NCBI GenBank assembly: GCA_003223135.1
Contig: QHXX01000038.1
Span: 27,672 to 91,671 of the forward strand
DNA from: Acidobacteriota bacterium
Lineage (GTDB): Bacteria; Acidobacteriota; Polarisedimenticolia; Gp22-AA2
Direction of reading: 5' to 3'
DNA: 64,000 nucleotides
Shown: positions 1 to 64,000 of the stretch, one piece after another
Position numbering within the stretch: position 1 is the stretch's first letter
How the letters are laid out: every line of letters starts with the position of its first letter
The notes under the pieces: generated by a model
What the model was told of the DNA's origin: nothing
Seen by the model: the letters and a program-made list of their open reading frames with translations, nothing else
Databases searched by the model: none
Translations under genes and position numbers: made by a program

Positions 1-138
1 ATTGGGCACGAAGTGACCGTCCATGACGTCGAGGTGGAAGAGCTTCGCGCCGCCGGCCTCGGCGGCGGCGATCTCATCGGCCAGGTGGCCGAAATCGGCG
101 GTGAGGATCGAGGGGGCCAGCGCGGGTGTGGCGGGCAT
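1..138 (-). CDS. rpe: ribulose-phosphate 3-epimerase, N-terminal 46 codons (gene continues beyond window start)
   Basis: Reverse-strand translation from ATG at 138 reads [46 protein letters not shown], the classic Rpe N-terminus (APSIL.ADF ... [12 protein letters not shown]). Not in the ORF track because it is partial. Confidence 0.8.
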
Positions 139-178
139 CCGGGCGGCCGCGCGGTGCCCCGGTCTCTCCTTCACCACG

Positions 179-976
179 CTAGCCACCGCCACGGCCCCCG
201 CCGGCGATGGTGAGGGTCACGAGGTCGCCGGTGCGCACCGGGAATCCGGGCTCGGGATCCTGCGCGGCGACCGTTCCAGGAGCCGCTCCGCTCGCGGCAT
301 CGCGGCGCAGAGGTGCGGTGCGCACGCCCGCCCGGGCCAGGAACGCCAGCACCTCGGTCTCGCCGCGTCCCTTCAGGTCCGGCATGACGTAGGTCCGCGG
401 CGGCGCCCCGCGGCTGACCAGGAGAGCCACCTTCGCGTCTCGCAACCCGGCGCTCTCCGGGAGCGGATCCTGGGCGATCACCATGTTCTCCTCGACCCTG
501 CGGCTGTACACGTAGGCCTGGTCGCCCAGCTTCATTCCCTGCTGCTGCAGCGTGATCTGCGCCTTGCGCGCGGCCCCCCCGCGCAGTTCGGGGATCGAGT
601 TCACTTTATTTCCCAGACTGACCACGACCTTGACCTTGCGCTGCGGCTTGATCGCAGTCCCGGGCGCCGGATCCTGCGCCAGAATGCGCCCGGCATCCAC
701 CGACTCGTCGTTTCGCTGCGCCGCCTCCTCCAGGATCAGGCCGTTCTTCTTCAGCAACGACGACGCTTCCTCCGCGGTCAGGCGTGACAGATCCGGGACC
801 TCAACGTCGCGTCCGGAGACCGACTGCCTCACCGTCATGTAAGCGCTGAGCGCGCCGACCACCACGAGCAGGCCGGCGAACGCTCCGATCCAGGCCAGGA
901 GGACGACTCGCCGGCGCAGCTGATCCTTCTGGAAGTCGTTGAGGATACGGGCCTCCGCTCGTGATCCGGATGGCAT
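179..976 (-). CDS. membrane-anchored PASTA-domain protein (single TM plus 3 PASTA repeats, no kinase or transpeptidase domain)
   Basis: ORF 179..1291 trimmed to internal ATG ([17 protein letters not shown]...). TM helix [20 protein letters not shown], then three ~65-aa repeats each ending in a G-rich strand (KVKVVVSLG / KVALLVSRG / LVTLTIAGG). Sits between rsmB and rpe. Confidence 0.8.
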
Positions 977-1013
977 GGTAACACAGCGGTCGGGTCGCGC
1001 CCAAGAAGCCTCC

Positions 1014-2390
1014 TCAGGTCTTTCGCAGGACGGCCGCAAAGAACCCATCCACGTCGTCGCGGTGCGGCAGGGTCGAGAGGAATCCCGTCTCGTCCACCAG
1101 CCGGTGAAGCGCAGGGGGCAGGATGGATCGAGCGTCCACGACCTCGAGATCTTTGCGCTCTCGCAGCACTTCGTCGATTCGCTCGGGCCCTTCTTCCGGC
1201 TCCAGGCTGCAGACGGAGTAGACCAGGTGCCCGGAAGGCGACAGGAGCTCGGCGGCGGCCATGAGTGCTTTGGCCTGGACACCGGTCGCAACAGAGATGT
1301 CCTCCCGGCTCCGCCGCCAGCGGATCTCGGGGTGGCGCCTGATCACGCCCGTCCCCGAGCAGGGAGCGTCGAGGAGCACCCGGCCGAAGTCGCCACGCAG
1401 GCCGGGGCGCGCGGCGTCCGTGACCACCTTGTGGATCCCGGTGATCCCGAGGCGCAGGGCATTGTCCCCGATCAGGCGCAGTCGCGCCGCGGAAACGTCG
1501 GTCGCGACCATCCGCGTGCCCGGCGGGAGCGTCTCTGCCGCGGCCAGGAACTTGCCGCCGGGCGCGGCGCACAGATCGAGCAGGCCGCCTTCGGGCTCGA
1601 TCGGCAGGAGGAGAAGCGTGACGATCTGGGCCGCCTCGTCCTGGATGTAGACGAGCCCGTCTCGGAACGTCCGTGTGTGCTGCGGCGCTCCCCGCACCAC
1701 GCGCAGGGCGCCCGGGAGAAGCGGCGACGGGACCACCTCGATCCCCTCGTCCTGAAGACGTCGCACCAGGGCCTCCGGGGACCCGGCGCGGCGCCCGGGA
1801 CGCAGGACGATCGGTGCCGGCCGGTTGAGCGTGTCGAGGAGGATCTCGCACTCCTGGCGCCCGAACCGGACCAGGTAGCGCTCGACGAGGTCGCGCGGGA
1901 AGGAGTACGTCTCGGCCAGAAACAGAGCCGTGTCGAGGGTCTCGTCAGGAAGAAGCGTGACCGGGTCCAGGCCGGTATCCAGCCACCGGCAGACGGATCG
2001 CAGAATGCCGTTGGCGAAAGCGGCGGCGCCACGGCCGCGCCGGGCGCGCACGAGTGACACGGCCTCGTCAACCGCCGCCGCGCGCGGCACGCGCGTCAGG
2101 AACAGGATCTGGAAGAGAGCCAGCCGGAGCGCGATGAGCGTGGGCGTGTCGACCTCCGAGAGGGGGCGGTTGGAGGTCTTCTCGACGAGCCGATCCAGAG
2201 CCCGCCTCTGGCGCAGCACGCCGTAGACGAGGGACGTGGCCAGGTGCCGCTCGCGGTCGTCCGGGAGGTCGATCTCCGCGAGGAGCGTGTTGCTGCTTCC
2301 GCCCCGGGACTCAACGGCCTCGAGGACGGCGAAGGCCGCGGCGCGCGCGCTATAGGCCAGGGGGCGCCTGGGCAAAGGTCTCACCCACAC
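1014..2390 (-). CDS. rsmB: 16S rRNA (cytosine967-C5)-methyltransferase RsmB/Sun
   Basis: N-terminal NusB-like region, SAM-binding motif LDLCAAPGGK, catalytic DAPCSGTGV; overlaps fmt 3' end as in many genomes. Confidence 0.9.
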   Translation of the reverse strand: MWVRPLPRRPLAYSARAAAFAVLEAVESRGGSSNTLLAEIDLPDDRERHLATSLVYGVLRQRRALDRLVEKTSNRPLSEVDTPTLIALRLALFQILFLTRVPRAAAVDEAVSLVRARRGRGAAAFANGILRSVCRWLDTGLDPVTLLPDETLDTALFLAETYSFPRDLVERYLVRFGRQECEILLDTLNRPAPIVLRPGRRAGSPEALVRRLQDEGIEVVPSPLLPGALRVVRGAPQHTRTFRDGLVYIQDEAAQIVTLLLLPIEPEGGLLDLCAAPGGKFLAAAETLPPGTRMVATDVSAARLRLIGDNALRLGITGIHKVVTDAARPGLRGDFGRVLLDAPCSGTGVIRRHPEIRWRRSREDISVATGVQAKALMAAAELLSPSGHLVYSVCSLEPEEGPERIDEVLRERKDLEVVDARSILPPALHRLVDETGFLSTLPHRDDVDGFFAAVLRKT

Positions 2391-3315
2391 GGATCAATCG
2401 CCCGTTGACCGCCTCGCGCGCCGTCATGGTCTTTCGGCCGGGAAACTGGACCTGCAGGATTCGCAGACGGCTGTCGCCCTGGCATTGGACGATGATCGAG
2501 TCCCGTGCGGCGATGACCTGACCGGGCGCCGGGCGCGGGGCGCGGGCCGCCATCGGCTCGAAGCTCACCTCGGCGCGGTGCACGGTCACCGGCCGGTCGC
2601 GCAGAAAGGTGACCGCCAGGGGCCAGGGATGGCAACCGCGCACCTGGTTGGCGATCTCCTGCGCGTTGCGCGACCAGTCGATCCTGCCGTCGGCTCGCGT
2701 GAGGGAGGGGGCAGGGCTGGCCTCCGCCGCGTCCTGCTTCCTCGGCTCCAAAACGCCGCGCGCGTGCGACTCGAGCGTTTGGGCCAGGAGCCCGGCGCCG
2801 AGATCGGCGAGCCGGCGGGCCAGCTCACCGGCGGTCTCGTCCAGGCCGATGGCGCACTCGCGCTGCAGCAGGATGTCGCCGGTATCGAGCCCCTGATCCA
2901 TTTTGATCGTGGTGACGCCGGTGACCTTTTCGCCCGCCATGATCGCCCGCGCGATCGGCGCGGCCCCGCGGTACTTCGGCAGGAGGGAAGCGTGCAGGTT
3001 GATGCACCAGCGCGGTGGTATCCGGAGGATCTCGGGCGGCAGGATCCGGCCGTAGGCGACCACGACCATCACCTCCGGCGCAAGCTTCAAGAGCGTCTCG
3101 AAGAAGCCGGGGTCCTTAGTCGATTCGGGTGTGAGGACCGGCAGGCCGGCCCGCTGCGCCTCTGCCTTGACGGGGGACGGCTCGGGTGTCGAGGACTGCC
3201 GCCGGCGCGGTCTGTCCGGCTGCGAGACGACCGAGACGATTTCGTGTCCGGCCTGAAGCATCGATCGCAGCGAGGGCAGGGCGAAATCGGGTGTCCCGAA
3301 GAAGACGATCCGCAT
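2350..3315 (-). CDS. fmt: methionyl-tRNA formyltransferase
   Basis: MRIVFFGTPDFALPSL start, formyltransferase core HASLLPKYRGAAPI, C-terminal Fmt domain; downstream of def. Confidence 0.95.
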   Translation of the reverse strand: MRIVFFGTPDFALPSLRSMLQAGHEIVSVVSQPDRPRRRQSSTPEPSPVKAEAQRAGLPVLTPESTKDPGFFETLLKLAPEVMVVVAYGRILPPEILRIPPRWCINLHASLLPKYRGAAPIARAIMAGEKVTGVTTIKMDQGLDTGDILLQRECAIGLDETAGELARRLADLGAGLLAQTLESHARGVLEPRKQDAAEASPAPSLTRADGRIDWSRNAQEIANQVRGCHPWPLAVTFLRDRPVTVHRAEVSFEPMAARAPRPAPGQVIAARDSIIVQCQGDSRLRILQVQFPGRKTMTAREAVNGRLIRVGETFAQAPPGL

Positions 3316-3397
3316 GCTCTCCCCTGCAGGGTGAGGCGACTGCGTGTCGGAGGCGGGTCTCCGGGAGCGGGGCCTCGACCCGGACCCGGACGGGATC

Positions 3398-3925
3398 CTA
3401 GGCGGGGACCAGGTCCCAGTCCCCGGCGCGCATCCGCTTCTGGACCCTTTTCTTGATGAGCCGGCGCTTCAGGGGGCTGAGGTGCTCGATGAACAGCCGG
3501 CCGTGCAGGTGGTCGATTTCGTGGTTGAAGGCGCGGGCCATGAGATCTCGCCCCTCCAGCGTGCGGATCTGGCCGTGCAGATCCATCGCTTCGATCACGC
3601 AGCGATCCGGCCGCGCCACCCGCTCCGTGAAACCGGGCAGGCTGAGGCAGCCCTCCTCGTCCGCGTGGGACCCGCTATTCTCCAGGATCCTCGGGTTGAT
3701 GAGGACGTGCACTTCCCCCGGCTTCTCACCGACGCTGAGGTCGACGACGGCGACTTGAAGCCCGACGCCCACCTGGTTGGCGGCCAGGCCGACACCCGGG
3801 GCGGCGTGCATCGTCTCGATCATGTCCCTGATGAGACGCTCGATGTCGGGTGTGATCTCGCGCACGGTCTCGGCTTCGATCGCGAGCACTTCGTGAGGGT
3901 AGCGGAGGATGGGCAGGATTGCCAT
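3398..3925 (-). CDS. def: peptide deformylase
   Basis: Motifs GVGLAANQVG, EGCLSLPG, HEIDHLHG (the three PDF signature motifs); start trimmed to MAILPILRYP. Confidence 0.95.
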   Translation of the reverse strand: MAILPILRYPHEVLAIEAETVREITPDIERLIRDMIETMHAAPGVGLAANQVGVGLQVAVVDLSVGEKPGEVHVLINPRILENSGSHADEEGCLSLPGFTERVARPDRCVIEAMDLHGQIRTLEGRDLMARAFNHEIDHLHGRLFIEHLSPLKRRLIKKRVQKRMRAGDWDLVPA

Positions 3926-3979
3926 GAGGGCGACTGATTTACCACACGCCCCACGACGCGTCAAGAAATGCCCGGTGGG

Positions 3980-6001
3980 TCAGTGCCCTTTGCCCTTGTC
4001 GTCGTTCTCCTGCGGCTTGGGCTGGCCTCTCGGAGCGGGTGGATGCGCCTGGGGCGGTCGCTCCGGGTGCGGTGGCTTCGCCTCGGGACGCGGCGCCCGG
4101 GCAGGAGGCGTCACGCGGGGCGCCTCGACGCGGGGACGACCGCGCACGCCGTCGAAGAGCCGTTCGATCGCCTCGTTCGAAGAAGCGCTCGGACGGCGCG
4201 CAGTGTCGCGCGGCGCCTCGCGCATCGGAGCGCTCTGGCCACGCCCCTGGTCACGCGGCTCGGAGCGTGGCGGATTGCGCGGTGGCTCCGGTGCTCGCGC
4301 CGGCGGGGCGGCATATTCCCGTCTCTGACCCTGGTCGCGCGCCGGCGGCGCGGTCCTCTGGCGCGACGGGGCGGACTCCCGTCCACGCGAACGATCCGGC
4401 TCGCCGGGGACAACGCGCGGTCCCGCCTGAGGGCGCGCTCCCTCTCTCGGCACCCAGGCAGGGCGGCCGCGCGGCTGCGCGGTGTCGCCGGGGCGCCTTT
4501 GGTTGCGGCCCGGGCCGACGGCGGGAACGCCCGGGCGAACGGCGGGACGCGGCTGGTGCAGGCGCGAGCGCTCCTGCGGCGAGGCCGATGCGGCGCCGCG
4601 GCGCGCGCGCGTCTCGCCAGCGCTTCTCTCCGCCGAGCGGAACGGCAGCGGCTTGTTGTCGCGACCCACGACCACCGGCAGCGGAGAGCGGTTCTGGCGG
4701 ACTGTCTCCACGAAGCGGGCGCCGCGCTCAGGACGGCCGGCGATATCGCGCGGATCGAACCGCGGCAGACGCGAAGTGAGGACCACGTCCGTGCCGCGGG
4801 GCAGGCGATCGACGCCTACCGCCGAACGCGGCGCGCGCGGGTTCGAGAACTGCCCCACCGGGACGAAGCGCCAGCCACGCGGCTGCAGCCGGGTCACGTT
4901 GACATTGACCACGTTGACGATGGTCGTGTCCTGGAACACCGGCCGGTTGTAGTAGTTCAGCGGGCACCAGCCGACATGCGACGGACCGACCGCGAAGCTG
5001 ACCCAGGCGCCGCTCCAGACACGACCCGGGATCCAGGCCCAGCCGACGTTGACGACGAAGTCCCAGCGTCCGTAGTGATAGGGCGCCCAACCCCAGGGGT
5101 CATAGGAGACCCACACCCAGCCGGTGCGGCACCAGGACCAGTAGCCGTTCACGTAAGGACCCCAGGATCCGGTGTACACGGGTCTCCACACCCAGCCGTA
5201 GTCCGGCACCTGGTGCCAGGAGCCGTAGGATGACAGCTCGCTGACGTACGGGTGGACCTCGTACGGAACCTCCTCGACGATCCTGTCGACCGGCTCGTCA
5301 CTGTCGCGCCTTAGGTAGGCTCCCAGGCGATCCTCGCAGAAGCGGTCGAAGTCGTCGAGGCGCGCCGTGTTGAACCGGCGCGGCTCCGAAGGAGCCCGAC
5401 CCGGTTGCACGCTGCCGCGCTCCCCGGAGCGCACCAGGACCGATCCGTCGTCCCCGGAAAGCTCCGCCACTCCGCGGAAGGAATACAACGTCACCACACC
5501 CTCATCGGTCTCGATCCGGAAGCTTCCCCCCGACAAGAGATAGACAGATCCTGCCTCCGTATCGACACGGAAGGTCTTGTTCTTGTTCTCAGAGTCGGGA
5601 GCCTCGATGCGAACCGCCCCGCCCTCCAGGGCGAGCAGATTGGTCGATTCGTAGCGGTTGTCGATGTCGGCGAGATTGCGCACGGTGAGGCGGGTGCTCC
5701 GGTCCAGCCAGAGGGTGGAGCCGTCGGACATTCCGATCTCGGCACGCCCGTCCTCGGTGCCCAGCCGGTCTCCCGGGACGACGGGGTCATTGACAGTGGC
5801 GTCCGTCAGGTCCCCTTGACTGGTCCTCTGCAGGGTCATGCTCCCGTCGAGGAAGCGCACCCTTCCGAAGGTCGAGCCGTACTCAGGGTCCTCGGCGCTG
5901 TCGTCCGCGCGCGACACGGTACCCCGGCCGCCGAACGACAGGAGGATGCCGAAGGTCAGAACCACGGGGACAATGCGTGCCCACTTCCGCCTGGTACACA
6001 T
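3980..6001 (-). CDS. secreted FecR-domain protein with W-rich WxxGxW-type repeats and Pro/Arg-rich disordered C-terminal tail
   Basis: Signal peptide MCTRRKWARIVPVVLTFGILLSFG; FecR-like beta region (DGSTLWLDRSTRLTV...FRVDTEAGSVYLLSGGSFRIE); Trp-rich block (YGWVWRPVYTGSWGPYVNGYWSW...WGWAPYHYGRW); about 230 aa P/R/A/E low-complexity tail. ORF-track start at 6007 is TTG; ATG at 6001 preferred. Confidence 0.6.
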   Translation of the reverse strand: MCTRRKWARIVPVVLTFGILLSFGGRGTVSRADDSAEDPEYGSTFGRVRFLDGSMTLQRTSQGDLTDATVNDPVVPGDRLGTEDGRAEIGMSDGSTLWLDRSTRLTVRNLADIDNRYESTNLLALEGGAVRIEAPDSENKNKTFRVDTEAGSVYLLSGGSFRIETDEGVVTLYSFRGVAELSGDDGSVLVRSGERGSVQPGRAPSEPRRFNTARLDDFDRFCEDRLGAYLRRDSDEPVDRIVEEVPYEVHPYVSELSSYGSWHQVPDYGWVWRPVYTGSWGPYVNGYWSWCRTGWVWVSYDPWGWAPYHYGRWDFVVNVGWAWIPGRVWSGAWVSFAVGPSHVGWCPLNYYNRPVFQDTTIVNVVNVNVTRLQPRGWRFVPVGQFSNPRAPRSAVGVDRLPRGTDVVLTSRLPRFDPRDIAGRPERGARFVETVRQNRSPLPVVVGRDNKPLPFRSAERSAGETRARRGAASASPQERSRLHQPRPAVRPGVPAVGPGRNQRRPGDTAQPRGRPAWVPREGARPQAGPRVVPGEPDRSRGRESAPSRQRTAPPARDQGQRREYAAPPARAPEPPRNPPRSEPRDQGRGQSAPMREAPRDTARRPSASSNEAIERLFDGVRGRPRVEAPRVTPPARAPRPEAKPPHPERPPQAHPPAPRGQPKPQENDDKGKGH

Positions 6002-6200
6002 GCTCAAAACCGCCTTTCCTTGGGCCCCTTCACCGAGCCCCGCCCTTTACATAAGCCAATTCTGTGCCACGGCGAGCAAAGTGCTCCACTCTTCCGAAGG
6101 CGGAATTTTCCCCCTCCCGCGTCCCATCGGCCGTGTCTCTGCTCGAAATGTCCACTGGCCGCAGGCCATCCGTCCTCCACTCTGGACAGCGGCGCGTCCG

Positions 6201-6230
6201 CTTGTCCGTCGCTCGAGGACGAGGCTATAC
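6201..6230 (+). promoter_or_regulatory. putative sigma70-type promoter (TTGTCC-N18-TATACT) 6-7 nt upstream of ATG, implying a leaderless mRNA
   Basis: AT-rich hexamers stand out in about 70% GC DNA; -10 TATACT ends about 6 nt before the start codon at 6237. Coordinates approximate (plus or minus 2). Confidence 0.35.
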
Positions 6231-6236
6231 TGGCGC

Positions 6237-6695
6237 ATGAACGTCGGTCCCCGCCTCCTGTGCCTGCTCCTGGCGCTGGCGACAGCGCTTCCAGTCGCGG
6301 CGGCTCCCCGCAAGGACAAACTGACCCGGGAGAAGGAGGAGAAGGGGAAGCCGAAGCTCACCCTGAAGGCCGATCCGGCCTTCGGCTTCACGCCGGTCAA
6401 TGTCACACTCACCGGCCACCTCGCGGGCGTCGATCTGCACGACCGGAACTTCTGCCACGCCGCGGTGACCTGGGTCCGAATTGACCCTGGCCAGAACGAG
6501 CGCGACAGCTTCAGGGTCCGCGAGGATCCTGCCTGCGTGCACCCGGACGAACAGATCTCGGTCGCCACGACGTTCACGAAGACGTTCGACCTGTACCGCC
6601 CGGGGTCGTACCTGATCCGGCTTGAGGTCCAGGCCAAAGACGGCACACGGGTCGTCTCGGCGTACACCCGTGTGGAGGTCCTTCGAGTCGAGTGA
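6237..6695 (+). CDS. small secreted hypothetical protein (about 152 aa, signal peptide, beta-rich)
   Basis: MNVGPRLLCLLLALATALPVAAAP signal peptide; non-artefactual composition (K/E/D/T/F/Y present); internal ATG of ORF 5838..6695. Confidence 0.5.
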   Translation: MNVGPRLLCLLLALATALPVAAAPRKDKLTREKEEKGKPKLTLKADPAFGFTPVNVTLTGHLAGVDLHDRNFCHAAVTWVRIDPGQNERDSFRVREDPACVHPDEQISVATTFTKTFDLYRPGSYLIRLEVQAKDGTRVVSAYTRVEVLRVE

Positions 6696-6721
6696 GCCGG
6701 CGGACTTTCGCTGAGCCGGGC

Positions 6722-8722
6722 TCACGGCGTCTCCTCAGGCGACGGCGGCTGGCCCAGCTTCTTGAGAAGGCTGTCCCTGACCCGCTCACGCAGCTTCTCC
6801 TTGGCCTTCTCTTTGGCGGTCTGCATCTGGCCTTGGGTATCAAGCCTGAACGTTGGGCTGGCGAGGTCGCCCTTCAGCGCGAAGTGGATGACCAGCCGGC
6901 CATTGTCGGTGAGCCCTCCCAGGCGCGCATTCTTATCCACCATGCCGCGCGTCGATTCCTCCGAAAAGCGCGCGGTGACGTCCAGGTCGAGCCTGGCGTC
7001 GAGCCCGACCCATCCCTTCCCCTCGAGGTCGAGGTCGGTGGAGTGCAGCGCCAGATCGTCGGTCCTGGCCCTGCCATCCGCAATCACCAGCGATGCCTTG
7101 AGGCTCTCGAACGGCGTGCTCTCCCGACCGATGCCCTTGCCGCCGGCGAGCTCCAGGAGCGCGGCGACCTGCTTCAGGACGCTGAAGGAGGTAATCGACC
7201 CGTCCGCCAGCTCCACGGCGCCGGTGCCGCGCGCTGTGTTGAGGATGGCGTCCATGCCCGCCCCGCTTGTGGCGAGGTCGAGGTTCCCGGCGAGTCGGCC
7301 CCGGATTAGGCCCTTCAGGGGCGGGTCGTAGGCGACGAGCAGCGGATCCACGTCGACCCCGTCCAGACGGGCCGCCAGCGCGTAGCGCGGCACGGCCCGC
7401 GAAATGTCGACGCTCGCCGATCCTTGCAGCGTCCCGCCGTAAAGAGACGTGCGCAGGTCCTTGAGCGAAAAAACGCTCTTCGCCAGCGACATCGTCGCGT
7501 TCACGTTCGACAGGTCGAACGTCTGGAAGCGGACCTGTTTGACCTCGAGACGGCCGGCGCCGCTGATCTGATCGACGATGCCGGTCGAAGCGCCGCCCGG
7601 CGCGGCCACCGCCGCTTGCGCGCCCGCCTGGGTTGCCGGCACCAGGGTGGCGATCATCTCGTTCAGGTCCAGGCGGGGCGATGTCAGCCTGAAACCGATG
7701 CGCGGCCGCATGAAGTCCTGCACTTGAAGACCGCCCTGAAGCGATGAGGACCCGGCGCGGACCTTGAAGTCCTTCCAGACGGCGCGGTCCCCATCCACCG
7801 ACAGCTCGCCCGACAAATCCTTCAACGGCAGCGCCATGCCGGCGTCCCGGTAGCTGAGGCCGTTCAGGGCGAGAGTCCCCTTGAAGCGGAGCGCCTCGGG
7901 ACGCTCGATGGGAACGTCGGCCGATCCGTCGAGGTCGATCGATCCGGCGACCTGAAGCCCGGACGGACGGGTCACGCCGAGCCACGGCAGGAGAGTCACG
8001 AAATCCTCCGCGCGGAGCCGGTGTCCCTTGGCCTGTAAGGAAAGGTGCGGTCTTTCTCCGCGCGCGTCGAGCCGCGCCTTGGCCTCCAGGATGCTGCTGC
8101 CGAGGCCCGCGGAAAGATCGAGATCGGTCGGGTTGTCCCCGCCCCAGCCGAGGATCGTCGCGTCCACGGGTGCGATGACGACCTCCGCGCGGCGGCCAGG
8201 CAGGACGGCGTCGTCGTACACGAGGACGCGGCCGGAGGTGACGCGCGCCTTGTCCACGACGACGAGGGCGCCGGCCTCGCCCGCACCCTCCGGGTGCGCC
8301 GCCGGGGCGGCCGAGGCGCGCGTGACCAGGTCGTCGAAGTTCCAGCGCCCGCGCGAATCGCGGATCAGAACCAAGGTCGGCTTGTGGAGTGCGATCGAGG
8401 TCACGCTGGCGCGGCCGCGCAGGAGACCAAGGAGACCCAGCCGCACCGACAATGACTCGGCCGACAGGGCCGTGCGATCTGGATAAGCGGCCGAGTCCGA
8501 AATCCGGATCGGCCCGCCCACCCGCAGCCCCGGCGTCGGCAGGAGGGTGAACGAGATCGTCCCCAGGCTGATCGTCCGCCCCGTGGCCTCCTGCACCCTG
8601 GCCACGATGAGCGGCCGGTAGCGGTTGACGTCCACCAGGAACGGCAGCGCGGCCGCGGCCAGGAGGACCAGACCGGCCAGAACGGCCGCGGCGACGAGCA
8701 GGCGTCGAACCACGCGGGACAC
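6722..8722 (-). CDS. AsmA-family outer-membrane assembly protein
   Basis: N-terminal anchor RVVRRLLVAAAVLAGLVLLAAAAL, AsmA N-domain (VDVNRYRPLIVARVQEATGRTISLG...), long beta-rich middle, AsmA_2-like C-terminus. GTG start with GAGGAGGGAG RBS. Confidence 0.75.
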   Translation of the reverse strand: MSRVVRRLLVAAAVLAGLVLLAAAALPFLVDVNRYRPLIVARVQEATGRTISLGTISFTLLPTPGLRVGGPIRISDSAAYPDRTALSAESLSVRLGLLGLLRGRASVTSIALHKPTLVLIRDSRGRWNFDDLVTRASAAPAAHPEGAGEAGALVVVDKARVTSGRVLVYDDAVLPGRRAEVVIAPVDATILGWGGDNPTDLDLSAGLGSSILEAKARLDARGERPHLSLQAKGHRLRAEDFVTLLPWLGVTRPSGLQVAGSIDLDGSADVPIERPEALRFKGTLALNGLSYRDAGMALPLKDLSGELSVDGDRAVWKDFKVRAGSSSLQGGLQVQDFMRPRIGFRLTSPRLDLNEMIATLVPATQAGAQAAVAAPGGASTGIVDQISGAGRLEVKQVRFQTFDLSNVNATMSLAKSVFSLKDLRTSLYGGTLQGSASVDISRAVPRYALAARLDGVDVDPLLVAYDPPLKGLIRGRLAGNLDLATSGAGMDAILNTARGTGAVELADGSITSFSVLKQVAALLELAGGKGIGRESTPFESLKASLVIADGRARTDDLALHSTDLDLEGKGWVGLDARLDLDVTARFSEESTRGMVDKNARLGGLTDNGRLVIHFALKGDLASPTFRLDTQGQMQTAKEKAKEKLRERVRDSLLKKLGQPPSPEETP

Positions 8723-8739
8723 CGGCGCTCCCTCCTCGA

Positions 8740-9699
8740 TTACCTGGCTTTCCCCTTGTCCTCCTCGTCCATGTAGGCTCTCGCCAGCCGGCGCGAGCGC
8801 GAGTACCCGAGGAGCGAGGAGAAGCGGGCCATCTTGATCTGTCGTCTCATCTCGCCGAGCTTCCTGCGGGCCGCCTCCTCCCCGTGGTTGATGCACTCGA
8901 CGATCGCCGAGAAGTCGGCCCAATGCACGTGGTCCACGTCCGGCTCGATCAGGACGTCCGCGAACCGGCACTGCATCGTCTTGAGGGCGTCGGACTTCAG
9001 CGCATTGGCGCGCACCATGATGTTGAGACCGCTCCGGAAACCGGTAGTGTCCTCGATTTCCTTCGAGACGTCCACACCGATGACCACGCTGGCCCCCAGG
9101 CGCAGGGCCGGGAGCACCGGCACCTTGCACATCCAACCGCCGTCGATCAAAAGCCTCCCATCGATCGGCACGGGGGGGAGGAGGCCGGGGACGGCGCTGC
9201 TGGCGCTGACCGCCGCGCGCAGGGACCCCTCGCGCAGGACGACCTCCTCGCCGCGGTTGATGTCGGTCGCCACCGCCGCGAACGGGATCGAGGTGTCCTC
9301 GATCCGCACGTCGTCCAGGATGGAATTGATGTTGTGCTCGAAGTGCTCGGCCGAGATCCAGGACGTTTTCGCCATCGAGAACGAGTAGAAGATCCCTTTC
9401 TTGACCAGCGAGACGAAGTTGTACAGGAGACCCGGGCGCGCCTGACGGCTCTCTTTGAGGAAGTCGAACCTGGACCTCTTGAACTCCTTGCTGAAGATGA
9501 AATCGCGGAAGCGTTTCTCCGTGGCGACGACGCTGCGCGTCGTGGCGTAGACGCCTCCGACGAGCGCCCCGACGCTCGTCCCGACGATGAGATCGATCGG
9601 GATCTGGTTCTCTTCCAGGACCTTCAAGACCCCGATATGGGCCAACCCGCGCGCCGCGCCGCCGCCCAGGGCCAGGCCGACCTTGAATCCTTCGAACAT
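8740..9699 (-). CDS. patatin-like phospholipase (RssA/YchK-like)
   Basis: GGGAARG oxyanion motif, GTSVGA nucleophile elbow (GxSxG), catalytic DGG; start trimmed to MFEGFKVGLALGGG. Confidence 0.85.
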   Translation of the reverse strand: MFEGFKVGLALGGGAARGLAHIGVLKVLEENQIPIDLIVGTSVGALVGGVYATTRSVVATEKRFRDFIFSKEFKRSRFDFLKESRQARPGLLYNFVSLVKKGIFYSFSMAKTSWISAEHFEHNINSILDDVRIEDTSIPFAAVATDINRGEEVVLREGSLRAAVSASSAVPGLLPPVPIDGRLLIDGGWMCKVPVLPALRLGASVVIGVDVSKEIEDTTGFRSGLNIMVRANALKSDALKTMQCRFADVLIEPDVDHVHWADFSAIVECINHGEEAARRKLGEMRRQIKMARFSSLLGYSRSRRLARAYMDEEDKGKAR

Positions 9700-9760
9700 C
9701 TCCGCACCACGCTCGTCGCGCTCTCTTCGCGCCCGCAAGCCTGCGCCGGCAGGATCCCGC

Positions 9761-10477
9761 TCAATATAAGGTGGGCCGCGTCCCGAGGCCATCGGCCCGC
9801 GCCCGGCGGCGCCGCAGCGCGGCGTACCGGCAGCCCGCTCGGAGCGGGCATTGTGGGCAGGCGGGGGCGCGCGCCCGGCAGACCCTGCGCCCCAGCGTGA
9901 TCAAGTTGACATGGGCCGTCAAGTAGCGCGTCTTTGGGATCAGGTCCGCCAGAACCGCGTGTGTCTTCGCGGGTGTCGCATCGGCGGAGACCCACCCCAG
10001 GCGGCGGGCCACTCTGTGAATGTGCGTGTCGACGGGAAACGCGGGCTGGCCGCAGGCGAACAGCAGGACGCAGCAGGCCGTCTTCTCTCCCACTCCCTTC
10101 AGTCCGCGCAGGTAGGCTTTCGCCTCTCCGACGGGCAGGCTCTTCAGGGAAGCGAGATCCAGGCGCCCATGGTCGCGGAGGATCCTTCGCAGGACCGCCT
10201 GGATGACTCCGCTCTTGGTCCGTGCCAGTCCGCCGACGCGGATCGATTCCTCGACGTCCGAGGGAGATGCCCGCAACGCCTCCTCCCACCGCGGAAAAGC
10301 GCGGCGCAGCGAGGCATAGGCCCTGTCACGGTTCACGTCGCTCGTGTGTTGCGACAGGATCGTCAGGATGAGCTCGTCGAGGGGCGAAAAGCGCCGGCCG
10401 AGGCGCGGGCGCCCGAAGACCGTCTCGAGCCGTTCAAGCTCGCGCTTCACCCTCCTGCGCAAAGCACCTTCCTGCAT
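9761..10477 (-). CDS. nth: endonuclease III (DNA glycosylase/AP lyase)
   Basis: HhH-GPD motif LKGVGEKTA, 4Fe-4S cluster ligands C-x6-C-x2-C-x5-C (CRARAPACPQCPLRAGC); internal ATG of ORF 9761..11563, whose N-terminal 360 aa is a GC-frame artefact. Confidence 0.9.
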   Translation of the reverse strand: MQEGALRRRVKRELERLETVFGRPRLGRRFSPLDELILTILSQHTSDVNRDRAYASLRRAFPRWEEALRASPSDVEESIRVGGLARTKSGVIQAVLRRILRDHGRLDLASLKSLPVGEAKAYLRGLKGVGEKTACCVLLFACGQPAFPVDTHIHRVARRLGWVSADATPAKTHAVLADLIPKTRYLTAHVNLITLGRRVCRARAPACPQCPLRAGCRYAALRRRRARADGLGTRPTLY

Positions 10478-10533
10478 CACCGATCCGCTCCCGGTGGCCC
10501 GCCCAGGGGCCCGTCCCCTACTCGGACCGGCCC

Positions 10534-11001
10534 CTACCGCGCCGAGGGCGAGGGGAGCTGCGTGAACCGGCCGTCGGTCATCACCATGTCGTCGGCGCTT
10601 CCGGTTCGTCCGTCGGCCCCCGGGCTCGTGAGCGTGAAGCTCCGGGTGTCCGATTGATACACCAGGGTGTTTCCCCAGGCGTCGACGGTGGCGGCCGAGG
10701 GCAGAAACGCCGGCACGAGCGCCGCAGTGGCTTCCTGAATCGAGCTCCCCTGTGGGTATCCCCCGTGGTCCATCGCGTACGTCGTGAGCGCCTTGCCGAT
10801 CGTTTCCATCGTCCCGCGGGTGCCGATCACTTTCCCCTGGTCGATGGCGTGCAGCACGTCCTGCGCCGCCTGTTCTCCCGCCCGGCCGCACGCCGTCGAG
10901 AAGAGAAGGGCCGAGATGAGGACGGAGATCGAGGTCGGGAGCGGAACGGCCGCCGCGACCCGGTCCGGTCGGCGCGACGGCTCTGCGGTCCTCGGACGCA
11001 T
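10534..11001 (-). CDS. secreted protein with T2SS GspG-like C-terminal pseudopilin domain but no prepilin leader
   Basis: DAWGNTLVYQSDTRSFTLTSPGADGRTGS resembles the GspG C-domain (DPWGNPY..Y...G.DG); N-terminus has a hydrophobic segment ISVLISALLFSTAC (possible lipobox) instead of a G-FTLIE prepilin site. GGGAGG RBS 7 nt upstream of ATG. Confidence 0.4.
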   Translation of the reverse strand: MRPRTAEPSRRPDRVAAAVPLPTSISVLISALLFSTACGRAGEQAAQDVLHAIDQGKVIGTRGTMETIGKALTTYAMDHGGYPQGSSIQEATAALVPAFLPSAATVDAWGNTLVYQSDTRSFTLTSPGADGRTGSADDMVMTDGRFTQLPSPSAR

Positions 11002-11134
11002 GAATGGACCTCCCTGGGATCGAAGGAGCGGATCCGGTCGAAACGCCACCGGATTGTAGCGGATCCCCGGCGCCGGGGAGCGGCCGCCGGACAGGTCGGA
11101 CCCCTGTGGTAAGATTCGCACGAGGCTCCGTCCA

Positions 11135-11797
11135 TTGGGGAACCCGCCAGAGCAGGACGACCCGTACGCCGGCGAGCGCGTGCGGATGGTCCGGGAGCAG
11201 ATCGAGCGGCGCGGGGTCTCGGACCCGAGGGTCCTGCGGGCGATGGAGTCGGTGCCGCGCCACCTGTTCGTGCCGGAGTCCTTCCGCACCAGCGCACATG
11301 ACGACGGGCCGCTGCCGATCGGAGAGGGGCAGACCATTTCCCAGCCGTACATCGTGGCGTTCATGAGCGAGGCGATCCGCCCCCGCCCGACCGACCGCGT
11401 GCTCGAAATCGGGACCGGCTCCGGGTACCAGGCCGCCGTACTGTCGCGCCTGGTGCAGCACGTCGACACGATCGAGGTCCGGCCCAGGCTGGCGGACATG
11501 GCACGCCAACGCCTGCGGGAGCTCGGCTTCGCCAACGTGACCGTGCGGGTCGGCGACGGTCACCGCGGCTTGCCGGAGCAGGCGCCGTTCGACGCGATCG
11601 TCGTGACGGCCGCGCCGCAGGACGTCCCGCCGGCGCTGCTCCAGCAGCTCGCCGTCGGCGGGCGGCTGGTCATCCCGCTCGGGACCCTCGATCAGGAGCT
11701 GGTTCGCGTGACACGCCGCGAGGATGGCACCGATCGGGAGTTCCTTCTCCCGGTTCGCTTCGTGCCACTGACGCGGGAGGCGAGGCGTCCGGACTAG
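11135..11797 (+). CDS. pcm: protein-L-isoaspartate O-methyltransferase
   Basis: VPRHLFVPE, GEGQTISQPYIVA, SAM motif LEIGTGSGYQAA; ORF-track start is TTG at 11135, alternative ATG at 11186 (MVREQIERRG). Confidence 0.9.
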   Translation: MGNPPEQDDPYAGERVRMVREQIERRGVSDPRVLRAMESVPRHLFVPESFRTSAHDDGPLPIGEGQTISQPYIVAFMSEAIRPRPTDRVLEIGTGSGYQAAVLSRLVQHVDTIEVRPRLADMARQRLRELGFANVTVRVGDGHRGLPEQAPFDAIVVTAAPQDVPPALLQQLAVGGRLVIPLGTLDQELVRVTRREDGTDREFLLPVRFVPLTREARRPD

Positions 11798-11854
11798 GGG
11801 CCGGCCCGGCTGCCGGGAAGGGCCGGGTCGCCGGGACTTTCATCAGGAGAGCGC

Positions 11855-13285
11855 ATGGCGAAGGTCATCACCCCGCGGCAGGAGGATTACTCGCGCTGGT
11901 ACACCGACGTGATCATCCAGTCCCAGATGGCCGACTATTCGCCTGTCAAGGGATGCATGGTCATCCGGCCGCTGGGGTACGCGCTGTGGGAGGCGATCCA
12001 GCGGGAGCTCGACGCGCGCTTCAAGGAGACCGGCCACGAGAACGCTTACTTCCCTCTCTTCATCCCCGAGTCCTTCCTGCACAAGGAGGCCGAGCACGTC
12101 GCCGGGTTCGCGCCCGAACTCGCCGTGGTGACGCACGGCGGAGGCAAGGAGCTGGAGGAGGCCCTGATTGTCCGCCCGACCTCGGAAACCATCATCTACG
12201 CCATGTTCGCCAAATGGATCCGCTCCTACCGCGACCTGCCGGTCCTGATCAACCAGTGGGCCAACGTCGTCCGATGGGAGATGCGCACGCGGCTGTTCCT
12301 GCGCACGACCGAGTTCCTCTGGCAGGAGGGACACACGGCGCACGTCTCCGAGGCCGAAGCCGAGGAGGAGGCGCTGACGATCCTGGAGATCTACCGGCGC
12401 TTCGCCGAGGAGCACATGGCGATCCCGGTCTACACCGGCGTGAAGACCGAGAGCGAGAGGTTCGCGGGGGCCCTGCGCACCTACAGCATCGAGGCGCTCA
12501 TGCAGGACAAGAAGGCGCTGCAGGCCGGCACGTCCCATAACCTTGGTCAGAACTTCGCGAAGGCGTTCGAGGTGAAGTACCAGACCAAGGACGGGACCTG
12601 GGAGCACGTCTGGTCGACGTCGTGGGGCGTGAGCACGCGCCTCGTCGGCGCCCTGGTGATGGCCCACGGCGACGACAACGGCGTGAGCTTCCCGCCGCGT
12701 CTCGCGCCGCTGCAAGTCGTGATCGTGCCGATCTGGAAGACCGACGAGGAGAAGTCGCGCATCGCCGAGGCCGCACGCCTGGCGGCCGAGGAGCTGAAGG
12801 GGGCCTGCCGCGTCAAGGTCGACCTGCGCGACGAGGTGTCGCCCGGCTGGAAGTTCAACGAGTGGGAGCTGAAGGGCGTGCCGCTGCGTCTCGAGATCGG
12901 CCCACGGGACCTCGAGAAGAACCAGTTCACGGCCGTGCGCCGCCTCGACCGGCGCAAGACCGCGGTGCCTCGCGACGGTCTTCTGGCGCACGTCGGTCCG
13001 CTGCTCGAGGAGATCCAGGCCGACATGCTCGAGAAGGGACGCGCGTTCCTGCGGGAGAACACGCGCGACGCGAAGAGCTACGACGAGCTCAAGCGCGGCC
13101 TCGAGGAAACGGGCGGCTTCTTCCGCGCCCACTGGTGCGGGTCGGCCGACTGCGAGAAGCGGATCAAGGACGAGACCAAGGCGACCATCCGCTGTATCCC
13201 GCTCGAAGGCAACCGGGAGGACGGCACGTGTCTGCGCTGCAACGGCGCGTCCAGACGCTGGGTCTACTTCGCGCGATCGTACTGA
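11855..13285 (+). CDS. proS: proline--tRNA ligase (archaeal/eukaryotic-type class II)
   Basis: Full-length ProRS hallmarks: class II motifs, C-terminal Zn-binding CGSADCE...C..C; AGGAGAG RBS. Confidence 0.95.
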   Translation: MAKVITPRQEDYSRWYTDVIIQSQMADYSPVKGCMVIRPLGYALWEAIQRELDARFKETGHENAYFPLFIPESFLHKEAEHVAGFAPELAVVTHGGGKELEEALIVRPTSETIIYAMFAKWIRSYRDLPVLINQWANVVRWEMRTRLFLRTTEFLWQEGHTAHVSEAEAEEEALTILEIYRRFAEEHMAIPVYTGVKTESERFAGALRTYSIEALMQDKKALQAGTSHNLGQNFAKAFEVKYQTKDGTWEHVWSTSWGVSTRLVGALVMAHGDDNGVSFPPRLAPLQVVIVPIWKTDEEKSRIAEAARLAAEELKGACRVKVDLRDEVSPGWKFNEWELKGVPLRLEIGPRDLEKNQFTAVRRLDRRKTAVPRDGLLAHVGPLLEEIQADMLEKGRAFLRENTRDAKSYDELKRGLEETGGFFRAHWCGSADCEKRIKDETKATIRCIPLEGNREDGTCLRCNGASRRWVYFARSY

Positions 13286-14334
13286 TCGCGACCCTCCTCC
13301 CGCGGGTCGAGATCTACGCCGACGGCGCGCTGCTGTCCGTCCTGGAGCGCCCGCCCTTCACGTTGACCTGGGATGCCGGCAGCGGGTTCGTCCGGAAGAC
13401 ACTGCGCGCCGTCGCCATCGACTCCCTCGGCCGCCGCGGAGAGACGACCCTCGTCGCCCGCCCCATCTATATCGGCCAGTACGAGGAAGTCCGACTGGTC
13501 AACGTCTATGCCACGGTCCGCGACAGGAAGGGGAACCCCGTACGCAACCTGTCGCGCGACGATTTCAGCCTCCTCGAGGACGGCGTGCCGCAGACGCTGA
13601 CCCACTTCACTTCCGCGAAAGTGCCGCTCACCATCGCCCTCCTCATCGACGCCAGCAACAGCATGAACCTGGGCGGCAAGATCGAGCTGGCCCGGAAGGC
13701 CGCGGTGGACTTCGCGGAGAGCGTGGATCCCGAGGACCGCCTGATGGTCCTGTCGTTCGACGACCAGCTGGAGGGTCCCGACGTCCCGATGGCCGACCGG
13801 AGCGCGATCAAGACGAGGATCGAGGCGATCCGGGCGCGCGGCGGCACCGCGCTGTACGACGCGGTGTACCGCGCGGCCGAGCGGCTGGCCGGGGTGGAGG
13901 GTCGGCGCGTGATCGTGCTGTTGTCCGACGGCCGCGATCAGGCCCTCACCGACAACGAGCCCGGGAGCCTGCACCTGTTCGAGGAGGCGCTGGAAAGGGC
14001 GCACCGTTCCGAGGTCTCGGTTTACGCCATCGGTCTCGGGCGTCACCTTGATACCGAGCTGGATCTGCGCCACGAGCGCAGTCTCATGGACATTCTCGAC
14101 ACGCTGGCGCGCACCAGCGGCGGCCGTTCCTACTATCCGGAGCGGGCGGGACAACTCTCGGGCATCTACAAACAGATCGCCGCCGATCTGAAAGCCCAGT
14201 ACACCCTGGCCTACAGTTCGACCCATCGCGCCCGCGACGGGGCGTGGCGGGCCATCAGTCTCAAGGTGAAGGATCCCGACCTGGAGGTGCAGGCGCGAGC
14301 CGGCTACTACGCTCCGGGCACGCCGGCGCGCTGA
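13228..14334 (+). CDS. secreted VWA (von Willebrand factor A) domain protein
   Basis: VWA MIDAS motif LLIDASNSM, DRLMVLSFDD, LYDAVY, VIVLLSDGRD; N-terminal signal-like VSALQRRVQTLGLLRAIVLIATLLP from GTG at 13228 (overlaps proS 3' end by 58 nt; start uncertain). Confidence 0.75.
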   Translation: MSALQRRVQTLGLLRAIVLIATLLPRVEIYADGALLSVLERPPFTLTWDAGSGFVRKTLRAVAIDSLGRRGETTLVARPIYIGQYEEVRLVNVYATVRDRKGNPVRNLSRDDFSLLEDGVPQTLTHFTSAKVPLTIALLIDASNSMNLGGKIELARKAAVDFAESVDPEDRLMVLSFDDQLEGPDVPMADRSAIKTRIEAIRARGGTALYDAVYRAAERLAGVEGRRVIVLLSDGRDQALTDNEPGSLHLFEEALERAHRSEVSVYAIGLGRHLDTELDLRHERSLMDILDTLARTSGGRSYYPERAGQLSGIYKQIAADLKAQYTLAYSSTHRARDGAWRAISLKVKDPDLEVQARAGYYAPGTPAR

Positions 14335-14347
14335 GCGAGGAAGGGTT

Positions 14348-14656
14348 CTACGCGCCGCTCCCGGACACGGCGGCCCCCGGTCGGGGGCGGCGGATCAGCA
14401 TCAGATTGCGCACGTAGATCAAGACCCCCGCCGATTGCCCGACGGTGATCACGATGTCCTGCCGGTACCAGAAGGCGTAGACGAACAGAATGAGACTGCC
14501 CGCAAGGCTCAGGTACCAGAACGCCACGGGGACGGTGGTCTCCTTGCGACGCTCCGAGGCGAGCCACTGCACGATGAAGCGCAGGCCGAAGAGGATCTGT
14601 CCCAGCATGCCGAACAGCACCCAGCCGTTCACGTGCAGCAGGCGTTCAAACATCAT
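14348..14656 (-). CDS. lipid-A-disaccharide synthase N-terminal (LAB_N) domain small membrane protein
   Basis: About 100 aa, three TM helices, WYRQD motif (FVYAFWYRQDIVITVGQ) typical of LAB_N proteins that partner GT2 polyprenyl-phosphate glycosyltransferases; overlaps GT2 stop by 11 nt. Confidence 0.6.
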   Translation of the reverse strand: MMFERLLHVNGWVLFGMLGQILFGLRFIVQWLASERRKETTVPVAFWYLSLAGSLILFVYAFWYRQDIVITVGQSAGVLIYVRNLMLIRRPRPGAAVSGSGA

Positions 14657-15377
14657 CCTTCACCTCGTAGCGCAGCTTGCGCCGCTTCATCCAGCGCACG
14701 GCGAGCAAGTCCATGAACGACGGCAGGAGCCGGTTGCCGATGCCGTACTTCGATTCACCGTGGCGGCGGGGCCGGTGCCCGACCGGAACTTCCATCACCC
14801 GGAACCCTTCCATCTTCAGTAGCGTCGGCAGGAAGCGGTGCAACCCGTCGTAGAGCACCAGACGCTGGAGAGCCGCCCGGCGGAACGCCTTGAGCGAGCA
14901 GCCGGTATCGGTGATTCTCTCGTCACTCAGCCGGTTGCGCACGTAGTTGGCGACCCTCGACGAAACGCGCCGCACCAGGTTGTCCTCGCGTGTCCGGCGC
15001 ACGCCCACGACCGCATCCGTACCTTTGAGCGCCTCGAGCAGACGCGGGATGTCGGTCGGGTCATTCTGGAGATCCGCGTCGAGCGTCACCACCACGTCGC
15101 CCCGCGCGCTCCTGAAGCCGGCATCCATGGCCGCCGACTGTCCGGCGTTCCTGGCGAAGGTGACGACCCGGACGCGCGGATCGGCGTCGCGCAGCCCCCG
15201 CAGCACGGTGTCGCTGCCGTCGGTCGAACCGTCGTCGACGAACAGGATCTCGTATCCGTTGCCGAAGGACTTCAAGACGTCCGTGATCTCCCTGTGGAGG
15301 ACGGGGAGGTTGTCGCGCTCGTTGTAGACGGGGATGACCAGGGAGAGCCCGACGGATCTCGTCGTCCCGCCGCTCAC
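14646..15377 (-). CDS. GT2 polyprenol-phosphate glycosyltransferase (ArnC/DPM1-like)
   Basis: LSLVIPVYNERDNL, DDGSTDGS, DAD..NDP (DXD), C-terminal TM; classic ArnC-like architecture. Confidence 0.85.
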   Translation of the reverse strand: MSGGTTRSVGLSLVIPVYNERDNLPVLHREITDVLKSFGNGYEILFVDDGSTDGSDTVLRGLRDADPRVRVVTFARNAGQSAAMDAGFRSARGDVVVTLDADLQNDPTDIPRLLEALKGTDAVVGVRRTREDNLVRRVSSRVANYVRNRLSDERITDTGCSLKAFRRAALQRLVLYDGLHRFLPTLLKMEGFRVMEVPVGHRPRRHGESKYGIGNRLLPSFMDLLAVRWMKRRKLRYEVKDDV

Positions 15378-15378
15378 G

Positions 15379-16011
15379 CTAATTGAATATCCAGAAGCGG
15401 CGGAGGCGGCTCATCAGGCGGTGCCGCGCCGACTCCGCCTCTGTCAGGAGCTCGGGCGCCAGACGCGATTTCCACTTAAGGACGGCCGCGTCGTCGATGC
15501 GCCGGAGGATCGGGAACAGGAAGCGCGCGCCCAGGCCCGCGGGGTCGAAGCAGAACGAGGCGTTGAAGTCGATGATGCACGGCCGGCCGTCTTCGGTGAT
15601 CAGGATGTTGTCGCGCTTGCGCAGGTCGATGTGGGCGACGCCGCGCGCGTGGATCTGCCCCACCAGGGTCCGGAGCCTGTCGAACATGGGAGCGGTCTCC
15701 GCGCGTTTCCGGCGGCACCAGCGGGTGATCCACTCCCCCTCGATCGGCTCCATCAGGATGCCACAGGCACCGGCCTCGCCGAAGCATCTCGGGATGCCGG
15801 CGATCCCCTGCAACCGGCGGAGGGCCCGCATCTCCCGGGCCACCTGGCGGCGGCCGAGCAGGCGCACCGGCCAGGACTTGTCGGAAAAGTCCTTCAGGAC
15901 GGCGCGGTCACCCGCGTACCCCACGCACTTGATGTCGGGTTTGGCCCAGCTCCCCTGCCGGATGACCTGGATCGTGAGCGGGGTAGCGGCGGCCTCGAGC
16001 GTCTCGGCCAT
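15379..16011 (-). CDS. small Kdo/WaaP/RIO-like protein kinase family protein (paralogue 1)
   Basis: LKDFSDKSWP (Lys motif), catalytic loop HARGVAHIDLRKRDNILI, IIDFNAS (DFG-like); 1 nt upstream of GT2 start, so it heads the kinase-GT2-LAB_N operon. Confidence 0.55.
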   Translation of the reverse strand: MAETLEAAATPLTIQVIRQGSWAKPDIKCVGYAGDRAVLKDFSDKSWPVRLLGRRQVAREMRALRRLQGIAGIPRCFGEAGACGILMEPIEGEWITRWCRRKRAETAPMFDRLRTLVGQIHARGVAHIDLRKRDNILITEDGRPCIIDFNASFCFDPAGLGARFLFPILRRIDDAAVLKWKSRLAPELLTEAESARHRLMSRLRRFWIFN

Positions 16012-16085
16012 CGGCGGTCCTGTGCTATTCTCCGGCGTCAGAAAAGGACGTTCATCTTACCATAGCCGCTCACGGGGCACCGGTC

Positions 16086-16790
16086 ATGGCCTTTCGCCGA
16101 GAGCACGCCGGGTCGACGGCCCGGGCCCACGCCGACGCGACGATTGTGCTGGCTCGTGAACGCCTCGCTTCTCTCCCGCGCCGCAGACTGCACGGCGGAC
16201 GGAATTTCACCAAGGCGGTCGTTGACCTGGTCGAGATCGATGGGCGCACCATCATCCTGAAGGACATCGCCTCCCGTCCCTGGCCCGTGCGCCTGCTCCT
16301 CGGTCCGTGGCAGCTCGACCGCGAGGGGCGCGCCTATCGCGCACTGGCCGGGGTACGCGGCACCCCCGCCTTCGTGGCCAGGATCGACCGGCAGGCGATC
16401 GCGCTCGAGTACGTCCCGGGCCGGAGCCTGGCCTCGTACCGGCGGGGGGAGCTGAAGGCCGACTTCTTCGACCGCCTGGACCGCCTCCTGGACGATATCC
16501 ACGCGCGCGGCGTGGCGCACGGCGATCTGCACCGGCACGACGTCCTGGCCGGCCCCGGCGGCGAACCGTACCTGGTCGATTTCTCCACCTCGATGGTCGC
16601 GCCTCACGGGGCCGGGGCGCTGGCGCGATTTCTGTTCCGCCAGATGTGCCGGGCCGACCGTCGCTCCGCCGCCAAGCTCAGACAGCGGTTCCTCCCCGGC
16701 AGCCGCGCGCCCGTGCCGGAGCGCTCCGGTCTGTACCGCGTCGGCGGCTGGGCGCGGCGTATCGCCGATCGGTTCCGGCGTTCGCGGTAG
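16086..16790 (+). CDS. small Kdo/WaaP/RIO-like kinase-family protein (paralogue 2, catalytic Asn replaced)
   Basis: Clear paralogue of 15379..16011 (LKDIASRPWPVRLL; HARGVAHGDLHRHDVLAG; LVDFSTS) but the Asn of HxDLxxxN is Val; divergently transcribed from paralogue 1 across a 74-bp spacer. Confidence 0.55.
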   Translation: MAFRREHAGSTARAHADATIVLARERLASLPRRRLHGGRNFTKAVVDLVEIDGRTIILKDIASRPWPVRLLLGPWQLDREGRAYRALAGVRGTPAFVARIDRQAIALEYVPGRSLASYRRGELKADFFDRLDRLLDDIHARGVAHGDLHRHDVLAGPGGEPYLVDFSTSMVAPHGAGALARFLFRQMCRADRRSAAKLRQRFLPGSRAPVPERSGLYRVGGWARRIADRFRRSR

Positions 16791-16887
16791 GAGCCTGTCC
16801 GGGTTCCAGGAGCGGACGAATTCGCGCACCGCCGCTGTTATAATCCCGTCGGGCTTCATGGACCGACCGCGGGAGAGACGGTATTCC

Positions 16888-17343
16888 ATGATCAAGGACG
16901 TCCGCACGAAGATCCTCAAGGTCATCCCGGACGAGCGCGGCCGTCTCATGGAGACCTTGCGCTCCGACGACGACATGTTCACCAAGTTCGGCCAGGCGTA
17001 CATCACCACCGCCTATCCCGGCGTCGTGAAGGGATGGCACTATCACAAGATCCAGGTTGACAACTTCATCGGCGTGAAGGGGATGTTCAAGGTCGTCCTG
17101 TACGACACTCGCGAGGGCTCGCCGACACGCGGCGAAATCAACGAGTTCTTCCTGGGCGTGCACAATCCGATGCTCGTGCAGATCCCGCGGCTGGTCCTGC
17201 ACGGCTTCAAGGCGATCGGGACGGAAGAGGCGATCATGCTCAATCTGCCGACGGAACTCTACCGTCACGACGCCCCCGACGAGTACCGGGTCGACCCCCA
17301 CGACCCCGACGTCCCCTACGACTGGGCGCTGAAGGAGAGATAG
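16888..17343 (+). CDS. RmlC-family cupin (dTDP-4-dehydrorhamnose 3,5-epimerase-like or 3,4-ketoisomerase-like), short form
   Basis: GWHYHK, SPTRGE, IPRLVLHGFKAIG cupin motifs; ATG at 16888 has GGGAGAG RBS; ATG at 16858 lies only about 12 nt after a TATAAT hexamer (about 16839-16844) and is less likely. Confidence 0.6.
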   Translation: MIKDVRTKILKVIPDERGRLMETLRSDDDMFTKFGQAYITTAYPGVVKGWHYHKIQVDNFIGVKGMFKVVLYDTREGSPTRGEINEFFLGVHNPMLVQIPRLVLHGFKAIGTEEAIMLNLPTELYRHDAPDEYRVDPHDPDVPYDWALKER

Positions 17344-17345
17344 AC

Positions 17346-18089
17346 ATGAAGGGAGTCATTCTGGCGGGGGGCCTGGGGACGCGACTGCATCCTCTGACCA
17401 AGATCACCAACAAGCACCTCCTGCCGATCTACGATCGGCCGATGATCCACTACCCGCTCATGACTCTGGTGGATGCAGGCGTCCGCGACATCCTCATCGT
17501 CACCGGGGGAAATCACGCCGGCGAGTTCCTGCGCCTCCTGGGGAACGGCCGCGAGTTCGGCCTCGACGACATCGCGTACACGTACCAGGAGGGCGAGGGC
17601 GGGATCGCCGACGCCCTGTCCCTGGCAAGCCACTTCGCGGACGGCGAAAAGATCGTGGTGATCCTGGGCGACAACATCATCGAGGGAGACATCCGGAAGC
17701 CGGTGGATGCGTTCAGGGCGCAGCCGAAGGGGGCGCGCCTGCTCCTCAAGAAGGTGCCCGACCCCGGCCGCTTCGGCGTGCCGGAGCTGCGTGACGGGCG
17801 AATCGTTTCGATCGAGGAGAAGCCAAAGAGCCCGAAGTCGGACTACGCCGTCATCGGCATCTACATGTACGACGCCAGGGTGTTCGACATCGTCTCGACG
17901 CTCGAGCCGTCGGCCCGCGGCGAGCTCGAGATCACCGACGTCAACAATGCCTATCTGGAACGCGGGGAGCTGGAGCACGACATCCTCGAAGGGTGGTGGA
18001 CCGATGCCGGCACGTTCGAGTCGCTGTTCCGCGCCAACCAGCTCGTGCGCGAGAAGATGATCGAAAAGCTGACGGCGCGGATCGGCTGA
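17346..18089 (+). CDS. rmlA: glucose-1-phosphate thymidylyltransferase-type sugar nucleotidyltransferase (short RmlA form)
   Basis: MKGVILAGGLGTRLHPLT (GxGTRL), KPMI..P, nucleotidyltransferase fold; tight spacing to the RmlC-like gene and rmlB. Confidence 0.8.
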   Translation: MKGVILAGGLGTRLHPLTKITNKHLLPIYDRPMIHYPLMTLVDAGVRDILIVTGGNHAGEFLRLLGNGREFGLDDIAYTYQEGEGGIADALSLASHFADGEKIVVILGDNIIEGDIRKPVDAFRAQPKGARLLLKKVPDPGRFGVPELRDGRIVSIEEKPKSPKSDYAVIGIYMYDARVFDIVSTLEPSARGELEITDVNNAYLERGELEHDILEGWWTDAGTFESLFRANQLVREKMIEKLTARIG

Positions 18090-18093
18090 CCCG

Positions 18094-19095
18094 ATGACGC
18101 GCGTTCTCGTAACCGGGGGAGCCGGGTTCATCGGCTCCCACTACGTCCACCACGCCCTCGCCGCCCATCCCGACTGGCACATCACGGTCCTCGACAAGCT
18201 GACCTATGCCGGCAACCTCGCGAATCTCGAGGACGTGAAGGACCATCCCCGCTACCGCTTCCTGTGCGGCGACATCGCGTCGCGACCGGACGTGGAGAAG
18301 GCAACGGAAGATGGGATGGACTGTATCTTCAACTTCGCGGCCGAGACGCATGTGGACCGATCCATCGGCCAGCCCGAGGGGTTCATCCGCACCGACATCT
18401 ACGGCGCCTACACGCTCCTGGAAGTCGCGCGACAGCGCAAAGCGAAGGCGTTCGTGCAGATCTCGACCGACGAGGTGTACGGGAGCGTCGCGCAGGGGCA
18501 GAGCCGCGAGACCGACGCCCTGATGCCGAGCAATCCCTATTCCGCGAGCAAGGCGGCCGCCGACCGCCTGGCCTATTCCTATTTCGCGACGTACGGGCTG
18601 CCCGTCTATATCAGCCGCGCATCGAACAATTTCGGTCCGCGCCAGTATCCCGAGAAGGTCATTCCGCTGTTCGTCACCAACGCCCTCGTGAACGAGCCGC
18701 TCCCCCTGTACGGCGACGGCGAGAACGTCCGCGACTGGCTGTTCGTGACCGATCACTGCATGGCCCTCGACGTGATGCTCGAGCGCGGCGCACCCGGCGA
18801 GGTCTACAACATCGGCGCGGGCAACGAGCGCCGCAACATCGAGATCACCCGGCTGATCCTCGATCGCCTGAACAAGCCCACAACCCTCGTCCGCCCTGTG
18901 CAGGACCGGCCGGGGCACGATCGGCGCTACGCCCTCGACTGCTCCAAGATCCGGGCGCTCGGCTGGGCCCCGCGCGTGACGTTCGAACAGGGGCTGGAGC
19001 AGACGATCGCCTGGTACACGGAGAACCGCTCCTGGTGGCTGCCGATCAAGACGGGGGAGTACCTCGAGTACTACCGGAATCACTACCGCCTCTGA
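18094..19095 (+). CDS. rmlB: dTDP-glucose 4,6-dehydratase
   Basis: TGGAGFIGS Rossmann, STDEVYG, YSASKAA (YxxxK), strong full-length RmlB similarity. Confidence 0.95.
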   Translation: MTRVLVTGGAGFIGSHYVHHALAAHPDWHITVLDKLTYAGNLANLEDVKDHPRYRFLCGDIASRPDVEKATEDGMDCIFNFAAETHVDRSIGQPEGFIRTDIYGAYTLLEVARQRKAKAFVQISTDEVYGSVAQGQSRETDALMPSNPYSASKAAADRLAYSYFATYGLPVYISRASNNFGPRQYPEKVIPLFVTNALVNEPLPLYGDGENVRDWLFVTDHCMALDVMLERGAPGEVYNIGAGNERRNIEITRLILDRLNKPTTLVRPVQDRPGHDRRYALDCSKIRALGWAPRVTFEQGLEQTIAWYTENRSWWLPIKTGEYLEYYRNHYRL

Positions 19096-19765
19096 GCGAT
19101 TCCTCCACGTCGAGAGAGCGCAGGACACCGTTGGTCCCCAGCGTGAAAGTCATCTCGAGGAGCGGACGGCCGGGAAGCGACGTGTCCCAGTAGAACAGGT
19201 GACCCCGGAAGCCCTCCTCGACCTCGTCCGTCTCGATGCGCGACCATGCGTCCCGGGCGTCCAGGCTCTCCAAAAGGCGCTGCATCTCGGCTTCGCTTCC
19301 GCGCGCCCCTTCGAGGGCCACGACGTCCAGGGGCGTCAGGACGAGCTCGGGGAGAAGTCCCTCCAGACGCAGATCGCAGCCGATCATCTCGCGCGCGCTC
19401 GCGCGATCGAGGGACAGGCCGTCCCGCGCCACGGCCGCGCCGATCCGCCTTCGGGTCTCCTCCGCCGGCTGGGGAGGAACCCGCCCGAGGTTCGCCAGGT
19501 TCTCCGGCCACAGGCCGCGGACGCCGACGATCACCCAGGTCTCCGCGCAGGCGTTCGTGCAGACAACGTACAACCTCAAGTGTTTGAGGGGCGGGCAGGG
19601 AATCCTCTCGACCTCCACCCCGCCGATCCGCCCGGGATAGCGAGCGGAGAGCGCGGCGAGGCCGCGGCTGAGACCCTCCGGCGGATCGACGAGTGCCATG
19701 CCCCACAAGGCCACGATGGCCAGGAGCGCCATGAGGGCTCCGGCCAGCACACCGGTCCACCTCAC
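19046..19765 (-). CDS. hypothetical membrane-anchored protein, translationally coupled to upstream GT39/ArnT-like gene
   Basis: N-terminal TM LAGALMALLAIVALWGMAL; GTG start overlapping the ArnT-like TGA (GTGA); 3' end overlaps rmlB stop convergently by about 50 nt (true stop uncertain). Confidence 0.4.
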   Translation of the reverse strand: MRWTGVLAGALMALLAIVALWGMALVDPPEGLSRGLAALSARYPGRIGGVEVERIPCPPLKHLRLYVVCTNACAETWVIVGVRGLWPENLANLGRVPPQPAEETRRRIGAAVARDGLSLDRASAREMIGCDLRLEGLLPELVLTPLDVVALEGARGSEAEMQRLLESLDARDAWSRIETDEVEEGFRGHLFYWDTSLPGRPLLEMTFTLGTNGVLRSLDVEESLRGGSDSGSTRGTPPS

Positions 19766-21390
19766 CGCGCCGCGTCCTTCGACAACAGATGGTATGGCTG
19801 TCCCGCCACCGTGCCGCGGAGGTCTTCCACGACGCCGGGGAGCGCGGACAGATCGACCGCGCGCAGCAGGTCGTCCTCGATCAGAAGCTGCCGGGGACCG
19901 GGTCGCGAGAGATACTCGACGATGGCGGGCGGCGTGTCGGCCTCCTCGGCGAACCGGCCCGTGTAGAACACCCAGGCGTCACGCTTTTCTTCCGTCGTGG
20001 CGAAACCCGCCCGGGGATCCAGGCGCGTCTTCACGTCCGAGGCGAAGTGGCTGATGTTCTGGCGCCGGTTCACCCACGGCAGAAGGGCCTCCGTCGCCAC
20101 CAGGACCACGACGACGAGCGATCCCAGAAGACAGATCAAGGCACCCCCCGTGCGGCCCTTCGCGTGCAGGACCGCCGCCGCGACTGCCCCGGAAGCGAAG
20201 GCGAGCCCGATGGACGCTGCCACGAGGGTGAGCTCCGGATAGCGGTGGCGCGCCGCAAGCGGCAGTCCCGTCGCGAGGAGAAGCGCCGCCGCGGCCCACG
20301 CGATGAGGGGAGCGCGCAGGCGCCGCGCGCCGCCGGAGGAGACGTCCGACTCCCAGGCGCGGGCCAGGAGGCGCGCCACCAGGATCGCCGCCGCCGGGTA
20401 GAGCGGAATGATGTACACCCCGCGCTTGCCCGTCGAGAATGAGAAGAACAGGAGGATCGACGCGATCCAGGTCAGAAGGAAAAGCGCGGCGCTCCTGCGC
20501 TCGCGCTCCTCGCGCGACAGCGCCTGCGCGATGCCCCACGGCAGGAAGACGATCCAGGGGAAGAAGCCGACCGGGAAGCGCCACAGGTAATACCAGACGG
20601 GATGCGTCGCGTTCCACGCCCCGACGTAGCGCTCGACGTTCTGATGCATCAGGACCCAGAGCGCGTACCGGGGTCCCAGCCGCCAGGCGAACAGGCCGAA
20701 CCAGGACAGGGTGATCAGGAGGAAGAGGGCGATGCCGATCGGCGAAACGATGCGCCGAGCCGACCGGAAGTCGCGCTCGATGAGCGCCGACGGAAGCACC
20801 GCGAGGATCGGCAGGATCAGGCCCACGGGTCCCTTGGCCAGGGTCGCCAGCGCCATCATGACCCAGGCGAGGGCGATGCGGGTGCGCCCTCCGCCCTGCT
20901 CCGCGCGGCCCCGCCAGAGCAGCACGACGGCCGACAGGACGAAAAGGTTCAGCGTCATGTCGATCGCGGCCCAGCGGCCGCGCTCGAGGATCTGCAGGGA
21001 CGTGGCGAACACGAGCGCCGCGAGGAGACCGGTCCGCCGGTCGTAGAGCCAGGCACCCAGACGCTCGATCAGCAGGATTGCGAGAACCGCGGAGACCGCG
21101 GAAGGCAGCCGCGCCGCCCATTCGTCGATTCCCCCGAGGAGCCTCCCGAATCCATTGATCGCCCAGAAGAACAGCGGTGGCTTGTCGGTGTAAAGATGAT
21201 TATTGAGCGACAGCACCGAGTAATCTCCGCGGGCCCACATCTCCTTCGCCACGAGCGCGAAGCGCGGCTCGTCGGGCGGCCACAGGTCGTGAGAGCCGAG
21301 CCGCCAGAAGAACAGCACGAAGCCGGCGGCCAGGAGGAGCGCGAGACGGCGCCACGGACCGCGCGCGTTGACAGTGCCGGGTCCGTCCAT
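19762..21390 (-). CDS. GT39/ArnT-like polyprenyl-phosphate-sugar dependent glycosyltransferase (PMT_2 family), paralogue 1
   Basis: Multi-TM N-terminal domain with conserved DEPRFALVAKEM, YTDKPPLFFW, LAKGPVG motifs typical of ArnT/PMT-type C-glycosyltransferases; soluble C-terminal domain. Confidence 0.7.
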   Translation of the reverse strand: MDGPGTVNARGPWRRLALLLAAGFVLFFWRLGSHDLWPPDEPRFALVAKEMWARGDYSVLSLNNHLYTDKPPLFFWAINGFGRLLGGIDEWAARLPSAVSAVLAILLIERLGAWLYDRRTGLLAALVFATSLQILERGRWAAIDMTLNLFVLSAVVLLWRGRAEQGGGRTRIALAWVMMALATLAKGPVGLILPILAVLPSALIERDFRSARRIVSPIGIALFLLITLSWFGLFAWRLGPRYALWVLMHQNVERYVGAWNATHPVWYYLWRFPVGFFPWIVFLPWGIAQALSREERERRSAALFLLTWIASILLFFSFSTGKRGVYIIPLYPAAAILVARLLARAWESDVSSGGARRLRAPLIAWAAAALLLATGLPLAARHRYPELTLVAASIGLAFASGAVAAAVLHAKGRTGGALICLLGSLVVVVLVATEALLPWVNRRQNISHFASDVKTRLDPRAGFATTEEKRDAWVFYTGRFAEEADTPPAIVEYLSRPGPRQLLIEDDLLRAVDLSALPGVVEDLRGTVAGQPYHLLSKDAAR

Positions 21391-21441
21391 CTAGGATGCC
21401 CCCTCCCTGACGCGAGCGGACGCCGTTCCCGGAGACGACAG

Positions 21442-22002
21442 GTGACTGAGCGCAGCAGGACCCTCGGCCGCATTCGTCTCGCCGCCGTTTACGTCTTCAT
21501 CGCCGTCCTGATCGACGTGTCCCGCCCCACGCGGGCGTCTCTTCTGGCCGGAGCGACCCTCACACTCATCGGCGAGGCGATCCGGATCTGGGCGGCGGGA
21601 CACCTGACCAAGTCGGTCCGCCTCGTCACCTCCGGGCCGTACGCCTACACGCAGAACCCGCTGTATCTCGGGCGCCTGCTGATCCTCACCGGCCTCGCGA
21701 TCGCCGCGCGAACGGAAGGGTACCTGAACCTTCTCGCCCTTGCGCTGGGGTACGCCGTCTTCTTCTTTTATTACATCCCGCGCAAGCTGCGGGTGGAAGG
21801 AGGGCGTCTCGCCGGCCTGCACGGAGAGGCGTTCGAACAGTACCACCGGAGCGTGCCGATCCTGGTCCCGCGGCTCCGCCGCTATCCCGGCGGCCGGGAG
21901 GGATGGTCTTTCCGCCTCATCGTGGCGAACCAGGAGCCCCTCGTCCTGACCGGCATCGTGCTGGTGCTCGCCCTGCTGGCGTGGAAGACAGCGCATCCCT
22001 GA
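21442..22002 (+). CDS. isoprenylcysteine carboxyl methyltransferase / phospholipid methyltransferase-family membrane methyltransferase
   Basis: VTSGPYAYTQNPLYLG (ICMT/PEMT signature), 4-5 TM helices; GTG start with GGAG RBS; 51-bp divergent spacer to ArnT-like gene 1. Confidence 0.7.
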   Translation: MTERSRTLGRIRLAAVYVFIAVLIDVSRPTRASLLAGATLTLIGEAIRIWAAGHLTKSVRLVTSGPYAYTQNPLYLGRLLILTGLAIAARTEGYLNLLALALGYAVFFFYYIPRKLRVEGGRLAGLHGEAFEQYHRSVPILVPRLRRYPGGREGWSFRLIVANQEPLVLTGIVLVLALLAWKTAHP

Positions 22003-22040
22003 GCGGATATGCCGCGGGGCGAGCGGCGCGCGACGGGATC

Positions 22041-23090
22041 TCATCCCGCAGCCGCCCGGCCGGCCACTCCCGCCACGAGGTCCGCCAGTCGCGCGCCGAC
22101 GGCCGAGGCCTCATAATGCTCCTCGACCAGCGCCCGGCCGCGCTCTCCCATCTCCAGGGCGAGCCGCGGATCGGCGACGAGGCGGCGGAGGCGATCGGCC
22201 CACTCGTCCGTCGTGCGCGCGAAGAACCCCGTCTCGTTCTCCCGCACCAGGTCGCGGTTCGCGCCGACCGGCGAGCAGACGACCGGCAGCCCCGCGGCCT
22301 GGTACATGAGGATCTTCAGCCCGCACTTCCCCTGGGAGAACGCCGTGTCGTCGAGCGGCATCACCCCGAGGTCGAGGTCCAGGAGGGCCGAGGGCTCGTC
22401 CTCCAGGCTCCACGTGATCGTCTCCGTCGGCACGCCCGGCAGATCGACAAACTCGCTGCAGATCTGGACGAAGATCCCGCCCGTCTCCGCGAGCACGCGT
22501 CGCAGCGGCTCCGCCAGGGCGGGCAGGTACCGCAGACTCGGGCGGCTCCCGACCCAGCCGATGCGCGGCGCCCTCCCCCCGGCACGCCGCGCCTCGCGCG
22601 CCCTCCGCAGCGCACCGTCCGGAAAGAGACGCAGATCGACGGCGGTCGGAAGCACCGTCACGTCCCGGGCGAAGCGCGCTGCGTATTCGGCGAGGAAGCG
22701 GTTACCGGCGATCACCCTGTGGCTGCGCCGGAGCACAGCCGCGAGCCGCCTGCGGCGCGAGGCGGCGCGTTTCTCCGCCCGCTCCGCCCCGAAACGCTCG
22801 CGCTCGTCGGGGCTGACCGTGAACACGGCGTCGTCGAGATCGAACAGGATCGGCGCGGGGCCGAGCAGGAGCGGCAGCTTCCAGCGCGCGAACAGCTTCT
22901 TCTGGACCAGGACGGCGTGGGAGCGGCGTGCGCGGCGCGCCAGGTCCGCCAGATCGGCCGCCCGGCGTCTTTTCGCCACGAAGACGTCGGCGTCGATGCC
23001 GCGCCCCTTCAGGAGAGCCAGGTGCTGCAGGACCCGCAGCCGACTGCTCGGATGTTCGACCCCGCCGTTGAGGATACACAGAACGCGCAA
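22041..23090 (-). CDS. GT4-family (GT1-fold) glycosyltransferase
   Basis: C-terminal GT-B motifs (LDLGVMPL..., E-x7-E region ENETGFFA), N-terminal LRVLCILNGG; preferred start TTG at 23090 with GGGAGG RBS; ORF-track ATG at 23174 would add 28 residues. Confidence 0.75.
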   Translation of the reverse strand: MRVLCILNGGVEHPSSRLRVLQHLALLKGRGIDADVFVAKRRRAADLADLARRARRSHAVLVQKKLFARWKLPLLLGPAPILFDLDDAVFTVSPDERERFGAERAEKRAASRRRRLAAVLRRSHRVIAGNRFLAEYAARFARDVTVLPTAVDLRLFPDGALRRAREARRAGGRAPRIGWVGSRPSLRYLPALAEPLRRVLAETGGIFVQICSEFVDLPGVPTETITWSLEDEPSALLDLDLGVMPLDDTAFSQGKCGLKILMYQAAGLPVVCSPVGANRDLVRENETGFFARTTDEWADRLRRLVADPRLALEMGERGRALVEEHYEASAVGARLADLVAGVAGRAAAG

Positions 23091-23202
23091 CCTACCTCCC
23101 GGTGACGCGCACCACGCCCGGCGCGGGGTCGATGGCGACCCTCCCGAGAGCGTCCCGCCATCCGCGGTCCCCATGATTATGAGCCGACCGGCGGGAGCCC
23201 GG

Positions 23203-24855
23203 TCACGGCCCCCCCATGCCCGGCATCGATCGTTCTTCCACGGTGCCGGCCCCGCCCGCCACGAGGAGCATCGTGCGGTGTCCGACCTGCTGTCGGTCCA
23301 GGACCTCCAGGTTCGGGTCGAGAGCCCGCCGCTCCGCCTCGTAGACGTCGTCCTCGATGAGACAGAAAGAGCGCCTCCCCGAGGAAAAATACTGTCTGAG
23401 CTCCTCGCGGTCGCGCAGGACCGGGATGAAGCGCCCGGTGTAGTAGACGTACGTCGGATGGTAGTCCGGATACATGGCCAGCGGCCGGTCGCCGACGACC
23501 CCCAAGATTCGATGGCAGAAGGCGCGGGCGGACTTGTGAGGGTCGAGGGCCGGCAGGACGGCGATCGGGATCACCAGGTAGGTGACCACAAGCCCGGTGC
23601 TGAAGGCCGCCAGGGCGGCTCCGCCCCCGCGGCGCCGGTGCACGACGAGGGCCAGGAGCGTCCCCAGACACGCCACCGACGCCAGGAGGGCCGCCGGACC
23701 CAGCAGGTCGGGGGCCTGGACCCTGAGCTTCGGCAGCACCACGATCGCACCGCCGAGCGCCAGCAGGAGCGAGGTCCCGAGCAACCAGGAGATCGGGCGG
23801 TCGGCCGGCGATGGTTCCCAGCCGAGGAGGGCCAGGTCCCACACGCGCGCCACGAGAAGGGCGAGAAGCGGAAGGAGCGGCAGGAGGTACACGCCGCGTT
23901 TCTCGACCGACAGGCCGAACACGGTGAAGGTGACCAGGATCCATGAATAGACGTAGGCGTTGTCCCTGTCGGGCCGCGCGCCGCGCCGGGGAAGGGTCTG
24001 CCAGAGGGCCGCGGGGAGCAGGAGCACCCAGGGGAAGAATTCCGCCGCCAGGCTGATCAGGACGTGGTAGAACGGATGCGCGTGGTGCTCGCCGCGCGTG
24101 AAGCGGTGCGCCAGACGGAGGAGAAGCGCCTCCAGCGGGAACGCTTCGCCGGTGCTGCGGTAGGCGGCGACCCACAGGCCGGCCGGAACGAGGGCCAGCG
24201 GCAGGCCCCAGGCCAGCCCCATGCGCCTCACGAAACCGAGGTCGCGCGACGAGGCCAGGAACACGATGACGGACAGCAGGGGAATCAGGAGACCGTGCGG
24301 TCCCTTGGTGAGATTCGCCAGACCGATCGATAGATAGAAGACCGCCAGGAAACGCCGATCCCCCCCGGCACGGTAGGCCTGGTGGAACGCCACGCACGAG
24401 AGCAGAAGCCAGAACGTCCACAGCATGTCGGGATGGGCCCAGCGTGCCTCCATGAAATAGCCGTAGGTCGTCGCCAGAATGACGGCCGCGAGCGCCCCGG
24501 TGCGCCGGCCGAACAGACCACGGCCCAGGTAAAAGACCACGAACAGGCCGAGGAGGGCCGCCAGGCTCGACGGCAGGCGAAGCGCGAATTCCGTGGGCCT
24601 CCCCGCCGGCAGCGAGGCGAGCGCCCCCAGCCAGGGGTACAGAGGCGGCTTCTCGAAATAGAGCTGCTGGTTGTCGCGCAGGACGGCCCATGACCCGGTC
24701 AGATGGATCTCGCGTACGACTTCCCCGACGTCCGGCTCGTCGGGGGCCCAGAGGTCGTGCCCGCCCAGGCCGGTGGCGAAGAGCGCAACACCGAGAAGGA
24801 GGAGCAGCAGGAGGCAGTTCCGGTCGCTCCGGAAGATGCGGATCGCCAGGGACAT
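23203..24855 (-). CDS. GT39/ArnT-like glycosyltransferase (PMT_2 family), paralogue 2
   Basis: Same architecture and motifs as 19762..21390 (DEPDVGEVVREI, YFEKPPLYPW, LTKGPHG); multi-TM plus C-terminal soluble domain. Confidence 0.7.
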   Translation of the reverse strand: MSLAIRIFRSDRNCLLLLLLLGVALFATGLGGHDLWAPDEPDVGEVVREIHLTGSWAVLRDNQQLYFEKPPLYPWLGALASLPAGRPTEFALRLPSSLAALLGLFVVFYLGRGLFGRRTGALAAVILATTYGYFMEARWAHPDMLWTFWLLLSCVAFHQAYRAGGDRRFLAVFYLSIGLANLTKGPHGLLIPLLSVIVFLASSRDLGFVRRMGLAWGLPLALVPAGLWVAAYRSTGEAFPLEALLLRLAHRFTRGEHHAHPFYHVLISLAAEFFPWVLLLPAALWQTLPRRGARPDRDNAYVYSWILVTFTVFGLSVEKRGVYLLPLLPLLALLVARVWDLALLGWEPSPADRPISWLLGTSLLLALGGAIVVLPKLRVQAPDLLGPAALLASVACLGTLLALVVHRRRGGGAALAAFSTGLVVTYLVIPIAVLPALDPHKSARAFCHRILGVVGDRPLAMYPDYHPTYVYYTGRFIPVLRDREELRQYFSSGRRSFCLIEDDVYEAERRALDPNLEVLDRQQVGHRTMLLVAGGAGTVEERSMPGMGGP

Positions 24856-24911
24856 TCTTTCGTGGCTCCCGGCCCCGAAACGGGCCCGACACCGCGGAGG
24901 TCGAGGATCGC

Positions 24912-26780
24912 TCAGAGGACCGAGGCCTCCGGTGCCGGCCGATCGTCGCGGAATTGCAGCGCGTACAGACGCGCGTAGTGGCCCTTGCGCGCCAGAAGTT
25001 CCGGGTGCGTGCCGCGCTCGACCAGGGAACCCTCGTCGAGGACCAGGATGACATCGGCCCGGCGTACGGTCGAGAGGCGATGGGCAATGACGAACACGGT
25101 CCGCCCGGTCATCAAGTTCTGGAGGGCGCCCTGCACCTCGGCTTCCGATTCCATGTCCAGAGACGACGTCGCCTCGTCCAGGATGAGAATCGGGGAGTCC
25201 TTCAAGATGGCCCGGGCGATCGAGATCCTCTGCCTCTGCCCCAGTGACAGCCGGTGGCCGGCCTCCCCGAGCGTCGTGTCGAATCCGCGCGGCAGCGCCT
25301 CGATGAACTGCTCGGCGTGGGCGGCGCGCGCCGCCGCCGTCACCCTGTCCAACGGCACGTCGGCCCGGCCGTAGGCGATGTTGTTGCGCACGGTGTCGTC
25401 AAACAGAATCACCTCCTGCGTGACGATCCCGATCTGCGCGCGAAGCGACGCCAGCGACACTTCGCGGACGTCCCGGCCGTCGATGAGCACCGCCCCCTTG
25501 TTCACGTCGTAGAATCGCGGCAGCAGGTTCACCAGGGTCGACTTGCCGGCCCCGCTGGAACCGACCAGGGCGACGACCGTGCCGGCGGGAACGACGAGGT
25601 CGACGCCCCGAAGGACCGGCGCCTGGCCGTAGGCGAAGTGCACGCCCCGGAACTCGATCCGGTCGCGGAACGGCGGCAGATCCAGGGCCGCCGGTTTTTC
25701 GCGGATGCGGTTCGGCAGGTCCATAAGCTGGAAGACGCGCTGGGCCGCCGCCATCGCCTGCTGCACCTCGTTGTTGATCTTCACAAGGTTCTTGATCGAT
25801 CCGTAGATCATGAACAGAGCGGCGAAGAAGGTGAAGACATCGGCGGGGGAGAGCTTCCCCGCGTGGATGCGCTGCAGGGCGTAGGCCAGGAGGATGGCGG
25901 CCCCGATGGCGCCGACCAGCTCCAGCACGGGGGCGGTCAGCGACACCAGCCGCGCCGCCCGTTTCTCGGCATTCTGGATACGGTCGAGGGCCCTGCGGAA
26001 GCGCCCGATCTCGAACTCCTCCATCCCGAAGCCCTGCACGATGCGCGTTCCGGTGATCCCCTCCTTCATCACGTCGACCGCCTCGCCCATCTTCTCCTGG
26101 CTCCGCCGGCTGGTGGCCTTGAGGCGCGCCCCGAAGCGCGCCACCGGATAGACGAGCAGGGGCAGGAGGATCAGGCAGAAGGAGGCGAGCCGCGCGTTGA
26201 GGTAGAACAGCCAGGCGGCCTGCCCGATGACGATCGCCCCGAGACGGAACACCTCGGCGAGGTCGCCGGACACGAGTCTCTGGAGCCGCCCCACGTCGTT
26301 CACCACGCGGGAGATCAGGCTGCCCGTCGGGTGATCCGAGAAGAACGCCAGCGATTGTCTCTGGACCCGCGCGTACAGGTCGGCGCGGAGATCACGCACC
26401 GCCTGCAGGCCCGCCGAGCGCGTCAGGTACGAGGCGAGGTAGGTGAAGATCCCCTTGAGGACGAACAGCACGACGATCAGAACCGCGATCAGGATGATCG
26501 TGCCCTTCGTCCCGCCGCCCAGCCAGCGGGCGAACGGCAGGCCGGGCGCATCCGTCCCGCCGGCGCCGAGGAGCTTCCTGAGGTGATCGAACGGCCGGGT
26601 CTTGCCGGCGGCGGCGCCCGGGAGCGTCACGGCACCCGGGAAGAGCAGCTCCAGGATCGGCTGGATGAGGACCAGGAGGCCCACATAGACGAGGGAGATG
26701 AGAACGGAGCACACGGCGGCCGCGATCAGGCGGCCGAGGTAGGGCCGCACGTAGCGCAGCAGCCGGCGAAAATCCTTCAT
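24912..26780 (-). CDS. msbA: ABC transporter ATP-binding/permease, MsbA-like lipid A/lipid exporter
   Basis: 6-TM exporter domain plus NBD with Walker A GSSGAGKST, signature LSLGQRQR, Walker B ILILDEATS; GAGGA RBS. Confidence 0.85.
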   Translation of the reverse strand: MKDFRRLLRYVRPYLGRLIAAAVCSVLISLVYVGLLVLIQPILELLFPGAVTLPGAAAGKTRPFDHLRKLLGAGGTDAPGLPFARWLGGGTKGTIILIAVLIVVLFVLKGIFTYLASYLTRSAGLQAVRDLRADLYARVQRQSLAFFSDHPTGSLISRVVNDVGRLQRLVSGDLAEVFRLGAIVIGQAAWLFYLNARLASFCLILLPLLVYPVARFGARLKATSRRSQEKMGEAVDVMKEGITGTRIVQGFGMEEFEIGRFRRALDRIQNAEKRAARLVSLTAPVLELVGAIGAAILLAYALQRIHAGKLSPADVFTFFAALFMIYGSIKNLVKINNEVQQAMAAAQRVFQLMDLPNRIREKPAALDLPPFRDRIEFRGVHFAYGQAPVLRGVDLVVPAGTVVALVGSSGAGKSTLVNLLPRFYDVNKGAVLIDGRDVREVSLASLRAQIGIVTQEVILFDDTVRNNIAYGRADVPLDRVTAAARAAHAEQFIEALPRGFDTTLGEAGHRLSLGQRQRISIARAILKDSPILILDEATSSLDMESEAEVQGALQNLMTGRTVFVIAHRLSTVRRADVILVLDEGSLVERGTHPELLARKGHYARLYALQFRDDRPAPEASVL

Positions 26781-26851
26781 CGGTCCTCAGCAGAGAGTGG
26801 GCGGGAGGTTCCTCGCGCCGGGCGGCTCGAGCCGCGCTTCATCCGCGCGTC

Positions 26852-27274
26852 TCAGCGCGGCGGGATCTCCAGGGCGCTGAAGAAGTAGCCGATCTCGAAG
26901 CTGGCGGTCGCCGGCCCGTCCGACCCGTGCACGATGTTCTTCTCGATCGAGGAGGCGAAATCCTTTCGGATCGTGCCGGCGCCGGCCTTGGCGGGGTCGG
27001 TGGAGCCCATGACGGTCCGGACCCTGGCGATGGCGTCTTCTCCTTCGAGCACCATCGGCACGATCGGTCCCGAGGACATGAACGCGACGAGCGACGCGAA
27101 GAATGGACGCTCGCGGTGCACGTGGTAGAACCCCTCGGCCTCCCCGCGGTCCAGGCGAACCATTTTCAGCGCCACGACCTTCAGGCCGGCGGCCTCGAAG
27201 CGGCGCACCACCTCTCCGATAAGATTTTTCGCGACACCGTCCGGCTTCACGATGGACAGAGTTCTCTCGATCAC
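26852..27274 (-). CDS. ndk: nucleoside diphosphate kinase
   Basis: [21 protein letters not shown] active-site His, 140 aa. Confidence 0.95.
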
Positions 27275-28176
27275 GCTCGCCCCCGCGCGCCCGCAGAGGG
27301 GGCCGCCTCCCGCAACAGCGCCTCGACCGCCTCGCCGATCTCGGCGGGACTCTGCAGGACGCGCGCGCCATACTCCTGCAGTGCCGCCATCTTCTCGGCC
27401 GCGGTCCCGTGTCCCCCGGCGATGATCGCGCCGGCATGCCCCATCCGCTTGCCGGGCGGGGCGGTCTGCCCCGCCACGAACGCGACCATCGGCTTGTTCA
27501 GATCACGGGCGGCATAGCGCGCCGCCTCCTCCTCAGCGCCGCCGCCGATCTCGCCGATGAGCACGATGACACGCGTCTCCGCGTCGTCACGGAACAGCGC
27601 GAGGGCGTCCACGAAGGTGGTCCCGATGATCGGATCGCCCCCGATGCCGAGGCAGGTGCTCTGCCCGATGCCGCGCTTCGAGAGCTGCGCCACCGCCTCG
27701 TAGGTCAGGGTTCCGCTGCGCGAGATCACGCCGACCGGCCCCGGCTTGTGGATGTAGCCCGGCATGATGCCGATCTTGCACTTGCCGGGGGAAATGATTC
27801 CCGGGCAGTTCGGCCCGATCAGGCGCGTCGGGCCGTCCTCGAGCGCGGCCGCGACCCGCACCATGTCGGAGGCGGGGATTCCCTCCGTGATGCAGACCGC
27901 CAGCTTCAATCGAGCGTCGGCGGCCTCCAGGATGGCGTCGGCGGCGGCGGCCGGCGGGACGAAGATCATCGAGGCGTCGGCCCCCGTTTTCTCGACGGCC
28001 TCCAGGACCGTGTCGAAGACCGTGATCCCCTCGTGCACCGTGCCGCCACGGCCTGGGGTGACGCCGGCGACGATCTTCGTGCCGTACTCGCGGCAGCCGC
28101 GGGCGTGGAACGTCCCCTCGCGCCCGGTGATCCCCTGCACGATGACGCGCGTGTTCTGGTCGACCAGGATGCTCAT
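27271..28176 (-). CDS. sucD: succinate--CoA ligase alpha subunit
   Basis: [18 protein letters not shown], CoA-binding GxxG, phospho-His loop GHAGAII; internal ATG of ORF 27271..28560; 4-nt overlap with sucC and ndk. Confidence 0.95.
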
Positions 28177-29336
28177 CGCGCCCCCGCCAGCGCCACGACT
28201 TTCTTCGCGGCGTCCAGCATCCCTTCGGCCAGGGTGAAATTGAGTCCCGATTCCTGCAGAATGCGTCGCCCCTCGTCGACGTTCGTCCCCTCCAGGCGCG
28301 CGACGACCGGTACGCGCAGCTCCACCTTCCTGACGGCGTCCACCAGACCGCGCGCCAGGACGTCCACGCGCAGGATCCCGCCGAAGATGTTGATCAGGAC
28401 GGCCTTCACGTTCTGATCCGCGAGGAGGATCTTGAACGCGGAGGCGACCTGCTCGGAGGTGGCGCCGCCGCCCACATCCAGGAAGTTGGCCGGCTCGCCG
28501 CCCACGAGCTTGATGATGTCCATGGTCGCCATTGCCAGGCCGGCGCCGTTCACCATGCATCCCACGTTCCCCTGCAGCTTGATGTAGTTGAGCCCGTGGG
28601 CCGAGGCCTCGACCTCGAGCGGGTCCTCCTCCTCCGGGTCCCTCAGCTCCCGGATCTCGGGGTGGCGGAAAAGCGCGTTGTCGTCGAAGCTCATCTTCGC
28701 GTCCAGGGCGAGGAGCCCGCCCTGCCGCGTCACGACCAGTGGATTGATCTCCAGGAGCGACGCGTCGGTCTCCACGTAGGCCGCAACCATGGCCTGCATC
28801 AGCCGCGCGGCGCGCGCCACCTCCTCGCCCTTCAGGCCGAGCGCGTAGCCAATGCGGCGCGCTTGATACGGGCGGAAGCCGACGAGCGGGTCGACCGGCT
28901 CGACCCGGAGGGCCGAGGGATCCTTGCGGGCGACCTCCTCGATGTCCATGCCGCCTCGACCCGATCCCATCACCACGGGAACGGAGCGACCCCGGTCGAG
29001 CGTGACTCCCAGGTAGATCTCTCGAGCGATGTCGACCGGCTCTTCAATCAAGAGACGCCGCACCCTCTTGCCCTGCGGGCCGGTCTGGGGCGTCACCAGG
29101 TTCATGCCGATCATCTGCCGCGCCAGGCGCTCCGCCTCCTCGACGTCGCCGGCGATCTTGACTCCGCCGCCCTTGCCGCGCCCGCCGGCATGGATCTGCG
29201 CCTTGACGACGCACCGTCCGCCGAGCCGCGAGGCGATGGCGCCGGCCTCTTTCGGGCTGAAGGCGACATCACCCCTCGGCACGTCGATCCCGAAGCGCTT
29301 CAGGATCTGCTTGGCCTGATATTCGTGGATCTTCAT
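28173..29336 (-). CDS. sucC: succinate--CoA ligase beta subunit
   Basis: [15 protein letters not shown]-grasp, GGxxxGGG region; start trimmed to MKIHEY. Confidence 0.95.
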
Positions 29337-29396
29337 CAGCACGACCCCGCGCGCGCCTGCGCCGCGCAAAACGGGCCTTTCGGACAAGGGCCATCC

Positions 29397-29425
29397 TATA
29401 TAGCATCCGGCCAGGATCGTGTCAA
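29397..29425 (-). promoter_or_regulatory. putative sigma70 promoter for sucCD-ndk (TTGACA-N17-TATATA on minus strand)
   Basis: Revcomp of 29420-29425 is TTGACA; 17-nt spacer; revcomp of 29397-29402 is TATATA; about 55-60 nt upstream of sucC ATG. Confidence 0.45.
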
Positions 29426-29434
29426 ACCATTGTT

Positions 29435-29463
29435 TTGACAGCCCTTTCCTGCTCTGCTACGAT
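29435..29463 (+). promoter_or_regulatory. putative sigma70 promoter for dacB (TTGACA-N17-TACGAT)
   Basis: TTGACA 29435-29440, 17-nt spacer, TACGAT 29458-29463, about 33 nt upstream of dacB ATG; shares palindrome TGTCAAA-N7-TTTGACA with the divergent sucC promoter. Confidence 0.45.
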
Positions 29464-29496
29464 GCGCTCGCCATCCTAGTTGGAGTCGCTCGCTCG

Positions 29497-31110
29497 ATGC
29501 AGCAGAACACTCCACAGCCCGAGCGGCCCCGTCGTCCGTCCGGGCCGGCCTGCATCGTTTCGCTCGTCGCTCTCCTGACCCTTGCGGGCATAACGCCACG
29601 CGCCCGCGCCTCCGAAAGCCCTCCCGCCCCGATGCCTCTTGCCGAACGCCTGGCGCCTCTCGTGCGCGCTCCCGCCTTGAGCCCGGACGAGACCGGCATC
29701 GCCATTCTCTTGCTCCCGGAGGGGCGCCCGATCTTCACGCGCAACGCCGATCGGCCTCTTCTGCCGGCCTCGACTCTCAAGATCCTCACCAGCGCTGCCG
29801 CGCTGGCGCTCCTGAAACCCGAGTTCCTCTACCAGACACGCATCTTCGCCGACGCGCCCATCGATGCCGCGGGGACCGTCGCCGGGAATCTCTACATCCA
29901 GGGATTCGGGGCGCCCGACCTGATCGCCGAGTCGTGGTGGCTGTTGGCGAAAAGGCTCTCGGCCCTGGGGCTGCGCCGGGTCGACGGAGATTTGGTCGCG
30001 GATGAGTCGTACTTCGACACGGTGCGCCGGCCGCCGGGCTGGCCCCAGCTTGCGGCGGACTCCTGGTACAACGCCCCGGTCGGCGCTCTCTCCTGCAACT
30101 TCAACGTGGTCACGGTGACCGTCGACCCGTCCCCGCTCCTCGGAGCGCGTCCCGACCTCACCCTCGAGCCGGCCGCCTCCTACTTCCAGGTCCTGAACCG
30201 GGCGACGACGACCACCGGCCCGAATTCTCTGAGCGTGTCGCGTTCGTTCGAAAATGGCCAGAACGGGCTCGTCGTCACCGGCACGATCAGGCGGGGTAGC
30301 GGGCCGGCCGTGTTCCACCGGGCGGTCGAAGAGCCTGCCCTCTACGCCCTGCACACCTTCCGCGAGATCGCGCGCTCGGAGCGCATCGAGATCAAGGGCA
30401 ATCTCGCGGTCGGCGCGGTGCCCGACAAGGCGCGCGAGCTGCACGCCCACGAGTCGCGTCCGCTCGGGGCGCTGGTGCGCGACATGAACAAGAACAGCAA
30501 CAACTTCATGGCCGAGATGCTGGTGAAGACGCTGGCGGCCCAGTTCGTTGGGACGCCGGGCACGACGGCCGCGGGGCTCGATGTGATAAGGAACTACATC
30601 GCCGGTCTCGGCATCGACGTGTCGGGCGTGCGCCTCATGGACGGCTCCGGCCTGTCGGACGAGGACAGAGTACCGGCACGCGTGCTCGCCGAGGTCCTGG
30701 CGCGCTTCTGGGGCGACTTCGAGATTGGCCCGGAGCTGGTGGCGTCGCTCCCGATCGGCGGCGCCGACGGGACGCTCGACGAGCGCTTCGGCGGTGAGGG
30801 ATCGCGGCGCCGCGTGCGCGCCAAGACGGGACGGATCGCCGGCGCCCTGACGCTCGCCGGCTACGCCGCCAACCGGGACGGCCGCACGCTCGCCTTCGTG
30901 GTGCTCGCCGGCCGGCCGCGCGGCACGATCGACGCCGTGCACCGCGCCATCGACCGGCTGGTGGACGAGGTCGTCGCGAGCACCGACGCCGATCTCGGGC
31001 TCAACCCCGCCGGGGCAGGTGCTCCGCCGGGAATCAGACCTGAAGCTTCGACACCAGCTCCCGTACCGCGGCCGCCGAGCGGTCCAGCGACGACTTCTCC
31101 TCGACGGTGA
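29497..31110 (+). CDS. dacB: D-alanyl-D-alanine carboxypeptidase/endopeptidase (PBP4, peptidase S13)
   Basis: Signal peptide, active-site STLK ([14 protein letters not shown]), SDN-like and KTG (RAKTGRIAG) motifs; 3' end overlaps mdh stop convergently (about 77 nt). Confidence 0.85.
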
Positions 31111-31960
31111 GTTTGATCTCGATGACCTTCTCCAGCCCCCTCGCCCCCAGCCGGGCCGGCACGCCAAGGAACAGATCGCGGTAGCCGTACTCGCCGTTCA
31201 GGTAGACGGCGCAGGGCAGGATCCTGTGCCGGTCGAGCAGGATCGCCTCGACCATCTGGACGATGGAGGACGCCGGGGCGTAGTACGCGCTGCCGGCCTT
31301 CAGGAGGTTGACGACCTCGATCCCGCCGTCGCGCGTGCGCTGCACGATCGCGTCGATCGTCTCCTTCGTCAGGAGCTCGGTGATCGGGATACCCGAGACG
31401 GTCGAGTAGCGCGGCAGCGGCACCATGGTGTCCCCGTGGCCGCCGAGAACGAAGGCGTGCGTGTTCTCGACCGACACGCCCAGGGCCTCGGCGATGAAGA
31501 AGCGCATGCGCGCCGAGTCGAGAACACCGGCCATCCCGAGCACCCTCTCACGCGGGAAACCGCTGACCTTGAGGGCGGTATGCGCCATGGCGTCGAGCGG
31601 GTTGCTCACGACGATGAGCACGGCGCGGGGCGAGCGGCGGGCCACCTCTTCGGTGACTCCCTTGACGATCTCGAAATTTTTCTGCAAGAGGTCGTCCCGG
31701 CTCATCCCGGGCTTGCGCGGCAAGCCTGAGGTGATGACCACGACGTCGGAGTCGCGCGTTTCCTCGTAACCGTTGCTTCCCGCAAGTCGCGCGTCGTAGC
31801 CATCCACCGGGCCGGCCTCGTTCAGGTCCAGCGCCTTTCCCTGCGGCAGCCCTTCGATGATGTCCACCATGACCACGTCCGCCAGGCGCCGGAGCACGAT
31901 CCGCTCGGCGGCCGAGGCGCCGACGTTGCCGGCGCCGATGATCGAGACCTTTCTGCGCAT
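31034..31960 (-). CDS. mdh: malate dehydrogenase (LDH-like MDH family)
   Basis: IIGAGNVG Rossmann, substrate Arg ([13 protein letters not shown]), catalytic His (VLGGHGD). Confidence 0.9.
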
Positions 31961-31970
31961 CGTCCTCCCC

Positions 31971-33221
31971 TCAGCTCCCCTCTTCGATTTTGGAGATCAC
32001 GACATCGGCGAACTCCGAGCATTTCACCGTAACGGCGCCCTCCATGTGGCGCGCCAGATCGTAGGTGACGTGCTTCGTGCTGATCGCCGCCTGTATCCCT
32101 TCCACGATCAGCGCCGCGGCCTCCAACCAGCTCATGTACTCGAACATCATCGCGCCCGAGAGGATGAGCGAGCCGGGGTTGACCTTGTCCAGGCCGGCGT
32201 AGCCCGGAGCGGTGCCGTGCGTCGCCTCGAACACCGCCGTCGTGTCGCCGATGTTGGCGCCGGGCGCCAGCCCGAGCCCGCCGACCTGCGCCACCGCCGC
32301 GTCGGACAGGTAGTCGCCGTTCAGGTTCGGCGTGGCCACGACGGAATACTCCGAGGGGCGGATCAGGATCTGCTGGAACATCGAGTCGGCGATGCGGTCC
32401 TTGATCACCACCTTGCTCGGAGGGGCGGGCCGGCTTCCCTTCGCGACGTCCTCTTCGGTGATGGTGAACTCGGGAAACTCCTCCTTCGCCACCTGGTAGC
32501 CCCACTCCTTGAAGGCCCCCTCGGTGTATTTCATGATGTTCCCCTTGTGCATCAGCGCGACGCTCGGCTTCTTGCGCTCGATGGCGTACTTGATCGCCTT
32601 GCGGACCAGCTGCTTGCTGGCACGGGCGCTCATGGTCTTCACGCCGATCGCCGAGTCCGCCGAGATGGCGCAGCCCATCTCTCGATTCAGGAACTCGATC
32701 ACCTTGCGGCACTTCTCGGTCCCCTCGCGCCACTCGATGCCGGCGTACACGTCCTCGGTATTCTCACGGAAGATCGTGAGGTCGACGTCCTGGGGGTTCT
32801 TCACGGGCGACGGCACGCCCTCGAAGTAGCGAATGGGCCGGATGCAGGCGTACAGGTTCAGCTCCTGACGCAGCGTGACGTTGAGGCTGCGGTAGCCGCC
32901 CCCGATCGGCGTCGTCAGGGGGCCCTTGATGGCGACCGTGTAGGTGCGGATCGCCTCCAGCGTGTCCTGCGGCAGCCATTCGCCGTACTTGTCGCGCGCC
33001 TTGCCGCCGGCGTACACCTCGAACCAGTGGATCTGGCGCTTGCCGCCGTAGGCTTTCTTCACTGCCGCGTCCAGGACACGGCGGGCGGCGGCCCAGATGT
33101 CGGGGCCGATGCCGTCCCCTTCGATGAAGGGCAGGATCGGATGGGACGGAACTTTGAGCTGCCCGTCCTCGACCTCGATCCGCTTTCCCTCGAGCGGGAC
33201 ATTCAACTTTTCGAATTTCAA
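31971..33221 (-). CDS. icd: isocitrate dehydrogenase (NADP-dependent, prokaryotic homodimeric type)
   Basis: Full-length about 416 aa with IDH signatures ([28 protein letters not shown]). Confidence 0.95.
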
Positions 33222-33342
33222 GATGACGGTCTCCTCGCGTCCCCTCCCCGCCGCGTGGCCGCGGCTTCGGGCCCGGTGGGAAACGGCACGGACGCTCTGA
33301 ATGCGGAATGGGCGGTGAATCTAGCACAGCGCCGGGTCAGGT

Positions 33343-34152
33343 TCAATACTGGACCAGCGACCCTTCCTGCCGCGCCTTGCGCACCGCGAAGCGGAAGGCC
33401 AGGATGCCGATTGGCAGGAGGACGGCGACGAACAGCACCAGGACCTCGATGTCGGGCAGCAGCTCGGAGAAACGGCTGCCGCGCAGGAGGGCGCGGCGGA
33501 GGGCGCGCAGCGCGTAGGTGATCGGCAGGAGATGCGACCAGCCGCCGAGCCACCTCGGCATGTCCTCCGGCGGGTAGAACACCCCGCCCACCAGGGCCGA
33601 GCCGCTCGCCACCAGATAGGTGATCGGGTCGCCGCGCTTGAGATAGAGCACGAAGGCGGCCGACAGGATGCCGATACCGGAGAAGGCCAGGACCGTCAGC
33701 GCGATGATCAAGAGCGCGGGAAGCAGGCTGTCGAGGTGTATCACGACGCCGAAGAACAGCCGCCCGACCACGAGGTATGCGATCACCTTGATCGAGGTGA
33801 GCAGAAACTCCCACAGCGACGACCCCAGAACGATCGTCCCGATGGGTGTCGGCGTCAGCAGCATCGCTTCGAGCGTTCCCGTCATCTGCTCGCCGCGCAC
33901 CTTGCCACCGAACGACATGAGGGCCGAGGACAGGTAGTGCAGGAGCGCCAGCCCCAGGAGTACGTACGCGAAGTAGTCGACCCCTTCCAGGCCGGGTGTC
34001 GTCGGCGGCGCGTTCACCACGCGCGACACGAAGTACCAGATCAGGACCGAGAAGACGATCCCGAAGGCCTGCAGCAGGAACGAGGTCCGGTACGAGACCT
34101 CGATGAGGAAGTCGCGCTTGATGAAGGCGACGAGCGTCCGCAGGGTCTTCAT
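33343..34152 (-). CDS. ABC-2 type transporter permease
   Basis: 269 aa, 6 TM helices, ABC-2 family pattern; 4-nt overlap with upstream ATPase gene; internal ATG (MKTLRTLVAF) of ORF 33343..34224. Confidence 0.75.
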   Translation of the reverse strand: MKTLRTLVAFIKRDFLIEVSYRTSFLLQAFGIVFSVLIWYFVSRVVNAPPTTPGLEGVDYFAYVLLGLALLHYLSSALMSFGGKVRGEQMTGTLEAMLLTPTPIGTIVLGSSLWEFLLTSIKVIAYLVVGRLFFGVVIHLDSLLPALLIIALTVLAFSGIGILSAAFVLYLKRGDPITYLVASGSALVGGVFYPPEDMPRWLGGWSHLLPITYALRALRRALLRGSRFSELLPDIEVLVLFVAVLLPIGILAFRFAVRKARQEGSLVQY

Positions 34153-35150
34153 CCGATCCGTCCTCCCGGATCCGGCTCCATCAGGTCGAACACTTCCTGG
34201 AGACTGGGTTCGCGCCGCGCGCACGACACAATCGTTCCGCGCGAATCGAGGATCGCCCGGAGGAGATCGGAGAAGGCGCGCCCGTCCCGTTCCACTTCGG
34301 CGGCCAGGCGCGCGATGCCGTCGTCCTGCCGTTCCACCTCGAGGCGCCAGCGCGGGTCGGACGGCGGGGCCTCCAGGCCCCTCACCGACAGGACGTAGTG
34401 ATCCCTGCCCGGCAGGCCGGCGGTGATCGCCGCCACGCTCCCCTGTCGCACGATACGACCGCGATCAAGCACGACGAGGCGACTGCACATCTCCTCCGCC
34501 TCCGGAAGATTGTGCGTCGCCAGGAGCACCGTCTTGCCGCGCTGCCGGTTGAGGCGATCCACGACGAACCGCCGCAAGTGCTTGGCCGCGATCGGATCGA
34601 GGCTGCGCGTCGGCTCGTCCAGGCACAGGACCGGCGGGTCGTGAAGCAGGGCTCGTGCGATCGCCAGGCGCTGCTTCATGCCGGTCGAATAGCTCATGAA
34701 CGACCGGTCCGCGACCGACTCCATATCCATCTCCCGCAGGAGGTCGGCCGACACCCGGCGGGCAGAGGCAGCGTCGAGGCCGTAGAGGCGGGCGAAGAAA
34801 TCGAGGTTTTCGCGGCCCGAGAGCCGCCAATAGAACGATCGCTCGTCGGAGGTCACGAAGCCGATCGAGCGCTTGACGGCGCGGTCGTCCTGCGCCACGT
34901 CGACGCCGATCACGAGCGCCCGTCCAGACGTCGGAAGAACGAGCCCGGTGAGGATCTTGAGGAACGTCGTCTTCCCGGCCCCGTTGGGACCCAGGAGGCC
35001 GAAGATCTCTCCGGTGCGTGTCTCCAGGCTCAAGCCGGAAAGCGCCGTGACCGGCTCCGCCCGCCGGAAGGGGCGGAGCGCGACCTCCCGCAGCGATCGC
35101 CGCTTCACATACACCTTGGTGAGGTTCTCGGCCAGGATCGCCACGGACAT
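34149..35150 (-). CDS. ABC transporter ATP-binding protein with C-terminal DUF4162-like extension
   Basis: Walker A GPNGAGKTT, signature YSTGMKQRL, Walker B VLCLDEPT, H-loop LLATHN; GGAGGAGGGGG RBS; internal ATG of ORF 34149..36734. Confidence 0.9.
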   Translation of the reverse strand: MSVAILAENLTKVYVKRRSLREVALRPFRRAEPVTALSGLSLETRTGEIFGLLGPNGAGKTTFLKILTGLVLPTSGRALVIGVDVAQDDRAVKRSIGFVTSDERSFYWRLSGRENLDFFARLYGLDAASARRVSADLLREMDMESVADRSFMSYSTGMKQRLAIARALLHDPPVLCLDEPTRSLDPIAAKHLRRFVVDRLNRQRGKTVLLATHNLPEAEEMCSRLVVLDRGRIVRQGSVAAITAGLPGRDHYVLSVRGLEAPPSDPRWRLEVERQDDGIARLAAEVERDGRAFSDLLRAILDSRGTIVSCARREPSLQEVFDLMEPDPGGRIG

Positions 35151-35182
35151 TGCCGCCCCCTCCTCCGGCGCCGGCGACCGGG

Positions 35183-38100
35183 TCAGCGCCCTTCGAGTCG
35201 CCGGGTGTTCCAGGTCTTGCGGTACTCCCGGTGCTCGGTGTCGTCCGGGTACGCCTCGCCGTCCGGGTACGGGTAGGCCGACATGCCATGGAACGGCAGC
35301 GGCTCGACGGTCTCCGGGTAGGCGGTGTGCGGATCCATGTCCTTGCAGTAGCCGTTGGCGTACAGAAGGAAACTGCGCGTCCACCCTTTCGGCAACTTCG
35401 GCAATCCCTGCGCGGGGAACTCCAGGGTGACCTCCTCCCCCTTGCCGAAGATCACGAAGCGATCGTCGGTGCGGGTGAGCAGGTCGGTGACCCGACCGAA
35501 GCGCGTGTAGTCGCCTGTCGTGACCTTGAACGGCTGCGTGTTGTCCAGGATCCCGTAGTCGTAGATCTTCGGTTCGCGACCGTCCGGGCTGTGCTCCCTC
35601 GGGAAGCCTCTGCGGTGCAGGTGCGCGCCGTTCGCCTTGATTTCGCTCACCTTCACCGACTCCGCCATCGGCGCCTCTGCGAGCGGCTCCGCGATGAAGA
35701 TCTGATCCCAGAAGAGGCGCATGTTGGTGCGCAGACGGAGGCGGCGGGAGGAAAGCGGCGCCAGGCCGGAGAGATCGACGCTGATCATGCGCGGCAGCCC
35801 CGGCGGGAAGCCCATCGGGTCGAGGACCGGTCGGAAGACACGCTCGTCCGTGTCCTCCATCTCCAGGACGGGCGCCGTCAGCCGGACGCCGGCCTGGTAG
35901 GCGGCGTAGTTCGAGGACGAGTATTCGAAGTCGACCCAGCCGTAGAGGAAGAGGACCGGGCGCCGCAACCGCGTGACGGCGTCGGGGAACTCGAGCGTCA
36001 GGTGGTGCATCTCGGCGAATCCCGCCCGGCGATCCAGACGAAAATCGTCCGGATACGTCCGATCGATCGTGAGGATCCTGTCGGTCACCTCGCGGTTGTG
36101 GTGGTCGGTGGCGCGGGACGGGAAGAGGCGAGCCCCTTTCTCGACCGCCAGGACGCGGTACGGCTGGCGCTCCTTGCCGCCGAACGCCCCGAGAGGATAG
36201 ACATCGATGTCCTTCGGGTGATCGAGGGCGAGGAGCTTCGTCTCGTCCAGGTAGGTCACCTCCTCCAGGTTCTCCAGCACCTGGATCACATAGGCGCCGT
36301 CGCGCGGCGCGAGCTGAGACGGCTCGACCTTCACGTACTCCTCGGGTTGAGGCGTGCCGTACACGCCCGGCGCCGTCCACAGACCGAGCCCGCCGACGCC
36401 CAGGAAGTCGGTCACGAAGCCGTACTTGTTTCCGTTCCAGGCAAACAGGAGCGGACACGACGACCCCTTGCGATCGAGCTCCGTTTCGTCCACCCTCTGC
36501 CCCGCCGGCACGTCCATCTCGGCCTGCAGGACGCCCCCGGGCCACAGCAGGCGCACGACGTCGGCCAGCGACCGCCCGCCCAGGCCGAAGTGCGCCGTGG
36601 GCGGGGATTGCGACAGGTAGCCGGCGCCCGCCTGCACCTCGCGCCGCTGCCAGGTCGGGCCGGCAAGCGCTTCGATTTTGGTTCCGATGCCATCCTTGTT
36701 GCTGTTCAAGCCGTGCGGGGCGACCTCCAACCATCGGTTCCGATTGCCGCCCTCGTTACGCAGCAGGATCGGCGGGCCACCATTCTCCGTCACGATCAGG
36801 TCGAGATCGCCGTCGCCGTCCAGGTCGGCGGCCGCCGCCCCGCGGCCGTCCTTCACCGGAATCTGCCGCAGGCCGGCCTCGTCCGAGGCGTCCTTGAACC
36901 GGCCTTCGCCATCGTTCAGGTAGAGCAGAAGCTCCGACCCCGCGACGAACAGGTCCAGATCCCCGTCGTTGTCCGCATCGAACAGGACCGCGCCGAACAA
37001 CGACGCCCCCTTCGGCTTCGGGATCTCCTGCGACGTGAACGTCAGGTGCCCGCCGTTCAGGTAGAGACGCAGCGGAGCGTCGGCCCCCGCGGCGAACACG
37101 AGATCGGCCAGGCCGTCGCCGTCGACGTCGCCCGCCGCCACGCCGCGCCCGGCGCCGCGTGACGCGAGTCCCACCCCCCGTCCGCGCGCGGCCAACCCTT
37201 CTTCCCGGCGGTTCTCGAGCAGCGTGTCCTGTCCGCCGGCGGAGGAGACCACGGCATCGAGATCGCGGTCGGCGTCGAAGTCGGCGAACACCGACCCCAC
37301 GGTGCCGCCGGGCGGTCCGGAGAACTTCATCTCCGCCGCGGCCGGTTTGAATGCGCCGTCGCCCCCATTCAGGAGGAGGGTCGAAGAGACCGGGGTCTGC
37401 GAGCCGGGCGGTGGCAGCCGACTGACGAAGAGATCGAGGTCGCCGTCGTGATCGACATCGGCCCAGGAGGCCCCGAGGGCGAACCCCTTGATCGAGGCGC
37501 CGGCCTTCCGCGTGATGTCAGCGAAGTGTCCCTTCCCGTCATTCTCGAACAAGGCCCCGCCGCCCTGCCGGGTCAGGTACAGGTCCGCGTCCCCGTCATT
37601 GTCGAAGTCTCCCAGGACCGCCGCCATTCCCAGGCCTTCGAAGACGACACCCGAGGCCTGCGTCACGTCCTCGAACGTGAGGTCGCCCTTGTTGCGATAG
37701 AGGGCGGGTCGCGCCCTTCCGTCGGCCGAGGCGTTGGCGAACACCAGGTCGGGCTTCCCGTCCCCGTCGAAATCTCCGACCGAGAGGCCTGAACCGTAGC
37801 GCGCCGCCCGCGCCCCGGGGCCTCCGTCGCCGGAGGCGGGGGGACGCCCAGGCTCACCTCCCGGGCCTCCGTGCCGGAACGTGACGCCGGAGGCCCGCGT
37901 GGCGTCGCTGAAGCGGATGACAATCGGCCGGGCCTCGGCCTTCGGGCCGCCCAGCGCCGCGTAGTCGGTGATGACGAGCGCATAGCGACCCGCCTCGCCA
38001 TACTGGTTGCCGGTCGGGACCGCGAATTTCGGATTGGCCGACAGCTTCTGGTAGACGGCCATTTCCCTGTCGCCCTCGGTGCGTTTCCCGGACTGCAGGA

Positions 38101-38650
38101 GCGCACGCGCGAGCTGGTAACGGATGGACATGCTGTTTGGGTCGAGCTGGCGGGCGCGCTTCAGGGACGAGATCGCCGGGTCGAACTCCCGCTGGCGGGC
38201 GTGCAGGAGCCCCAGGTTGTACAGGATGTCCGCGTCTTCGGGGTCGAGGGCCCGGGCCTTCTCGAGGGCGACGATCGCCTCGGCCGTCTTTCCCTCGTTC
38301 TTGAGGACGAGACCCAGCCCGTAATGCCCCTGCGGCAGCTTCGGGTCCAGACGGATCGCCTCGAGAAACGCCTCCTTCGCCGCCGCCGTCTCGCGGGAAT
38401 AGAGGGCGGCCAGGCCCAAATTGACGAAGCCGGGCGCCCAGCCGGGAGCGCCCTCCGTCACCTTCCTGAATTCCTCCATTGCCTGCGCGTGCTTGTACTG
38501 CTCCATCTGGGCGGCGCCGCGGTTGTTGGCATGAATCACGTCGTCCAGGCTCGCGACTTTCGCCAGCGGCGGCTCGACCCCGGCACCCATGAAGAGGAGA
38601 AGACAGGCCGCCACGCCCGACCCCAGGCCTGCCGCCACGAGGCTTTTCAT
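35183..38650 (-). CDS. CRTAC1-family lipoprotein: N-terminal TPR repeats, FG-GAP/VCBS beta-propeller repeats, ASPIC/UnbV domain and about 500-aa C-terminal extension
   Basis: Lipobox-like MKSLVAAGLGSGVAAC; TPR repeats (aa about 40-230); repeated DxDxDGDxDL Ca-binding FG-GAP blades; ASPIC/UnbV signature (NKDGIGTKIE...GYLSQS...HFGLG); start ATG overlaps upstream stop (ATGA). Confidence 0.75.
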   Translation of the reverse strand: MKSLVAAGLGSGVAACLLLFMGAGVEPPLAKVASLDDVIHANNRGAAQMEQYKHAQAMEEFRKVTEGAPGWAPGFVNLGLAALYSRETAAAKEAFLEAIRLDPKLPQGHYGLGLVLKNEGKTAEAIVALEKARALDPEDADILYNLGLLHARQREFDPAISSLKRARQLDPNSMSIRYQLARALLQSGKRTEGDREMAVYQKLSANPKFAVPTGNQYGEAGRYALVITDYAALGGPKAEARPIVIRFSDATRASGVTFRHGGPGGEPGRPPASGDGGPGARAARYGSGLSVGDFDGDGKPDLVFANASADGRARPALYRNKGDLTFEDVTQASGVVFEGLGMAAVLGDFDNDGDADLYLTRQGGGALFENDGKGHFADITRKAGASIKGFALGASWADVDHDGDLDLFVSRLPPPGSQTPVSSTLLLNGGDGAFKPAAAEMKFSGPPGGTVGSVFADFDADRDLDAVVSSAGGQDTLLENRREEGLAARGRGVGLASRGAGRGVAAGDVDGDGLADLVFAAGADAPLRLYLNGGHLTFTSQEIPKPKGASLFGAVLFDADNDGDLDLFVAGSELLLYLNDGEGRFKDASDEAGLRQIPVKDGRGAAAADLDGDGDLDLIVTENGGPPILLRNEGGNRNRWLEVAPHGLNSNKDGIGTKIEALAGPTWQRREVQAGAGYLSQSPPTAHFGLGGRSLADVVRLLWPGGVLQAEMDVPAGQRVDETELDRKGSSCPLLFAWNGNKYGFVTDFLGVGGLGLWTAPGVYGTPQPEEYVKVEPSQLAPRDGAYVIQVLENLEEVTYLDETKLLALDHPKDIDVYPLGAFGGKERQPYRVLAVEKGARLFPSRATDHHNREVTDRILTIDRTYPDDFRLDRRAGFAEMHHLTLEFPDAVTRLRRPVLFLYGWVDFEYSSSNYAAYQAGVRLTAPVLEMEDTDERVFRPVLDPMGFPPGLPRMISVDLSGLAPLSSRRLRLRTNMRLFWDQIFIAEPLAEAPMAESVKVSEIKANGAHLHRRGFPREHSPDGREPKIYDYGILDNTQPFKVTTGDYTRFGRVTDLLTRTDDRFVIFGKGEEVTLEFPAQGLPKLPKGWTRSFLLYANGYCKDMDPHTAYPETVEPLPFHGMSAYPYPDGEAYPDDTEHREYRKTWNTRRLEGR

Positions 38651-40296
38651 GCTCCCATTCTGAGGACGCGCCCGGCCGCCTGCGGACGGAACTCCCTGCC
38701 GGCCACCACGCGCCGGCCGTTGACCAGGACCTCGTCGATCCCTGCCGCGAAGCGCCGAGGCTCCGTGAACGTCGATTGATCGGCGACGGTGAGCGGATCG
38801 AAGAGCACCAGGTCGGCCTTGCACCCCGCCATCACACGCCCCCGGTCGCGCAGTCCGAGCCTGTCCGCGGGCAGCGATGTCATCTTGCGCACCGCCTCCT
38901 CGAGACCGAGGAGCTTCCGCTCGCGGACGTAGTGCCCCAGGACGCGCGGAAAGGCGCCATACGCCCCGGGATGCGGGAACCCCTTGCCGATCTCCCAGGC
39001 GTCGGAGACGACAGCGAGCCTCGGGCTCCGGAGCAGTGGCAGCAACGGATCGTCGCTCGTCTCGTCGCCGGAGACTCCGAAGATGAGCTGCGTGGCGACA
39101 CCAGACTCTTCCAGGAGAACGTCCGACAGCGCGTCGAACGGATCCTGGCCGCGGCGCCGGCCGATCGCGGCAATCGTCAGGTGCTCGTACCCCTTGTTGC
39201 CCGACCCATCGACATGCGCCAGTCGGATATGGTCCCAGCCGCACTCGCGGGCGATGTTCATGGTGAAGCGACCCTCCCCCGCCCACGGCGGCCACACGGG
39301 CGAGGTCTCCGCGACCTCCCGCTTCATCCGGGCACGCAGGACCGGGTCGCGCAGCCGCTCCAGGAAGGCCGCGACACCGCCGTCGAGCGACCAGGGGGGA
39401 TAGAGCGCCAGCATCGTGGTGCAGACCGCCGTGTAGGGGATGACGTCCGCCGTCATCTCGATCCCGTCGCGCACCGCCCGCTCTTCGGCCGCGAGGATGT
39501 CGGGTGTTCCGGACCAGGCCCGGCTGCCGACCGTCTCGACGTGGGAGTGATGCACGGCCGCCCGCGCGCGCCGTCCCACCTCGATCAGCTCGTCGACGGC
39601 GTGCGCCAGCGTGTCGCGGCTGCTTCCGCGCTGGTGGAAGGCCGCGAAGCCGGACGCCGCGGCCGCCGCCCGCGTCACCGACACCAGCTCGTCGGTGTCG
39701 GCGAACTGCCCGGGCGGATAGATCAGGCCGAAGGAAACGCCATACGCCCCCTCTTCCATCGCCTGGCTCACCAGCCGATCGAGCGCGCGCTGCTCGTCCG
39801 TGTCCGGCCGCCCGGAGCGCGCACCCATGGCCATCAAGCGCAGCGGACCGTGCGCCACGAGCGACGCCACGTTGACGAGCACACCCTGGGTTTCCAGATG
39901 TCCGAGGTACGAGGCGAACGTTTGCCAGCTCCAGGAGACCTCTTCAGGGGTGATGAAACCGCACACCCGCTCGACGTCCGACTTCGTCGTCGCCGAAAGC
40001 GGAACGCATCCGATGCCGCAGTTGCCGAGGAGCTCCGTGGTGATCCCCTGTCGCACGCGCCCCTCGAGGAGGCGCGCCTGATCGTGAAGCGGCAGGGTGA
40101 AGCACAGATCCGAATGGGAGTGCAGGTCGATGAAGCCGGGGGCCACGACGCGACCGCCTGCGTCGATACGGGGTGCTTCGACCTCGAGCCGCGACTCGAC
40201 GGCGGCGATCCGGTCACCCAGGATGCCGACGTCGGCCCTGAAGGCGGGGCGCCCGGTGCCGTCGATGACCTGTCCGTTGGCGAGGATCAGATCCAG
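38647..40296 (-). CDS. D-aminoacylase-family amidohydrolase (N-acyl-D-amino-acid deacylase-like) with non-canonical start
   Basis: APGFIDLHSHSD metal-binding motif, TIM-barrel amidohydrolase core, C-terminal beta domain; N-terminal beta-sandwich (PTLDLILANGQVIDGTGRPAFRADVGI) is in frame upstream of the ORF-track GTG (40146), but the frame has no ATG/GTG/TTG back to a TAA stop; CTG at 40296 preceded by GGAG is the best candidate start. Confidence 0.7.
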   Translation of the reverse strand: MDLILANGQVIDGTGRPAFRADVGILGDRIAAVESRLEVEAPRIDAGGRVVAPGFIDLHSHSDLCFTLPLHDQARLLEGRVRQGITTELLGNCGIGCVPLSATTKSDVERVCGFITPEEVSWSWQTFASYLGHLETQGVLVNVASLVAHGPLRLMAMGARSGRPDTDEQRALDRLVSQAMEEGAYGVSFGLIYPPGQFADTDELVSVTRAAAAASGFAAFHQRGSSRDTLAHAVDELIEVGRRARAAVHHSHVETVGSRAWSGTPDILAAEERAVRDGIEMTADVIPYTAVCTTMLALYPPWSLDGGVAAFLERLRDPVLRARMKREVAETSPVWPPWAGEGRFTMNIARECGWDHIRLAHVDGSGNKGYEHLTIAAIGRRRGQDPFDALSDVLLEESGVATQLIFGVSGDETSDDPLLPLLRSPRLAVVSDAWEIGKGFPHPGAYGAFPRVLGHYVRERKLLGLEEAVRKMTSLPADRLGLRDRGRVMAGCKADLVLFDPLTVADQSTFTEPRRFAAGIDEVLVNGRRVVAGREFRPQAAGRVLRMGA

Positions 40297-40309
40297 AGTG
40301 GGCTCCGCG

Positions 40310-40609
40310 TCAGCGGCCGAAGCGAGGTCGTTCGCCCAGGTGCCCGATCGAATGGAAACGATCCTTGTTGACCTTTAGGTTATTGGCTCCCTGGCTGCAG
40401 CCGGTGCACCCGGAGTAGGTCTCGTTGAAGTGACGGTAACAGCAGTCCATGAGGTTGTACCAGACGCCGTATTTCCAGCAGAAGAAGTTGGCGTCCCGGG
40501 GACGGAAGTTGCACTTGAGGACATGGCGTCGCAGGCCCCGGCCGGTCTCGTCGGTCCCCTCGGGCTCTACCGGATCGATGGTACGCAACTGCCCCCTCGC
40601 TGAGCTCAT
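40310..40609 (-). CDS. small Cys/aromatic-rich hypothetical protein (99 aa, C-x10-C-x11-CC-x10-C-x2-C)
   Basis: MSSARGQLRTIDPVEPEGTDETGRGLRRHVLKCNFRPRDANFFCWKYGVWYNLMDCCYRHFNETYSGCTGCSQGANNLKVNKDRFHSIGHLGERPRFGR; composition (N, F, Y, W, K, C) is unlike GC-frame artefact ORFs; TGA stop lies 11 nt upstream of the amidohydrolase candidate start. Confidence 0.5.
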   Translation of the reverse strand: MSSARGQLRTIDPVEPEGTDETGRGLRRHVLKCNFRPRDANFFCWKYGVWYNLMDCCYRHFNETYSGCTGCSQGANNLKVNKDRFHSIGHLGERPRFGR

Positions 40610-40721
40610 GCGGGCATTCTAATGCATTCCCGGCGCGCGAGCACCCCCACCGCGCCCGTTCCGGGGCTACGGGGCCTGCGGCCCGGGGGCGCTGAACCTC
40701 CCCGAAGAAGAGAGTGTCGAA

Positions 40722-41732
40722 ATGCCGCGCCAGGGGACAGTCGTCGTGTACGTGGAGGCGCCCCGGCGCATCGCCGGCCCGGTTCTCAAGACCTTCGAGG
40801 AGCAGACCGGCATCGAGGTCAGCGCGACGTACCGGGAAAACCTCGGGGACCAGTTTCTGTCGACGCTGAAGTCGCAGGCGGAGCGGGGGGCGGTCGACGT
40901 TTTCTGGGGCGAGACTCCGCTCTCGGCGTACGACATTGTGGACGCCGGCCTGGCGGCGCCGTTCCGGCCGGCGGGGGCGCGCCCTGTGCCGGGACAATAC
41001 CGCGACCGGGAGTTCCGCTGGATCGGCTTCGCCGTCAACCCCCGGGTCATCGTCTACAACACCAACCGCATGAAGCGCGAGGAGGCGCCGACAGAGACCA
41101 CCGACCTCACGAGGGCTCCCTGGGCCGGCAGAGGGGCGATGCCTCGCATCGCCACAGGCCCCCCGGCCTTTCACGCCGCGGCCCTGTTCACGCTCTGGGG
41201 CCCGGAGAAGGGCCGGGCGTTCTTCGAAGCGCTGCGCGCGGACGGCGGTACGCGCATCGTGGAGGACGACCGCGAAGTGCGCCGTCTGGTGTCCGAGGGA
41301 GGGGCGGCCTGGGGGCTGATCGGACTCGATCAGGCGATCTGTGCCAAGCGCGAGGCCGAGCCGGTCAACGTCCTGTTCCCCGATCGACTCGGTTCGGGAG
41401 CGATCGTGCCGCCGCACGTGGCGATCCTTCTTCGAGGCGCTCCCCACGCCGCCCAGGCCAAGGGACTGTTCAGCTACCTGTTCAGGACCGAGTCAGCCTG
41501 GGTTCTGGGACAGAACGACTGCGCGCTCGTCACGCTGCTTCCCAACGTTCCCCGACCTGACTGGGTCCCTGCGCTCGGCGGGCTCAATGTCGCCCAGGTC
41601 GACCCCGAGGCAGCCTGGAAGGTCTATCGAGCCAACGCCCCTTATTTTTCCTCCTGGGGGGCGGAGCAGGGGCCGACGGCGGCACCCCCGATCCGGCCGC
41701 GGGCGGCGCTCGACCCTGCGCCACGGCCTTGA
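40722..41732 (+). CDS. ABC-type periplasmic-binding-protein fold (Fe3+/thiamine/polyamine SBP family) protein lacking a signal peptide
   Basis: TVVVYVEAPRRIAGPVLKTFEEQTGIEVS ... FWGETPLSAYD pattern of FbpA/ThiB-type SBPs; in-frame upstream is closed by TAA with no alternative start, so no signal peptide; GAAGAAGAGAG RBS. Confidence 0.65.
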   Translation: MPRQGTVVVYVEAPRRIAGPVLKTFEEQTGIEVSATYRENLGDQFLSTLKSQAERGAVDVFWGETPLSAYDIVDAGLAAPFRPAGARPVPGQYRDREFRWIGFAVNPRVIVYNTNRMKREEAPTETTDLTRAPWAGRGAMPRIATGPPAFHAAALFTLWGPEKGRAFFEALRADGGTRIVEDDREVRRLVSEGGAAWGLIGLDQAICAKREAEPVNVLFPDRLGSGAIVPPHVAILLRGAPHAAQAKGLFSYLFRTESAWVLGQNDCALVTLLPNVPRPDWVPALGGLNVAQVDPEAAWKVYRANAPYFSSWGAEQGPTAAPPIRPRAALDPAPRP

Positions 41733-41879
41733 CGGTCTGACGATCGCCTGACGGGCGTATCGCCGCAAACCCGCGTCAAATAGGGTTTTTTCACGTTGCC
41801 GCCCGATTTTTTGGGTGGTATAGAATACGCGCAGCCGATTCGGGAAAGGAGCGACCTCCGGGCCCGCCGGGGGTTTTTC

Positions 41880-42965
41880 ATGCAGGGAGAGGTCCAGCCG
41901 AAACCGCCGCGATCGCCCGCGGTGGCTACGCGGAAGTTTCGCATCTTGATCGTCGACGACGACCGGGACAGCGTCGATCTGCTCGCCGAGTGGCTCACCA
42001 TGGGCGGCTACGAGGTCACGCACGCCCGGGACGGCCAGGAGGCGCTGCGCCGGATCCAGACCGATCGCCCCGACCTCGTCCTTCTCGACCTGTTGATCCC
42101 GCCCCCGGACGGGATGCAGGTGATGCGTACCATCAAGCGCGACCGCCTGCTCTCCACCATCCCGGTCGTCGTGATGACCGTCAAGCGGGACGTCAAGAGC
42201 AAGGTCGAGTGCCTCAAGAGCGGCGCCGACGATTTCATCGTCAAGCCGTTCCACTTCGACGAGCTGGATGCCGTCCTGCGCTCGTCACTCAAGAAGCGCT
42301 ACCTCTACACCTCTTTGGAGCGGGCCAACCAGCAGTTGCGCGACGCCAACGAGCGGCTCCTGAAGCTGACGGTCACCGACGAACGCACCAACCTCCTGAA
42401 CGATCGCTACCTGAGGCGCCGGCTGTCCGAGGAGTTCAAGCGGGCGCAGCGCTACGGCACGCCGCTGTCCGTGGCCATGCTCGACCTCGACCACTTCAAG
42501 CAGGTGAACGACAAGTACGGGCACGACTGCGGCGATCAGGTGCTGCGCGAATTCGCAAAGCTCCTGACTGAGAACGCGCGCACCACCGACATCGTGGGGA
42601 GGTATGGCGGCGAGGAGTTCCTCATCGTCCTGCCCAACACCGACGGCATCCGCGCCGCCATCGTCGCCGAGCGCATCCGCAAGGCGGCCGACGAGCACAT
42701 CTACAAGTACAAGGAGTTCCTGGTGCGGCTCACCGTGAGCGCCGGTGTCGCCTCCTCCCCCGCCAACACTCAGGTTCGGGACGAGAACGATCTCCTGAAG
42801 GCCGCCGACCAGGCGCTCTATCGCGCCAAACAGGTGTCGCGCAACCGGGTGATCGTGGACCGGGCCTCGATGCCGCCGGACGTCCTCGAGGGGGACCTGT
42901 CGTCGATCTTCAAGGCCTCATACGAGGACAACCTGGGTCGCGATCGCGATCGGGACGAGAGCTAG
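41880..42965 (+). CDS. response regulator receiver-GGDEF diguanylate cyclase (PleD-like)
   Basis: REC domain (ILIVDDD...DLVLLDLLIPPPDG...KSGADDFIVKP), GGDEF domain with intact GGEEF (RYGGEEFLIV) and RxxD I-site region. Confidence 0.9.
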   Translation: MQGEVQPKPPRSPAVATRKFRILIVDDDRDSVDLLAEWLTMGGYEVTHARDGQEALRRIQTDRPDLVLLDLLIPPPDGMQVMRTIKRDRLLSTIPVVVMTVKRDVKSKVECLKSGADDFIVKPFHFDELDAVLRSSLKKRYLYTSLERANQQLRDANERLLKLTVTDERTNLLNDRYLRRRLSEEFKRAQRYGTPLSVAMLDLDHFKQVNDKYGHDCGDQVLREFAKLLTENARTTDIVGRYGGEEFLIVLPNTDGIRAAIVAERIRKAADEHIYKYKEFLVRLTVSAGVASSPANTQVRDENDLLKAADQALYRAKQVSRNRVIVDRASMPPDVLEGDLSSIFKASYEDNLGRDRDRDES

Positions 42966-42980
42966 AGACTGTCCGTCGCC

Positions 42981-44111
42981 TCACCAGCGCTCGGCGATCG
43001 CTCTGACCAGAGCGCCGAGCCCGTCCAGGTCCTTTTCGTTAATCACTTCCACCGGCGAATGGGAATGGACCGTCGGCCAGGAGAGCGCCAGGTCGGGTGT
43101 CCCGAACTCGGGGAAGACCGATCCGTCGTTGCCACCGCGGGTCAGGCCGTATTGCACCGGTATTCCCGCCTGTCGCGCCAGGTTCAGGACGCGATCGACC
43201 AGAGCCGGATCGGTGATGTTGCTGCTGTCGATGGCACGCACCACGGGGCCTTTCCCCAGGATGGCGTGGGCGAAGGCGGGACGCTCCAGAGGACTGTCGG
43301 ACGACACGAATGTATCCACGGCGATGGCCAGGTCCGGCCGCAGTGTCTCCGCCATCGCCTGCGCCCCGTCGAGGCCGGTCTCCTCCTCCACGGAGAAGGC
43401 GAAAATGAGCTTGTGGCGCAGGGTCTTCGGGTCGATCCCGCGCAGCGCCACGAGGAGAGCGGTGCAGCCGGCGCGGTCGTCCACGGCCCGGCCCGAGCCG
43501 AAAGAGCCGTACAGCCGTTGGAAGGCCTTCGGAACGGTGACGGGATCGCCGGGGGCGATGCCGAGCGATTCGGCCACGGCTCGCGACGAGGCGCCCACGT
43601 CGACGCGCACAGCCTCCTTGCCGAAGGCCGCGGGCGTCTCCACGGCGGAGGGGTCGAGGTAATTCGGCCGTGGCGGAACGACGCCACCGACGTCCCCCTT
43701 CGCTGCGTGGACGAGAACCACTTGCCCTTCGTAGAGCGTCTCGAAGAACCCGCCGACGGCCTTGACGTCGAGCCCTCCGTCCTCCCGGATCGCCGTCACG
43801 AGGTAGCCTGTCTCGTCCATGTGTGCGATGAACAGGAGGGTCTTGGCAGCGCGCTCCGGCCCCACCGTGACCAGCAGGTTCCCCTTGGCGTCCACTGCGG
43901 GTCGGGCCCAGGCCGGCAGAAGCGAGCGGATTCGATCGCGCACACCCTGCTCACGCGTCGATACCCCGGGAGTGTTGATGAGAGCCTCGAGGATGCCGAA
44001 GCTGCCACCCTCCCGGCCCGGGCGCGCGGCCCGAATGTCTCCTGCGCCGGCCAGGACGGCCGCCGTGATCGACGCGAGCGATAGCAGAACGGTGCGCGCC
44101 CGACCGGTCAT
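42981..44111 (-). CDS. M42-family metallopeptidase (FrvX/glutamyl aminopeptidase-like), secreted
   Basis: Signal peptide, LLFIAHMDETGYLV, DDRAGCTALLVAL metal-ligand motifs of M42; ATG overlaps stop of upstream M42 paralogue (ATGA). Confidence 0.8.
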   Translation of the reverse strand: MTGRARTVLLSLASITAAVLAGAGDIRAARPGREGGSFGILEALINTPGVSTREQGVRDRIRSLLPAWARPAVDAKGNLLVTVGPERAAKTLLFIAHMDETGYLVTAIREDGGLDVKAVGGFFETLYEGQVVLVHAAKGDVGGVVPPRPNYLDPSAVETPAAFGKEAVRVDVGASSRAVAESLGIAPGDPVTVPKAFQRLYGSFGSGRAVDDRAGCTALLVALRGIDPKTLRHKLIFAFSVEEETGLDGAQAMAETLRPDLAIAVDTFVSSDSPLERPAFAHAILGKGPVVRAIDSSNITDPALVDRVLNLARQAGIPVQYGLTRGGNDGSVFPEFGTPDLALSWPTVHSHSPVEVINEKDLDGLGALVRAIAERW

Positions 44112-45228
44112 CGGTCTTCTTCCGCGATCGACTTGAGGAGCGTCGCAAGCGCCACGATGTCATGCGCATCGACGACTTCGGCCGGCGTACCGGTATACAG
44201 GATAGGGACTCCGATCGGCAAAACGCGCGTCTTGCCGACGAACGCGCTTTGATCCCCCGCGGTCCCGTAGGTCGCGTTCTGCAAGGGCAGCCGGGTTCGC
44301 GCCGCGCGCTCGGCGAGGCGGTTGTAGATCTCCTGCGAGAACCCTTCCGTCCCGCCCGGAACGGCGACAACCGGCCCTTTTCCAGGCGCCGTGCGCGCCC
44401 CGCCCGGGAGCGGCGCGTCGACCACCAGGACGTCATCGGCCTCGACACGGTTGGCGAGACGCCCAGCCCCACGTCCTCCCATGAGCTGCTGGGCTGAGAA
44501 GGCCACGGTCAGAGTGCCATGGATCTTGGCGGGCTCGAGCTCCTGCAAGAGCAGGAGGAGGGCCGCGCACCCCGCCCGGTCGTCCATGGCCGGGCCGGCC
44601 AGCTTGCCGCCGGCCAAATCCACGATGCGCCGGGCGATGACGACGGGGTCGAGGAGCACGACACCCGCCGCCTCGACGTCCGCGGCGCTCCGTGCGCCAA
44701 TGTCGACGAAAAGGTCTTCGTCGACGACCGGCCGGTTGAGTGGGGCGGCATTGCCGCGCCACAGGTGGGTCGAGTAGACGACCGAGACGGCCGGGATCGT
44801 GCCGCGCCGTCCCTGGATCAAAAGCGGCTGGCCCATGTGGAACTGATCGAACAGCGGCGAGAGGGAAAGCCGCGTCAGGCGCTGCAGCTTCAGATACCCC
44901 TGATCGGTGACCCCGGTCACGACGTACCCGGGCTCATCCATGTGGGCGAGGAGGAGAAGTCCCGGCTTCCCCGAGCCGACGCTCACCGTCAGGTTGCCGA
45001 GATTGTCCTCCTGGAACGAGGCCCAGGAGGGCGCCGCCCGGCGAATCGCGGCGCGCACCGGTCCCTCACGGCCAGCCACGCCCCCGACTGACGCCAGGGC
45101 GCGCACGAGTGCCCTGGCCTCCTCGAGTTGGTCGGCCCCGGACCGCGTCCATACCGACAGGGACGTCGCAAGTACTATGAAGACGAAAGCCGATGGCCGG
45201 CGACGTTCCGGACACCCCAGACGCGCCA
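44108..45228 (-). CDS. M42-family metallopeptidase, paralogue 2, secreted
   Basis: LLLLAHMDEPGYVV, MDDRAGCAALLLLLQ; GTG start (VARLGCPERRRPSAFVFIVLATSLSVWTRSGA signal peptide) with GAGGGGG RBS preferred over upstream ATGs. Confidence 0.75.
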
Positions 45229-45362
45229 CGAGTTCCCCCTCCCCGGCGGCCCCCGTGGACGGCCGCGGGTCGATGGAAGGCCGCGGGATCATATCCCTGC
45301 GGGCGCGACATGGTACCCTAGTTGACCATCCCGTCCGCGGGAAAGGAGTCCGAAGGAAATTC

Positions 45363-47699
45363 ATGGCCTCGATTCGGAAGGAGCGGGGCGCATGGTGGCG
45401 GTTCGACCCGGTGCGCCTTCTTCTCAGGGCGGGTCTCGCGGTCGCCCTGGTCCTGGCCGGACTCCTGACTCTGGCCAGCATCGACGCCAATTGGCGATTC
45501 GCCCACCTGGAGGCCGCGGCCCCGGCCCGGGTCTTCTCCGCCCCGTTCGTCCTCTCCGACAGGGTGGCGGTGGTCCGCGAAGATCTTTTCGAGAGGCTGG
45601 CGCGCCTCGGCTACCGCAAGATCGACGGACACCCCAGCATGCCCGGCGAATACTCTGTCCGTTTCCGGGCGCTCGAAATCTTCTTGAACGCTTTCAACTA
45701 CCCCACCGGAAGGGTCGAGGCCATGCCCGTGCGCGTGAAGATTGGATTCGGGCGCATCGGTCACATCGAGAATCTCTCGAGCGGGGAGGATCTCGAGCGC
45801 GCTCTCATCGAGCCCGAGCCGCTGGGTACCCTATCCGGAAGCGTGCGGGAGGAGCGGCTCGCTGTGTCGATTGACGACCTGCCGAAGCACCTGCTCGACG
45901 CGGTCGTCGCGGTCGAGGACCGCCGTTTCTACCGGCACTCCGGCATCGACCCCCGCGCTCTCGCGCGCGCTCTTTTCGCCAACGTCAAAAGCGGCGAGGT
46001 CGTGCAGGGCGGCAGCACCATCACCCAGCAGCTCGCCAAGAATCTGTATCCGAGCGGCGAGAGAACACTGACCCGCAAGCTGTGGGAGACGCTGGCGGCG
46101 CTGAGCCTCGAGGCTCTGCACAGCAAGAGCGAGATCCTGGAGCGCTATCTGAATCAGATCTACATGGCGCAGCGCGGGCCGACTTCGATCATCGGGGTGG
46201 GCGCCGCCTCGGGACACTACTTCGGCAAGGACGCGCGCTACCTGGACCTGCCGGAAGCGGCGCTCGTCGCCGGGCTTATCCAGTCACCCGGGCGGTACCA
46301 CCCGTACCGGCACCCGCGGGAGGCGCTTGAGCGCCGCAACCTGGTTCTGCGGTTGATGCGCGACGAGGGGTTCATCACCGAGCCGCAGTATGACGAGGCG
46401 CGGGAGGCTCCGCTCAGTCTGCGCCCGGAGCCGGCGGCCGACGCCAGACAGGCCCCCTACTTCATCGATTTTGTCGCGCAACAACTTCAGGATCAGGGGC
46501 TGCGCGACCCCGCCTCGCGCCTCGGGATTCGGGTGTTCACCACTCTGGATCCGCTGCTGCAGGCGCGCGCCGACAAGGCGGTCGACGCGAGCCTGAAGCA
46601 ATACGAGCGCGCCTACACGCAGCTCCGTCCTCTGCCCGGCGGCGAGATTCAGGGGGCGTTCGTCGCCCTCAACCCCTCCGACGGCTCGATCCTGGCGATG
46701 GTCGGAGGCCGGAATTACGGACGCAGCCAGTTCAACCGGATTACCCAGGCCCACCGGCAGCCGGGATCCGCGTTCAAGCCGTTCGTCTACCTGGCGGGCT
46801 TCCAGAAGGCGCAGGACGAGCGCACGCCCCTGTTCACCGCCGCGACGGTCCTGGACGACTCGCCCCTGGAGATGGAGGTTTCCGGCCATCCCTGGGCGCC
46901 GCAGAACTTCGACCAGGAGTACAGGGGCCCGGTCAGCGCGCGCCAGGCGCTGGCGCTTTCCCTCAACGTGCCCACCATCCGGGCGGCCGAGACGATCGGG
47001 CTCAGGGACATCGTGCGAATGGCGCGGCGCTGCGGCATCGAGAGCCCTCTGCAGCCCGTCCCCTCGATCGCGCTCGGCACGTTCGAGGTGGTCCCGCTCG
47101 AGATGGTCTCGGCCTTCACGACCATCGCCACCCTCGGGACGCGCGCATGGCCGCGGGCGATCATCGCGGTGGTGGACGACAGCGGGAAGGTCATGGAAGT
47201 CCCCACCCACCCGCCGCAGGAGGCGGCAACGCCGCAGGCGTCCTACCTGACCCTCGACCTGATGCGCGATGTGGTCCGCTACGGCACCGGCGCCGCCATC
47301 TGGTCCTACGGCGTCGAAGGCGAGTTCGCGGGGAAGACGGGGACCACCGACGAGGGACGCGACGCCTGGTTCGTCGGCTTCACGCCTGACTTTCTCGGAC
47401 TGGCCTGGGTCGGATTCGACAACAACCGTCCGCTGCGCCTGGGCGGCTCCGCCCTGGCTCTGCCGATCTGGGCCCAGGTCGCGCGCGGCGCCGGCATCGA
47501 CCGGGGCCGGCGCTGGGAAATGCCCAGCGGAATCGTGGAAGAGGAGGTCGACTCGACCACCGGCCTGCGCGCCACCGCCCGCTGCCCCGACTCCACGCCC
47601 GAAATCTTCATCGAAGGCACGGAGCCGCCGGAGTGCGACCAGCACCAGGGCGGCTTCGAGTCCTGGGCGACGCGGATCATGAACTGGTTCCGCCACTGA
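45363..47699 (+). CDS. mrcA: class A penicillin-binding protein 1A (transglycosylase/transpeptidase)
   Basis: GT51 motifs EDRRFYRHSGID, GGSTITQQLAKN; transpeptidase SAFKP (SxxK), SLN (SxN), KTGT; AAGGA RBS; internal ATG of ORF 44907..47699. Confidence 0.9.
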   Translation: MASIRKERGAWWRFDPVRLLLRAGLAVALVLAGLLTLASIDANWRFAHLEAAAPARVFSAPFVLSDRVAVVREDLFERLARLGYRKIDGHPSMPGEYSVRFRALEIFLNAFNYPTGRVEAMPVRVKIGFGRIGHIENLSSGEDLERALIEPEPLGTLSGSVREERLAVSIDDLPKHLLDAVVAVEDRRFYRHSGIDPRALARALFANVKSGEVVQGGSTITQQLAKNLYPSGERTLTRKLWETLAALSLEALHSKSEILERYLNQIYMAQRGPTSIIGVGAASGHYFGKDARYLDLPEAALVAGLIQSPGRYHPYRHPREALERRNLVLRLMRDEGFITEPQYDEAREAPLSLRPEPAADARQAPYFIDFVAQQLQDQGLRDPASRLGIRVFTTLDPLLQARADKAVDASLKQYERAYTQLRPLPGGEIQGAFVALNPSDGSILAMVGGRNYGRSQFNRITQAHRQPGSAFKPFVYLAGFQKAQDERTPLFTAATVLDDSPLEMEVSGHPWAPQNFDQEYRGPVSARQALALSLNVPTIRAAETIGLRDIVRMARRCGIESPLQPVPSIALGTFEVVPLEMVSAFTTIATLGTRAWPRAIIAVVDDSGKVMEVPTHPPQEAATPQASYLTLDLMRDVVRYGTGAAIWSYGVEGEFAGKTGTTDEGRDAWFVGFTPDFLGLAWVGFDNNRPLRLGGSALALPIWAQVARGAGIDRGRRWEMPSGIVEEEVDSTTGLRATARCPDSTPEIFIEGTEPPECDQHQGGFESWATRIMNWFRH

Positions 47700-47747
47700 G
47701 GACGGCGCCCGGCCATCAGACGTGGACCGGTCGCGATGGACGCTTCC

Positions 47748-50033
47748 TTAGCGCCTTCCTGCTTCGTCGGAGATCTCGACCACAACCTTGCCGGACCCCG
47801 TGTTGCCGGCCGCGTCGGTCGAGCGCACAACGATGCTGTGTTCGCCCGGAGCCGGGCGCGGCAATGTCAGGTCGTACCTCTCGAGCGGCGAATCGTTCAG
47901 TCCGTCCGTGGGCTGGACCGACTCCCAGTCGCCCGCGTCGATGGCGTAGGCCGTGTCGCGGATGATGCTGAACGAATCGGAGGCCACGAACGCGACCTTG
48001 ACTCCGGATGGCTGCACCTGGGCCTTGATCCCCTCGATGCGGGGCGGCGTGTTGTCGACATCGAAGGGTTCCGAGATCTTCTCGGCCTGAAGCGCGCGGC
48101 CGGCAGGATTGGAGGGTGCGTCGCTCGCGACGACCCGGAACACGTAGGTCCCGTCCGGCATGGCAGTGCTGTCCCAGGTGACGAAGTCCTCGTCGATCCT
48201 GCGGCGCATCTGCTTCCACGCTGTCTCATCGGCCGCCCGGTAGTAGACGTCGTACACCAGGTCGTCGTCGTTCGGATCGCTGGCCTGCCAGGTGACGCTC
48301 CGTGCCCCGGCCTCGAAGCCGCGCCGCGACTGCGGGCGCGGGCGTCTGCGCCCACCGCTCTCGACGTCGGTCCCGGAGGGGCCGGCCGGCTTGGCCTCCT
48401 GCGTTCCGGGGGATGGCGAGCCCGGGATCTTCTGGAACGACACTCCCGGTGCCTGCACCTCGACCCGGCGGATCTCGGGCGGCAGGTTGGCCTGCAGGTA
48501 GGTGATCGCCACCTCGCGCAGAGACGGCGAGCGCTGCGGGTCCTCTGTTTTCATTTCGGCGCGCCACTGCAGGAAACGCGAGGCCGGGCAGTTCAGGAGC
48601 GCCCCGTCGGAGTTGAACGGCGCGCTCCTCCAGTCCGACCACGTCCGATCGGGCTCCTCGGTGTTGCCGCACCTCACGTTCAGGACGATCGAGGTCCCCT
48701 TCGGCGCGTCGACGCGCCAGTGGGCGCGCCCCCAGGTGGCGAACGACCGGGCGTCGAGCACGCGCGACTCGAACGCTCCCGACGGCGCGAAGCCTGTGCG
48801 CAGGAGCGACAGGCTTCCGAAGTTGCTGCCTGCGACCGCAATGTCCCCCTGTTTCGGCGGCGATGCCGAGGTCTCCCGCGTCTTCGATTCGCCGGCGTCC
48901 GCGCCCAACCGCAGAAGGGCCGTCACCTGCCCCGATGACAGGCGCGCCAGCTCGTGCACTTCGCCTTCGGCATCGAGGGAGTAGATCCGCCCCTGCGAGC
49001 TCGATCCCATGAGCAGATCCCCCGAGGACGACACGGCAAGGCTGAGAATCGCCTCCTGGCTGCCCGACCACATCTCGCGCGCGTACCCTTCAGGGGAGAT
49101 CGCCAGGACCTTTCCCTCCATCCCGATCGGGACTCGCTGCTCGGGAACGGGCTGTTGCTCCTGCGGTGGCGTCGGGGTCGGCTGGGGCGCGCCCCCGTCC
49201 GTGGGGGCAGACGGCTGGGCGGAGGCGGGCGGGGCCGGCGGAAGCGGCGCGGGCCGAGCCGCGCGCCCCGACTCACCGGCGACCGCCGCGTAGATCGTCC
49301 CGTCCCGCGCCAGCGCCAGTGAGACGACCTCGCCGAGCGGCGCATCGTACAGGACGAACCCTTCCCCTTTGGGCGAAATGCGGAAGACAAGGCCGTGGCC
49401 GTCGGTGCCCGCAATCAGGCTCCCTTTCGAGTCGAGGACGAGCGAGCGTATGTGCGTTTCGGCCGAATCGAAGAAGATGCGCCCGTGCCCCTCCGGGTCG
49501 ACCCTGAGGATTCGCCCCTCGATCCCGGTGGCCGCGTACAGCGCCCCGTCGCGGTCGAGCACGAGCGCCCAGATGTACTTCTCGCCGCTGTCGTAGGTCC
49601 AGACGGCTTTTCCGTTGGGCGCGATCTTGTAAATCTTGCCGCCCGGCGAAGACCCGGCGAAGACATTGCCCGACCGGTCGAGTGCCAGCGCGTGGACCTC
49701 GGGTTCGCCCGCCTTGAAGAAAGTCTCGGCACCCGAGCCGGTGATGCGGTAGACAGCGCCGTCGTTCCCGCCCGAGGTGTACAGCTTCCCGCCCGCGTCC
49801 TGGGCGATGGCCCAGAGGTACGGTTGTTTGGCTTCGTACACCAGGTCGAGACGCGGCGACAGCCGGAGGAGACCGTCGGCCAGAAGGGAGACGCCCTTCA
49901 GCTCCCCCTTGGCGAAATCATCCTTCTCCCTCTGGCGCCACGTCTGCGAGATGACGGCCCGGGACGAAGTGGCCTGGAACAGGAGGACGGCGAGGGCGGA
50001 CAGGACGGCGGCGATCCCGGCGGCGCGCTTCAT
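47748..50033 (-). CDS. secreted beta-propeller repeat protein (Reg_prop/PQQ-like blades) with C-terminal Ig/FN3-like domains
   Basis: Signal peptide MKRAAGIAAVLSALAVLLF; at least 6 repeats of the type DxxGxLY..T..G.VYRI; Pro-rich linker; C-terminal beta-sandwich domains; ATG overlaps S55 gene stop (ATGA). Confidence 0.6.
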   Translation of the reverse strand: MKRAAGIAAVLSALAVLLFQATSSRAVISQTWRQREKDDFAKGELKGVSLLADGLLRLSPRLDLVYEAKQPYLWAIAQDAGGKLYTSGGNDGAVYRITGSGAETFFKAGEPEVHALALDRSGNVFAGSSPGGKIYKIAPNGKAVWTYDSGEKYIWALVLDRDGALYAATGIEGRILRVDPEGHGRIFFDSAETHIRSLVLDSKGSLIAGTDGHGLVFRISPKGEGFVLYDAPLGEVVSLALARDGTIYAAVAGESGRAARPAPLPPAPPASAQPSAPTDGGAPQPTPTPPQEQQPVPEQRVPIGMEGKVLAISPEGYAREMWSGSQEAILSLAVSSSGDLLMGSSSQGRIYSLDAEGEVHELARLSSGQVTALLRLGADAGESKTRETSASPPKQGDIAVAGSNFGSLSLLRTGFAPSGAFESRVLDARSFATWGRAHWRVDAPKGTSIVLNVRCGNTEEPDRTWSDWRSAPFNSDGALLNCPASRFLQWRAEMKTEDPQRSPSLREVAITYLQANLPPEIRRVEVQAPGVSFQKIPGSPSPGTQEAKPAGPSGTDVESGGRRRPRPQSRRGFEAGARSVTWQASDPNDDDLVYDVYYRAADETAWKQMRRRIDEDFVTWDSTAMPDGTYVFRVVASDAPSNPAGRALQAEKISEPFDVDNTPPRIEGIKAQVQPSGVKVAFVASDSFSIIRDTAYAIDAGDWESVQPTDGLNDSPLERYDLTLPRPAPGEHSIVVRSTDAAGNTGSGKVVVEISDEAGRR

Positions 50034-51952
50034 TTCACCCTTATGGAGATGCGGCGGCCGCCCACGACCACGACGTCCAGATCCTTCGGGAGTTCCAGGA
50101 TTGGCGCTTCACCCATCAGGGTCGTGTCGGCGCTCAGCCGCGGATTGTTGAACACGGTGAAGATCGACAGGGGGAGATCCGGCAGAACCTCGCTGCGGAC
50201 GATCGCCGTCGGCGCCCGCCGCGTCATTCTCAGGTAGAGCGTACGGCTGCGTCTCTGGCGGCTCGCCAGGCGCACGAGGTCGCCGAGGCCTCCGGCCTGG
50301 GCCACCTGACGCTCGATCGTCCGGCGATCCAGACCGTCGATGGCCGGGCCGCTGCCGACGACGATCTCGGCGTCGCCGGGTGTGGTGTCCTCCGGAATCG
50401 TCACGACCCAGGATTCCTCCCACTCGCGACCACGGTACAGGTCGAGCACCGCGGTGACAGTGACGCTTTCGCCCGGCCGGACCTCGGTGCGCGAGGCTCG
50501 GAGCGACGAAACGACCGCGACTTGCGAGCCCTGCAGCATCTCGACACTGACGTCCACGCCGGCGATCGTCGGCTCCTCGAACCGATTGTTGTAGAGGAGA
50601 TTGAACAGGCCCCCCGCGTCATTCGCGAGCGCCACGTGGACCGGCTGCGCCGGATTGGTCCCCGAGTAGAGGTCCTCCACCGTGACCGGCGGGAACCCCC
50701 GGACATCGATGCGGTAGCGCAGCGCGAGTGTCGCGGAGGCGTCGAAGTCCGTGGTCCGCACCAGACTGTTGGCGGTCGTGACCGACAGCAGGACGGGGGA
50801 CCAGGCGCGGTTTCTCAGAATGTTGTAGTGGAAGTCGCGCCGGCCGGCGCCCGACGTCACGCGCACCGTGACCGGAATGGTCGGCGCCTCGCGACCCACC
50901 TCACCGACGATCGCCGTGAGCCCGTCCTGAAAGATGGTCCCGACAGGTGGCGTTGCGTTGGCGAGCTTGAAGGACGCGGCGGTCGACGCGAAGGTCAGGA
51001 GAACCTGCGCCTGCGTCATCGGCATTTCCATGGCGCCGGCACCGAGCAGGGGGTGGCCGAAGGCGAACACCCGGTTCCCATCGATATGAGTGAGAGTGCC
51101 GATACCGACGAAGTTCAGGTCACCGGTGGCGAGGGCCGCCCCGATCGCGGTGCCTGGCGTGAGCGGGAGCGGGCCGGATGGGGACACGACCCCTCCCCCC
51201 GCCGTGGGCTCCAGACCGCACGACTCGAAGATCGGAGCGTAATAGCGCAGGACGCCGGGGTCGCACCCCGAGCAGACGAGCGGTATGCCGATCGGCTGCA
51301 GTCCCGCCGGCGGTCCGCCGGCCGCCGCCATGGACGGTCCCTCCGCTGCCGCGCGCGGGGCGCCGCCGTCCGTTCCGGAGATCGGTCCCTCCGCGCCGGC
51401 GCGCGAAGCCAGGAAGTGACCGAGCAGATCGGGCGCCCGCGTCACGCCCTCGGCGGCCCGCGCGGGCGCCGCGAGCTTGATCATGTCGGCGATCGGGGTG
51501 ATGCCGGCGATCGCCTCCTTGGCGAACGTTCCAAGCCGATACGACACGGCGCCGACGAGCTTCCCGTCGACGTAGACCGGGCTGCCGCTCATGCCCGAGA
51601 CGACGCCGGTGTACTCGACCTTGTCCCCGCGCAGGCGGGCGATGATGAGATCCTGCTGCGGACCGATGGCGCTCTTCAGGACTCCCACGATCTCGACCTT
51701 GAACTCCTCCAGATTGTTTCCTTCGAACACCGTGCGGGCGGTCCCCTGCATCCCGGGCCGGAGTTCCTCGATCGGCATGAAGGCGACCGGTGTGCCGGAG
51801 GGCGCCGCATCCCCCGTTGCCGCAAGCGCCGGCGCCAGCGCGCCGAGAAGCGCGAAGCCCACCGCCGTTATAGCCACGAGACTCCAGGGGCGCGGACGGC
51901 CGTCGCCGCAGGTCCCGCTCGGGACCGGGGTCGCCGCCCCGGGACGGCTCAT
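50030..51952 (-). CDS. peptidase S55 (SpoIVB-like serine peptidase) with long C-terminal extension
   Basis: N-terminal TM/signal (WSLVAITAVGFALLGALAPALAA), catalytic Ser motif VVSGMSGSPVYVDGKLVGAVSY (compare SpoIVB GMSGSPI); internal ATG of ORF 50030..52132 with AAGGAAAAGGAAGAGGA RBS; ATG overlaps the upstream gene's TGA. Confidence 0.7.
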   Translation of the reverse strand: MSRPGAATPVPSGTCGDGRPRPWSLVAITAVGFALLGALAPALAATGDAAPSGTPVAFMPIEELRPGMQGTARTVFEGNNLEEFKVEIVGVLKSAIGPQQDLIIARLRGDKVEYTGVVSGMSGSPVYVDGKLVGAVSYRLGTFAKEAIAGITPIADMIKLAAPARAAEGVTRAPDLLGHFLASRAGAEGPISGTDGGAPRAAAEGPSMAAAGGPPAGLQPIGIPLVCSGCDPGVLRYYAPIFESCGLEPTAGGGVVSPSGPLPLTPGTAIGAALATGDLNFVGIGTLTHIDGNRVFAFGHPLLGAGAMEMPMTQAQVLLTFASTAASFKLANATPPVGTIFQDGLTAIVGEVGREAPTIPVTVRVTSGAGRRDFHYNILRNRAWSPVLLSVTTANSLVRTTDFDASATLALRYRIDVRGFPPVTVEDLYSGTNPAQPVHVALANDAGGLFNLLYNNRFEEPTIAGVDVSVEMLQGSQVAVVSSLRASRTEVRPGESVTVTAVLDLYRGREWEESWVVTIPEDTTPGDAEIVVGSGPAIDGLDRRTIERQVAQAGGLGDLVRLASRQRRSRTLYLRMTRRAPTAIVRSEVLPDLPLSIFTVFNNPRLSADTTLMGEAPILELPKDLDVVVVGGRRISIRVK

Positions 51953-52483
51953 TCCTCTTCCTTTTCCTTGCTGTTCTTGCCTTTGAGTGCGGCCTTCACT
52001 GACTCGACGATGTAATTCTGCATCGACGGCTTCTGGTGCTTGACCGATTCGTACACCAGGCAGGGAAGCTTGAGGGAGATCTGGACGCCATCCTCGTCCA
52101 GTGATTCCAGCCAGCGACCAAACTTGTCCCATGAGTCCCAGGTCAGCTTCCTGATCGCGCCCTTGCTGTACAGCTCGATGAGGCTGACGTCATCCTTCAG
52201 CTTGAACAGGACGGAGCGCTCATCGTAGTCCTTGAAGTCGCTGTAGGCGAAGAATTTTACTTCGCCGGCGATCTGGTCCTTGCCCTTGATGCTGATCTCG
52301 GGCGTCTTGTTGCAGCGCATCAGAATGTAGTCATCCTTCCCCTTGAAGTGGAAGGCGACGATCGGATCGGTGGTGCGGTCGTTGTCACTGGGCGTCTTCA
52401 AGGCGCGATAGACACGACGTGCGATCTGTTCGTTCGTGGTATATATCCCGCCCTCTCTGGCTACTCGTTTCATCGTCGGACCA
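51949..52483 (-). CDS. Lys/Asp/Glu-rich cytoplasmic hypothetical protein (about 177 aa), compositionally atypical, first gene of the S55-peptidase cassette
   Basis: MKRVAREGGIYTTNEQIARRVYRAL...KGKNSKEKEEE; no signal peptide; local GC about 55% versus about 70% flanks but G/C-ending codons retained; weak resemblance to tubby/LOR-type beta-barrel repeats (speculative). Confidence 0.5.
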
Positions 52484-52492
52484 ATATAGCAC

Positions 52493-52501
52493 ATTACAAC
52501 T
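52493..52501 (-). promoter_or_regulatory. extended -10 element TGcTATATT (minus strand) about 9 nt upstream of the Lys-rich gene ATG, predicting a leaderless or near-leaderless transcript
   Basis: Revcomp of 52493-52501 is TGCTATATT; the start codon is 9 nt downstream on the minus strand; embedded in the AT-richest stretch of the window. Confidence 0.4.
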
Positions 52502-52573
52502 TTGTAAATGGGCCGCTCCGCATCGACCTGTCGTCTCTTCTTTGACCTTGAAGGTTGCGTCCCTTCGCGGTAC

Positions 52574-53320
52574 ATGGATGGTCCAATGCAAAATCGAGGA
52601 ACGACCCTCTGGACGGGGCTTCTATGCGGCTTCCTCGCCGCGGGAGGCGCCGCCTCGATCCTGTCCGCGCAGACTCCGACTGCACCCACGGCAGGCGAGC
52701 CCCGCGTCAATTCCCCGGCCCTCGTCCGTGCCCTGGCCAGCATGCGACCGGACTATATGCGCTACATTTTCTCGGTCCGGCCGCTCGCACCGGGTGTTGG
52801 CCGGCGCCTCTACATGGCTCTGGTGCGACCGGGGGCGACCGACCCGGGCGGTCGCGGCAGCGCACCGTACGCCGGCCGGGGCGCCCGGAACGACATCGTG
52901 TACGACGAGGCCGCGGTCTCCTCGGGCCACAGCGTGGCCTGGAGCCGCCTGCTTCTGGACCACGAGTATTTCCACGCCCGTCACATGGCCGGCGCCACGC
53001 TTCTACCGGTGGCGCGCGGCGACTCACTGGAGGTGGAAAGGCACTACAACGAAGCGGCTGCCTGGGGGTTCAACGTGGCCGAGGCGCGCGCCGGGCAGTA
53101 CACGGGATTGCGCGAGGATGAGTTCCGAGAGGCTCTCGATCGACTGGGAGAGCACTACGCGGCCTTGCGGACGCTGCTCAAGGACGCCGACCCGAAGCGC
53201 TGGAGCCGGCTCTCGGAGCTGTTGAGCCGACCCGACCGGCTCATCGAGACCGCCGACGGACCTTCTGCAGCAGATCGTCCACGTCCTTCTGGTTTGGTTC
53301 GATCGTCAACGATTCGTTGA
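52574..53320 (+). CDS. secreted hypothetical protein
   Basis: Signal peptide MQNRGTTLWTGLLCGFLAAGGAASILSAQ (ATG at 52574 or 52586); His-containing motif LLLDHEYFHARHMAG might indicate a metal site; 3' 80 nt overlaps the convergent AP-family gene (true stop may be earlier). Confidence 0.4.
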   Translation: MDGPMQNRGTTLWTGLLCGFLAAGGAASILSAQTPTAPTAGEPRVNSPALVRALASMRPDYMRYIFSVRPLAPGVGRRLYMALVRPGATDPGGRGSAPYAGRGARNDIVYDEAAVSSGHSVAWSRLLLDHEYFHARHMAGATLLPVARGDSLEVERHYNEAAAWGFNVAEARAGQYTGLREDEFREALDRLGEHYAALRTLLKDADPKRWSRLSELLSRPDRLIETADGPSAADRPRPSGLVRSSTIR

Positions 53321-56195
53321 GGAATTGGACCGCCTTCTCGTACTGGTGCTCCTGGAGGTAGGACAGGGCCAGGGCATTGAACAACGTCGTCGTTCGTACC
53401 CCTTTGTCGCGCGCCGTCTCCAGCGCTCGGATGGCCTCGCGCGATCGGCCCATCCGTCCTTCGGCCGCGCCCAGGTTCACCCATGACTCGACGTTGTCGG
53501 GATCCTTCGCCACCGCGCGGCTCAGGATGTCCACGGCATCCTGCAGCCGTCCGTTACGCCCGTACAGGGCGCCGAGATTCGCCATCGTCGGCGCGTAGTC
53601 GGGATCGAGATCGAGCGCCCGCTTGAAGGTCTTCTCCGCCTGCGGGACATCCCGCTTCCACTCGTAGATCAAGCCCAGCCAGTTCAGGTGGACCAGCGAT
53701 TTATCGTCGAGCTCGAGTCCTTTGCGCACGATAGGCTCGAGTGTCAGGATGCGAGGCGTGTTCTTGTACAGCGTGTGCAGCTCCGCGAGCGGGTCCGAAA
53801 GGGCTGGGTCCATCTTCAAGGCCTCCAGGAGCTCGGTCTCGGCGTCCGCCATTTTCCCGTCCTTCAGAAGCAACGAGCCGAGCGCAGCCCGGATCTCCGG
53901 TACATCGGGGTGCTCGGCTCGCAGCCGCTCGAAGTAGGGAATGCCCTCGCGCGCCCTTCCAGCGTCACGGTAGATGCGGCCGAGCTTTATGTAGACGCTC
54001 TTGTCCCGGTCGGGGTCCGTCTCGATGACCGACCGCCCCACCCGGATGGCGCGGTCGTAGTCCCTCTGCGCTTCGGAGAGTTCAATCTGAAGCTGGAGCG
54101 CCGAGACGTAACCGGGCTGCTCTCTCAGGGCCTGGTCCAGGGCAGCCTGGGCCCGCGTGTAGTCCTTGGTCTTCATGAAGAGGGCCGCCTCGTTGAGATG
54201 GGCGCTGACGAGCGCCTGCGCCGGCGCATCGCCGCCCGCCTCCGCGCCGCCCGTTTCGCCTCCCTTGCCGGGCGCCGGGATATCGGCGCCCCCCCCGATA
54301 TATCCCAGTCTCTTTAGATTCTCGACCATCTCCTGGTCCACGCTGCTGGGCTCGACGATGGTCCTGTTGTCCTCCAGCCGCCGTCCGATGTCCTCATAGG
54401 AAGGAACGCTGTTCACGGCGAAGCGCTTGAGGAACCCATCGTCGATCGCCTCCTTGATGACACGGCCCGGCATGTCCCCGGCGATCGGCAGGCCGGAGAG
54501 GTAGAGGACCGTCGGAGCGACGTCGAGGAGGCTCGTCGTGTCGAGGTGTCCAGGCCTGATGCCCGGTCCGGCGATGATCAGGATGCCATAGCGCCGGTGC
54601 CAGAGGCCCGGCTTTCCCTCGATGTACGGCGGGTCGTCCTTGGGTCGGCTGCCGCCGTTCTGGAACCCGTGATCGGAGAGAACGACCACGACGGTGTCAG
54701 GTGACAACTTCGAGAGAATCTCGCCCAGGAGTCGATCCTGGTAACGGTAGTACGTTGTGACCACGTCCCTGTATTTCGAGTATTCCGCCGCCGTGACCAT
54801 GTCCATCTTCGGTGGCATGTAGTGCGCGAAGCGGTGACAGACCTCGTCGATCCCCTGGTAATAAATGGAAAACAGGTCCGGCTGTCCTCGTCCCAGGATG
54901 TCGAGGGCGATCGCCTGATACGATTTTTGACTGGCCAGGATCTTCGTCAGGTGGTTGACCGGCGCGCGGTAGGCGTTCTTCGGATCCTCTTCGACCTGCC
55001 GGCGCAACGATGCGAATTCAGCAGGCGTGACGTCCGCGAAGCGGCGAATCTCGCCGAGGCCGATCGAAGTGTCGTTCGTCAGCTTCGGGCGAATCTCTTG
55101 GAAGTAGCTCTCGGGGTAGGTCACGGCGGTACGCTCGGGTTCGCTGGATACGAATCCGAACAGGCTATACGCCGCGCGGTCCGAGACCATGAAGCCCTGG
55201 ACCGGCTCGGAGGGCCACGTCGCCCACCAGGCGATGAACGCGGACGATTTTCCCGCGTCCGTGAACATGTTCCACAGGGCCTTCACCTTGCGCCACTGGC
55301 TCGACACCGGCACGACCCGGCCGGTCTTCGCGTCCTTCGCCAGAAAGTCAATGATGCCGTGCTGCTCCGGGGGTTTTCCGGTGGCGACGCTCGTCCACAA
55401 GAGGGGCGACAGCCAGGGCATCATCGTCTTCATGTTGCCCCAGGCGCCCCGGGCCTTCAGGCGCGCCAGATTCGGGAGCTGCCCCCGCGCCATCATCGGG
55501 TCGATGATTTCCCAGTCGGCGCCGTCGAGTCCGAGGATGGCGACCTTGAGCTTCGTGTCGGCCATCCGCTCGCGCAGGGCTCGCCCGGAGATCGCCGCTA
55601 CGGTGTCCCCCGCTCCCCGGACCCGGTGGAGACTCAGGACCACCGAGGTGAACCCCTGCTCCTCCAGGCGGCCCTTCAGCTTCGCCTCGACCTCCGATGT
55701 CCCCTGCAGAAGGACAACCGACTCGGCCGAAGCGCCGCCGCCCCACTCGGCGAGGGTTGTGGATGCGGCGGTCTCCAGCGCGCCCTCGAGTGGTCGTGAA
55801 GAGCCCGTCCGAGCGAGAAACCCGGCGAGGGCGGCGGCATCCATTTGCGCCTCGACCTCGTACGGGATCTCCAGATCGATCCCCTCGCGGGTGCGCACCT
55901 GGACCGATGTCGAGACCCGAAACGGCCCCTCCGGGATCCGCAGGACCCGTTGCACGAAGGGCAGGATGAAATGACGGCCCGCTCCCAGCGGCGCGAGGTC
56001 GCGGAGGCCGGCGGTGCGCCGGAACGCCCGCTCCCCCTCGTCCACGCGCACGACCGAGAACCGCGCTAGCCCGAGGGCGGTGATGATGGAGAGCGCGGCC
56101 AGGACCAGGCGCCATCCGTGCCCGCGTTTGCCGGGGTCACCGGGCGTACGGCGGACCGCGTCGCGCCCCTCTCTCGTGCCGGATCCGGAGCTCAT
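53241..56195 (-). CDS. membrane-anchored SPFH-like domain + alkaline-phosphatase-superfamily (type I phosphodiesterase/nucleotide pyrophosphatase) + C-terminal TPR-repeat protein
   Basis: TM WRLVLAALSIITALGLA; SPFH/band-7-like segment (FSVVRVDEGERAF...FILPFVQRV...); AP-family core (LGLDGADWEIID, LSDHGF); at least 8 TPR repeats in the C-terminal 400 aa. Start ATG at 56195 preferred; an internal start at MADTKLKV (separate PDE) cannot be excluded. Confidence 0.65.
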   Translation of the reverse strand: MSSGSGTREGRDAVRRTPGDPGKRGHGWRLVLAALSIITALGLARFSVVRVDEGERAFRRTAGLRDLAPLGAGRHFILPFVQRVLRIPEGPFRVSTSVQVRTREGIDLEIPYEVEAQMDAAALAGFLARTGSSRPLEGALETAASTTLAEWGGGASAESVVLLQGTSEVEAKLKGRLEEQGFTSVVLSLHRVRGAGDTVAAISGRALRERMADTKLKVAILGLDGADWEIIDPMMARGQLPNLARLKARGAWGNMKTMMPWLSPLLWTSVATGKPPEQHGIIDFLAKDAKTGRVVPVSSQWRKVKALWNMFTDAGKSSAFIAWWATWPSEPVQGFMVSDRAAYSLFGFVSSEPERTAVTYPESYFQEIRPKLTNDTSIGLGEIRRFADVTPAEFASLRRQVEEDPKNAYRAPVNHLTKILASQKSYQAIALDILGRGQPDLFSIYYQGIDEVCHRFAHYMPPKMDMVTAAEYSKYRDVVTTYYRYQDRLLGEILSKLSPDTVVVVLSDHGFQNGGSRPKDDPPYIEGKPGLWHRRYGILIIAGPGIRPGHLDTTSLLDVAPTVLYLSGLPIAGDMPGRVIKEAIDDGFLKRFAVNSVPSYEDIGRRLEDNRTIVEPSSVDQEMVENLKRLGYIGGGADIPAPGKGGETGGAEAGGDAPAQALVSAHLNEAALFMKTKDYTRAQAALDQALREQPGYVSALQLQIELSEAQRDYDRAIRVGRSVIETDPDRDKSVYIKLGRIYRDAGRAREGIPYFERLRAEHPDVPEIRAALGSLLLKDGKMADAETELLEALKMDPALSDPLAELHTLYKNTPRILTLEPIVRKGLELDDKSLVHLNWLGLIYEWKRDVPQAEKTFKRALDLDPDYAPTMANLGALYGRNGRLQDAVDILSRAVAKDPDNVESWVNLGAAEGRMGRSREAIRALETARDKGVRTTTLFNALALSYLQEHQYEKAVQFLNESLTIEPNQKDVDDLLQKVRRRSR

Positions 56196-56345
56196 CGTGA
56201 TCTCCACGCGTGGCGCGGCAAGTGGCCACCAGGCAGGATGTTTCGAGTATAGCACCCGCTTCATCGGGCTCCCGTCGCCTGGACGTCGCCGGGTCAGGTC
56301 CGGCAATGCGCCTCCCAAGCCTTACTGAGCGATTTCCAAAGTGAA

Positions 56346-58760
56346 ATGGACTCACCCGGGGTGGGACCCAATCTTTGGACCTGTGCCTCGACGATTCGGT
56401 CGGTGCCCCAGGAGCCGGTCTGGGTATCGGACTGGCTCCTAGCCGTGCGCCGGGGCGGAACCGGTGGTGATCTCGTGTCGAGACTGAGAGCGGCCGCGCG
56501 GGCCTACATCGTCGCCGTCGATGTGGCCGGGGTCGCGGCTCTGGCGGCCTCGTTCGTCTTCGGGGGTCGGCCCGACCTCGTCCGGCTCCTGGTGGCGGTC
56601 GCGGCTGCCGCTCTATCGTCCCCGTTCCGGATTCCCCTGCCGGTCATGGGGAACGTGTCGATCGCCTTCACGTTCGTCTTCGCCGCCCTGCTGGTCCTCG
56701 GGATTCCTGCCGCCGCGATCACCGCGGCCGTCGCCGGGATGGCGGCGTCGCTCCTGCGTCGAGGGACCCGATGGCCCCTGAACCGCATTCTGTTCAACGC
56801 CCTGGAGTTGGCCGTCTCGTCGACGGCCGCCGGTTGTGTCTTCCTCCTGGCCGGCGGGACTCCGGGCCAGCTGGATCTGGCGCAGGAGTGGCCGGCGGTC
56901 CTCCTGTCCGCCGGGGTATTCTTCGTTGCTAACTCGTGCCTCGTGGCCGGTGCTATCAGCCTGACCGACGAGATCCCGTTCTTCCTCAACTGGCGGACTA
57001 ACTTCCTGTGGACGGGGCCTGCCTACCTGGCGGGCGCCTTCCTGGGAACGGCCCTGACTCTCGGAGTCCAGAACTTCGGGCTGCTGGCGCTCGGCCTGTC
57101 CCTCCCGCTCCTGTACGTTCTCTATTTCTCGCTCCGGCTGTACGCCGAGAAGGTTGCCGAGGAACGCCGCCACGGCCGGCAGGTCGTCCCCGAGCATATC
57201 CTCTGCAAGCCCGGCCCCCTCACCCGCGAGGAGACCGAGAAGATGCGCATCCATCCCCGCATCGGCGTCGAGATCCTCGAAACCATCAGCTTCCCCTTCC
57301 CGCTCACCGACGTGGTTCGCTCGCACCACGAGAAGTGGGACGGCAGCGGCTATCCCGATCACCTCAAGGGCGAAGAGATTCCGATTACGGCGCGTATCTT
57401 GTCGGTCGTGGACTGCTTCGACGCCCTGACCTCCGACCGCCCCTACCGCAAGCCGCTCAGCCCTGAGGAGGCGCTGAAGTACGTCCAGAGCGAGACGGGA
57501 ACCTCGTTCGATCCGGCCGTGGTCGAGGCGCTGGTGAAGAACATGGACCGGCTGGGGGCCCTGGCGGCAGAGATCAACCAATCGCATGAGACCTCGACCG
57601 CTCCCGACAAGCGCCGGCTCCCCAAGGGGGTCGACCCGCTGACGCGCGATACGAACCAGCTCCGCACCTCGATCACCGAGACCATCCAATCGGCGCAGCG
57701 CGAGCTCTTCGCCCTGTACGAAATCGCCCAGAGCACCGCCCGCAGCCTGAACCTGGACGAGGCGATGGGGTTCATCGCGGGCAAGATCGCGCACTTGATC
57801 CACTACCGCTGCCTGGTCCTGTACCTCTACGACAAGGAGCGCCGGGTCCTGGCGGCGCGCTACGTGCATGGCCTCCACTCCCAGCGTCTCGGGCACCATA
57901 CGATTCCACTCGGAGAGAGAATGAGCGGGTGGTCGGCGGTGCATCGGATGCCGATCCACGGCATCACCCACGAGGAGCCCGTGCTGCGCGAGGGGGCGCG
58001 ATCCGACCTGGAGGAGCTGATGTCGGACCGGACGGTGGAGGGGCTCGAGAGCTCGATCGTAGCACCGCTTCTCGACGGCGACGCGGTCCTGGGTGTTCTG
58101 GCCCTCTACGATCTCCGCGACCGGCCCTACGAGGACGACAACCTGCGCGTCATCTCGATCGTCGCGAAGCACGTCGCAACGGCGGTACGAAATGCCCTGC
58201 AGTACAGCGCCGGCCAGGGTAGCGCCCTGATCGACCCGCTCACGCGCCTGCCGAACGCCCGCTACCTCTTCGTCAGCTTCGAGGAGGAAATCAGCAGAGC
58301 CCTGCGCCAGCAGGTGCCGCTCAGCATCATCGAGCTGGACGTGAATGACTTCAACGAGGTGAACGACCATCACGGCCACCCCGCCGGCGACCGCATCTTG
58401 CGCGAGCTGGCGCGCCTGGTCCGGGCGCAGCTTCGGGGCTGCGATACCTGCGTGCGCTACGCGGCCGACGAGTTCATCGTGATCGTCCCGGGCGTCGGCA
58501 AACAGGAGGTCAACCGCCTGCAGAGGCGCATCCAGGAAGCGATCGAAGACCACAAGTTCATCGTGCACGGCGGCAGGCCGGTGCGTCTCTCGGTCAGCAT
58601 GGGTTCGTCTTCGTTCCCCGAGGATGGCAAGTCGTTCGACGCACTGATCGCCGTGGCCGATGCCCGCATGTACGAGGTGAAATCGTCCCGCCGCAAGGGC
58701 GATCCAGACGGCTCCGGGTACCAGCGATTCACCGGTCGCCGCAGCATGCCGGTGAACTGA
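56346..58760 (+). CDS. multi-TM sensor with partial HD-GYP, GAF and GGDEF domains (c-di-GMP signalling protein)
   Basis: About 280-aa polytopic N-terminus; HD-GYP C-terminal half including HHEKWDGSGYPD but no recognisable upstream H..HD metal motif; GAF (LYEIAQSTARSLNLDEAMGFIAGKI...); GGDEF with degenerate AADEF site (RYAADEFIVIV). Confidence 0.75.
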   Translation: MDSPGVGPNLWTCASTIRSVPQEPVWVSDWLLAVRRGGTGGDLVSRLRAAARAYIVAVDVAGVAALAASFVFGGRPDLVRLLVAVAAAALSSPFRIPLPVMGNVSIAFTFVFAALLVLGIPAAAITAAVAGMAASLLRRGTRWPLNRILFNALELAVSSTAAGCVFLLAGGTPGQLDLAQEWPAVLLSAGVFFVANSCLVAGAISLTDEIPFFLNWRTNFLWTGPAYLAGAFLGTALTLGVQNFGLLALGLSLPLLYVLYFSLRLYAEKVAEERRHGRQVVPEHILCKPGPLTREETEKMRIHPRIGVEILETISFPFPLTDVVRSHHEKWDGSGYPDHLKGEEIPITARILSVVDCFDALTSDRPYRKPLSPEEALKYVQSETGTSFDPAVVEALVKNMDRLGALAAEINQSHETSTAPDKRRLPKGVDPLTRDTNQLRTSITETIQSAQRELFALYEIAQSTARSLNLDEAMGFIAGKIAHLIHYRCLVLYLYDKERRVLAARYVHGLHSQRLGHHTIPLGERMSGWSAVHRMPIHGITHEEPVLREGARSDLEELMSDRTVEGLESSIVAPLLDGDAVLGVLALYDLRDRPYEDDNLRVISIVAKHVATAVRNALQYSAGQGSALIDPLTRLPNARYLFVSFEEEISRALRQQVPLSIIELDVNDFNEVNDHHGHPAGDRILRELARLVRAQLRGCDTCVRYAADEFIVIVPGVGKQEVNRLQRRIQEAIEDHKFIVHGGRPVRLSVSMGSSSFPEDGKSFDALIAVADARMYEVKSSRRKGDPDGSGYQRFTGRRSMPVN

Positions 58761-58945
58761 GTCGGATCGCCGCTTTTCTGACATTCCTGCCGTGAAGAAA
58801 AGCTTTGCGTCTTCAATGGATTAGTAGTATTTTCCCGCCATCGCCCGGGGGGACGGCCCGCTTCTCTGCACCCTTCAAGTTAGCCTTCTTCCCGGGACGA
58901 CCGGGACACGGTTCCCAACTCTTATGCACGATCGCCGCCGCCCCG

Positions 58946-63940
<4,995 letters not shown>

Positions 63941-64000
63941 AGTCGCAATAAATATAATGATGGGAATCTCATGACTGCCTATCGGGGGGCTCAATGAGAC

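Follow-up and report, generated by a model that had tools for sequence, protein, structure and literature searches.

Acidobacteriota belong to the most abundant bacteria in soil, and they have received scant experimental characterization. Among the systems described so far, the Wbl proteins of Actinobacteria, which are confined to that one phylum and occur in bacteria where leaderless transcripts are common, offer the first comparison for the small Cys-rich protein analyzed here. Both groups consist of cytoplasmic proteins of about 80–120 aa that are found in one phylum and carry four invariant Cys residues, an aromatic-rich core and a charged tail. However, the Cys spacing in the new family (C-x11-C-x11-C-x2-C) differs from that of Wbl proteins (C-xn-C-x2-C-x5-C), the G[VI]WGG turn of Wbl proteins is missing, the Pfam model PF02467 is not matched, and there is neither sequence nor fold similarity to Wbl. 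A second comparison is with small Zn(Cys)4 proteins (zinc ribbons, rubredoxin-like knuckles and treble-clef fingers), in which, as here, four Cys residues are the sole invariant polar ligands and one CxxC knuckle leads to a helix. Zinc ribbons and rubredoxin-like proteins have two CxxC knuckles on beta-hairpins, whereas the small protein has just C68-x2-C71, with C44 and C56 as single residues. Finally, the gene resembles those of PqqA, MftA and SCIFF, which are RiPP or cofactor precursors with a conserved core, in that a short ORF opens a gene string and encodes a product that varies at its N-terminus and is conserved toward its C-terminus, but the product is three to four times longer, is predicted to fold, has no maturase and has neighbors that vary by lineage.

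Identification of the Small Gene and Its Homologues

The gene was found on the minus strand of a 64,000-nucleotide stretch of Acidobacteriota DNA (hereafter, the window) at 40310..40609 (ATG 40609-40607, TGA 40312-40310). It encodes a protein of 99 aa with Cys residues at positions 33, 44, 56, 57, 68 and 71, and re-translation gave a sequence and a spacing (C-x10-C-x11-CC-x10-C-x2-C) identical to those in the initial annotation of this DNA. The protein has a molecular mass of 11.5 kDa and a pI of 9.2. Its maximal Kyte-Doolittle hydropathy over 15 residues is 0.32; having no hydrophobic stretch, it should contain neither a signal peptide nor a membrane segment, as had been stated for the signal peptide. 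Many long chance ORFs fill this high-GC window, and the small ORF stands apart from them by its composition and GC content: the latter falls to 0.547 in the conserved core (40350-40499) versus about 0.70 around it, a dip imposed by the amino acid sequence through its N, K, Y, F, W and M residues. This dip agrees with the earlier remark that the composition was unlike that of the spurious ORFs.

A homologue search, which had been proposed as a check, was carried out on 5.8 billion proteins and yielded 72 homologues (E-values from 5e-60 to 9e-22, 46-91% identity, 86-134 aa), all of them unnamed and without a Pfam domain. An exhaustive HMMER scan with a family profile gave 65 clusters at 50% identity, nearly all of 65-110 aa, and two profile searches gave 630 and 229 clusters at 90% identity. 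Comparison with 25 orthologous loci over 53 ungapped codons showed dN/dS values of 0.14-0.53, with third-position changes in excess and an intact reading frame in all 25 loci. The initial annotation had named poor conservation and a disrupted frame as the signs of a spurious ORF; the frame proved to be conserved and intact. It is thus virtually certain that 40310-40609 on the minus strand is a real, strongly constrained gene, and its product is very probably a member of a previously undescribed family of proteins of 65-134 aa.

No described family could be assigned to it. The window protein had no match at E-values up to 1 in Pfam-A 2025 or NCBIfam r20, 62 diverse members had no consistent match in Pfam or NCBIfam, and PADLOC 2.0 and PHROGs v4 likewise gave none, in keeping with the initial description of the ORF as unannotatable. 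A sequence-profile search of the PDB matched no chain at E-values up to 10, and no fold match was found. The motifs dismissed at the outset (CxxCH, CDGSH, rubredoxin, ZAS and YkgJ CxxCxxCC) remain excluded. The family therefore represents an undescribed domain, probably a new small Cys4 fold.

Members of the family come so far solely from metagenome-assembled genomes (MAGs) and metagenome contigs. The named sources are mostly MAGs labeled Acidobacteria, Acidobacteriota, Terriglobia or Candidatus Polarisedimenticolia, and each organism-named member either belongs to an Acidobacteriota-labeled record or shows the Polarisedimenticolia-type gene order; as far as named sources show, the family is thus so far restricted to Acidobacteriota. 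Four contigs (DATNEZ01, DASRAU01, DASRJX01 and DASRAN01; loci L011, L023, L024 and L026) bear the labels Binatia, Verrucomicrobiia, Cryosericum and Patescibacteria, and one of them also contributed a named protein to the 72 homologues. Since these four share the Polarisedimenticolia-type gene order over about 12 kb, with neighbors 64-78% identical, their labels are probably binning or labeling errors. A borderline relative (P0132, 160 aa; E-value 1e-5) was found in a 76-kb Logan/ENA contig from a low-GC source. In this protein the Cys core lies between Lys/Arg-rich tails (KKKKRRKKKK and RIIKRRKKK) and the QG..N motif is missing; it could be a remote relative that binds nucleic acids, or the match could be due to chance. 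A search of the literature on Polarisedimenticolia yielded no mention of the small protein.

Conserved Core and Predicted Structure

Column conservation over 245 family members delimited a core domain of residues 36-81 (40367..40504, minus strand). Ten residues are invariant over the 245 sequences (F42, C44, Y51, C56, R59, C68, C71, Q73, G74 and N77) and six are nearly so (D41, W50, D55, T64, R36 and G67), giving the signature DFFC-x6-WY-x3-DC-x2-R-x4-T-x3-C-x2-C-x-QG-x2-N for a core of about 50 residues. The first 30 or so and the last 15 or so residues are variable and subfamily-specific. The variable N-terminal tail (approximately residues 1-29; 40522..40609, minus strand), delimited from the alignments, is Arg-rich, contains a loose hRxhEP motif (LRTIDP in the window copy), and is predicted to be disordered (pLDDT 42-47).

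The initial annotation had listed six Cys residues. All six are present, but just four belong to the invariant core of the family: C44 (40480-40478), C56 (40444-40442), C68 (40408-40406) and C71 (40399-40397), all on the minus strand. The other two are subfamily traits: C57 (40441-40439, minus strand), within the core, occurs in 100% of the subfamily of the window copy and in 0% of the proteins elsewhere, and C33 (40513-40511, minus strand), just upstream of the core, in 88% and 31%, respectively.

AlphaFold2 was run twice, once for the full-length protein (73 sequences) and once for residues 30-99 (128 sequences). The same topology was predicted each time, a hairpin at residues 42-51 (strands 42-44 and 49-51) followed by three helices (53-62, 72-80 and 82-87). 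Core pLDDT values were 74-87 in the full-length run, in which the N-terminus was disordered, and 82-87 in the shorter one. According to these models, the core would consist of a beta-hairpin and three short helices, in which C44 ends the first strand, the first turn of helix 1 contains C56, and C68-x2-C71 forms a knuckle leading into helix 2. With four invariant Cys residues within a span of 28 residues in a cytoplasmic protein, one metal site is the simplest reading, and we consider it likely that the small protein has a metal or redox center. The spacing and invariance of the four residues suggest that they would hold a single metal center, most likely a structural or redox-sensitive Zn(Cys)4 site or, alternatively, an Fe-S cluster; a mechanism based purely on thiols would be compatible with the sequence as well.

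Expression Signals Upstream of the Small Gene

A -10-like hexamer, TAGAAT, was located at 40616..40621 on the minus strand, 6 nt upstream of the ATG, and no Shine-Dalgarno sequence precedes the gene. The arrangement TAGAAT-N6-ATG occurs once in the window versus 0.03 occurrences expected. Of the 66 distinct loci of the subfamily, 63 have a box of this kind 6-9 nt ahead of the ATG (TAGAAT in 54, TACAAT in eight and TAACAT in one). In Actinobacteria and Deinococcus-Thermus, a TANNNT motif about 10-12 nt upstream of the start marks leaderless genes (PMC3160421). Judged by this criterion, the position of the TAGAAT box and the lack of a Shine-Dalgarno sequence lead us to infer that the small gene is transcribed from this -10 box as a leaderless mRNA. 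In the other subfamilies the small gene is preceded either by a TATACT box at a distance of 28-50 nt or by a Shine-Dalgarno sequence, and its transcript would thus be leadered, unlike the genes described in PMC3160421; leaderlessness would therefore be a trait of the lineage of the window copy and not of the whole family.

A scan for consensus sigma-70 promoters found no -35/-10 pair, and the -10-only signal was seen solely through the comparative alignment. An Rfam scan of 38000-42000 gave sub-threshold chance matches alone, with no riboswitch or leader RNA. The box lies in a palindrome (GCATT-AG-AATGC; 40614-40625, minus strand) that is part of gaatgcattagaatgc, and the palindrome GCATTAGAATGC is contained in the intergenic region 40610-40721. 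The palindrome around the -10 box is kept in the closest clade (e.g., L006, L009-L011, L062 and L072) but not throughout the subfamily, and it could be an operator.

In locus L001 (7954-8267), the JGI call of the small protein begins at an internal ATG, for a product of 88 aa; a product of 104 aa results from the conserved start (MSATDPLK), which comes 8 nt past a TAGAAT box.

Start Codon of the Downstream Amidohydrolase Gene

The next gene downstream (38647..40296, minus strand) codes for a D-aminoacylase-like amidohydrolase of 549 aa with a putative CTG start at 40296-40294. It matches Pfam Amidohydro_3 (PF07969; E-value 3e-33) and the D-aminoacylases 1M7J (2e-70, aligned from residue 2) and 3GIP (2e-66) of the PDB. 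Against the NCBIfam model PRK09061 it scores 193 bits, below the cut-off of 340. The stop codon of the small ORF had been placed 11 nt before the start of this gene; the actual spacer has 13 nt (cgcGGAGcccact) and is followed by the CTG. The GGAG that had been noticed in between was found at 40303..40306 on the minus strand, as a Shine-Dalgarno sequence within the spacer.

CTG is a rare initiation codon in bacteria and is ignored by standard pipelines. The frame of the amidohydrolase contains no ATG, GTG or TTG before the GTG at 40146, which is well inside the conserved N-terminal domain. The codon aligned to the window CTG is CTG in 46 of 54 distinct loci. No in-frame ATG, GTG or TTG lies upstream before a stop in 26 of these 46, and among the remaining 20 the closest canonical codon is mostly found 13-100 codons upstream, inside the small ORF. 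Six of the 54 loci have CTC at the aligned position, with a TTG or GTG 1-4 codons upstream, and the same codon is GTG in L015 and TTG in L087. A GGAG or GGAGG is present at -10/-11 from the CTG in most loci, and it is from the CTG residue onward that the enzyme resembles solved D-aminoacylases as well as all orthologues. Taken together, the alignments point to initiation of the amidohydrolase at this conserved CTG. The enzyme is truncated by about 50 residues or more in existing calls, which start at GTG 40146 in the ORF list of the window and at TTG 8396 in the JGI copy from L001.

As no canonical start was available, a fusion of the small ORF and the amidohydrolase by frameshift or read-through was also considered. 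It was rejected, given that the relative frame of the two genes varies (offsets 0, +1 and +2), the gap between them ranges from 2 to 114 nt, and the Shine-Dalgarno-CTG unit travels with the amidohydrolase.

Gene Neighborhood in the Window and in A-Type Loci

The small gene is the first of a same-strand string, bearing out the initial description of it as heading a cassette. It is followed by the genes for the D-aminoacylase-like Amidohydro_3 protein, a TPR/FG-GAP/UnbV_ASPIC protein (about 1160 aa), an ABC ATPase, an ABC-2 permease and an isocitrate/isopropylmalate dehydrogenase. An SBP gene and a response-regulator-GGDEF gene are divergent from this string.

The family was divided into subfamilies, of which the Polarisedimenticolia-type one, with a DCC motif, is here called A-type. 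The amidohydrolase gene directly follows the small gene in 59 of 61 A-type loci, and the SBP gene is upstream in 57 of 60. In the two exceptions, L014 (10291-10515) and L077, the amidohydrolase gene has been lost and the small gene has been kept, followed directly by the TPR/FG-GAP/ASPIC gene. A block of about 12 kb is collinear across the class and includes the housekeeping isocitrate/isopropylmalate dehydrogenase gene; the A-type linkage may therefore partly reflect common descent and not function. A further check had been suggested, namely whether every homologue is followed by a D-aminoacylase-like gene: this is so for the 59 A-type loci, but it fails in the other subfamilies, where an adenosine deaminase gene, an HAD phosphatase gene or no gene on the same strand is found. 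The tie to the D-aminoacylase-like gene is a habit of one lineage and not a property of the family.

A TATAAT box is present downstream of the small gene in L014, L019, L020 and L027, a sign that the following gene may have a promoter of its own. A response-regulator-GGDEF gene is found near the small gene in two subfamilies (window, 40722-42965, plus strand; L113:4366-5659; L028:2404-3694). In A-type loci it is divergent and placed behind the SBP gene, and B-type loci have it on the strand of the small gene, after an Hpt gene; the A- and B-type proteins are 38% identical. A connection with c-di-GMP is conceivable.

Gene Neighborhood in Other Subfamilies

In B-type loci the order is Hpt, response-regulator-GGDEF, a SelW-like selenoprotein, the small gene, adenosine deaminase, a gene coding for an unknown protein, and an ABC transporter. 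All 11 B-type loci that came from the metagenome and genome scans have the adenosine deaminase gene downstream, as does L113, and the gene product exceeds the cut-off of TIGR01430 with 227.7 bits. The E-type small gene also precedes an adenosine deaminase gene, which is the first recognized same-strand downstream gene in three of four loci; in L089 an unassigned ORF comes directly after the small gene, and in L101 the adenosine deaminase gene follows an inserted DUF4301 gene.

D-type loci contain one or more redoxin genes, in some cases mscL, a gene for a D-Cys-desulfhydrase-like PLP enzyme, a DUF2085 gene, a gene for an unknown protein, the small gene and an HAD gene, the last being downstream in eight of 12 loci from the scans and in L115. 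In C-type loci, a redoxin gene and the PLP enzyme gene precede the small gene (with a 4-nt overlap in L114), and a convergent TPR gene lies downstream in L044, L051 and L114; the remaining C-type contigs either stop some 0.5 kb or less from the small gene or lack a recognized downstream gene. AhpC/TSA-redoxin and D-Cys-desulfhydrase-like PLP enzyme genes are thus in the operon of the small gene in both the C- and D-type loci. All four F-type loci consist of the small gene and an HAD gene, divergent from an asd-lysC-dapB-dapA-dapD operon. Two patterns recur: the small gene comes first, usually with a hydrolase gene directly behind it, and a thioredoxin-fold thiol or selenol protein is encoded in the same gene cluster in three subfamilies. 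The downstream enzymes were also examined for a shared metabolic theme, such as purine salvage or D-amino acids, but none could be supported, given that the HAD genes score below all NCBIfam cut-offs and the neighbors are heterogeneous.

The SelW/Rdx-like gene of B-type loci codes for 72-74 aa and is located between the response-regulator-GGDEF gene and the small gene, as in L113 (5760-5984, plus strand) and L028 (3802-4023). It is also present in L033, L034, L035, L036, L037, L038 (minus strand), L039, L040 and L042. An in-frame TGA, the presumed selenocysteine codon, occurs in a YC-x-x-U-NY motif and is kept in all 11 loci with the gene. A gene on the opposite strand separates the SelW-like gene from the small gene in four of the 11 loci (L034, L035, L036 and L040), and in L038 the SelW-like gene itself is on the opposite strand.

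Discussion

The best overall explanation of these data, to which we give a little less than an even chance, is that the small protein, a member of a constrained new family, works alone as a regulator or adaptor that depends on a metal or on redox state; the regulator or adaptor role taken by itself is possible but doubtful. According to this proposal, the small gene would head operons for salvage-type hydrolases (Amidohydro_3, adenosine deaminase and HAD phosphatase), often beside thioredoxin-fold partners. In the lineage of the window copy, ribosomes finishing the small ORF would be 13 nt from the GGAG-CTG of the D-aminoacylase-like gene, a distance at which the two genes are probably co-expressed. 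The small protein itself would act in the cytoplasm on its own, depending on a metal or on thiol redox state, and this is the weakest step of the proposal. The downstream family changes among Amidohydro_3, adenosine deaminase and HAD and is sometimes absent, and no fusions to enzymes occur among about 900 clusters; this favors a regulator or adaptor over a dedicated chaperone. The initial annotation had suggested a metal-binding chaperone: metal binding is plausible, but a chaperone dedicated to the amidohydrolase is unlikely, because the downstream gene differs outside the subfamily. The median pI of the subfamily is 9.6, and outside it just 39% of members have a pI above 9, which weakens a general nucleic-acid-binding reading.

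The recurrent position of a hydrolase gene directly downstream, often 1-13 nt away or with overlapping stop and start codons, could instead reflect a physical partnership. The small protein would then be an accessory subunit that delivers metal to, inhibits, activates or stabilizes the D-aminoacylase-like, adenosine deaminase or HAD enzyme. The next same-strand gene codes for a hydrolase in five of the six subfamilies, and the spacing is tight: 13 nt in the window, 10 nt in L113 and 1 nt in L115, with TTGA or GTGA overlaps in L005, L016 and L013. Each subfamily has its own kind of C-terminal tail, which changes along with the type of enzyme encoded downstream. Amidohydro_3 proteins and adenosine deaminases are both metal-dependent TIM-barrel amidohydrolases, which also speaks for a partner subunit. 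However, the downstream enzymes belong to three unrelated or distantly related families, HAD enzymes using Mg and having a different fold, and in C-type loci a hydrolase is missing downstream. The small gene persists in L014 and L077 despite loss of the amidohydrolase, a TATAAT box separates both genes in some loci, and a fusion of the domain to an enzyme was not found among about 900 clusters. On balance, a partner subunit is unlikely, although it deserves to be kept in mind.

Equally unlikely is an Fe-S or thiol-switch redox sensor analogous to Wbl proteins, working with thioredoxin-fold (seleno)proteins and binding the transcription machinery. This reading overlaps with the stand-alone regulator or adaptor that we prefer, differing mainly in the identity of the cofactor. 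It is consistent with the four invariant Cys residues in a small aromatic-rich domain with charged tails, with the SelW-like CxxU gene close by in B-type loci and the redoxin genes in C- and D-type operons, and with the confinement to one phylum, as in Wbl. Against it are the Cys spacing, which is not the Wbl pattern, the absence of a match to the Pfam Whib model or, even at E-values up to 10, to any PDB chain, and the absence of a redox gene adjoining the window copy or the F-type copies. Somewhat less probable again is a more elaborate version, in which a phylum-specific sensor of new fold would exchange reducing equivalents, sulfur or selenium with its SelW-like or AhpC/TSA partners and thereby switch the expression or activity of the downstream salvage hydrolase.

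The possibility of a precursor for modification, raised in the initial annotation, has fared worse. As a RiPP-type precursor, the protein would comprise a variable leader and a modified Cys-rich core exported by the downstream ABC transporter. The variability of about 30 N-terminal residues ahead of a conserved Cys-rich C-terminal part, and the ABC ATPase and ABC-2 permease genes downstream, would suit such a role. However, no radical-SAM, YcaO, lanthipeptide-type or peptidase-ABC gene was found in the context examined in any lineage, and no NCBIfam precursor model was matched (SCIFF, MftA, PqqA, NHLP and Nif11 among them). Moreover, the core is nearly invariant across the phylum and predicted to fold, F-, C- and D-type loci have no transporter beside the gene, and the transporter encoded in the window belongs to the DrrA/ABC-2 type instead of being a protease-domain peptide exporter. 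A precursor is thus very improbable. A spurious ORF, of the long kind that arises abundantly by chance in high-GC windows, has a negligible chance in the face of hundreds of homologues that share invariant W, Y, C and F positions, a frame intact in every locus, the excess of third-codon-position changes and the GC dip.

With ten invariant residues, a putative leaderless transcript and neither a curated relative nor a fold neighbor, the small protein is a clean candidate for a new domain family, and the novelty of this work is that new small-protein family. The analysis also corrects annotation, since gene callers truncate both the small gene (88 versus 104 aa in L001) and the amidohydrolase gene. 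Its practical importance is moderate as long as the proposed function is deduced from genes and genomes; being soluble and of 11.5 kDa, the protein should lend itself readily to determination of its metal content, structure and partners. If the phylum-specific sensor reading were true, the family would be the Acidobacteriota counterpart of Wbl in Actinobacteria.

Follow-up and report, generated by a model that had tools for sequence, protein, structure and literature searches.

The chymotrypsin fold is one of the most studied enzyme scaffolds. From N- to C-terminus, the catalytic residues of SpoIVB and the PA clan are His, (Asp), Ser and, to our knowledge, all chymotrypsin-fold families have the His-Asp-Ser order. 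Some envelope proteases have a dedicated non-catalytic partner; for instance, the S41 C-terminal processing peptidases Prc, from Escherichia coli, and CtpA, from Pseudomonas, are paired with the TPR lipoproteins NlpI and LbcA, respectively. The Acidobacteriota rank with the most abundant bacteria in soil, and the majority of their conserved envelope proteins have yet to be characterised.

In Bacillus subtilis SpoIVB, the catalytic residues are His236 and Ser378, the latter within a GMSGxP motif (PMC12502668). The GMSGxP Ser and the catalytic His of this protease (MEROPS family S55, PDB 9lnf) are common to an S55-like protein encoded in the 64,000 nt stretch of DNA analysed here (the window), which comes from an acidobacterial metagenome-assembled genome and for which a preliminary description had proposed a three-gene cassette comprising genes for a Lys-rich cytoplasmic protein, a SpoIVB-like peptidase and a secreted propeller protein.

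Organisation of the locus

Three minus-strand open reading frames (ORFs) follow one another in the ORF list (Table 1), as originally described, and reading of the sequence bears out both ATGA overlaps between them as well as the lengths of 640 and 761 aa given for the S55-like and propeller proteins. These ATGA junctions are not unusual in this DNA, because around a dozen other ATGA or GTGA junctions link long ORFs within the same 64 kb, such as that at 44111-44108 joining two M42 peptidase genes. The 'obligate co-translation' read from the overlaps was too strong a conclusion, as relatives with the same gene order show short gaps and no overlap, and in one relative two opposite-strand genes split the small gene from the S55-like gene. 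Of 64 related loci, 10 have an identical 4 nt overlap at the S55-like/propeller junction and a further 33 have a gap of 0-30 nt there; overlaps and gaps of at most 30 nt together account for 45/64.

The purine-rich tract AAGGAAAAGGAAGAGGA, previously put forward as a very strong ribosome-binding site, is indeed found immediately 5' of ATG 51952. The AGGA within it, approximately 6 nt upstream of this start codon, is a plausible Shine-Dalgarno site for the S55-like gene, and the same tract doubles as coding sequence for the conserved K/E-rich tail of the small protein. A 700 aa reading of the S55-like gene from position 52132, as in PYT36460.1, was rejected, as the added N-terminal stretch shares around 180 nt with the small gene and the closest homologues among the matches listed (72-99% identity) are approximately 575-645 aa long.

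Table 1. Coordinates of genes, junctions and predicted domains in the window
Feature	Position	Strand	Description	Accession or basis
Small gene	51949..52473	-	174 aa cytoplasmic Lys/Asp/Glu-rich orphan	OLE65870.1
S55-like peptidase gene	50030..51952	-	640 aa, predicted exported	OLE65871.1 / PYT36460.1, 'hypothetical protein'
Propeller gene	47748..50033	-	761 aa, predicted exported	OLE65872.1 / PYT36459.1
ATGA overlap	51949..51952	-	Small gene stop / S55-like start
ATGA overlap	50030..50033	-	S55-like stop / propeller start
Candidate promoter of small gene	52483..52508	-		Predicted from sequence
Putative signal peptide of S55-like protein	51818..51952	-	Residues ~1-45; hydrophobic helix 23-44; ALA-AT	Comparison of N-termini
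Ser-bearing beta-barrel	51470..51784	-	Residues 57-161	Resembles C-terminal barrel of SpoIVB/PA-clan proteases
His/Asp-bearing beta-barrel	50888..51160	-	Residues 265-355	Resembles N-terminal barrel of SpoIVB
C-terminal region of S55-like protein	50033..50881	-	Residues 358-640; beta-rich domains	Confidently modelled

A predicted exported protease distinct from SpoIVB

The Pfam Peptidase_S55 family (PF05580) matches the S55-like protein with a score of 43.1 bits (cut-off 25), covering only positions 124-192 of the 210 in the profile. Alignment of 256 full-length members found a Ser, His and Asp set that is effectively invariant, in keeping with the catalytic Ser originally proposed: Ser122 of the GMSGSP motif (codon 51587-51589) and His300 (51053-51055) are each present in 256/256, while Asp343 (50924-50926), 43 residues beyond the His, is present in 255/256. 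The whole of G120-P125 is invariant in these sequences except for one M121I substitution, and a further conserved residue, Asp278 (51119-51121), is kept in 248. This conservation suggests the protein is catalytically active.

Described at first as membrane-anchored, the protein instead appears to begin with a cleavable Sec signal peptide. Its N-terminus, like those of 25 further diverse homologues, has a charged n-region leading into a hydrophobic core and closes with an A-x-A-like motif (here ALA, followed by AT), and signal-peptide-like N-termini are found on both the S55-like and the propeller proteins throughout the family, such that export and signal peptide cleavage of the S55-like protein are likely. 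In the AF2 model (pLDDT 87, pTM 0.85), helix 23-44 is followed by a low-confidence linker; the Ser barrel comprises three strands, the Ser, three strands and a terminal helix, and the second barrel three strands, the His, two strands, the Asp and one strand. No family could be assigned to residues 358-640.

There are a number of differences between this protein and SpoIVB. SpoIVB has a PDZ domain N-terminal to its protease domain, and the B. subtilis protein readily matches PDZ-containing chains, whereas a Pfam search of the S55-like protein returned no PDZ family match at E <= 0.1. By contrast, the S55-like protein carries around 280 extra C-terminal residues and, at the canonical position following the His, an invariant Asp where SpoIVB has an Asn in this alignment. 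Against the SpoIVB equivalog TIGR02860 (NCBIfam) it scores just 34.2 bits, compared with a cut-off of 305.25. While SpoIVB functions in the sigma-K checkpoint, the S55-like protein is found in non-sporulating Acidobacteriota, without SpoIVFA, BofA or SpoIVFB among its conserved neighbours. The analogy with SpoIVB as a membrane-tethered, PDZ-regulated signalling protease consequently fails, given the missing PDZ domain and anchor, the low TIGR02860 score and the reversed order of the catalytic residues; for the same reasons, with a predicted signal peptide in place of the anchor and a permuted active site, the 640 aa protein was rejected as a SpoIVB proper.

Swapped order of the two barrels

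Along the S55-like chain the catalytic residues occur as Ser122, His300 and Asp343, a cyclic permutation of His, Asp, Ser: in SpoIVB the His barrel precedes the Ser barrel, whereas here the Ser barrel comes first. In native order only the Ser half of PF05580 is matched, rather than one contiguous domain with the His part ahead of the Ser part. When constructs were re-ordered by placing aa 260-360 before aa 50-165, the match extended from PF05580 position 8 or 14 to 192 in 5/6 members, while with shuffled, reversed and native-order controls it stayed at 124-192 in 4/5. The Ser barrel (residues 57-161) aligns to residues 212-298 of the SpoIVB 9lnf chain, with Ser122 on Ser378.

Direct evidence for the His barrel is weaker. 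Pairwise Smith-Waterman alignment placed GIGT...GH on His236 without significance (p = 0.18), and comparison with the lone SpoIVB sequence by hhalign produced weak E values of 0.03-0.25; hence a decoy-controlled profile test was needed. The re-ordered family profile matched the PDB-verified B. subtilis SpoIVB sequence as one domain spanning residues 216-396, including both His236 and Ser378, at 57.5 bits, a score reached by none of 200 decoys in which only SpoIVB residues 200-305 were shuffled (mean 47.1, sd 1.2). Within this match the His barrel aligns to SpoIVB 216-301, with His300 on His236. The native-order profile produced two matches, swapped in order, and a profile of the mid-region alone scored 10.6 bits, which 1/200 decoys also reached.

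Together these comparisons support the S55-like protease domain being a natural circular permutation of the SpoIVB/PA-clan double barrel, although the two barrels may instead be contributed by different chains in a domain-swapped dimer. A single barrel of around 100 residues from HtrA, DegS, MucD, Rv3671c (MarP) and S1-type clan PA envelope proteases also aligns sequentially with the S55-like protein; the latter differs from these enzymes in lacking a PDZ domain, in its permuted order and in showing no significant sequence similarity to them. If the permutation is real, it would explain why domain databases detect half a domain in S55-like proteins, and a large natural barrel-swapped family would be a useful case for both fold evolution and protease classification. 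Literature on SpoIVB/S55, PF05580 and permuted trypsin-like proteases yielded nothing on this family.

The propeller protein

In the product of the downstream gene, a predicted signal peptide (residues 1-26) precedes the propeller, which extends over ~30-410 and is broken by an insert rich in Pro and Ala (~255-300). A conserved middle domain (~415-515) comes next, and the protein terminates after a pair of Ig/FN3-like domains (~575-755). The insert is low-complexity, exposed and variable in the alignment consensus. The Reg_prop-like blades noted originally are supported by a whole-protein Pfam Reg_prop (PF07494) score of 30.1 bits against a threshold of 20.4, with other propeller families scoring nearby, whereas the FN3 and Big_13 calls behind the Ig/FN3-like C-terminus fall under the Pfam thresholds. 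The family profile matches designed propellers and natural ones of the PknD/PQQ type with E values of 1e-55 to 1e-12.

The blades also match those of Reg_prop hybrid two-component sensors (3v9f / 4a2l) and the PknD propeller (1rwi), at E values of 1e-5 to 1e-13. The propeller may have a sensing role. Unlike these sensors, it is predicted to be a free exported protein: Pfam and profile searches detected no Y_Y_Y domain, transmembrane segment, histidine kinase or receiver.

A conserved two-gene unit

The widely conserved unit is two genes, those for the S55-like protease and the propeller, and not three. In 53 of 82 loci the neighbouring gene on the same strand encodes the propeller, and in nine more the propeller gene lies no more than 4 kb downstream, making 62 of the 75 assessable loci; to this extent the synteny of the original cassette holds as a tightly linked pair. 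The other 13 assessable loci (~17%) have no propeller gene despite there being room for one, so the protease may not always depend on this partner. The pair spans Terriglobia, Bryobacterales, Vicinamibacterales, Blastocatellia and Polarisedimenticolia, as well as one Latescibacterota genome, with 31-75% identity between S55-like proteins across the loci sampled. Homologues are present in Acidobacterium and Terriglobia-type genomes, for example at loci L033 and L078. As a three-gene arrangement the cassette does not extend beyond one lineage, the small protein being missing from every one of the 78 S55 loci that belong to other lineages.

All-against-all clustering of the ORFs from the 82 loci revealed no third component conserved across lineages, only lineage-specific neighbours. 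These are a gene for a VWA protein upstream of the pair in Terriglobales, an ECF sigma/anti-sigma pair downstream of it in Vicinamibacterales and, in some Acidobacteriaceae, an inserted gene for a Zn-dependent alcohol dehydrogenase. No RIP partners were seen near the S55-like gene, and no S55-propeller fusion proteins were present among the top matches. A defence or phage origin was rejected, as searches of the three proteins with PADLOC and PHROGs returned no meaningful match.

Proposed function and alternatives

The evidence moderately favours a two-gene operon, conserved in Acidobacteriota, through which a permuted, exported S55-like endopeptidase and a propeller protein cooperate outside the cytoplasm, most likely as a protease and its partner or adaptor. 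The first gene would encode an exported serine endopeptidase of ~600 aa with a permuted SpoIVB (S55)/PA-clan double barrel, arranged as a signal peptide, the Ser122 barrel, a variable and partly disordered linker, the His300/Asp343 barrel and around 280 beta-rich residues; the second would encode an exported protein of ~750 aa with a PknD/PQQ/Reg_prop-type propeller followed by the conserved middle domain and the Ig/FN3-like pair. The two would associate physically in the periplasm or cell envelope, where the propeller would bring substrates to the enzyme, control their access to it or fix its location, by analogy with the adaptors of other envelope proteases. In the window's lineage, the 174 aa cytoplasmic orphan is encoded ahead of the pair and translationally coupled to it. 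This logic, of an exported serine protease with a repeat-domain partner choosing its substrates, is that of Prc-NlpI and CtpA-LbcA, but here the enzyme is S55-like, the partner is a propeller/Ig protein and their partnership is read from gene linkage.

The alternative that the three genes form an obligately co-translated trio, in which a SpoIVB-like signalling protease anchored in the membrane works with a cytoplasmic partner and a ligand-binding propeller in trans-membrane sensing or processing, draws on the ATGA overlap at both junctions, the resemblance of the propeller to those of PknD and hybrid two-component sensors at the profile level, the strong constraint on the small protein (75% mean column identity) and the stability of the arrangement within the window's lineage, where in 59/64 assessable loci the S55-like gene comes immediately after the small gene. 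It is nevertheless very improbable. The small gene is absent from the S55 loci of all other lineages, and even in its own it does not always adjoin the pair, with two opposite-strand genes intervening at locus L083 and ~1.3 kb at L132 and L138; the S55-like protein begins with what resembles a signal peptide, lacks a PDZ domain and scores 34 bits against a TIGR02860 cut-off of 305; no gene conserved beside its own encodes a site-2 protease, a SpoIVFA/BofA-like protein or an anti-sigma factor; and there is no evident contact between a cytoplasmic protein and two exported ones. The analogy with SpoIVB signalling is corrected accordingly, leaving the third gene as a lineage-specific orphan.

The propeller might instead be the protease's substrate, matured after export by a cut within the ~255-300 insert or by release of the Ig-like domains. 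This would suit the tight operon linkage, the exposed low-complexity insert that breaks the propeller region and the precedent of SpoIVB and many PA-clan enzymes as specific processing proteases (PMC12502668), yet it is unlikely, as no shared cleavage motif came to light, the insert varies in the alignment consensus and 13 loci have the protease with no nearby propeller gene. The remaining suggestion, that adjacency is merely inherited synteny between genes of unrelated function, or that the S55-like protein is a non-catalytic scaffold, could draw on those same loci, and on the database names of the members, which are only 'hypothetical protein' or 'SpoIVB peptidase S55 domain-containing protein'. 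There is little to recommend it, however, when adjacency persists across classes at 31-40% identity and into a second phylum while all other neighbours change, and when 255-256 of 256 members retain the Ser, His and Asp, a pattern that speaks against a pseudo-enzyme. Kept across the phylum, the protease-propeller pair is a concrete candidate for the processing or quality control of envelope proteins. The broader proposition, that a naturally permuted PA-clan/S55 branch (Ser-His-Asp, with thousands of members) and its dedicated propeller/Ig partner constitute a two-protein envelope protease system near-universal in Acidobacteriota, is evenly poised.

The upstream small gene

The small protein is a lineage-specific upstream neighbour outside the conserved module, accompanying the pair only in the window's own, Polarisedimenticolia-like lineage. 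It was rightly called Lys-rich, with 22 Lys in 174 residues (12.6%), and has no recognisable family or fold. Its length, by contrast, needed revision: the '177 aa' first given fits neither in-frame start, ATG 52473 (174 aa) or ATG 52494 (181 aa), and the end coordinate of 52483 is out of frame with the gene. ATG 52473 is the start used by most homologues.

This gene probably shares a promoter with the pair. Promoter and terminator scans of the region found nothing above shuffle expectation, and the consensus promoter scan, which allowed spacers of 16-18 nt, reported no promoter-like site there, passing over the candidate in Table 1, whose spacer is 14 nt. This candidate comprises TTTACA at 52508-52503 and an extended -10 sequence, TGcTATATT, at 52491-52483, ending 9 nt before ATG 52473, and the motif is kept in two other loci, L002 and L003.

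Organisation of the gene cluster

The cluster consists of three head-to-tail minus-strand ORFs, encoding a small protein, an S55-like protein and a propeller protein, which are joined, as originally described, by 4 nt stop/start overlaps at both junctions (ATGA at 51952-51949 and 50033-50030). The upper boundary first given for the cluster, 52483, is out of frame with the first gene, which has in-frame starts at ATG 52473 (174 aa) and ATG 52494 (181 aa); alignment of 32 homologues set the start at MKR..., corresponding to 52473. The tract AAGGAAAAGGAAGAGGA, proposed in the preliminary description as a very strong ribosome-binding site within the first gene, is present, and a Shine-Dalgarno function is plausible, with AGGA ~6 nt before the ATG; the same tract doubles as coding sequence for the conserved K/E-rich tail of the first protein. 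A junction scan found about a dozen more A/GTGA junctions between long ORFs within the same 64 kb, which has a G+C content of ~68%; such overlaps are an ordinary junction type, and the norm in this genome. All three products carry the database label 'hypothetical protein'. Databases list near-identical proteins from the soil MAGs 'Acidobacteria bacterium 13_1_20CM_2_68_14', and related proteins from 'Candidatus Polarisedimenticolia'.

Coordinates of genes in and around the cluster, and of structural elements in the S55-like protein
Feature	Position	Strand	Basis or remark
Tandem ORFs	42981-45490	-	ATGA overlap at 44111-44108
M42 aminopeptidase, downstream ORF of tandem	42981-44111	-	Pfam
Likely paralogue of M42 gene, upstream ORF of tandem	44108-45490	-	Looks so by eye
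Class A penicillin-binding protein (UB2H, transglycosylase, transpeptidase)	45393-47699	+	Convergent, 48 nt from propeller-gene end
Propeller gene	47748-50033	-	761 aa
S55-like gene	50030-51952	-	640 aa
Codon of Asp343	50924-50926	-	
Small gene	51949-52473	-	174 aa
AT-rich element	52483-52508	-	5' of small gene
Gene for ~244 aa protein	52586-53320	+	Divergent from small gene
Gene for 1025 aa protein	53241-56318	-	3' end overlaps convergent 244 aa gene by ~80 nt
Helix, putative signal peptide	residues 23-44		AlphaFold2 model
Ser barrel: three strands, Ser122, three strands, terminal helix	residues 57-161		AlphaFold2 model
Disordered linker, then small alpha/beta piece	linker residues ~162-215		AlphaFold2 model
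His/Asp barrel: three strands, His300, two strands, Asp343, one strand	residues 265-355		AlphaFold2 model

A probable permuted S55-like catalytic domain

The S55-like protein is recognised by the Pfam S55 model, but of the features that define SpoIVB it shares only the Ser and His motifs. The Pfam match is confined to residues 71-138, corresponding to profile positions 124-192 of 210, the serine half; against the SpoIVB equivalog model it scores 34 bits, where the cut-off is 305, and no PDZ domain was detected in the protein. By these differences, and by the permuted order of its catalytic residues, the protein is not SpoIVB. A conserved Ser/His/Asp set is evident: GMSGSP (120-125), G299-H300, D278 and D343 are invariant in a 52-sequence alignment (28-75% identity), and Ser122 and His300 are kept in all 256 full-length members, Asp343 in 255 and Asp278 in 248. 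The positions of Ser122, His300 and Asp343 give a putative catalytic order of Ser, His, Asp, a cyclic permutation of the His, Asp, Ser of the chymotrypsin fold and a departure from the clan-wide residue order. The His-to-Asp spacing is 43 residues, that of chymotrypsin being 45. In SpoIVB the catalytic residues are, in chain order, His236 and Ser378 (PMC12502668).

Re-ordering the sequence in silico, by joining residues 260-360 ahead of residues 50-165, allowed Pfam S55 to match the protein in one stretch (profile positions 14-192), and four of five re-ordered distant members were matched from positions 8-14 to ~192. Of five controls (three shuffled, one reversed and one native-order), four were matched at 124-192 and the fifth at 88-192. 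Similarly, a re-ordered family profile built from 256 sequences aligned to Bacillus subtilis SpoIVB as a single domain (residues 216-396, 57.5 bits), with AFGH on ALGH (His236) and GMSGSP on GMSGAP (Ser378); the SpoIVB sequence had been checked against the deposited 9lnf chain, to which it is identical over 101-426 except for the two alanines of the GMAGAP motif in the deposited chain. None of 200 decoys in which only SpoIVB residues 200-305 were shuffled reached this score (mean 47.1, sd 1.2), and the native-order profile produced two separate matches in swapped order. Other, weaker tests gave negative or marginal results: aligned pairwise with SpoIVB, the His region fell on the right motif but with p = 0.18, and hhalign against the single SpoIVB sequence returned E values of 0.03-0.25.

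An alignment-based AlphaFold2 model of the protein is confident (pLDDT 87, pTM 0.85). The strand pattern of its Ser-bearing barrel is that of the C-terminal chymotrypsin barrel, and the pattern of the His/Asp-bearing barrel that of the N-terminal one. The best-supported reading is a permuted catalytic domain, in which the three residues may be juxtaposed within one chain; a barrel-swapped dimer would be an alternative.

In a profile alignment, the B. subtilis SpoIVB counterpart of the family-invariant Asp343 is an Asn (motif IGDINRN). The presumed Asp363 of SpoIVB is reported to lie ~24 Å from His236 in the crystal structure, for which a non-canonical triad was proposed (PMC12502668), and these two observations suggest that the permuted family may have retained a canonical Asp missing from SpoIVB.

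Probable export, and the propeller protein

In the S55-like protein of the window and in 25 further diverse homologues, the N-terminus begins with charged residues, continues with a hydrophobic core and closes in an A-x-A-like way (in the window, ALA followed by AT), and shortly afterwards a conserved (F/I)MPLxE(V/I)(K/R)PG opens the first barrel. This looks like a cleavable signal peptide rather than the membrane anchor previously envisaged. The propeller protein has the same type of signal, with an invariant Ala26 followed by a conserved mature N-terminus, SQTWRQR, and both proteins are probably exported.

In the latter, for which Reg_prop blades and Ig/FN3 domains were expected, Reg_prop is above the Pfam threshold and several other propeller families score nearby; the last two domains give FN3, Big_13 and OmpL47-type signals that are all sub-threshold. 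The family profile matches a PQQ-type propeller, the PknD sensor and the designed propellers Cake and Pizza; its matches to the hybrid two-component sensors 3v9f and 4a2l are weaker. A Pro/Ala-rich insert (residues ~255-300) breaks the propeller region, the conserved middle domain (~415-515) has no Pfam match, and neither a transmembrane segment nor a signalling domain was found in the protein.

Conservation of the pair and restriction of the small gene

The S55-like family is very large: among representatives at 50% identity, 6641 are matched with E <= 1e-3 and 2111 with E <= 1e-30, nearly all of them ~600 aa long and aligning end to end. A scan of one genome per species found relatives in at least 596 genomes, the best 80 of which are nearly all Acidobacteriota (Terriglobia, Bryobacterales, Vicinamibacterales, Blastocatellia/Pyrinomonadaceae and Polarisedimenticolia), along with one Latescibacterota and one 'Binatia'. 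When these 80 best loci and two metagenome loci were searched with the window's three proteins, the propeller gene lay directly 3' of the S55-like gene on the same strand in 53 of 82, and within 4 kb downstream in nine more. One of the nine, L002, reflects an HSP cut-off artefact, its called genes being directly adjacent; in several others an inserted gene, such as an alcohol dehydrogenase gene, splits the pair. The propeller gene was absent despite sufficient room in 13 loci, and seven were not assessable. The junction is a 4 nt or 1 nt overlap, or a gap of <= 30 nt, in 45/64 loci, an estimate biased to short gaps because the start codon nearest the stop was chosen. All-against-all clustering of every ORF in these loci detected no further gene accompanying the pair across lineages. 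The most frequent third neighbour is lineage-specific: in ~20 Terriglobales-type loci, a divergent ~410 aa protein, by eye a von Willebrand factor A-type domain protein, is encoded 20-220 nt upstream of the S55-like gene.

Among the 82 loci, the small gene adjoins the S55-like gene in all four that belong to the lineage of the window, and in none of the other 78. In that lineage the two genes are stable neighbours: in metagenome loci found with the small protein, the S55-like gene is directly downstream in 59 of 64 assessable cases, ~1.3 kb away in two, and not within 0.7-1.6 kb in three. At locus L083 of a relative, two opposite-strand genes separate the small gene from the pair, which keeps its 4 nt overlap. 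Co-occurrence in other lineages therefore fails for the trio and holds for the pair, and the three-gene 'module' reduces to the pair plus a lineage-specific orphan.

The small protein (174 aa, 12.6% Lys, many Asp and Glu, predicted pI 8.7) has no hydrophobic segment. The G+C content of its gene, 55% against 69% for the genome and neighbours, is low because of amino-acid composition, GC3 still being 0.79 and GC2 0.34. The small protein changes far more slowly than the neighbouring proteins (71% identity in L001, against 43% for the S55-like protein). Its identity is 68-100% across all matches seen, which is unusually strong purifying selection for an orphan with no detectable fold relatives. 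The AT-rich element upstream, conserved in loci L002 and L003, reads TTTACA, 14 nt, TGcTATATT; the end of its -10-like hexamer is just 9 nt upstream of ATG 52473, pointing to an extended -10 promoter whose mRNA would be leaderless, or almost so. Annotated N-terminal extensions of some homologues ('CYS...', 'LWYI...') resemble translated promoter DNA.

Proposed function and alternatives

The best-supported interpretation is that a permuted S55-like serine endopeptidase, exported and catalytically competent, would act together with the exported propeller/Ig protein encoded immediately downstream. The tight phylum-wide operon linkage and frequent start/stop overlap suggest that the two proteins are made in stoichiometric amounts, and binding is a typical function of propellers with Ig domains; both points favour a partner or adaptor role for the propeller protein, analogous to that in the Prc-NlpI and CtpA-LbcA pairs. 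In the main rival reading, the propeller protein would instead be the protease's substrate.

Other explanations are unlikely. A three-part trans-membrane sensing module, as the preliminary description had it, would call for a trio that fails across lineages and for a membrane-tethered, SpoIVB-like protease, whereas the S55-like protein has a signal-peptide-like N-terminus and lacks a PDZ domain. Mere synteny would hardly account for a pair that stays adjacent where every other neighbour has changed, and a pseudo-enzyme sits poorly with an invariant triad.

Public names for the family are 'hypothetical' or 'SpoIVB peptidase S55 domain-containing protein', and S55 peptidases have been reported as widespread in acidobacteria by comparative genomics (PMC8841776). 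A literature search of incomplete coverage, such that an earlier description is possible, found nothing on acidobacterial S55 architecture, permutation or partner; neither the permuted catalytic domain nor the phylum-wide pairing of protease and propeller seems to have been described before, and both are specific and open to testing.

Other neighbouring genes

The ~244 aa protein, without a Pfam match, has an N-terminus resembling a signal peptide together with an HEYFH (HExxH-type) motif, and may be an uncharacterised small secreted metallopeptidase; a similar-sized gene occupies its position in L002, L083 and L084. The 1025 aa protein combines SPFH/Band 7 and type I phosphodiesterase/nucleotide pyrophosphatase domains with a long TPR array. 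Its gene, which also overlaps its convergent neighbour in L002, keeps its synteny with the small gene throughout the lineage, still adjoining it in L083 despite the displaced pair. The penicillin-binding protein, the only envelope-related hint in the neighbourhood, is likewise a neighbour in L083 and lies a few kb away in L002; its adjacency is probably lineage synteny.

Follow-up and report, generated by a model that had tools for sequence, protein, structure and literature searches.

A class-wide conserved protein with a probable divergent ribbon-helix-helix module and a near-leaderless start heads an S55 peptidase operon in Polarisedimenticolia

The window analysed here, a 64,000-nt stretch of an Acidobacteriota genome, carries on its minus strand a coding sequence for a 174-aa protein (51949–52473; ATG at 52473–52471, stop codon TGA at 51951–51949), whose neighbours are an S55 peptidase gene and a divergent 270-aa gene. 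The protein runs from MKRVAREGG to KGKNSKEKEEE and contains all three peptides quoted in the initial annotation; that annotation ended its segment at 52483, the −10 element's final base and not the end of the gene. Homologues of 172–176 aa beginning M(A)KR and a start-codon survey agree on ATG 52473–52471 as the start. An upstream ATG at 52494 underlies database calls of 181 aa and 208 aa, which are over-extensions because this position falls inside the promoter; many of the family's database gene calls are likewise stretched too far, into the promoter.

The bin at 52001–52500 has a GC content of 0.550, the minimum of the 128 bins of 500 bp in the window, followed by bins at 0.602 and 0.608 and set against about 0.68 in a typical bin, which bears out the initial description of this segment as the lowest-GC stretch. 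By codon position the gene has GC1 of 0.52, GC2 of 0.33 and GC3 of 0.80, compared with GC3 of 0.77–0.88 and GC2 of 0.46–0.57 in the four genes beside it. Lys makes up 12.6% of the 174-aa protein versus 0.8–4.5% in the neighbours. Because GC3 matches the neighbours while GC2 is low and Lys is high, the GC dip at 51949–52473 is driven by protein composition and not by foreign DNA, as had been proposed from the G/C-rich third positions. An origin in foreign DNA or an island is ruled out by the host-like GC3 together with synteny conserved across the class. The computed mass of the protein is 20 kDa and its pI 8.7, with pI values of 9.1 for the N-terminal domain (N-domain) and 9.4 for the core of the ribbon-helix-helix (RHH) unit described below. 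No signal peptide was found in it, and hydropathy over 19 residues peaks at 0.49; the protein is predicted to be soluble and cytoplasmic, and the S55 product, which has an N-terminal hydrophobic export/anchor segment at residues 25–43, is predicted to be exported.

Downstream on the same strand follow the gene for this S55 (SpoIVB-type) peptidase (50030–51952; 640 aa; Pfam PF05580, E 6.5e-11) and one for a 761-aa beta-propeller/Ig-like protein (47748–50033) that is syntenic with S55 across loci. The stop codon of the 174-aa gene and the start codon of the S55 gene share an ATGA overlap at 51949–51952, an arrangement of translational coupling, and a second ATGA overlap at 50030–50033 joins the S55 and propeller genes. 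The Lys/Glu tail codons, AAGGAAAAGGAAGAGGAA (51952–51969, minus strand), form a purine-rich, Shine–Dalgarno (SD)-like stretch ahead of the overlapping S55 start and are a candidate SD for it; at other loci, too, a similar purine-rich tail lies ahead of the S55 gene. An NTGA overlap with the S55 start occurs at 33 of the 53 loci having S55 downstream, across both clades, so that the proposed link to the S55 gene holds beyond this window. The phylogenetic distribution relative to S55 had been suggested as a check: S55 lies downstream at these 53 loci, and another 24 loci keep the 174-aa gene, still highly conserved, without an adjacent S55. The complete genome of Acidobacteria bacterium Mor1 (CP011806), the one isolate, is among those with no adjacent cassette. 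From the locus comparison, these 24 imply at least eight independent losses of the cassette, and the operon of the 174-aa gene with the S55 cassette is ancestral.

The 174-aa protein has about 1,074 homologues (~1,070), which are unannotated. Nearly all of 85 genome loci are titled Acidobacteriota or Polarisedimenticolia, with one copy per contig; judged from these loci, the family is nearly confined to the acidobacterial class Polarisedimenticolia and appears to be a core, single-copy protein there. Between loci, the small protein is 63–93% identical, versus approximately 28–40% for S55 and the propeller protein. This high conservation, and the RHH-like module at the C terminus, had both gone unmentioned in the initial annotation. 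Its statement that the protein could not be placed in a family still holds: searches of Pfam, NCBIfam, PADLOC and PHROGs returned no match, the last at E < 0.1, at which threshold the window protein gives no sign of a phage origin, and sequence searches of the PDB with three profiles were also empty. In literature mentioning Polarisedimenticolia we found nothing on this protein. Members of the class are common in soil, sediment and groundwater, and we know of almost none in culture. Class-wide identity of about 70%, versus about 30% in the neighbours, points to an important lineage-specific function that the databases do not name.

Distant relatives are rare. Profile searches recovered two proteins, P0156 and P0164, that combine the N-domain with a C-terminal RHH; a single fusion of a response-regulator receiver domain (REC) with the N-domain, P0163; and proteins consisting of the N-domain alone, one of which sits in a phage-like region. 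No protease neighbour was found at the loci of these distant relatives. At the level of sequence profiles, the family shows a two-module architecture of an N-domain joined to a C-terminal RHH-like unit.

Upstream of the gene, an extended −10 element, TGCTATATT (52483–52491, minus strand), is kept in sequences of the window protein's clade (the near clade) and ends exactly 9 nt before the ATG, the spacing originally reported; the coordinates given for it then, 52493–52501, were off by 10 nt. The pattern TGNTATAWT has two matches in the window versus 0.09 expected. TGnTAnnnT is present in all 25 near-clade sequences, at a distance of 6, 8 or 9 nt from the start codon, with no SD-like motif before the start in any of them; here the 9-nt gap (52474–52482, minus strand) likewise contains no SD. 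With the usual spacing of about 7 nt between −10 and the transcription start site, the latter is likely to be A 52476, leaving a predicted leader of about 3 nt. Because the extended −10 lies 6–9 nt from the start with no SD in 25 of 25 sequences, comparison supports an mRNA that is leaderless or nearly so, as the near-leaderless start in the initial annotation had anticipated. The orthologue in the sister clade has a leader of about 40 nt bearing an SD, making the locus a clean comparative case in which the same orthologue is leaderless in one clade and has an SD-bearing leader in its sister. A scan of this region for canonical −35/−10 promoters detected none; the basis for calling a promoter is the extended −10 together with its conservation.

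Immediately upstream of the −10 element is an inverted repeat, TTACAA-N2-TTGTAA (TTACAAnnTTGTAA, 52494–52507), that could be considered a weak operator candidate. It occurs once in the window, versus 0.02 expected, and when the local region was shuffled 300 times it was equalled 12 times. We rejected it as an operator, its conservation being limited to the closest relatives, and found no convincing conserved operator upstream of the 174-aa gene.

The N-domain spans residues ~11–125 (52099–52443, minus strand) and belongs to no known family or fold. AlphaFold models the 174-aa protein confidently (pLDDT 80.6) and predicts for the N-domain a helix, three strands, a long conserved loop, a short helix, two strands and a helix; comparison of the model with folds in the PDB gave no match. 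The domain is beta-rich with many invariant surface residues, and D48 is invariant even among the distant relatives. The faint resemblance to tubby/LURP-one barrels (DUF567/LOR) noted at the outset is not supported, since neither the profile nor the 12-stranded barrel fold matches.

The C-terminal residues ~129–165 (51979–52089, minus strand) probably form a divergent RHH, comprising the strand VQISLKL, helix A (PCLVYESVKHQ) and helix B (PSMQNYIVESVKAALK). In the AlphaFold model, a monomer prediction with pLDDT of 61–75 in this part, residues 129–134 are extended and residues 135–144 and 151–172 are helical. The strand, V-Q-I-S-L-K-L-P, alternates polar and hydrophobic residues, with Q131, I132, S133, K135, L136 and P137 invariant in A1; an alternating strand followed by Pro is also found in Arc, Mnt and MetJ. 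Aligned by hhalign with the RHH of P0156, P0189 and P0164, the main-family C terminus scores 19.2 (P 8e-4) in the RHH register, about 5 s.d. above a column-shuffled null of 8.3 ± 2.2. The C terminus of P0156/P0189 itself matches NikA-like (2.4e-5), TacA1 (1e-4), RHH_1 (6e-4) and CopG_antitoxin (2e-3) in Pfam, all below gathering thresholds, as well as an Arc-like PHROG.

Several results on the main family count against an RHH. The window protein has no Pfam RHH match at E ≤ 1, hhalign against five classical RHH sequences is not significant (E 0.14), and an HMM of the main-family C terminus alone misses the RHH of the distant relatives. The turn before helix B, typically G-x-S/T/N in RHH proteins, reads K/Q-P-S-M-Q-N in the main family, with Ser and no Gly, and takes the canonical forms T-G-L-T and G-S-S in the distant relatives; helix A is about four residues shorter than is usual for an RHH. 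Overall, a divergent C-terminal RHH in the main family is moderately supported; its RHH fold, DNA binding and a regulatory role are inferred.

Sequence and comparison show how the gene is laid out, what causes its composition, how the family is distributed and conserved, that the promoter, leader and gene overlap are conserved, and that the architecture is modular. We propose that the 174-aa protein is a regulator of the RHH type encoded at the head of the S55/propeller operon, whose targets probably extend beyond it, and give this reading a probability of roughly 45%. The gene is the first of the operon and is predicted to be transcribed from the conserved extended −10 as a leaderless mRNA, or one with a leader of about 3 nt. 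In a dimer, the VQISLKL strands of the two subunits would form a beta-ribbon, with Q131, S133 and K135 reading the major groove of DNA, and the N-domain (~11–125) may bind a partner or a ligand or mediate oligomerization and in this way control how active the protein is. So built, the protein may regulate transcription of its own operon; placing the regulator first, with translational coupling to its target gene, is a common layout among RHH autorepressors, as in CopG–RepB and antitoxin–toxin pairs. That the protein is so extremely conserved, and is retained where S55 is missing from the locus, points to further targets, perhaps with a global or nucleoid-associated role. For a local repressor, identity of 63–93% across a class is unusually high, a point against that role, and we also count against the regulatory reading that the N-domain offers no clue to function.

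The same gene order would suit a protein that partners the S55 peptidase in the cytoplasm as an inhibitor, immunity-like protein or export chaperone, being made in fixed ratio by coupling and binding protease that is unexported or prematurely folded; this is the nearest concrete form of the connection to proteolysis in the initial annotation. Coupled cytoplasmic inhibitors of secreted proteases exist, staphostatins guarding the cytoplasm from staphopains, and the founding S55 peptidase, SpoIVB, is regulated by BofC. The NTGA overlap in 33 of 53 loci, in both clades and even at about 30% S55 identity, the ancestral S55-containing operon and a beta-rich N-domain with many invariant surface residues are all compatible with such a partner. 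However, the gene remains highly conserved at the 24 loci without adjacent S55, following at least eight independent cassette losses, and distant relatives have no protease neighbour. Identity has fallen to 30% in S55 and held at about 70% in the small protein, a pattern opposite to the one expected of partners that co-evolve. The model also gives the RHH-like tail no role, and Pfam matches neither the BofC_N and BofC_C domains nor any other inhibitor family, so we judge a dedicated S55 partner improbable. Somewhat better, although still unlikely, are the prospects of a scheme in which a new fold, formed by the first 115 residues or so, serves as a signal-output or effector module, deployed alone, fused to REC or fused to RHH, with the RHH form acting as an indispensable, class-wide master regulator or chromatin protein that was coupled ancestrally to the S55/propeller pair. 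An abundant architectural or nucleoid-associated protein that binds DNA widely through its RHH and basic N-domain, strongly expressed from the leaderless promoter, overlaps the regulator reading, and the two are not cleanly separable. Housekeeping-level conservation with one copy per locus across the class, a Lys-rich and basic sequence (pI 9.1 in the N-domain, 9.4 in the RHH core), a promoter predicted to be strong and conserved in both clades, and retention of the gene whatever its neighbours would all fit such a protein. Its chances are nevertheless small, given that the RHH assignment itself has just moderate support and that a 174-aa protein with a large globular N-domain is unlike known small nucleoid proteins.

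Two further proposals fare considerably worse. The N-domain could be a divergent nuclease of the PD-(D/E)xK type that the RHH holds on DNA, D48 preceding strand 2 and E59, S61 and K63 lying on strand 3. Its order of helix, three strands, helix and strand agrees with the PD-(D/E)xK core, D48 is invariant, an N-domain-only relative lies in the phage-like region, and 17 of 52 family members match PDDEXK_15 (PF24608) weakly, at best with E 3.8e-4. But none of these matches scores above 20.8 bits, the cutoff being 27. They come from closely related, near-identical sequences and hence are not independent, and they are non-collinear: two different parts of the protein align, out of order, to stretches of the profile that overlap. 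Neither the window protein nor any distant relative matches PF24608, and P0156 lacks E59 and K63; we rejected the nuclease assignment as very improbable. The least credible proposal is an orphan HicB-type antitoxin, with an N-terminal alpha/beta domain and a C-terminal RHH, or another mobile or foreign gene, which would account for the low GC. The order of modules, with the RHH behind a globular N-domain, resembles that of HicB, one weak HicB Pfam match (E 0.088) appeared among C-terminal fragments, and the region has the lowest GC of the window. Against this, GC3 is like that of the host, the gene is single-copy in synteny conserved through the whole class, the N-domain lacks a HicB fold, no HicA or other small toxin gene adjoins it here or beside the distant relatives, and PADLOC gives no match, which together effectively refute this proposal.

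Should the 174-aa protein prove to be an RHH regulator with a new sensor/effector domain, it would add a domain family; as an RHH regulator it would also offer an entry point for studying how S55 (SpoIVB-type) proteases are regulated in bacteria that do not form spores.

Comparison with known systems places the individual features. Leaderless genes have been predicted from a TANNNT that begins 12–15 nt ahead of the start codon in the absence of an SD (Zheng et al. 2011, PMC3160421), and the present gene resembles them in TANNNT spacing, lack of an SD and an ATG or GTG start across 25 related genomes; it differs in that the 9-nt gap here predicts a leader of about 3 nt and not a strictly 5′-terminal AUG. 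With tubby/LURP-one barrels (DUF567/LOR) the N-domain shares richness in beta-strands and nothing more. Like staphostatins and BofC, the protein is small, and its gene is coupled in one operon with that of an exported protease, but there is no match in sequence or fold, the gene is also kept at loci with no S55 beside it, and BofC is secreted whereas the 174-aa protein has no signal peptide. HicB antitoxins likewise place a globular alpha/beta N-domain before a C-terminal RHH, but the N-domain of this family is unlike HicB in sequence or fold, HicA is lacking, and the gene is a conserved core gene and not part of a mobile pair. The closest likeness in the C-terminal unit is to RHH regulators (Arc/MetJ/CopG; NikA-like and TacA-like), in a strand-helix-helix of about 40 residues in which Pro ends the strand and Ser caps helix B, although here the unit follows a 115-residue domain of unrecognized fold, has a shorter helix A and has no Gly turn. 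As with RHH autorepressors, the gene stands first in its operon and is coupled translationally to the next.

The lowest GC content of the window in 500-bp bins, 0.550, falls in bin 52001–52500 (next lowest 0.602 and 0.608; typical about 0.68). This bin overlaps a 174-aa open reading frame on the minus strand (ATG 52473–52471, TGA 51951–49; MKRVAREGG...KGKNSKEKEEE), whose translation contains all the peptides quoted in the initial annotation. GC at the three codon positions of this small gene is 0.52, 0.33 and 0.80; in four neighbouring genes third positions lie at 0.77–0.88 and second positions at 0.46–0.57, and Lys makes up 12.6% of the small protein versus 0.8–4.5% of the neighbouring products. 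Host-like third positions, low second-position GC and high Lys content therefore trace the dip to the protein's amino-acid content and not to foreign DNA, as had been proposed. The protein is hydrophilic (pI 8.7, GRAVY −0.70), with no hydrophobic segment.

The small gene and the two genes downstream form an operon linked throughout by ATGA stop/start overlaps. The first (51949–51952, minus strand) joins the small-gene stop to the start of a SpoIVB-type S55 peptidase gene (Pfam PF05580, E 6.5e-11), and the second (50030–50033, minus strand) joins the S55 stop to the start of a gene for a 761-aa β-propeller/Ig protein; we call these two downstream genes the cassette. An in-frame NTGA overlap between the small gene and S55 is found in 33 of the 53 loci in which S55 follows, the remainder having mostly a 1-nt overlap or gaps of 2–10 nt, and the purine-rich Lys/Glu codons of the small gene's tail (AAGGAAAAGGAAGAGGAA) could act as a Shine–Dalgarno (SD) sequence for S55.

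The initial annotation could not place the protein in a family, and a Pfam profile search indeed gave nothing at E ≤ 1; nor did NCBIfam at that threshold, and PADLOC and PHROGs gave nothing below E 0.1. With no family match in Pfam or NCBIfam, the suggested likeness to tubby/LURP-one proteins is not supported. The homologues number about 1,074, none of them annotated. Scanning a single genome for each species gave 85 loci, of which 80 were kept; nearly all carry titles naming Acidobacteriota or its class Candidatus Polarisedimenticolia, and they include isolate Mor1 and Ca. Polarisedimenticola svalbardensis. Seven loci from SMAG bins (L006, L021, L022, L032, L034, L037 and L043) are labelled Binatia, Cryosericum, Patescibacteria, Verrucomicrobiia, Dongiaceae or Sulfotelmatobacter; they share the same synteny and 69–84% identity with Polarisedimenticolia loci, and the labels themselves probably reflect mistakes in binning or naming. 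Identity of the small protein is 63–93% over its entire length, predicted loops included, whereas S55 and the propeller protein fall to 28–40% in the same loci. The family is undescribed, class-restricted and exceptionally conserved.

The initial annotation had also raised the distribution of the small gene relative to S55. The order small gene–S55–propeller is found in 50 loci and, with an inserted gene, in 4 more; it is absent in 24, counted only where flanking sequence was sufficient. In a neighbour-joining tree built from the small protein, these absences comprise one 14-member subclade and at least seven scattered cases, a pattern that points to an ancestral operon from which the cassette was repeatedly lost or moved while the small gene was always retained. 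In the far clade, the sister group of the window's (near) clade, the frame is constant: S8 peptidase (−), small gene (+), optional S55 and propeller (both +), a 132-aa gene (−), an optional EAL gene (−) and a GGDEF gene (−). The gene for the conserved 132–136-aa product, which has no match in Pfam, converges on the small gene or, where the cassette is present, on the cassette (L061 6494–6889 (−), L072 6510–6917 (−) and about 25 other far-clade loci); the EAL and GGDEF genes come after it, and on the upstream side are an S8 subtilase gene, divergently oriented, and one resembling ChaN. Syntenic only in the window's clade are a divergent gene at 52508–53320 (+), whose exported-looking product has no Pfam match and likely starts at MQNRGTT (about 52586) rather than at the first ATG (52508), and the adjoining gene at 53241–56318 (−), for a 1,025-aa protein in which SPFH/Band-7, type I phosphodiesterase and TPR repeats are fused. 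A terminator-like hairpin in the divergent intergenic region (GAGGGTCGTTCCTC, then a T-rich tail; 52596–52609, minus strand) is probably due to chance, the shuffled expectation being 0.8 such sites.

An extended −10 element, TGCTATATT, lies on the minus strand at 52483–52491, 9 nt before the small-gene ATG. Its motif and spacing had been reported correctly, but its coordinates (52493–52501) carried a 10-nt slip. The window holds 2 matches to TGNTATAWT in 64 kb versus 0.09 expected. The other (TGTTATAAT, 16836–16844 (+)) precedes a pair of rmlC-like and rmlA-like genes; 13 nt further on there is an ATG, and because the likelier start, MIKDV at 16888, has an SD, this element looks like an ordinary short-leader promoter. 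A standard −35/−10 scanner reported no promoter at the small gene, since a −35 hexamer is lacking at 16–18 nt.

The two clades differ in start and promoter arrangement. In the near clade, the 25 sequences most closely related to that of the window, the start codon (ATG or GTG) stands 10–11 codons ahead of an invariant Tyr11; all 25 have TGnTAnnnT at 6, 8 or 9 nt upstream of the start and none has an SD-like motif, which supports the near-leaderless start first proposed. The first T of the hexamer lies 12–15 nt from the start, the position at which Zheng et al. identified leaderless genes by a TANNNT signal (PMC3160421). In the window, transcription likely begins at A 52476, giving a leader of about 3 nt. 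Far-clade frames open at Met-Tyr11 behind a GGAG-type SD (leader about 40 nt); their canonical promoter, TTGAGn–17 nt–TATACT, precedes the gene (at 6001 in L020–L080) by about 40–60 nt. Two further elements are conserved in the far clade at a spacing of about 11 nt from the −10, CTATGyC within the spacer and CCTATTCG near +1, and could be a binding site for a regulator. The comparison thus indicates that the leaderless arrangement and the ten extra N-terminal residues are a conserved trait of the window's clade; it looks as though leader and coding sequence had been swapped one for the other. An upstream ATG, at 52494 (−), shares bases with the TG of the extended −10, and database gene calls of 181–221 aa (P0001–P0008, P0020 and others), whose start ATGs lie inside the promoter, were therefore rejected as over-extensions of a 172–176-aa protein. 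A TTACAA-N2-TTGTAA repeat adjoining the −10 is unique within the window but kept only in the closest relatives, and no convincing operator was found.

A full HMMER search with the family profile, covering 1.84 billion cluster representatives, gave only 49 matches: two full-length family representatives, family fragments and a few true distant relatives. A further search yielded 13 distant-type relatives. By comparison with these, the small protein divides into two modules, an N-domain (residues about 11–125) and a probable C-terminal ribbon-helix-helix (RHH). In P0156/P0189 (180 aa) and P0164 (165 aa), the N-domain is followed by a recognisable RHH that matches NikA-like, TacA1, RHH_1 and CopG_antitoxin families in Pfam (E 2e-5 to 2e-3, all under gathering scores) and an Arc-like PHROG. 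P0163 fuses a response-regulator receiver domain to the N-domain, without an RHH (L087 740–1570, adjoining an ACT-domain gene). About ten proteins of 112–141 aa consist of the N-domain alone, one from an Omnitrophica MAG and one, P0192 (L088 1522–1920), in a phage-like region that also carries genes for an S78 prohead protease, a capsid and an N6/N4 DNA methylase. No S55 or toxin gene was found next to the distant relatives.

AlphaFold, given a 52-sequence alignment that included the distant relatives, modelled the small protein at a mean pLDDT of 80.6 (all five models 78–81), with 87–96 over most of the N-domain versus 61–75 at the C-terminus. The modelled N-domain comprises helix 14–25, strands 38–43, 49–53 and 59–63, a long invariant loop (GEVKFFAYSDF), helix 88–91, strands 96–102 and 110–112, and helix 115–124; the C-terminus is extended at 129–134, followed by helices 135–144 and 151–172. 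This C-terminal module occupies the position of the RHH in the distant relatives. Its strand, V-Q-I-S-L-K-L, is almost invariant, alternates polar and hydrophobic residues and has a Pro at its end, and helix B opens with P-S-M-Q-N. Aligned by hhalign with three distant C-termini, the main-family C-terminus scored 19.2 (P 8e-4), against 8.3 ± 2.2 (maximum 14.0) for 60 column-shuffled controls; the alignment is in the RHH register and leaves a 4-residue gap in helix A. Several results count against an RHH: the window protein matches no Pfam RHH family, hhalign with five classical RHHs is not significant (E 0.14), although the register is correct, an HMM of the main-family C-terminus alone does not find the distant RHHs, and the main family lacks the usual Gly at the turn. 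We put the probability that the main-family C-terminus is an RHH at about 0.7.

A nuclease-like N-domain was considered on the strength of weak matches to PF24608 in 17 of 52 members; these are below threshold, non-collinear and mutually non-independent, and the distant relatives lack them. The main rival reading, that the small protein partners or inhibits the S55 protease in the cytoplasm, draws on their conserved translational coupling. However, the two proteins evolve at opposite rates and the cassette has been lost repeatedly. Moreover, S55 has an N-terminal hydrophobic segment that the small protein lacks, which would place them in different compartments, and the RHH tail would be left unexplained. 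The family is best described as RHH-type regulators with an unrecognised N-terminal domain, and we infer regulation as its function.

On this reading, the best supported, the small protein would bind DNA as an RHH dimer, its activity set by the novel N-terminal domain through partner binding, ligand binding or oligomerisation. Its gene stands first in the S55/propeller operon and is translationally coupled to the next. Extreme conservation and persistence without the cassette argue for a role wider than this operon, which may be global or nucleoid-associated. A first-gene, translationally coupled layout is common among RHH autorepressors, and the strands of the RHH proteins Arc, Mnt and MetJ show a similar polar/hydrophobic alternation ending in Pro, a pattern shared by the C-terminal strand of the small protein.
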